Shown here piece by piece: positions 1 to 4,617 of a stretch of DNA of 4,617 bases. The translations under genes and the position numbers were made by a program. The stretch spans positions 1-4,617 of the IMG/VR virus record IMGVR_UViG_2529292874_000013. One strand, written 5' to 3'. Every line of letters starts with the position of its first letter. Positions within the stretch are counted from its first letter, which is position 1. The stretch comes from a virus. Taxonomy: Duplodnaviria > Heunggongvirae > Uroviricota > Caudoviricetes. Under the pieces are notes generated by a model, which made no database searches, was not told the origin of the DNA, and saw only the letters and a program-made list of their open reading frames with translations.

Positions 1-1477
1 CGAGCATACGGAATTCAACCGTCTGCTGGGGCTGGGGAATGAACTGCTTCAGCAGCGTCAGGGACTGGTGAATGTACCGTTACGGCTGCCGCAGGCCACC
101 CTGGATGATAAACAGCAGAGTGCCCTGACAAAAACAGAGCGTGAGCTGGCCCTGTCCAGACTGAAAGGGGAAGAAAAAGAGCGTGTCCGACTGGGGTATG
201 CGGCGGATGACCTCGGTTTTGTGGGTGATCCGTATCAGGAGGCGAGACAACGTTATATCAGTAATGCCCTGGAAGCCTGGCGCAATAACGAGGCGAATAA
301 ACCCAAATCCCGGGGTGGAAAATCAGAGACGGAAAAAGCGGAAGACAGTTTTTCCCGGCTGCTGAAGCAGCAGAAAGAGCAACTGGCACTGGTGGGGCAG
401 AATACAGAGCTGGCGAAGCTGAAATACCAGACAGCGCTGGGTGAACTGAAAACCCTGACGGAGATGCAGAAGCAGGAACTGCTGCGTAACGCGACCCTGA
501 TTGACCAGCAAAAAATCCGGGAACAGTTGCGATCCCGGGAAGAGACACTGAAGAATGAGAATGCGGCTGCGCGTGCGTCGAATGATGCTGAACTGCTGGG
601 GTACGGGCAGGGGGAGCGAGCCAGAGAACGCATGCGGGAGTTGCAGCAGATCCGCGACAGCTTCCGCCAGAAGGATGCGGACCTTCAGTCTCAGTATCAG
701 ACCGGGGATATCAGTGAGGATTTTTACAGACAGGCTCTGGCACAGAACGCGCAGTATCTGAGCGAACGCCTTAAGGACCAGGCAGTCTTTTATGCCGAAT
801 CGGATGTGCAGCGTGCGGACTGGCAGAAAGGGCTGCAGGAGGGATTCAGTAACTGGGTGGATAATGCGTCCGATTACGCCTCACAGGCAGCACAGCTGGC
901 GACGGAGGGTATCTCAGGGATGGTGAATAACATCACGGAGATGCTGAACGGAAATAAAGTGGAATGGCGCAGCTGGGCCTCATCAGTGCTGCAGGAAATA
1001 TCAAAAGTTCTTATGAATGCCGCGATTGTCAACGGAATTAAGACGGCGGCAAACGGTATGTCCGGTGCGGGAGGATTTCTCGGCAGCATTGGTGACTGGC
1101 TGGGCGGAGCGGTGGCCAATGCAAAAGGCGGCGTGTATACCTCGGCAAACCTGAGCGCGTACAGCAACAGCATTGTGGACACGCCCACGTACTTTGCGTT
1201 TGCAAAAGGGGCCGGGCTGATGGGGGAAGCCGGACCTGAAGCTATTATGCCCCTGACCCGGGCGGCGGATGGCTCGCTGGGCGTACGCGCCGTGGGCAGT
1301 ATGAACGGCAGTGCTGGTCTGGTGTATTCCCCGGTCTACCACATCGCCATTCAGAATGACGGGGCTAACGGACAGATAGGGCCGGAGGCGGCAGGCAGTC
1401 TTGTGCAGCTGATTGACCAGCGGGTGCAGGCGGTGATGCTGTCCATGCGACGTGACGGAGGAATGCTGAGTGGCTGA
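1..1477 (+). CDS. H: Tail length tape measure protein (lambda gpH-like), C-terminal portion; the 5' end lies upstream of the window
   Basis: The frame is open from the window edge (no stop in codons 2..67) to TGA at 1475-1477; the GTG at 68 used by the ORF track is only the first in-frame start inside the window. The N-terminal part is charged and Q/E/K/R-rich (coiled-coil-like), and the C-terminal part is Gly/Ala-rich, as is typical of tape measure proteins. It sits immediately upstream of M-L-K-I-J in lambda-like synteny, and its stop overlaps the M start. Confidence 0.85.
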   Translation, partial: EHTEFNRLLGLGNELLQQRQGLVNVPLRLPQATLDDKQQSALTKTERELALSRLKGEEKERVRLGYAADDLGFVGDPYQEARQRYISNALEAWRNNEANKPKSRGGKSETEKAEDSFSRLLKQQKEQLALVGQNTELAKLKYQTALGELKTLTEMQKQELLRNATLIDQQKIREQLRSREETLKNENAAARASNDAELLGYGQGERARERMRELQQIRDSFRQKDADLQSQYQTGDISEDFYRQALAQNAQYLSERLKDQAVFYAESDVQRADWQKGLQEGFSNWVDNASDYASQAAQLATEGISGMVNNITEMLNGNKVEWRSWASSVLQEISKVLMNAAIVNGIKTAANGMSGAGGFLGSIGDWLGGAVANAKGGVYTSANLSAYSNSIVDTPTYFAFAKGAGLMGEAGPEAIMPLTRAADGSLGVRAVGSMNGSAGLVYSPVYHIAIQNDGANGQIGPEAAGSLVQLIDQRVQAVMLSMRRDGGMLSG

Positions 1478-1811
1478 GATAAAAACGCTGCATCTGGTCC
1501 CGCGTGAAGGGATGCAGGTGAGTGAGAAGCCGTCGGTGGTGAGGGTGCGGTTTGGTGACGGTTATGAACAGCGCCGCCCCACAGGGCTGAATCCTCAACT
1601 GAAGACGTTTCAGGCGGTGTTCCGGGTGACGGATGAGTCAACCCGGCGCTGGCTGGATGAATTTTTATCCTGGCATGGTGGTTACCGTGCCTTTTTGTGG
1701 CGACCGCCGAAACATAACCGGACGGTGAGGGTGGTGTGCCGGGAGTGGAGCGTCACGGATAACGCCCGGTACAGTGATTTCAGCTGTACGATTGAGCAGG
1801 TGGTGAACTGA
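1470..1811 (+). CDS. M: Minor tail protein M (lambda gpM-like), 113 aa, GTG start
   Basis: The translation (VAEIKTLHLVPREGMQVSEKPSVVRVRFGDGYEQR...FSCTIEQVVN) matches my recollection of lambda gpM (VRFGDGY motif, C-terminal EQVVN). The GTG start at 1470 is preceded by a GGAGG Shine-Dalgarno at about 1456-1461 and overlaps the H stop by 8 nt. The stop TGA at 1809-1811 overlaps the L start as ATGA. Confidence 0.9.
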   Translation: MAEIKTLHLVPREGMQVSEKPSVVRVRFGDGYEQRRPTGLNPQLKTFQAVFRVTDESTRRWLDEFLSWHGGYRAFLWRPPKHNRTVRVVCREWSVTDNARYSDFSCTIEQVVN

Positions 1812-2508
1812 TGCAGAATATTCATGAAGAAAGCCTGAACGAGTCGGTTAAATCAGAGCAGTCACCGCGGGTGGTGCTCTGGGAAATCGACCTGACGGTG
1901 CAGGGCGGTGAGCGGTATTTTTTCTGTAATGAGCTGAATGAAAAAAGGGAGCCGGTGACCTGGCAGGGGCGGAATATCAGGCATACCCGATTGACGGCAG
2001 CGGCTTTGAGATGAACGGGAAGGGCAGCAGTGCCCGCCCGTCACTGACGGTGTCCAATCTGTTCGGTCTTGTCACCGGGATGGCGGAGGATTTGCAGAGC
2101 CTGGTGGGTGCCACGGTGGTCCGCCGCCGGGTGTATGCGCGTTTTCTGGATGCGGTGAACTTTGTGGCAGGCAATCCGGAGGCCGACCCGGAGCAGGAGC
2201 TGACTGACCGGTGGGTGGTGGAGCAGATGTCATCGCTGACGGCCATGACGGCCTCGTTTGTGCTGGCCACACCGACCGAGACGGACGGGGCGCTGTTTCC
2301 CGGTCGCATCATGCTGGCGAACACCTGTATGTGGACCTACCGCTCTGATGAGTGTGGTTACACGGGCGGGGCTGTGGCGGATGAGTTCGATAAACCCACC
2401 ACCGATATCCGTAAGGACAGATGCAGCAAGTGCATGCGCGGGTGTGAGATGCGCGGCATGGTGGCTAATTTTGGCGGTTTCCTTTCCATCAATAAACTTT
2501 CGCAGTAA
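1811..2508 (+). pseudogene. L: Minor tail protein L (lambda gpL-like) interrupted by an apparent single-base deletion near 1970-1975; either a pseudogene or a sequencing error
   Basis: ORF 1811..2014 (MQNIHEESLNE...VVLWEIDLT...GERYFFCNE...PVTWQGR) and ORF 2011..2508 (NGKGSSARPSLTVSNL...FGGFLSINKLSQ) together reproduce a full gpL-like protein. In the other frame from 1972 the sequence reads EYQAYPIDGSGFEMNGKG, which is the expected continuation after WQGR. The two halves sum to 698 nt, so adding one base restores a 232-aa ORF. The break lies in the G-rich stretch caggggcgg(g)aatat. Confidence 0.8.
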
Positions 2509-2518
2509 ATCCTGGTTT

Positions 2519-3262
2519 ATGACACAGACTGAATCAGCGATTCTGGTGCATGCCCGGCGGTGTGCGCCTGCGGAGTCGTGCGGCTTCGTGATAGGCACCC
2601 CGGAGGGCGAACGGTACCAGCCCTGCGTGAATATCTCCGCAGAGCCGGAGGCGTATTTTCGTATTGCGCCGGAAGACTGGCTGCAGGCAGAGATGCAGGG
2701 GGAGATTGTGGCGCTGGTTCACAGCCACCCTGGTGGTCTGCCCTGGCTGAGCGAGGCCGACCGGCGGCTGCAGATAAAGAGTGCACTGTCCTGGTGGCTG
2801 GTCTGCCGGGGGGAAATTCATAAATTCCGCTGTGTGCCACATCTGACAGGACGGCGCTTTGAGCACGGGGTGACGGACTGTTACACGCTGTTCCGGGATG
2901 CCTACCATCTGGCGGGAATTGATATGCCGGATTTTGAGCGTGAGGATGACTGGTGGCGTAACGGTCAGAACCTTTACCTGGACAATATGGCGGTCACAGG
3001 CTTTTACCGGGTGCCCCTGTCCTCTGCACAGGCGGGCGATATCCTGCTGTGCTGCTTTGGCGCATCGGTGGCCAATCATGCCGCCATATACTGCGGCAAC
3101 GGTGAACTGCTTCACCATCTGCCTGAACAACTGAGTAAACGGGAGAGGTATTCCGAAAAATGGCAACGACGAACGCATTCAGCCTGGCGTCACCGCCACT
3201 GGCACGTATCTGCCTTCACGGGGATTTGCAACGATTTGGCCGCCGCCTCAGCCTGTATGTGA
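2519..3262 (+). CDS. K: Tail tip assembly protein K (lambda gpK-like) with an N-terminal JAMM/MPN metalloprotease-like domain and a C-terminal NlpC/P60 cysteine peptidase-like domain
   Basis: ATG at 2519 starts MTQTESAILVHARRCAPAESCGF..., 10 nt after the L stop (2506-2508). A JAMM-type motif HSHPGGLPWLSEAD (H-x-H-x7-S-x2-D) is present, followed by an NlpC/P60-like Cys (GVTDCYTLF) and His (NHAAIY). The 2258..2518 part of the six-frame ORF is an upstream read-through that overlaps L in another frame. Confidence 0.88.
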   Translation: MTQTESAILVHARRCAPAESCGFVIGTPEGERYQPCVNISAEPEAYFRIAPEDWLQAEMQGEIVALVHSHPGGLPWLSEADRRLQIKSALSWWLVCRGEIHKFRCVPHLTGRRFEHGVTDCYTLFRDAYHLAGIDMPDFEREDDWWRNGQNLYLDNMAVTGFYRVPLSSAQAGDILLCCFGASVANHAAIYCGNGELLHHLPEQLSKRERYSEKWQRRTHSAWRHRHWHVSAFTGICNDLAAASACM

Positions 3263-3837
3263 ACACGGCAGCGGAAGCCATCCGGGCGCTGTCGTTACAG
3301 GTGCCGGGATTCCGCCGTCAGATGAACGAAGGCTGGTACCAGATACGTATTCGCGGTGAGGACACGGCACCGGAGGCGGTGTACGCCCGTCTTCACGAAC
3401 CTCTGGGTGAGGGGGCGGTCATCCATATTGTGCCGCGACTGGCCGGAGCCGGAAAGGGCGGACTGCAGATTGTGCTGGGGGCAGCAGCCATCGTGGGCTC
3501 TTTCTTCACCGCCGGCGCAACGATGGCGTTGTGGGGCGCAGCCCTGAGTGCCGGAGGGCTGACTGCCACCACGATGCTGTTCTCACTGGGTGCCAGCATG
3601 ATACTGGGCGGTGTGGCCCAGATGCTGGCACCGAAGGCAAAAACACCGGATTACCGCGCAACGGATAACGGTAAACAGAACACGTATTTTTCGTCACTGG
3701 ATAACATGATTGCCCAGGGGAACCCGATGCCGGTGCCTTATGGTGAAATGCTGGTTGGTTCACGACGGATATCCCAGGACATCAGCACCCGTGATGAGGG
3801 CGGAGACGGGAAAGTGGTGGTTATCGGGCGGGGATGA
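3160..3837 (+). CDS. I: Tail tip assembly protein I (lambda gpI-like), 225 aa
   Basis: The translation (MATTNAFSLASPPLARICLHGDLQRFGRR...AVIHIVPRLAGAGKGG...GNPMPVPYGEMLVGSRRISQDISTRDEGGDGKVVVIGRG) matches my recollection of gpI, with an N-terminal ubiquitin-like region and a C-terminal Gly/Ala-rich hydrophobic stretch. The start overlaps the K 3' end by 103 nt in a different frame. A GGAGAGG Shine-Dalgarno lies at 3142-3148. Confidence 0.9.
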   Translation: MATTNAFSLASPPLARICLHGDLQRFGRRLSLYVNTAAEAIRALSLQVPGFRRQMNEGWYQIRIRGEDTAPEAVYARLHEPLGEGAVIHIVPRLAGAGKGGLQIVLGAAAIVGSFFTAGATMALWGAALSAGGLTATTMLFSLGASMILGGVAQMLAPKAKTPDYRATDNGKQNTYFSSLDNMIAQGNPMPVPYGEMLVGSRRISQDISTRDEGGDGKVVVIGRG

Positions 3838-3875
3838 AAATAAAAAAATCCCGCAGAGTTAGCGGAGCTGCGGGA
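3837..3875 (-). terminator. Inverted repeat (stem 3849-3856 / 3868-3875, tcccgcag / ctgcggga) whose T-tract is on the minus strand (the + strand A-run at 3837-3848); a possible minus-strand intrinsic terminator or RNA structure
   Basis: An 8-bp perfect stem with an 11-nt loop is read directly from the sequence. On the minus strand the hairpin is followed by atttttttatttt. On the + strand it overlaps the Shine-Dalgarno of the small ORF at 3883. Confidence 0.35.
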
Positions 3876-3882
3876 GAGAACG

Positions 3883-4002
3883 ATGAAGATTAACGTTATG
3901 GAGTTATTTTTCAGGCATCAAAAAAGTAATGCAGCGTCATTATTGCGGCTACAGGCAATTGCCGGAAATGTGAAGAGTTTCAGAAATTTTATTCCGTCAT
4001 GA
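3883..4002 (+). CDS. Hypothetical small protein, 39 aa (MKINVMELFFRHQKSNAASLLRLQAIAGNVKSFRNFIPS), in the AT-rich segment between I and J
   Basis: ATG at 3883 is preceded by GGGAGAG (3872-3878) at a 4-6 nt spacing, and the ORF ends at TGA 4000-4002, immediately before a strong hairpin plus T-tract terminator. The region is visibly AT-rich compared with the flanking GC-rich tail genes. I recognise no homolog, and the ORF is too short for the sequence alone to establish that it is coding. Confidence 0.3.
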   Translation: MKINVMELFFRHQKSNAASLLRLQAIAGNVKSFRNFIPS

Positions 4003-4004
4003 CA

Positions 4005-4035
4005 CAGGCACCCTCCGGGGTGCCTGTTGTTTTCT
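4005..4035 (+). terminator. Rho-independent terminator: 9-bp GC-rich stem (caggcaccc / gggtgcctg), 4-nt loop (tccg), then T-tract ttgttttct
   Basis: Stem 4005-4013 pairs perfectly with 4018-4026, the loop is 4014-4017, and the T-rich run 4027-4035 follows directly. It sits 3 nt after the small ORF stop and about 40 nt upstream of the J start. Confidence 0.65.
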
Positions 4036-4061
4036 GGCATAAACAGATTCAGACATCAGAC

Positions 4062-4072
4062 AGGAGAGGGGG
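4062..4072 (+). promoter_or_regulatory. Purine-rich Shine-Dalgarno region (aggagaggggg) for J
   Basis: AGGAG and a G-run lie 6-11 nt upstream of the GTG at 4078, which opens the MGKGGGKGHTP-type N-terminus. Confidence 0.5.
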
Positions 4073-4077
4073 ACAGA

Positions 4078-4617
4078 GTGGGTAAAGGGGGCGGCAAGGG
4101 GCACACGCCGGTAGAGGCAAAGGACAATCTTAAGTCCACGCAGATGATGAGCGTGATTGATGCCATTGGTGAAGGGCCGATTGAAGGTCCGGTGAAGGGG
4201 CTGCAGAGTATCTGGTGAACAAAACCCCGCTGACGGACACGGACGGTAATCCTGTGATACATGGTGTGACAGCGGTCTGGCGCGCCGGGGAGCAGGAGCA
4301 GACACCACCTGAAGGCTTTGAGTCCTCCGGAGCTGAAACCGCACTGGGCGTGGAAGTGACGAAGGCAAAGCCGGTGACGCGCACCATTACGTCCGCGAAC
4401 ATTGACCGCCTGCGGGTCACCTTCGGGGTGCAGTCACTGTTGGAGACCACCTCAAAGGGCGACCGTAATCCCTCTTCTGTCCGACTGCTGATTCAGTTGC
4501 AGCGTAACGGTAACTGGGTGACGGAAAAGGATGTCACCATTAACGGCAAGACCACCTCGCAGTTTCTGGCGTCGGTGATTCTGGGTAATCTGCCTCCCCG
4601 TCCTTTAACATCCGGAT
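4078..4617 (+). pseudogene. J: Host specificity / tail tip central fibre protein J (lambda gpJ-like), N-terminal fragment running off the window, with an apparent frameshift near 4209-4215; either a pseudogene or a sequencing error
   Basis: From GTG 4078 the translation is (M)GKGGGKGHTPVEAKDNLKSTQMMSVIDAIGEGPIEGPVKGLQSI, then a stop at 4216-4218. A second frame from about 4212 continues LVNKTPLTDTDGNPVIHGVTAVWRAGEQEQTPPEGFESSGAETALGVEV...TSANIDRLRVTFGVQSLLETTSKGDRNPSSVRLLIQLQRNGNWVTEKDVTINGKTTSQFLASVILGNLPPRP to the window end. Both parts match my recollection of the lambda gpJ N-terminus (MGKGSSKGHTP...KDNLKSTQ...EGPIEGPV...AGEQEQTPPEGFESSG...SANIDRL...KGDRNPS). Restoring one base in atc(c)tgg rejoins the frames. 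Confidence 0.8.

Follow-up and report, generated by a model that had tools for sequence, protein, structure and literature searches.

We found that the minor tail protein gene L of a prophage contig from E. coli O157:H7 str. G5101 is divided between two reading frames by one missing base, and that this split is very probably an artefact of the draft assembly, in which a repeat was collapsed into a single consensus, rather than a mutation by which the prophage would be disabled. We infer the collapse from three single-base losses, one in L and two in J, that fall on positions at which copies of the same module differ from each other. The window analysed here, 4,617 bp long, corresponds to contig AETX01000178.1 in its full length (assembly GCA_000187285.4), which belongs to the draft of G5101, and the draft genome of this strain is cited in PMC7175801 as that of Rump et al. 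2011.

The tail-tip module and the frame break in L

A lambdoid tail-tip module, H-M-L-K-I-J, lies on the + strand and fills the whole contig (Table 1). The module is repeated, with 7-12 places per O157 chromosome and some 9-12 near-identical copies per O157 genome, and the exact M protein of the window was found in several copies inside single complete genomes; a multi-copy element has here been assembled as a short separate contig. That L holds the place between M and K is clear from the order of the open reading frames, from the Pfam families of its neighbours and from the annotation of its relatives, the close ones being annotated as 'phage minor tail protein L' in prophages of O157, O55, O145 and O26 and in Stx phages.

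Table 1. Features of the window AETX01000178.1, with positions counted from its first base.
Feature	Positions	Strand	Observation or evidence
H (tape-measure), 3' part	1..1477	+	runs off the contig start; intact, frame 2; ORF list
H product			Pfam PF06120 and PF09718
M (minor tail protein, 113 aa), intact	1470..1811	+	ORF list, PF05939
L as deposited	1811..2508	+	split at 1970-1974
L 5' fragment, 67 codons	1811..2014	+	first 54 gpL, last 13 out of frame
Frame break	1970..1974	+	CGGAA in the window vs CGGCAA, CGGGAA or CGTGAA in real copies
L remainder, frame 1, 178 codons and stop	1972..2508	+	PF05100 profile 40-206
K (JAB/NlpC-P60 tail-tip protein, 247 aa), intact	2519..3262	+	ORF list
I (tail assembly protein), intact	3259..3837	+	ORF list, PF06805
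I-J spacer, 240 bp	3838..4077		
J, first 540 nt	4078..4617		runs to the contig end
J first fragment, 46 codons	4078..4218	+	ended by the missing base at ~4211
J continuation, frame 3	4212..4617	+	third missing base at ~4603, 14 nt before the contig end

Frame 2, entered at the ATG at 1811, reads ...EPVTWQGR and then NIRHTRLTAAALR up to a stop at 2012-2014, which gives 67 aa in total, and frame 1 from 1972 reads EYQAYPIDGSGFEMNGKG... and ends in ...SINKLSQ before the stop at 2506-2508; gene callers place the start of this second frame at the ATG at 2011. Since the codons CGG (1970-1972) and GAA (1972-1974) share G1972, exactly one base is missing within 1970-1974. L thus measures 698 nt in the window and is broken, vs 699 nt (232 aa) in its intact relatives, all of which carry it as one open reading frame. 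When the base is restored, the 232-aa protein matches Pfam PF05100 (Phage_tail_L) with 304 bits and an E value of 4e-91, over positions 3-206 of the 206 in the profile, and the two fragments as deposited cover profile positions 3-29 and 40-206. The initial annotation, made from the letters of the window, had described a gpL-like gene that switches from frame 2 to frame 1 and that regains a 232-aa open reading frame upon restoration of one base, and in these respects it was right: the frames read as it described, with the break within 1970-1974, the restored product spans PF05100 end to end, and the comparison with homologues gives the same length as in the 699-nt relatives.

The closest well-known counterpart is gpL of lambda, with which the window shares the order H, M, L, K, I, J, the overlap of the M stop with the L start in ATGA and the C-terminal cysteines (C..C..C...C), the restored product having 232 aa and the whole PF05100 profile. 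The window is unlike lambda in that its L gene is split by one missing base, and also in its 240-bp spacer between I and J; to our knowledge lambda has no such spacer.

Several features of the module deserve a description of their own. The spacer (3838-4077) contains two terminator-like hairpins, one on the - strand (3866-3850) and one on the + strand (4004-4027), with a T run after each, and a 39-codon open reading frame at 3883-4002. Its folding z-score is about -3 whichever strand is folded, and no Rfam family matched anywhere in the window at E values up to 0.1. Z1486 and one of the PV15-279 prophages have this same spacer letter for letter, other copies have very divergent versions with indels, and it could be a slot for a small moron or an sRNA. 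Between L and K, an insert of about 1.7 kb with arc and an anti-repressor gene (ant or bro) is present in the copies L013, L016, L017, L020 and L021 (~6040-7760), and the window has no such insert. In K, a compensated pair of one-base indels lies at 2617-2623, 6 nt apart relative to Z1486 and with substitutions clustered around it; as several real copies have the same arrangement, this is true allelic variation and no error. At the very start of the contig, positions 1-2 read CG, whereas the 11 real copies that extend this far all have TC, a mismatch that is probably contig-end noise.

Three single-base losses at positions that differ between prophage copies

The window has three bases fewer than its best match in a complete genome, O157:H7 Z1486, to which it is 97.9% identical. 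At site 1 (1972, in L), removal of the variable base from GGGGCGG[C/G]AATAT gives the window's GGGGCGGAATAT. The GGGG run at 1966-1969 is intact there, and what was lost is the base that follows CGG, a variable one that is C in most copies (Arg-Gln, as in lambda) and G in others (Arg-Glu), with CGT-GAA as a third allele among real copies (CGTGAATAT). At site 2 (~4211, in J), AGTAT[T/C]CTGG minus its variable base gives AGTATCTGG, the Z1486 copy reading AGTATTCTGG, and at site 3 (~4603, in J), CGTCC[T/C]TTTAAC minus its variable base gives CGTCCTTTAAC, so that the window has CCTTT vs CCCTTT or CCTTTT in real copies. At all three sites, either allele turns into the exact window sequence once its variable base is taken out.

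The key alignment set the window against 12 real copies. Exactly three of its columns lack a base in the window alone, no column has an extra base in the window alone, and the real copies are polymorphic at each of these three gaps (C/G, T/C and C/T). As polymorphic columns make up 9.66% of the alignment, the chance of such a three-for-three coincidence is about 9e-4. Paralogous copies from single genomes were collected through the exact M protein, from CP051816.1 (L013-L016), from CP018241.1 of strain 319 (L017-L020) and from CP168979.1 (L021-L022), and within CP051816.1 site 1 reads C, G, G and C in L013-L016 and site 2 reads C, T and C in L014-L016. The homopolymer runs of 5-7 bases all have the same length in the window as in real copies (25 of 25), a pattern unlike that of plain homopolymer error. 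The losses track differences between copies and not run length.

Relation to the prophages of PV15-279 and mosaicism

The closest complete genome is PV15-279, a closed O157:H7 genome of the same beta-glucuronidase-positive lineage as G5101. Its prophage at 2.09 Mb (L143) has the same sequence as the window from 3 to 1926; past that point 137 positions are different and the spacer contains many indels. Its prophage at 1.18 Mb (L146), whose H/M type is another one and whose alignment with the window begins only at 1792, has the same sequence as the window from 3302 to 4270 once the base missing at 4211 is set aside. Outside these stretches each of the two is strongly different from the window, and set beside this nearest relative, the contig is a patchwork in which two or three different prophages, if not more, are represented. 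In both prophages L is whole, at 699 nt. At site 1 the two read CGGGAA and CGTGAA, at site 2 they read ATT and ATC, and the frame breaks of the contig sit where these prophages differ.

Other measures of mosaicism were less telling. A greedy tiling by exact matches to 140 real copies divides the window into 15 segments and the real copies into 3-15, which is no sign of excess mosaicism in the window, and a sharp rise in between-copy divergence at the contig ends was looked for and not found. We also considered site 1 as the junction of a chimera, with one allele type (A) to its left and another (B) to its right, and dropped this because real copies exist that have the same 41-nt flanks plus one base, which means that the switch of type at site 1 is no evidence of a chimera. 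The 517-nt piece of L and the 740-nt piece of K have no 100% match in complete genomes (best 99.4% and 99.5%), which fits a mixed consensus and equally a private allele.

Probable collapse of near-identical prophage copies into one consensus

We consider that reads from several near-identical prophage copies would have been merged into one consensus. A substitution between copies would alter the lengths of the neighbouring base runs, and a consensus that keeps the shorter version of each run would lose the variable base. Two routes could lead there, namely averaging in flow space, or gapped alignment columns that give no base a majority, and the same loss would have happened three times, at 1972 in L and at 4211 and 4603 in J. 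G5101 was reportedly sequenced on the 454 platform. We infer this mechanism of consensus building from the pattern of the losses, which coincide with positions differing between copies at three sites out of three against a background of 9.66%.

The likeness to known collapsed-repeat consensus errors is close: the contig is short and consists wholly of a multi-copy element, and it shows single-base losses only, placed where copies differ and with the shorter adjacent run kept. Drafts of O157 are known to fragment at homogeneous lambdoid prophages (PMC7175801), and the public G5101 sequence is without the stx genes that the strain was reported to carry (PMC6256406), which together indicate that prophages are poorly represented in the G5101 draft.

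Searches for the deleted forms and the case for a genuine lesion

The main competitor to a collapsed consensus is a genuine 1-bp deletion, private to G5101, that inactivates L, possibly together with real frameshifts in J, and that leaves the prophage without its own tail tip. We regard this as improbable, though it is the alternative to be taken most seriously. The break is, after all, present in the deposited sequence, J is annotated as frameshifted in the complete genomes PV15-279 and MB41-1, and an amber codon interrupts L in three independent drafts; since the tail genes of O157 prophages do suffer genuine damage, a lesion in the window is not implausible a priori. What weighs against it is that three independent 1-bp deletions would be needed within 4.6 kb, each on a paralog-variable column (the ~9e-4 coincidence above), and that H, M, K and I are intact, no other signs of decay having been seen in the window.

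The searches for the deleted forms weigh against it as well. The 41-mer that spans the loss in L was absent from all 13,950 places recovered in 4,199 complete E. coli genomes, where the best match was 41/42, every top match had the extra base and the band at 99% or above was empty. For the two deleted J forms (43-mers), none was found in complete genomes, the best match being 43/44 among ~6,100 places for each. A deleted 23-mer across the L break was not found in any IMG/VR viral contig, and the intact form of L occurs in at least 120 of these contigs (103 with C and 17 with G), 0 of which have the window's versions of the two J sites. The 67-aa L product, deposited as EFX07090.1 under the name of E. 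coli O157:H7 str. G5101, occurs in AETX01000178.1 only, by exact look-up in a collection of 15 billion proteins. The lesion is thus not reproduced in related genomes, being absent from PV15-279 and from all other complete genomes, and independent assemblies are free of these indels with one exception, at site 2. This is CAJVAO010000001.1 (L003), which also encodes the 46-aa first J fragment that results from the site 2 loss. L003 is a chromosome-scale sequence of 5.52 Mb in which H, L, K, I and J lie in many pieces because of single-base homopolymer indels; it was probably built from long reads without polishing, and as it is so rich in errors, the J fragment that it has in common with the window lends no support to a real lesion.

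Lesions of other kinds were observed in relatives of the window. In L004 (2950-2955), L005 and L006 (BGBG01000217.1, BGAF01000132.1 and BIEC01000119.1), codon 52 of L is an amber, TGG CAG having become TGG TAG, 18 nt upstream of the window's break and followed by the same 165-aa downstream open reading frame; this looks like a genuine nonsense lesion of another lineage. In the closed PV15-279 genome, J of the 1.18-Mb prophage (L146 ~4818; NZ_AP018488.1, J 1186642-1190119) is annotated as frameshifted, and comparison with an intact J places an inserted GT ~630 nt into its sequence, just past the point that corresponds to the window's end. The tail-fibre gene that adjoins J in this prophage is annotated as frameshifted as well, and the prophage may be truly tail-defective. 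Many lambdoid prophages of O157:H7 reportedly carry inactivating mutations, as studies of the Sakai prophages are said to have established. This pool of defective prophages is of the same organism and prophage kind as the window, but the lesions just described in relatives recur in closed or independent assemblies, whereas the L break of the window is found in one draft contig and on a paralog-variable column.

Unlikely alternatives: sequencing error, gene conversion and programmed frameshifting

We give little credence to a plain random sequencing error, a miscall or a homopolymer under-call at low coverage with no relation to the multi-copy nature of the module. Relative to the best-matching PV15-279 copy, sites 2 and 3 do shorten short runs (CC to C and TTTT to TTT), and the same positions have gone wrong elsewhere, in the error-rich L003 at site 2 and in the IMG/VR UViG L124, where one base has dropped out of the same CCC/TTT junction of J at 3349-3368 (CGGCC-TTTAAC); errors at this junction seem to arise in more than one data set. 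A random error does not, however, predict that three losses of three fall on paralog-variable columns, and at site 1 the commonest allele (CGG-C-AA) has the lost base outside any run. The 25 longer runs are all correct, although runs of 5-7 bases are the most error-prone for such chemistries, and in this the window is unlike the homopolymer and flow-space errors of the pyrosequencing era, its long homopolymers being unaffected. As a sole cause, random sequencing error is unlikely.

A slightly slimmer chance still attaches to the idea that all three losses are real and arose in vivo, through gene conversion between co-resident prophages that formed heteroduplex mismatches at variable positions, with faulty repair turning these into 1-bp deletions. 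If this were true, recombination between prophages would itself be a source of the tail-gene pseudogenes of O157:H7. Least credible of all, and rejected here, is a programmed -1 ribosomal frameshift that joins the two L frames as in lambda G/GT, likewise a tail gene with two overlapping frames: re-reading one base after CGG would indeed give the full protein, but no X XXY YYZ slippery heptamer is present at CAG GGG CGG AAT (1964-1975), L is a single 699-nt open reading frame in every relative examined, so that no relative keeps the two-frame layout, and the two breaks of like kind in J would have to be explained away in the same manner.

A collapsed consensus therefore remains the reading that we favour, and it bears on the interpretation that the initial annotation had attached to the break. 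A sequencing or assembly error had been named there as an alternative, and the evidence strongly favours that option; it had been held equally plausible with a genuine lesion, a balance that is upset by the two further losses in J, which it did not mention, by the paralog-variable columns on which all three losses lie, by the absence of the deleted version from every other genome searched and by the nature of the window as a short repeat contig that stands alone in a draft. The suggested slip in the G run did not survive either, as GGGG and all 25 runs of at least 5 bases are correct and the dropped base is one that differs between copies. What stands of that interpretation is the gpL identity, the loss of one base, the 232-aa open reading frame and the error option.

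Implications for the tail genes of O157:H7 prophages

On this reading the split of L does not belong to the biology of the phage, and its value lies mainly in the caution that it provides. The products EFX07090.1, EFX07091.1 and EFX07094.1 ('minor tail protein' and 'putative host specificity protein') are fragments made by the assembly, and AETX01000178.1 is unfit for calling a G5101 prophage defective or for counting pseudogenes; the conclusion of the initial annotation that a cryptic or defective prophage might be at hand cannot be drawn from this record. For repeat-rich drafts in general, single-base losses on paralog-variable columns, found while long homopolymers are correct, offer a diagnostic. 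If the lesion were real after all, one of some ten lambdoid prophages in one strain would be without its own tail tip, which is ordinary for O157. G5101 has many lambdoid prophages, and these can provide tail proteins in trans. Most likely, however, the underlying G5101 prophages carry intact 232-aa L genes.

Follow-up and report, generated by a model that had tools for sequence, protein, structure and literature searches.

Two bodies of published work describe small RNAs (sRNAs) that are encoded by prophages of Escherichia coli and lie opposite to tail genes. PasB is an sRNA of prophage PP6 of EPEC E2348/69 (Pearl Mizrahi et al. 2021, Sci Adv; Zhu, Shabalina and Storz 2026, bioRxiv), detected as an 83-nt RNA by RIL-seq and northern blotting, with 37 RIL-seq interactions and a seed placed in the single-stranded stretch just 5' of its terminator (Zhu et al. 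2026). RNA-seq of EPEC lysogens gives pasB baseMean values of 482 and 1,082 against 4.8 for tail gene I and 15 for tail gene J, an abundance 30- to 200-fold above the flanking genes, and pasB falls 5- to 100-fold in delta-hfq cells. On the genome sequence (NC_011601.1) PasB occupies 1466343-1466261 of the minus strand, between I (which ends at 1466255) and J (which starts at 1466496), and lies 5 nt after the I stop. EcOnc22, EcOnc23 and EcOnc24 were recovered by Hfq-CRAC from prophages Sp15, Sp14 and Sp11, respectively, of the EHEC strain E. coli O157:H7 Sakai, on the strand opposite to the tail genes (Tree et al. 2014, Mol Cell, Table S2); they are Hfq-bound, run at ~85 nt on northern blots and are destabilised in delta-hfq cells (Tree et al. 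2014). Zhu et al. 2026 make no mention of EcOnc22, the 'homologues in EHEC' entry of the PasB table is blank, and we did not find the equivalence of PasB and EcOnc22-24 in the literature examined. From the comparison of their sequences we infer here that they are one family, which joins the EHEC and EPEC literatures.

The stretch of phage DNA analysed here (4,617 nt; the window) contains a 240-bp spacer between genes I and J whose cargo is already known, as a published sRNA gene. Our main reading, to which we give a probability of about 0.88, is that this spacer carries a stand-alone gene for the Hfq-dependent sRNA EcOnc22, the homologue of PasB, encoded on the strand opposite to the tail genes and presumably acting in trans through positions 3905-3885. 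In some deposited phage records the I-J spacer is given a 'hypothetical protein'; the appropriate label is EcOnc22/PasB on the minus strand, and not a hypothetical 39-aa protein. The features of the region are as follows.

3160-3837, plus strand: tail assembly gene I (225 aa, stop TGA at 3835-3837), from the ORF list; the homologous VT1-Sakai CDS is annotated as tail assembly protein I
3838-4077, no strand: I-J intercistronic spacer, 240 bp, of lower GC
3842-3917, minus strand: sRNA gene EcOnc22, homologue of EPEC PasB, ~76 nt to the U7 end, with the 5' end placed by homology to the RNA-seq-mapped PasB 5' end
3842-3875, minus strand: Rho-independent terminator of the sRNA, with an 8-bp stem (3868-3875 with 3849-3856), an 11-nt loop and U7 at 3842-3848
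3885-3905, minus strand: conserved, mostly unpaired sRNA body AACUCC...UUAAUCUUC, the presumed seed region
3883-4002, plus strand: 39-codon ORF, not conserved as a gene
3923-3944, minus strand: candidate -10 elements of the sRNA promoter, TACTTT at 3928-3923 and, as an alternative, AATAAT at 3944-3939
3969-3984, no strand: CRP-like box TGTGA-AGAGTT-TCAGA (TGTGAAGAGTTTCAGA), matching 9 of 10 half-site positions, with flanks AAA/AAT
4004-4035, plus strand: 10-bp hairpin with loop TCCG and a T-rich tail, assigned to the I-J junction as an intrinsic terminator or a structural element
4036-4080, plus strand: J leader and J start, with a purine-rich Shine-Dalgarno region GGAGAGGGGGA and GTG at 4078-4080

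The assignment to EcOnc22 rests on identity and on the position of published probes. Over its full length the window spacer matches those of VT1-Sakai (Sp15, the Stx1 prophage), CP-1639 and Stx2a_WGPS6 with 100% identity; the tail genes of the window genome are 95.6% identical to those of VT1-Sakai over 1792-4617, and the best complete-genome match to the window reaches 97.9% identity. The window also has 1-nt deletions at about 1972, 4210 and 4601, which may be sequencing errors or may mark real pseudogenes. EcOnc22-24 have the same strand and I-J position as the window sRNA, and the Sp15 cassette shows no sequence differences from that of the window, which comes from another genome, where expression of the sRNA is predicted. 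The northern probe for EcOnc22/23/24 (GGGAGAGAACGATGAAGATTAAC...) has exactly the plus-strand sequence of 3872-3894, with an alignment that extends to 3906, and therefore detects a minus-strand RNA. The PasB probe aligns to the plus strand at 3847-3869. All three published EcOnc22/23/24 peaks fall inside I-J spacers of NC_002695.2. Taken at face value, the published EcOnc22 coordinates (2902714-2902774) would put the Hfq peak in the part of the spacer that adjoins J, and so upstream of the sRNA, a placement overturned by the probe positions. The EcOnc22 and EcOnc42 probes are both accommodated by one offset of about +146 nt between the two sets of Sakai coordinates, published and current, and this offset brings the Hfq peak to window positions 3908-3848; this genome-version offset was derived from the probe positions, and the CRAC match depends on it. 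The PasA/EcOnc51 pair, used as a coordinate check, gave two terminator-like matches and was ambiguous.

The PasB spacer of PP6 aligns end to end with the window spacer, at 84% mean column identity when 18 bp are included on each side. Like PasB, the window sRNA lies directly after the I stop and antisense to the tail operon; the terminator stem, the core 'AUCUUC' and the promoter box are common to both, as is the size class (~80 nt and Hfq-dependent, on the PasB data). The window allele differs in having 6 nt fewer in the 5' half, another terminator loop and, at the upstream -10 candidate, AATAAT where PasB has TATAAT.

The sRNA folds at -15.8 kcal/mol (z = -2.9) into the terminator hairpin with its U7 tail and a region 5' of the hairpin that is left unpaired. 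Its terminator ends five bases from the I stop codon, and in all 163 related IMG/VR loci the sRNA lies directly after that stop, antisense to the tail operon. Conservation in these 163 spacers (77 unique) tracks the sRNA, its terminator and the promoter box, and not the ORF. In 50 unique short spacers neither the terminator stem CCCGCAG/CTGCGGG nor the A7 run varies, although the loop does, and the conserved blocks of the body in the alignment are 'GAAGATTAA' and 'GGAGTT'. A search of the spacer against Rfam 15 with E values up to 1 returned no family match, and four array or variant loci, searched against Rfam together with the Fels-1 locus, gave no family at gathering thresholds. The terminator scan of 3600-4300 found three sites against 0.6 expected, including the plus-strand stem 4004-4027, with its T-rich tail to 4035, and the minus-strand hairpin 3866-3850 followed by a T run.

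The putative promoter combines weak core elements with a strongly conserved upstream box. TACTTT lies 6 nt upstream of the homology-placed sRNA 5' end, and in the module alignment a TAnnnT motif is found inside 'GTTAC' in all cassette types. The alternative AATAAT predicts a start near 3932, and the same upstream position carries TATAAT, AATAAT, TATCAT, CATAAT, GATAAT or TATAAA in 44 of 51 distinct promoter heads; it is possible that the primary 5' end lies near 3932 instead. The two candidates predict RNAs of 76 and 91 nt, to be set beside the published EHEC band of ~85 nt. A sigma-70 consensus scan of both strands at a threshold of 9 of 12 gave no match in the spacer, the same outcome as that of an earlier sequence-only reading, which had seen no convincing sigma70 promoter on either strand.

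The CRP-like box has one mismatch to TGTGA-N6-TCACA and is the only site in the window with at most one; 0.13 such sites are expected there by chance, and 25 of 200 shuffles contained at least one. It is the best-conserved block of the cassette, with invariant half-sites and variable central positions across the 51 distinct promoter heads, a feature that we did not find in the literature examined. CRP class I sites are centred at -61.5, -71.5 and so on, and class II sites at -41.5. The box centre (3976.5) stands at -59.5 from the homology-placed 5' end (3917), at -61.5 if the start lies 2 nt downstream, and at -44.5 from the start predicted by the alternative -10. CRP binding at 3969-3984 is predicted from the sequence of the box. 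PasB is higher in the condition in which the CRP-repressed Spf is ~5-fold lower, which is circumstantial for CRP dependence, and the conserved box offers a testable handle on the regulation of the sRNA.

The layout of the junction separates the cassette from its surroundings. The sequence-only reading had described a 240-bp gap of lower GC at 3838-4077, and this is borne out by the I stop at 3835-3837, by the J GTG at 4078 (the base homologous to the annotated J start of VT1-Sakai) and by a GC of 0.39-0.46 across 3850-4049 against 0.55-0.67 in the flanks. Its statement that the lambda I stop directly abuts the J start was wrong. In lambda, 15444 is the last position of I and 15505 the first of J, and because lambda has this 60-bp spacer, with a hairpin and T run of its own, the extra DNA in the window amounts to ~180 bp and not 240. 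Lambda matches the window only from the J start codon region onward, and the cassette is absent from it. The hairpin at 4004-4035 (-21.1 kcal/mol when folded alone; in relatives one base pair changes in a compensatory way from C-G to T-A) is found a single time in each spacer, next to J, even where several cassettes are present, and has its analogue in the hairpin and T run of lambda; for these reasons it is not part of the cassette. Together with the J leader it is the ordinary I-J junction. The terminator 3' of the ORF and the minus-strand T-tract hairpin 5' of it had both been correctly recognised, and the picture of a cassette bracketed by hairpins holds in part: there are terminators on both sides, the minus-strand one is that of the sRNA, and the plus-strand one lies outside. 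Similarly, the proposal of a moron-like accessory cassette in the late operon stands as regards an autonomous element of lower GC that is absent from lambda, and fails as regards its cargo, a 39-aa ORF. The fallback offered at the same time, that the segment could encode a small RNA, proved correct.

Of 5,426 complete E. coli genomes, 1,841 contain the spacer, some of them at as many as 11 places, and it recurs in 147 deposited phage records; its recurrence is therefore not due to chance. The sequence-only reading had counted a spacer carried universally by relatives and devoid of any signal as evidence against an insertion. The spacer is indeed very widespread, yet there is a published transcript, on the opposite strand. 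When 185,579 species genomes were scanned for the box pattern, E. albertii was the only genuine match. Three tiny contigs assigned to unrelated genera also carried the pattern; they consist of E. coli phage tail sequence (98% identical in one case) and seem to be contaminants.

The same comparative data bear on what the spacer might encode or do instead. A protein-coding moron would have the 39-aa ORF translated from a GGGAGAG site and terminated at 4004-4035. The ORF exists in the ORF list at 3883-4002 and is intact in window-type alleles, with a purine-rich stretch 6 nt upstream of its ATG and a terminator right after its stop. However, the ATG is ACA or ACG in several spacer types, and in most others the ORF ends after 10-31 codons (22 in E2348/69) or shifts frame. 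Intact alleles show 12 nonsynonymous differences against 1 synonymous, with one change only at a third codon position. Pfam and PHROG searches found no family match for the 39-aa peptide and nothing meaningful for a 40-aa minus-strand ORF, no plus-strand promoter lies upstream, and the surrounding plus-strand genes are essentially silent in EPEC lysogens. The supposed Shine-Dalgarno GGGAGAG and the ATG are the complement of the 3' seed and terminator flank of the sRNA, and the ORF is an accidental mirror image of that RNA. Comparative data thus largely refute a protein cargo, which we regard as extremely improbable. It is also very unlikely that the functional product is a plus-strand RNA, either 3'UTR-derived or independent, ending at 4004-4035 with a seed at 3966-4002. 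The block AAATGTGAAGAnnTTCAGAAATTTTATTCCGTCATGA, directly upstream of the strong hairpin and its U tail, does resemble an Hfq-binding module, and the conserved hairpin has its compensatory pair, but at the I-J spacer the two published Hfq data sets contain the opposite-strand RNA and no other. Moreover, the block recurs upstream of every array cassette with no plus-strand terminator after it, and therefore belongs to the minus-strand promoter. We also considered G-U wobble intermediates as an indicator of the strand of the 4004-4027 hairpin; both directions are present, which makes them uninformative and favours neither strand.

Two further explanations concern the role of the minus-strand RNA. 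The spacer might be a functionless conserved linker and the published RNA transcriptional noise stabilised by a terminator, given that no target or phenotype has been reported and that a review lists the targets of EcOnc22-24 as unknown. Against this stand the conservation of promoter box, body core and terminator stem over 77 unique spacers in which intervening positions drift, the retention of up to 11 cassette copies per genome, and an RNA that is Hfq-dependent and exceeds its flanking genes 30- to 200-fold, so that we consider a linker highly improbable. A role mainly in cis, in which the sRNA pairs with the I-J tail mRNA and leads to RNase III cleavage, control of J, silencing of leaky transcripts or promoter interference, deserves somewhat more attention and is nevertheless unlikely. 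The entire sRNA (3917-3842) is encoded between I and J, on the strand opposite to them, and is perfectly complementary to the late tail mRNA, its position directly after the I stop is strictly kept in the 163 related loci, and Fels-1 carries antisense-oriented cargo at the same junction. However, PasB has 37 RIL-seq partners in EPEC that are encoded at other loci, an indication of trans targets; no cassette is needed for tail building in lambda and many other relatives, which have none; and unrelated bodies occur in arrays at the same site, for which a cargo site is a better fit than a dedicated I-J regulator. Cis and trans roles of the sRNA are not exclusive.

Returning to a trans-acting sRNA, we propose that transcription would start on the minus strand at the weak promoter around 3920-3945, probably aided by a factor at the conserved CRP-like box, would run leftwards for ~76-90 nt and would stop at the hairpin and U7 terminator (3875-3842). 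The published RNA accumulates in lysogens, while the tail genes on either side of it are silent; Hfq binds and stabilises it, and RIL-seq finds it ligated to dozens of other RNAs. We infer from this Hfq binding and from the RIL-seq chimeras that the molecule is a trans-acting regulator, and it would pair with its targets via the unpaired segment at 3905-3885. An sRNA that base-pairs in trans would consequently represent a lysogenic-conversion function of the prophage.

The window spacer holds a single cassette. In related prophages 2-4 cassettes stand in tandem; they share promoter and terminator, whereas their bodies have diverged and are of at least three unrelated kinds. The I-J junction is a recurrent cargo site, whose contents run from one cassette to arrays of four (67 complete E. 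coli genomes); the spacer at 76249-77157 of NZ_CP027373.1 is an example with four cassettes. Arrays of up to four cassettes with different RNA bodies were not found in the literature examined. Tentatively, and with clearly less confidence than we place in the sRNA gene itself, we suggest that the I-J junction of Stx-type lambdoid prophages is a modular docking site holding a recombining library of catabolite-controlled Hfq sRNAs, in which each cassette may combine a CRP-type box and a terminator, both conserved, with a weak promoter and an exchangeable body of ~50 nt. The arrays are observed; expression of the extra cassettes, drive by CRP and swapping of bodies by recombination between conserved ends belong to the hypothesis, and the proposal, including CRP-driven cassettes and body swapping, was not found in the literature examined. 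If it is true, prophages deliver a catabolite-controlled sRNA library to pathogenic E. coli. With up to 11 sRNA copies per EHEC genome, knowledge of the timing of expression and of the pairing partners of the paralogous cassettes would be relevant to the rewiring of host regulation by prophages in Shiga-toxin-producing strains.

The closest analogies to the cassette as an element of phage genomes are the lambdoid morons, such as bor and lom of lambda, reportedly described by Juhala et al. in 2000. Like them it is extra DNA between conserved late genes (240 bp against 60 bp in lambda), of lower GC, with its own terminator and with expression in the prophage (from EPEC RNA-seq), and is found in some relatives and absent from lambda. 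Unlike them it is oriented against the operon, has no recognisable strong sigma-70 promoter and carries a non-coding RNA in place of a protein. As an RNA, it resembles AgvB and AsxR (EcOnc01/02; RF02702, RF02703), which are likewise short, Hfq-bound, encoded by lambdoid Stx prophages antisense to neighbouring phage genes, and located at a site tolerant of extra DNA. Those anti-sRNAs occupy a moron site downstream of PR'/Q and not the tail operon, and share a conserved 3' region of ~42 nt that has no sequence or Rfam match in the window; the PR' location and the lack of an Rfam 15 match (E up to 1) rule out that identity, and a sponge function for the window sRNA is not indicated. Finally, the tandem I-J cassettes recall the tandem sRNA paralogues OmrA/B, PrrF1/2 and Qrr1-5 (cited in Zhu et al. 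2026), with the difference that the bodies of the I-J arrays are unrelated, whereas those paralogues have near-identical seeds.

The DNA between tail genes I and J holds a real feature that is already known: the gene of the small RNA (sRNA) EcOnc22/PasB, which runs antisense to the tail genes. Genes H, M, L, K and I of the window are tightly packed, with stops and starts that overlap or abut. Since gene I ends at 3837 and J starts with a GTG at 4078, the spacer spans 3838-4077, exactly as the sequence-only reading had placed it. The lower GC content described there was also recovered (0.39-0.46 within the spacer versus 0.55-0.67 in the flanks). The features of the region, with the box and -10 candidates read on the minus strand, are the following.

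68-1477, plus strand: lambdoid tail gene H, C-terminal part
1470-1811, plus strand: lambdoid tail gene M
1811-2508, plus strand: lambdoid tail gene L, split by a 1-nt deletion
ending at 3262, plus strand: lambdoid tail gene K
3160-3837, plus strand: lambdoid tail gene I
3838-4077: I-J spacer, 240 bp
about 3917 to a U7 run at 3848-3842, minus strand: sRNA, 76 nt, its 5' end placed by homology to the RNA-seq-mapped 5' end of PasB
3928-3923, minus strand: -10 candidate TACTTT, a TAnnnT motif in all cassette types
3944-3939, minus strand: -10 candidate AATAAT, with TATAAT or a near variant at the homologous position in 44 of 51 distinct promoter heads
3966-3986: conserved box AAATGTGAA-N4-TTCAGAA, farther upstream than the -10 candidates
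4004-4027, plus strand: terminator stem from the terminator scan, T-rich tail to 4035
from 4078, plus strand: lambdoid tail gene J, GTG start

The window also carries 1-nt deletions relative to VT1-Sakai (the Stx1 prophage Sp15) at about 1972, 4210 and 4601, all within short homopolymers (of G, T and C). As a result L is divided into 1811-2014 and 2011-2508, and J ends after 46 codons (stop at 4216-4218). Either these are errors of sequencing, or the genes are pseudogenes in a prophage undergoing decay.

The window spacer is 100% identical to those of VT1-Sakai, CP-1639 and Stx2a_WGPS6, with homologues at 79-85% identity in many Stx phages. Some form of it occurs in 1,841 of 5,426 complete E. 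coli genomes, in up to 11 places per genome; no Rfam 15 family matched it. PasB, confirmed by northern blot as an Hfq-dependent RNA, is an 83-nt minus-strand transcript of enteropathogenic E. coli (EPEC) E2348/69 (NC_011601.1 1466343-1466261; Pearl Mizrahi et al. 2021). Gene I of that genome stops at 1466255 and J begins at 1466496, which puts PasB right behind the I stop and antisense to the tail operon. The two spacers align end to end, and the PasB probe corresponds to window plus strand 3847-3869. EcOnc22, EcOnc23 and EcOnc24, of the E. coli O157:H7 Sakai prophages Sp15, Sp14 and Sp11, are Hfq-CRAC peaks opposite the tail genes, with a northern band of about 85 nt that is destabilised without Hfq (Tree et al. 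2014). Their probe, beginning GGGAGAGAACGATGAAGATTAAC, is window plus-strand sequence (3872-3894, the alignment continuing through 3906), and the RNA detected is therefore minus-strand. Because the Sp15 and window spacers are identical, the window spacer encodes EcOnc22.

On the current Sakai record the published EcOnc22/23/24 peaks lie within three I-J spacers, but about 146 nt off the probe target; the same offset reconciles the EcOnc42 probe and peak. Once it is applied, the EcOnc22 peak covers window 3908-3848, the sRNA body and terminator. Judging by where the EcOnc22 and EcOnc42 probes fall, Table S2 of Tree et al. (2014) seems to place EcOnc peaks near 2.2-2.9 Mb about 146 nt away from their positions on NC_002695.2, and this correction is needed when placing EcOnc sRNAs on that record.

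The predicted fold of the sRNA (-15.8 kcal/mol, z = -2.9) has a small hairpin at the 5' end, then an unpaired stretch, then a terminator stem of 8 bp capped by a loop of 11 nt. Across 163 related IMG/VR spacers (77 unique), the terminator stem CCCGCAG/CTGCGGG and A7 run are invariant and the loop variable, while the body retains 'AACUCC' and 'UUAAUCUUC' (3905-3885), which fits the seed that Zhu et al. (2026) put forward. Published EPEC data show that PasB is an independently transcribed, Hfq-dependent RNA contacting many transcripts: mean lysogen RNA-seq counts (baseMean) for pasB were 482 (activating) and 1,082 (non-activating), compared with 4.8 for I and 15 for J; the log2 change in delta-hfq was -6.8 and -2.4; and 37 RIL-seq interactions ranked it 15th by number. 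The sRNA would regulate these transcripts by base pairing via 3885-3905, and a cis effect on the complementary I-J stretch of the late mRNA would be geometrically unavoidable.

The sequence-only reading had instead proposed a moron-like cassette carrying a 39-codon ORF bracketed by hairpins. Its elements all exist: that ORF at 3883-4002, the terminator on the plus strand and, on the minus strand, a hairpin with a T run (3875-3842). A terminator scan of 3600-4300 found 3 sites (0.6 expected). The ORF was rejected as a gene. Its ATG becomes ACA or ACG across spacer types, its frame shifts or stops after 10-31 codons in most (22 codons in E2348/69), intact alleles differ by 12 nonsynonymous and 1 synonymous changes, and Pfam and PHROG searches of the 39-aa product gave no match. 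Its apparent Shine-Dalgarno and ATG are in fact the complement of the sRNA terminator flank and seed. The moron idea was right in spirit, with cargo and strand mistaken: the cassette carries the minus-strand sRNA.

Nor does the plus-strand terminator bracket the cassette. Each spacer has a single copy of it, on the J side, regardless of cassette number; its hairpin is conserved in relatives with one compensatory pair, the wobble intermediates being uninformative on strand. Lambda I and J, directly adjacent according to the sequence-only reading, are in fact separated by 60 bp (15445-15504; comparison locus L176:746-805) with a plus-strand hairpin CCGCC-TGCG-GGCGG followed by a T run (TTTTGTCATTT) and preceded by AAAATGTTTTATGTGAAA, similar to the left half of the box; in the spacer region, lambda begins to match the window only around the J start codon. 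Since lambda too has a hairpin there, a terminator-like element before J seems to be ancestral, and the 4004-4027 hairpin is regarded as part of the ordinary junction. As is established for lambda, Q-modified polymerase would read through this terminator.

A scan of 3600-4300 found no sigma-70 consensus promoter, as anticipated from sequence. Among 51 distinct promoter heads, conservation is highest in the box at 3966-3986, which agrees with the CRP consensus TGTGA-N6-TCACA in 9 of 10 positions and is the sole such site in the window, with invariant half-sites and variable central positions. Its centre lies 59.5-61.5 bp from the homology-placed sRNA 5' end, a class I-like distance, and 44.5 bp from the start predicted from the alternative -10. 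CRP may control the sRNA promoter; the sole observation favouring this comes from EPEC, in which PasB is higher under the condition that has about 5-fold less of Spf, a CRP-repressed sRNA. The text of Zhu et al. (2026) mentions neither promoter nor CRP.

Among relatives, spacer lengths cluster at about 240-263, 345, 425, 480-490, 715 and 910-930 bp (the underlying listed values count one J start-codon base). In the long classes, 2-4 cassettes stand in tandem with a common CRP-like box and promoter spacing, each with its terminator and U run, and with at least three unrelated bodies (e.g., ...GUUAGUCAACAUCG... and ...CUCCUUAAGGUGACUAUUCG...). Arrays occur in IMG/VR loci L048:12175-13082, L053:9509-10438, L047:8169-8884, L111:1593-2017, L092:4145-4623 and L120:5999-6488, and in a complete genome (NZ_CP027373.1 76249-77157). 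The four-cassette array is present in 67 complete E. coli genomes and had no match in deposited phage records. Arrays go unmentioned in the PasB papers of Pearl Mizrahi et al. (2021) and Zhu et al. (2026); the latter raised tandem duplication solely to exclude it for PasA and PasD. The commonest spacer of the IMG/VR sample, of 346 bp (L169:5461-5806; at least 19 loci), keeps the PasB cassette, but in place of the J-proximal segment it has about 190 bp that include a J leader of another kind and a bidirectional terminator (AAAACCCCGGTATC...GATACCGGGGTTT).

In Sakai Sp12, a PasA homologue (L175:669-736; 2237468-2237535) has a second PasA-type terminator about 135 bp downstream (L175:870-884; 2237669-2237683), which EcOnc51 would match once the coordinate offset is applied, possibly a sign of two neighbouring PasA-like genes.

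Outside Escherichia the box pattern is all but absent, in agreement with Zhu et al. (2026). Matches in Asaia platycodi (L178), Parendozoicomonas haliclonae (L179) and Streptomyces flavalbus (L181) probably do not reflect true spread: they are contigs of 460-3,408 bp with E. coli lambdoid tail sequence and spacer (in L179, 311 bp match the window at 98% identity), most likely assembly contamination. The I-J junction of Salmonella phage Fels-1 (NC_010391.1 32330-33051; L177:436-1157) spans 722 bp and carries an opposite-strand 174-aa hypothetical ORF, STM0924; the junction is therefore an antisense-cargo site beyond Escherichia too.

In Pearl Mizrahi et al. (2021) the 'EHEC homologues' entry for PasB is blank, EcOnc22 goes unnamed in Zhu et al. 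(2026), and a 2021 review gives the targets of EcOnc22-24 as unknown. From the alignments we infer that PasB and EcOnc22-24 are equivalent. This family link would be a modest addition to what is known of these sRNAs, as would the cassette arrays and the conserved CRP-like box.

What the first reader, a model, noticed from the sequence alone, without database searches (positions are those of the whole stretch)
4005..4035. Strong intrinsic terminator placed immediately upstream of J inside the late tail operon
A 9-bp GC-rich perfect stem, tetraloop and T-tract sit about 40 nt before the J start. In lambdoid phages late-operon transcription is made terminator-resistant by Q-type antitermination, so such a terminator would be read through during lytic growth but would stop any unmodified polymerase transcribing the insert in a lysogen. 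That is how moron cassettes are typically insulated. Its position also means J translation here relies on its own Shine-Dalgarno rather than the tight coupling seen at H/M, M/L and K/I.
Basis: partly seen in the sequence, partly recalled or inferred. Interest (0 to 1): 0.45.

Follow-up and report, generated by a model that had tools for sequence, protein, structure and literature searches.

The report
Terminator hairpin just before gene J
The hairpin is a real, conserved transcription terminator at the I/J junction of a lambda-like tail operon, an ordinary feature also seen in lambda and HK97-like phages, and the DNA beside it encodes not a small protein but an already published small RNA (EcOnc22/PasB) on the opposite strand.

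Summary
Window 4004-4027 is a 10-bp stem (7 G-C pairs) with a UCCG loop, followed by TGTTTTCT, 43 nt before the J start codon (GTG, 4078). Only 1 of 1000 dinucleotide shuffles gives an equal. Relatives keep the stem, including one C-G to U-A double change.

The 240-bp I-J spacer is extra DNA, but its cargo is not the 39-codon plus-strand ORF, which is open only in this variant. The cargo is a minus-strand, Hfq-dependent small RNA, about 3932 (or 3917) to 3842. It has its own -10 element and its own terminator (3874-3850 plus U7). It matches the published northern probes for EcOnc22/23/24 (EHEC Sakai) and PasB (EPEC E2348/69).

The plus-strand terminator does not belong to that cassette:
- Lambda, phi458, HK75 and a Klebsiella phage carry unrelated hairpin-plus-T-tract elements at the same I/J position without any insert. 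The HK75 record annotates its copy as a terminator.
- Arrays of two or three sRNA modules still have only one such terminator, always next to J.

Most likely it stops unmodified RNA polymerase before J and is read through by Q-modified polymerase. That role is inferred, not shown. I rate it an ordinary feature: a new member of a known kind, of low interest.

The parts
4004..4027 (+). Terminator stem-loop: 10-bp stem ACAGGCACCC/GGGTGCCTGT with a UCCG loop
   Evidence: It is kept in 60 of 80 related loci. Pair 4011-4020 changes C-G to U-A in 5 of 18 distinct variants, with U-G intermediates, and 98.3% of cells are paired.
4028..4035 (+). T-tract TGTTTTCT. The predicted RNA 3' end is about 4033-4035.
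   Evidence: The tract is TGTTTTT, CGTTTTT or TGTTTTC in all hairpin-bearing variants.
3842..3932 (-). Small RNA gene EcOnc22/23/24 = PasB. It is Hfq-dependent and antisense to the tail operon. The 3' end is at 3842. The 5' end is 3932 by the promoter prediction, or about 3917 by the PasB annotation carried over from E2348/69.
   Evidence: The Tree 2014 northern probe GGGAGAGAACGATGAAGATTAAC... equals plus strand 3872-3894. The CRAC peak maps to about 3916-3856 on the minus strand after coordinate correction. The RNA folds at -20.3 kcal/mol, z = -4.1.
3850..3874 (-). The small RNA's own terminator hairpin (CCCGCAG...CTGCGGG, 11-nt loop), followed on the minus strand by A-U7 (3849, 3848-3842)
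   Evidence: The stem is nearly invariant (all but one variant, JLK-2012) and the loop varies across phages.
3883..3894 (-). Conserved single-stranded GUUAAUCUUCAU just upstream of the small RNA's terminator. It is the likely seed. Its complement supplies the ATG of the spurious 39-codon ORF.
   Evidence: Mostly conserved in alignments A1 and A2; the ATG complement is ACG in three variants. Zhu et al. [quoted passage not shown]
3939..3944 (-). Candidate -10 element of the small RNA promoter. It reads AATAAT here and TATAAT, TATCAT or GATAAT in relatives.
   Evidence: It is the only promoter candidate at the same position in all 8 variants scanned (top minus-strand score in 6 of 8). E2348/69 has TTCACA-16-TATAAT at 13.6 bits.
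3969..3984 (.). Invariant box TGTGA-N6-TCAGA within an A/T-rich block upstream of the small RNA promoter. It could be a CRP-like site or an UP element.
   Evidence: One match with one mismatch to TGTGA-N6-TCACA, against 0.13 expected. The half-sites are invariant and the spacer varies. The box recurs with nearly every sRNA module in tandem arrays (one L185 copy differs just 3' of the TCAGA half-site).
3883..4002 (+). 39-codon ORF, rejected as a gene
3160..3837 (+). Tail assembly gene I. Its stop codon ends 4 nt before the small RNA's 3' end.
4061..4080 (+). J ribosome-binding site (AGGAGAGGGGG) and GTG start codon at 4078

Best explanation
Window 4004-4035 is a canonical Rho-independent terminator on the late-operon strand, sitting at the I/J junction of a lambda-like tail operon. 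That junction carries a terminator hairpin of unrelated sequence in several lambda-like and HK97-like phages.

In this phage family, DNA has been inserted between the stop codon of I and that terminator. The insert is one reverse-oriented small-RNA gene (EcOnc22/PasB) with its own promoter and its own terminator. In some relatives there are two or three such modules.

The plus-strand terminator therefore marks the J-proximal edge of the untranslated spacer. It would stop any unmodified RNA polymerase moving in the late direction before it enters J. Such polymerase could come from spurious starts in the tail genes or from divergent starts at the small RNA promoter. Q-modified polymerase from PR' would read through it during lytic growth.

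Shown here: the sequence, the fold, the rarity by chance, conservation with pair-preserving changes, the conservation of position across phages, and the identity of the neighbouring small RNA.

Inferred: that the element actually terminates, that Q overrides it, and what is gained by shielding J.
For: - Structure and statistics.
- Eighteen distinct variants keep 98.3% of cells paired, against 34-49% when the partner is slid. There is one compensatory pair, and the other varying pairs change mainly by wobble-compatible single substitutions.
- The loop is replaced (TCCG, TCAG, CACG, CGGTGA) while the stem and T-tract stay.
- In the ASU11-type variant a different G+C-rich hairpin plus T-run takes its place.
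- Some phages share the spacer through the T-tract and then switch to a different J leader, so the terminator travels with the junction and not with one J allele.
- Lambda (AAACCGCC-TGCG-GGCGGTTT + TGTCATTT), phi458, HK75 (GGCCACC-TTCG-GGTGGCC + TTTTTT, annotated 'terminator' in the record) and Klebsiella phage KpLi5 all have such an element 10-25 nt before J with no insert.
- Arrays of two or three sRNA modules have a single plus-strand terminator, always next to J.
- The tail genes are nearly silent in the E2348/69 lysogen (base mean 2-17) while PasB is at 482-1082.
- Lambdoid late transcription from PR' depends on Q antitermination at intrinsic terminators (PMC7547250).
Against: - I could not reach any transcript 3'-end data for this site.
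- Six of the ten stem pairs never vary and so say nothing either way. The covariation rests on one pair, and the shuffle control is only suggestive (4-8 of 500).
- The element is dispensable. Seven of 80 close relatives carry a sodC moron at the junction with no plus-strand terminator within 120 nt of J. Morganella and Mannheimia phages have no I-J gap at all.
- In the lysogen I and J are both almost silent, so there is little sense transcription to stop.
Confidence: 0.6

Rival explanations
1. The hairpin acts mainly as an RNA stability or processing element in the read-through late mRNA. It would protect the 3' end of the upstream M-L-K-I segment from exonucleases, or mark a processing site that uncouples J from upstream genes. 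Stopping polymerase would be secondary.
For: - It lies inside an operon whose normal polymerase ignores terminators, so in lytic growth it exists only as RNA structure.
- Position-conserved hairpins before J occur in lambda, phi458, HK75 and KpLi5.
- It is very stable, at -23 kcal/mol.
Against: - A stability hairpin needs no T-tract, yet the T-tract is kept in every variant and in the unrelated hairpins of lambda, HK75, KpLi5 and ASU11.
- There are no processing data.
Confidence: 0.15
2. The terminator is the 3' end of a separate sense-strand small RNA. This RNA would start at a weak promoter diverging from the PasB promoter, or be cut from the 3' end of the I message. It would use the U-rich stretch, hairpin and U-tail as an Hfq-binding module, and might be partly antisense to PasB.
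For: - AAAUUUUAUUCC followed by a hairpin and a U-tail resembles the Hfq-binding module of sRNAs (Ishikawa 2012, cited in PMC4104026).
- Block 3985-4003 is almost invariant.
- Weak plus-strand promoter-like sites exist: GAAATT at 3983-3988, 6-8 bits, and TGTGAAAAT in other variants.
- About 1% of Hfq-CRAC reads from this intergenic region fall on the other strand.
Against: - The plus-strand promoter candidates are weak and sit at different places in different variants. The consensus scan finds none.
- A start at about 3995 would give a 40-nt RNA that is almost all hairpin.
- Neither Hfq CRAC nor RIL-seq reported an sRNA on this strand.
- Lambda and HK75 have the terminator with only 20-35 nt of upstream spacer.
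Confidence: 0.12
3. One reading: the terminator closes a plus-strand, protein-coding moron (the 39-codon ORF 3883-4002) and insulates it in the lysogen.
For: In this window the ORF's stop codon (4000-4002) lies one base before the stem.
Against: - The frame is open for only 18-19 codons in 10 of 12 other variants.
- The ATG is ACG in 1720a-02 and Stx2_499.
- The middle of the spacer has indels that are not multiples of three.
- The ORF has no Pfam match and no conserved plus-strand promoter.
- Its first four codons are the complement of the conserved seed of the minus-strand sRNA.
Confidence: 0.03
4. The hairpin is a chance palindrome with no function.
For: None beyond the fact that the lenient scan finds terminator-like sites by chance (3.7 expected per window).
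Against: - Only 1 of 1000 shuffles gives a stem of this quality.
- It is conserved in hundreds of prophages with pair-preserving changes.
- Analogous elements sit at the same junction in unrelated phages.
Confidence: 0.01

Closest known systems
I/J-junction terminator hairpins of lambda, phi458, HK75 (HK97-like) and Klebsiella phage KpLi5
   Same: Same strand and same place: after the stop codon of I and 10-45 nt before the J start. Same anatomy: a G+C-rich stem of 7-10 bp, a 4-nt loop and a T-run. The HK75 record labels its copy 'terminator'.
   Different: The sequences are unrelated (AAACCGCC..., GGCCACC..., against ACAGGCACCC...). Those phages have a gap of only 52-62 nt and no small RNA. 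Here the gap is 240 nt and holds a reverse-strand gene.
Intrinsic terminators of lambdoid operons that antiterminated polymerase reads through (tR' and downstream late-operon terminators)
   Same: A canonical hairpin plus U-tract on the strand transcribed from PR'. It is expected to stop unmodified polymerase and to be ignored by Q-modified polymerase (PMC7547250).
   Different: tR' lies directly downstream of PR' and its 3' end has been mapped by Term-seq. This element lies about 20 kb downstream and has no mapped 3' end that I could find.
EcOnc22/23/24 (Tree et al. 2014) = PasB (Pearl Mizrahi et al. 2021; Zhu, Shabalina and Storz 2026)
   Same: This is the neighbouring element in the same spacer. 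It matches by probe sequence, strand, position between I and J, size (about 85 and 83 nt) and terminator.
   Different: It is on the opposite strand and is a different element from the finding. Its own terminator is at 3874-3842. The finding's hairpin lies about 70 nt upstream of the sRNA's predicted start.
Morons as defined for HK97/HK022 (Juhala et al. 2000, cited in PMC4104026): extra DNA between genes that abut in relatives, often with its own promoter and terminator
   Same: The spacer is extra DNA at a junction that is short in lambda. It carries an autonomous promoter-gene-terminator unit expressed in the lysogen.
   Different: That unit is on the minus strand and encodes an RNA. The plus-strand terminator is not part of it.
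Reverse-oriented gene embedded in a Q-dependent late operon ('noncontiguous operon', taiEcA in phi80; PMC11364771)
   Same: A gene antisense to late transcription, expressed in the lysogen, whose expression falls when Q is supplied.
   Different: That case is a protein-coding defence gene near the packaging module. No terminator role was described there, and no such effect has been tested for PasB.

Membership tests
Rho-independent (intrinsic) terminator | A G+C-rich stem of about 5-14 bp with a short loop | tested here: met
   10 bp, 7 G-C pairs, a 4-nt loop, -23.1 kcal/mol.
Rho-independent (intrinsic) terminator | A U-rich tract immediately 3' of the stem on the transcribed strand | tested here: met
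   TGTTTTCT follows directly. It is conserved as TGTTTTT or CGTTTTT in relatives. The opposite strand has no such tract.
Rho-independent (intrinsic) terminator | The structure is maintained in evolution | tested here: met
   98.3% of cells are paired. One pair shows C-G to U-A via U-G, the loops are swapped, and an unrelated hairpin substitutes in the ASU11 type. Support is modest because 6 of the 10 pairs never vary.
Rho-independent (intrinsic) terminator | Transcript 3' ends map in the U-tract; termination occurs in vitro | not testable with these tools
   Term-seq data exist (GSE143631, PMC7547250) but are not held here.
   The 39-codon ORF is open only in this variant and has no Pfam family.
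   The consensus scan finds none. The weight-matrix scan gives only weak candidates that are not conserved in position.
   It is present without an insert in lambda, phi458, HK75 and KpLi5. There is one per junction whether there are 1, 2 or 3 modules. It is absent with the sodC insert.
EcOnc22/PasB small RNA (applies to 3842-3932 on the minus strand, not to the hairpin) | Sequence identity with the RNAs detected experimentally | tested here: met
   The EcOnc22/23/24 probe equals plus strand 3872-3894. The spacer is 100% identical to Sakai Sp15. The PasB probe matches the homologous left hairpin of E2348/69 PP6.
EcOnc22/PasB small RNA (applies to 3842-3932 on the minus strand, not to the hairpin) | Lies between tail genes I and J, antisense to them, and ends at its own intrinsic terminator | tested here: met
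EcOnc22/PasB small RNA (applies to 3842-3932 on the minus strand, not to the hairpin) | Hfq binding and Hfq-dependent stability | not testable with these tools
   Taken from the papers: destabilised in delta-hfq, and log2 fold change -6.8 in delta-hfq.
Hfq-binding sRNA 3' module (considered for the plus-strand hairpin) | A U-rich stretch, a terminal hairpin and a poly-U tail on an RNA that is actually expressed | tested here: inconclusive
   The sequence features are present. About 1% of CRAC reads fall on the other strand. No conserved promoter is found.
Any Rfam family | A covariance-model match | tested here: not met
   No relevant hit in the window at E <= 1. The same search finds AgvB, AsxR and STnc100 at their own loci.

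The most novel reading that the evidence does not exclude
The terminator and the reverse-oriented PasB/EcOnc22 gene may together form a lysogeny-to-lysis switch. In the lysogen, sense transcription across the spacer is absent or is stopped at 4035, so PasB accumulates. After induction, Q-modified polymerases cross the PasB gene head-on and read through the terminator. This would shut PasB off by transcriptional interference and by producing a perfect antisense RNA. The host-directed small RNA would then be silenced exactly when late genes switch on. A weaker form of the idea is that the terminator defines a short sense-strand RNA that titrates PasB.
Probability: 0.15. Interest if true: 0.5.

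Novelty: new member of a known kind. Interest (0 to 1): 0.22.

Why it matters
For annotation, the 240-bp I-J spacer occurs in 802 of 5426 complete E. coli genomes, with up to 9 copies per genome, and carries no annotation in any of the 25 records listed. It should be labelled as a small-RNA gene (EcOnc22/PasB) on the strand opposite the tail genes, plus a late-strand terminator. It should not be labelled as a hypothetical small protein, as some phage records do.

For biology, the I/J junction turns out to be a recurrent landing site for reverse-oriented cargo expressed in the lysogen. That cargo includes one to three small-RNA modules, or sodC. The landing site lies next to a terminator position that is older than the cargo. 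Beyond that, the terminator itself is an ordinary element.

Tried and rejected
- **Rfam scan of the window.** It found nothing relevant, so the spacer is not AgvB, AsxR, Esr41 or STnc100.
- **AgvB/AsxR as candidates.** I first suspected them, but they lie at the PR' moron site and not here.
- **HnrS (EcOnc10-12).** I considered it because it also reaches nine copies per genome. It sits in Sp9, Sp10 and Sp12 at other coordinates.
- **Old genome coordinates.** Read against the current genome version, the EcOnc22 coordinates place the Hfq peak on the finding's hairpin (minus strand). This was an artefact of a shift of +135 to +142 bp between NC_002695.1 and NC_002695.2. I measured the shift on AsxR, AgvB1 and the two StxS 3' ends and confirmed the correction with the probe sequence.
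- **Plus-strand promoters in the spacer.** I looked for one that would make the terminator the end of a cassette. None is conserved.
- **TTCACA at 3974-3969 as the small RNA's -35 element.** It lies 24 nt from the -10 element in this variant, so I dropped it.
- **Literature on a lambda I-J terminator.** The searches found nothing specific.
- **Term-seq tables of Sy et al. 2020.** They are not held in the library.

Full report
**1. What the window is**

The window covers the tail region H'-M-L-K-I-spacer-J' of a lambda-like prophage of the E. coli O157:H7 / O55:H7 group. Over its whole length the closest complete genome is 97.9% identical. The 240-bp I-J spacer together with the first bases of J (3820-4100) is 100% identical to VT1-Sakai (prophage Sp15), CP-1639 and Stx2a_WGPS6. 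The spacer occurs in 802 of 5426 complete E. coli genomes, with a median of 3 and a maximum of 9 copies per genome. None of the 25 records listed annotates it.

**2. The observation**

- The stem is 4004-4013 paired with 4018-4027: 10 pairs, 7 of them G-C.
- The loop is UCCG and the tail is TGTTTTCT (4028-4035).
- The J start codon GTG is at 4078, behind AGGAGAGGGGG.
- The RNA folds at -23.1 kcal/mol, z = -5.5 against shuffles.
- A stem of this quality with a T-tract turns up in 1 of 1000 dinucleotide shuffles of the window.
- On the minus strand the hairpin is followed by GUCAUGAC, so it works in one direction only.

**3. What else is in the spacer**

A second hairpin lies directly after the stop codon of I: CCCGCAG, an 11-nt loop, CTGCGGG, at 3850-3874. 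On the minus strand it is followed by A-U7-A-U4. It is therefore a minus-strand terminator.

Alignments of diverged phages show four things:
- Both stems are conserved: the J-proximal one varies only by pair-preserving changes, and the I-proximal one is invariant in all but one variant (JLK-2012).
- The loops vary.
- The middle of the spacer varies, with indels that are not multiples of three.
- There are conserved blocks at 3883-3894 and at 3966-4003.

The 39-codon plus-strand ORF (3883-4002) is not a gene. Its ATG is ACG in two phages. In 10 of 12 other variants the frame is open for only 18-19 codons. It has no Pfam match.

**4. Identity of the cargo**

Table S2 of Tree et al. 2014 (PMC4104026) lists EcOnc22 (Sp15), EcOnc23 (Sp14) and EcOnc24 (Sp11). 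These are Hfq-CRAC peaks on the genome plus strand. The northern band is about 85 nt and is destabilised without hfq. In all three prophages the tail operon is on the genome minus strand. The RNA is therefore antisense to the tail genes, which is the window's minus strand.

The published coordinates refer to NC_002695.1. I measured the offset to the current version in three ways:
- AsxR and AgvB1, comparing Rfam hits with the published peaks.
- The StxS 3' ends at 1,266,460 and 2,925,944 (PMC7547250), compared with the tR' terminators in the current sequence.
- The result is +135 to +142 bp on both sides of the locus.

After correction, the EcOnc22 peak falls at about window 3916-3856 on the minus strand. 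The published northern probe settles the matter. GGGAGAGAACGATGAAGATTAAC... is the plus strand of 3872-3894, so it detects the minus-strand RNA.

PasB of EPEC E2348/69 (PMC8550237, Table S6) is the same family. It is 83 nt, on the minus strand, and lies between E2348C_1436 (I) and E2348C_1437 (J). Its probe AATCCCGCAGTGATCGCGGAGCT is the left hairpin of that variant. Its 3' end maps to window 3842, the last U of the U7 run.

A weight-matrix scan puts the only conserved promoter on the minus strand. The -10 element is at 3944-3939. It reads AATAAT here, TATAAT, TATCAT or GATAAT elsewhere, and TTCACA-16-TATAAT in E2348/69. This predicts a start near 3932, which gives a 91-nt RNA. The PasB annotation carried over to the window gives about 3917. 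The difference may reflect 5' processing and remains open.

A 2021 review lists the targets as unknown (PMC7873438). The 2026 preprint by Zhu, Shabalina and Storz describes PasB as embedded in an operon of phage structural genes, with its seed just upstream of the terminator.

**5. Where the plus-strand terminator belongs**

Five observations separate it from the small-RNA cassette.

(a) In IMG/VR prophages with two or three tandem sRNA modules, every module has its own minus-strand terminator and -10 element, and nearly every one the TGTGA-N6-TCAGA box. There is still only one plus-strand hairpin, and it is next to J.

(b) Some phages share the spacer through the T-tract and then switch to another J leader.

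(c) Lambda has a 60-nt I-J gap containing AAACCGCC-TGCG-GGCGGTTT followed by TGTCATTT. Phage phi458 has the same with a different loop. HK75 and Klebsiella phage KpLi5 have GGCCACC-loop-GGTGGCC followed by T6-7, about 10 nt before J. The HK75 record annotates its copy as a terminator. None of these phages has a small-RNA insert.

(d) Of 80 loci with a closely related J:
- 60 carry this hairpin.
- 13 carry a different hairpin plus T-run (the ASU11 type).
- 7 carry a minus-strand Cu,Zn superoxide dismutase gene at the junction, with no plus-strand terminator within 120 nt of J.

(e) Morganella and Mannheimia phages have no gap at all.

A late-strand terminator at the I/J junction is therefore a recurrent but dispensable feature of enterobacterial lambda-like and HK97-like tail operons. 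The small-RNA modules have been inserted upstream of it.

**6. Is the structure under selection?**

Eighteen distinct variants give 98.3% paired cells, against 34-49% when the partner column is slid. Pair 4011-4020 changes from C-G to U-A in five variants, with U-G intermediates. Three further pairs change on one side (two of them only to wobble pairs; the third also has two loop-replacement variants counted as unpaired). Loops are replaced outright. Six pairs never vary, and the shuffle control is only suggestive (4-8 of 500). The sequence-level evidence is therefore modest. The substitution of unrelated hairpins at the same position is the stronger argument.

**7. Mechanism**

The best-supported reading is a plain intrinsic terminator for polymerase moving in the late direction. 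Established lambda biology says that Q-modified polymerase from PR' ignores such sites (PMC7547250). The element would then matter only for unmodified polymerase: spurious starts in the tail genes, escape from tR', or divergent starts at the small RNA promoter.

The long untranslated spacer would cause polarity in an ordinary operon. Here it is tolerable because the late polymerase is antiterminated; this step is inference.

I could not show that the element terminates. In the E2348/69 lysogen both I and J are almost silent (base mean 5 and 15) while PasB is at 482-1082. The amount of transcription it has to stop is therefore small.

The rivals are:
- an mRNA stability or processing hairpin;
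- the 3' end of an undescribed sense-strand small RNA;
- chance.

They are scored in their own section.

**8. Verdict**

The insert's cargo is a known small RNA on the other strand. As a kind of element it is ordinary and annotated elsewhere (HK75). I found no paper that describes this particular hairpin, so I rate it a new member of a known kind, with low interest.

Noticed in passing
window 3842-3932, minus strand: The spacer encodes the published Hfq-dependent small RNA EcOnc22/23/24 = PasB, antisense to the tail operon, with its own terminator at 3874-3842. It is unannotated in every E. coli record listed and is not in Rfam.
   Followed up: yes
window 3969-3984: An invariant box TGTGA-N6-TCAGA (9 of 10 matches to the CRP core) lies in an A/T-rich block upstream of the small RNA promoter. 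The half-sites are invariant and the spacer varies. It recurs with nearly every sRNA module. PasB is reported to be higher in LB than in glucose-containing DMEM, which would fit CRP control. An UP element is an equally good reading.
   Followed up: partly
window 3917 versus 3932, minus strand: The conserved -10 element predicts a start about 15 nt upstream of the 5' end annotated for PasB in E2348/69 (83 nt). The EHEC northern band (about 85 nt) lies between the two predictions (76 and 91 nt). The 5' end may be processed at the U-rich stretch.
   Followed up: partly
L144 9800-10200; L185 4400-5100 (also L200, L220): Some prophages carry tandem arrays of two or three different reverse-strand sRNA modules between I and J. 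Each has its own terminator and -10 element, and nearly all the box. One module type has a different body and terminator (CTCCCG...CGGGAG).
   Followed up: partly
L270 about 540-1100, minus strand (7 of 80 related loci): The same I/J junction holds a reverse-oriented Cu,Zn superoxide dismutase gene (Pfam Sod_Cu, E = 4e-32) beside a remnant of the sRNA terminator. There is no plus-strand terminator before J. The junction is a hot spot for reverse-oriented cargo.
   Followed up: partly
L261 163-190 (lambda 15462-15489); L345 382-405 (HK75): Lambda itself has a terminator-like hairpin plus T-run in its 60-nt I-J gap. HK75 has one that the record annotates as a terminator. I found no paper that discusses the lambda element.
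   Followed up: partly
window 1972/1973, 4210/4211 and about 4599: Compared with the closest genome, the window lacks single bases in L (GGCAATAT to GGAATAT) and in J (TATTCTGG to TATCTGG, plus one more near 4599). This breaks both reading frames: L splits into 1811-2014 and 2011-2508, and J stops at 4218. These are either real pseudogenes in a decaying prophage or sequencing errors.
   Followed up: partly
window 4047-4061; L018, L294, L297: The J leader between the terminator and the ribosome-binding site contains a 7-nt repeat (CAGACAT). It has two copies here and four in Stx2 phage 1717 and some IMG/VR prophages.
   Followed up: no
L020 500-560 (ASU11 type; 13 of 80 loci): In this variant the hairpin is replaced by AAACCCCGGTATC-TGC-TGATACCGGGGTTT, flanked by A-rich and T-rich runs. 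It looks like a two-way terminator. The phage record calls a hypothetical ORF that runs through the region.
   Followed up: no
Sakai genome coordinates (L010, L013-L015): Coordinates in Tree 2014 and Sy 2020 refer to NC_002695.1 and are offset by about +135 to +142 bp from NC_002695.2 at 1.27, 1.94 and 2.93 Mb. Using them unshifted places EcOnc22 on the wrong hairpin.
   Followed up: yes

Follow-up and report, generated by a model that had tools for sequence, protein, structure and literature searches.

The described systems closest to the DNA analysed here are phage lambda, with its tip attachment and host specificity protein gpJ, and the Stx-converting and other lambdoid prophages of STEC, including BP-4795, Stx2a_WGPS6 and those of O157:H7, whose tail genes follow one another as an H-M-L-K-I-J module. 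Lambdoid tail operons contain one programmed -1 frameshift, G/GT. Many of the lambdoid prophages in O157 are defective. Because of their homogeneity lambdoid prophages fragment O157 draft assemblies made from short reads (PMC7175801).

The window, meaning the whole stretch of 4,617 bp that was analysed, is the complete record AETX01000178.1 of the E. coli draft assembly GCA_000187285.4, and the record was matched via an exact-protein lookup of a 67-aa L fragment that is specific to a frameshift. The AETX assembly is presumably that of O157:H7 strain G5101, made by 454 pyrosequencing with Newbler. The neighbouring prefixes AETY, AETZ and AEUA belong to draft genomes from 2011 of O157:H7 strains representing its stepwise emergence (PMC3271280).

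Gene content, copy number and relatives of the window

Pfam matches and the annotation of relatives identified the window as the tail-tip module of a lambda-like prophage, with the genes in the order H, M, L, K, I, J (Table 1). This gene order is the same as in the lambdoid prophages of STEC, and the Pfam families match for each product of the window. J sits directly after K and I, in agreement with the annotation of the relatives, and the start that PGAP annotates for J in the relatives is the position matching window 4078. Of J, whose complete frame would be expected to span about 1,130-1,160 aa, the contig includes the first 540 bases and ends there. The N-terminal FNIII-A_GpJ domain (PF24801) was matched on the repaired 180 aa of J with 97.8 bits at a cut-off of 27, and the same domain is on record for the product of 4215-4617.

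Table 1. Genes, spacer and deletion sites of the 4,617-bp window
Feature	Coordinates	Strand	Basis or remark
Tail tape-measure gene (lambda H-like), 3' part, cut by contig start	1..1477	+	PF06120, PF09718; annotation of relatives
Minor tail protein M-like gene, intact	1470..1811	+	PF05939
Minor tail protein L gene, split by a 1-base deletion into 1811-2014 and 2011-2508	1811..2508	+	ORFs, PF05100
Tail tip assembly protein K-like gene, JAB/MPN and NlpC/P60, intact	2519..3262	+	PF14464, PF00877
Tail assembly protein I-like gene, intact	3160..3837	+	PF06805; PGAP-style start 3259
I-J spacer with terminator-like hairpins, outside the frameshift	3838..4077	.	240 bp
J (tip attachment / host specificity), 5' end, two 1-base deletions, cut by contig end	4078..4617	+	PF24801
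Deletion site 1	1970..1975	+	window GGCGG-AATAT; copies GGCGGCAATAT, GGCGGGAATAT or GGCGTGAATAT
Deletion site 2 (the one reported initially)	4209..4218	+	window AGTAT-CTGGTGA; copies AGTATTCTGG or AGTATCCTGG; resulting stop TGA 4216-4218
Deletion site 3	4599..4607	+	window CGTCC-TTTAAC; copies CCTTTT or CCCTTT

The region is highly repeated in STEC. A complete genome can carry it at as many as 14 places, the median being 2, and the O157:H7 strains Z1486 and PV15-279 have 11-12 copies of it each, while the copies of the tail module in STEC are roughly 87-100% identical. The relatives stay highly similar beyond both contig ends, so that the contig consists wholly of repeat sequence. The contig ends were also considered as branch points of the assembly graph, which proved uninformative, since the relatives show no sharp divergence past either end. 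Compared with the lambdoid prophages of STEC, the whole window has 94-98% nucleotide identity and the J segment 99.5%. The best whole-window match among 5,426 complete genomes reached 97.9%, and the 99.5% match of the J part alone lies on a different prophage.

Two types of copy were distinguished upstream. Over positions 301-1500 the window and B-type copies, for example PV15-279 copy B, show 100% identity, and at positions 1-3 the contig begins with CGA where all B-type relatives have TCA, probably a contig-end effect. In the A-type copies (L002, L006 and L008) the tape-measure/M module is unrelated to that of the window (~50% identity, effectively non-homologous) and is joined to a near-identical L-K-I-J module; the boundary of similarity lies near window position 1800, just upstream of the first deletion. 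Some Stx phages have a 1.6-kb insert between L and K, which is missing from the window. In the Stx2a_WGPS6 sequence used for comparison (L010) this insert occupies 2708-4373, between the equivalents of window 2508 and 2519; it encodes an antirepressor together with a small regulator and has one hypothetical gene.

The spacer between I and J is 240 bp long, compared with about 60 bp in lambda. A strong, terminator-like hairpin with a 10-bp stem and a T-tract lies on the + strand at 4004-4027, ~50 bases before the start of J, and a second hairpin was located on the - strand at 3866-3850. An Rfam scan of the window, spacer included, gave nothing significant, and a 39-aa spacer ORF at 3883-4002 had no Pfam match. 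The spacers of the prophage copies form two families, 100% versus ~87% identical. A possible lead comes from a 2026 preprint, which describes the sRNA PasB as embedded in a phage structural-gene operon and takes NC_049945 as a representative phage (10.64898/2026.05.13.724894). Stx2a_WGPS6 is the GenBank twin of NC_049945, and over 3901-4200 its spacer shares 99.7% identity with the window.

Single-base deletions in L and J

The initial annotation reported that a J-like frame opening at GTG 4078 is interrupted near position 4211, and translation bore this out: the frame runs for 46 codons (VGKGGGKGHTPVEAKDNLKSTQMMSVIDAIGEGPIEGPVKGLQSIW) into TGA at 4216-4218, and J goes on (LVNKTPLTDTDGNPVIHGVTAVWRAGEQEQTPPEGFESSG...) in another open frame, that of position 4212, as had been claimed. 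It was further proposed that one missing base would rejoin the two parts. Base-by-base alignment revealed a single-base deletion at 4211 relative to every relative; all ten fetched relatives are longer by one base there (AGTAT[T/C]CTGGTG), and one added base therefore restores a single J frame. The absent base need not be the C originally proposed, as the relatives read either ATT CTG or ATC CTG. Both alleles were found within one genome, PV15-279, whose copy A has CC and copy B TC. The break in J is present in the deposited sequence and is not a chance pattern of open reading frames, since the repaired 180-residue N-terminus agrees with the intact J of strain UTAK-14 at every residue and has a strong Pfam match.

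The same alignment with ten relatives uncovered three single-base deletions that set the window apart from every one of them, one in L (after 1972) and two in J (after 4211 and after 4603), and no frame-changing insertions in the window. The initial annotation had counted two frameshifts; those in L and at 4211 were both recovered, and the total was too low by the one at 4603, which shifts the J frame a second time only 14 bases from the end of the window. Repair of the L deletion gives a protein of 232 aa that shares 231 residues with the intact L of strain Z1486 and matches PF05100 at 305 bits. No further decay was seen in the translated L and J after repair.

Searches of the 5,426 complete E. 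coli genomes with an 80-mer around each site covered 4,933, 4,453 and 1,792 homologous places, and none of the three deletions had a full-length exact match there; the best matches over the full length reached 98.8%, 97.5% and 98.8%, the 97.5% being that for 1972. The single record listed at ">=99%" in one of these searches must be the only one with under 80% query coverage, since any exact match over the whole 80-mer would have come out on top. A 35-mer spanning the 4211 deletion was without a match in the genome, viral and metagenome contig collections. The repaired 80-mer around 1972 likewise had no exact copy in the complete genomes, with a best match of 97.5%.

In a comparison of ten homologous copies, each of the three deletions lies on a column at which the copies vary, and the paired alleles are of one kind. 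Written run by run, the copies have GG.C.AA or GGG.AA at 1972 (alleles C/G) and the window GG.AA; at 4211 the copies have TT.C or T.CC (alleles T/C) and the window T.C; at 4603 the copies have CC.TTTT or CCC.TTT (alleles T/C) and the window CC.TTT. At each site, one allele thus lengthens one of two neighbouring runs and shortens the other, and the window takes the lower run length of both. Exact enumeration, in which each deletion was allowed to align anywhere within its run, showed that 15.2% of the single-base deletions possible in the window, and 19.7% of those possible within 1801-4617, hit a run with a polymorphic column, so that the chance of finding 3/3 deletions on such runs is P = 0.0035 to 0.0077. 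A first estimate of P = 0.001 was dropped, as it ignored the ambiguity of alignment within runs. With the stricter criterion that a base be swapped between runs, the fraction falls to 6.5% and P to 2.7e-4, a criterion that was set after the data had been seen. Positions 1-1900 are free of deletions, and the B-type copies are mutually identical there.

The length of longer runs was conserved. All 72 runs of at least four bases, including 25 of 5-7 bases, have the length found in the relatives, and the deletions sit in runs of 1-4 bases.

The distribution of exact proteins differs along the module. The exact M-like protein occurs on at least 1000 contigs and the exact 192-aa I-like protein on 17, the longest of them 5.3 Mb. 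The exact K protein was found on 2 contigs, the window itself and an independent TPA contig of 1,943 bp (L012; DAPKTI010000089.1, GCA_031559255.1), which has 97 differences from the window over ~1,943 aligned positions, 6 of them in K and all of these synonymous. At 1972, L012 is in frame and carries the G allele. The repaired L had no exact match among about 15 billion proteins, and the L cluster comprises 8,943 distinct members, many of them on only 1-2 contigs. Rarity of the exact proteins was considered as evidence of chimerism and judged weak, since K recurs in L012 and rare variants number in the thousands within the clusters.

Apart from the first two contig bases, one internal base of the window is private relative to the ten relatives, versus the three private deletions. 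This base is the A at 2998, where the copies have T or C; it is also absent from L012. The change is synonymous, at the third position of a K codon, and its column is polymorphic and balanced.

Possible origins of the deletions

The three frameshifts are not a new biological feature. The explanation preferred here, to which we assign a probability of about 0.68, is that the breaks at 1972, 4211 and 4603 are consensus errors from mixed reads of paralogous prophages and not a property of the phage genes. Reads of two or more prophage copies would have been merged into one consensus. If TT.C and T.CC were merged, the run lengths would average 1.5 and 1.5, and rounding down of both runs, or dropping of both half-occupied gap columns, would give T.C, one base short of either copy. 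The same arithmetic would turn CC.TTTT/CCC.TTT into CC.TTT and GG.C.AA/GGG.AA into GG.AA. Pyrosequencing assemblers average flow values into the consensus. In pyrosequencing, the length of one run is reported by one flow value (PMC3605598). Three of the circumstances in which such an artefact is expected were found: several similar copies, a short contig inside a repeat, and errors at columns that vary between copies.

The haplotypes around the sites were compared with those of the relatives. A switch occurs exactly at 1972, where sites 1946-1957 match carriers of the C allele and sites 1983-2001 carriers of the G allele, and further switches lie within ~60 bases of 4211 and 4603. Copy B of strain F3113, a real copy, matches continuously across 4211, and a haplotype junction is hence not required at that site. 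Any mixing would have been sporadic or local, plausibly at points where another copy becomes dominant. Among the balanced polymorphic columns of 1800-4617 that alter run lengths, the window reads 97 of 100 cleanly, which means that the contig is not a uniform 50:50 blend and that an error of this kind would have to be sporadic.

Two further tests of mixing did not discriminate. The alleles at the three sites are balanced at 6:4, 5:5 and 6:4 among the copies, and 36.5% of all polymorphic columns are equally balanced. Painting of the window as a mosaic of the ten relatives required 16 segments, compared with 12-42 for copies from complete genomes, which does not make the window more mosaic than real copies.

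A second technical explanation is sequencing or consensus error of a generic sort, unrelated to the mixing of repeats, with homopolymers under-called at low coverage (G3 to G2, TT or CC to a single base, T4 to T3). With the right allele at each site, the deletions can all be described as runs one base too short; all three errors are deletions and none an insertion, and the record is a short contig from an old draft assembly. Homopolymer errors should, however, cluster in long runs, and with 72/72 of the longer runs correct, plain homopolymer under-calling fits poorly. Generic error also leaves the position of 3/3 deletions on paralog-variable columns unexplained (P about 0.004-0.008). It is regarded as rather unlikely. 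An assembly artefact had been one of the two readings put forward in the initial annotation, and as such it is favoured by the present results; its specific form, systematic under-calling of homopolymers, agrees poorly with the run lengths. Paralog mixing and generic error taken together make a technical origin of the breaks highly probable.

The other initial reading was a decaying prophage, possibly with its tail genes under relaxed selection. Genuine pseudogenisation of this kind, in which a defective prophage truly lost one base of L and two of J and its tail assembly was disabled, is less likely again. It would be in keeping with the frequency of defective lambdoid prophages in O157 and with the closest J genes, which are annotated as frameshifted in the complete genomes of PV15-279 and F3113, and the deletions do stand in the deposited sequence, where they disrupt frames that are intact in homologs. 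Against this, the deletions are unique to the window contig among thousands of homologous places, with no recurrence in independent sequence, and signs of relaxed selection were not found, as repaired J and L agree with intact counterparts at all or nearly all residues and show no further decay. In ordinary E. coli mutation spectra, substitutions far outnumber 1-bp indels, and the excess of private deletions (three) over private substitutions (one, the first two contig bases aside) is the opposite of this and argues against real decay. The coincidence with paralog-variable columns would also be left unexplained.

A variant in which the deletions are real was considered as well, namely that they arose at heteroduplex mismatches during gene conversion between paralogous prophage copies. 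Such an origin would account for the haplotype switch exactly at 1972 as well as for the position of the deletions on paralog-variable columns, and is nevertheless very improbable. If true, it would amount to frameshift mutagenesis associated with recombination, preferentially inactivating tail genes where lambdoid prophages reside together in one host.

Programmed translational frameshifting or phase variation at 4211, for which the single programmed -1 shift known in lambdoid tail operons offers a precedent, was rejected as scarcely credible, because no slippery X XXY YYZ heptamer is found ahead of the stop, where the bases run G CAG AGT ATC TGG TGA, there is no repeat tract of variable length at the site, all relatives encode J in a single frame there, and two further such shifts are present on the same contig.

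Comparison with known systems

If consensus error from mixed prophage reads is the correct explanation, a caution follows for draft STEC assemblies: frameshifts on short contigs of multi-copy prophage regions can look like prophage decay, and both tallies of "defective" tail genes and inferences on prophage inducibility or host range that use such contigs would be misleading. A base deleted where copies swap a base between adjacent runs would then be a signature that flags such errors cheaply and requires no reads. Were the deletions real, the window would merely represent one more defective lambdoid prophage in a lineage already known for many.

The H-M-L-K-I-J modules of STEC lambdoid prophages, with which the window shares its gene order and protein families, differ from it in having the three single bases that the window lacks. 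The gpJ genes of O157:H7 strains PV15-279 and F3113 that PGAP annotates as frameshifted are the same gene in the same type of prophage and, like that of the window, have a disrupted frame. In contrast, their lesions lie elsewhere in J and in closed genomes, and neither carries any of the deletions of the window. In copy A of PV15-279 (L006), a GT duplication was located ~90 bases past the equivalent of window 4617 (GAAACAGTGTGCTACC versus GAAACAGTGCTACC), and J of copy A in F3113 (L008) is likewise annotated "frameshifted", unrelated to the sites in the window.

The closest counterparts of the deletions themselves are the errors that collapsed repeats and merged paralogs leave in draft genomes, including those due to averaging in flow space. 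Such errors usually show directly as excess read depth and mixed-allele reads. The window differs from such cases in that most of its variable columns are cleanly resolved. Common to both are a short contig enclosed by an element of several copies, indels confined to columns that vary between copies, each with the lower run length of both alleles, and long homopolymers that are unaffected.
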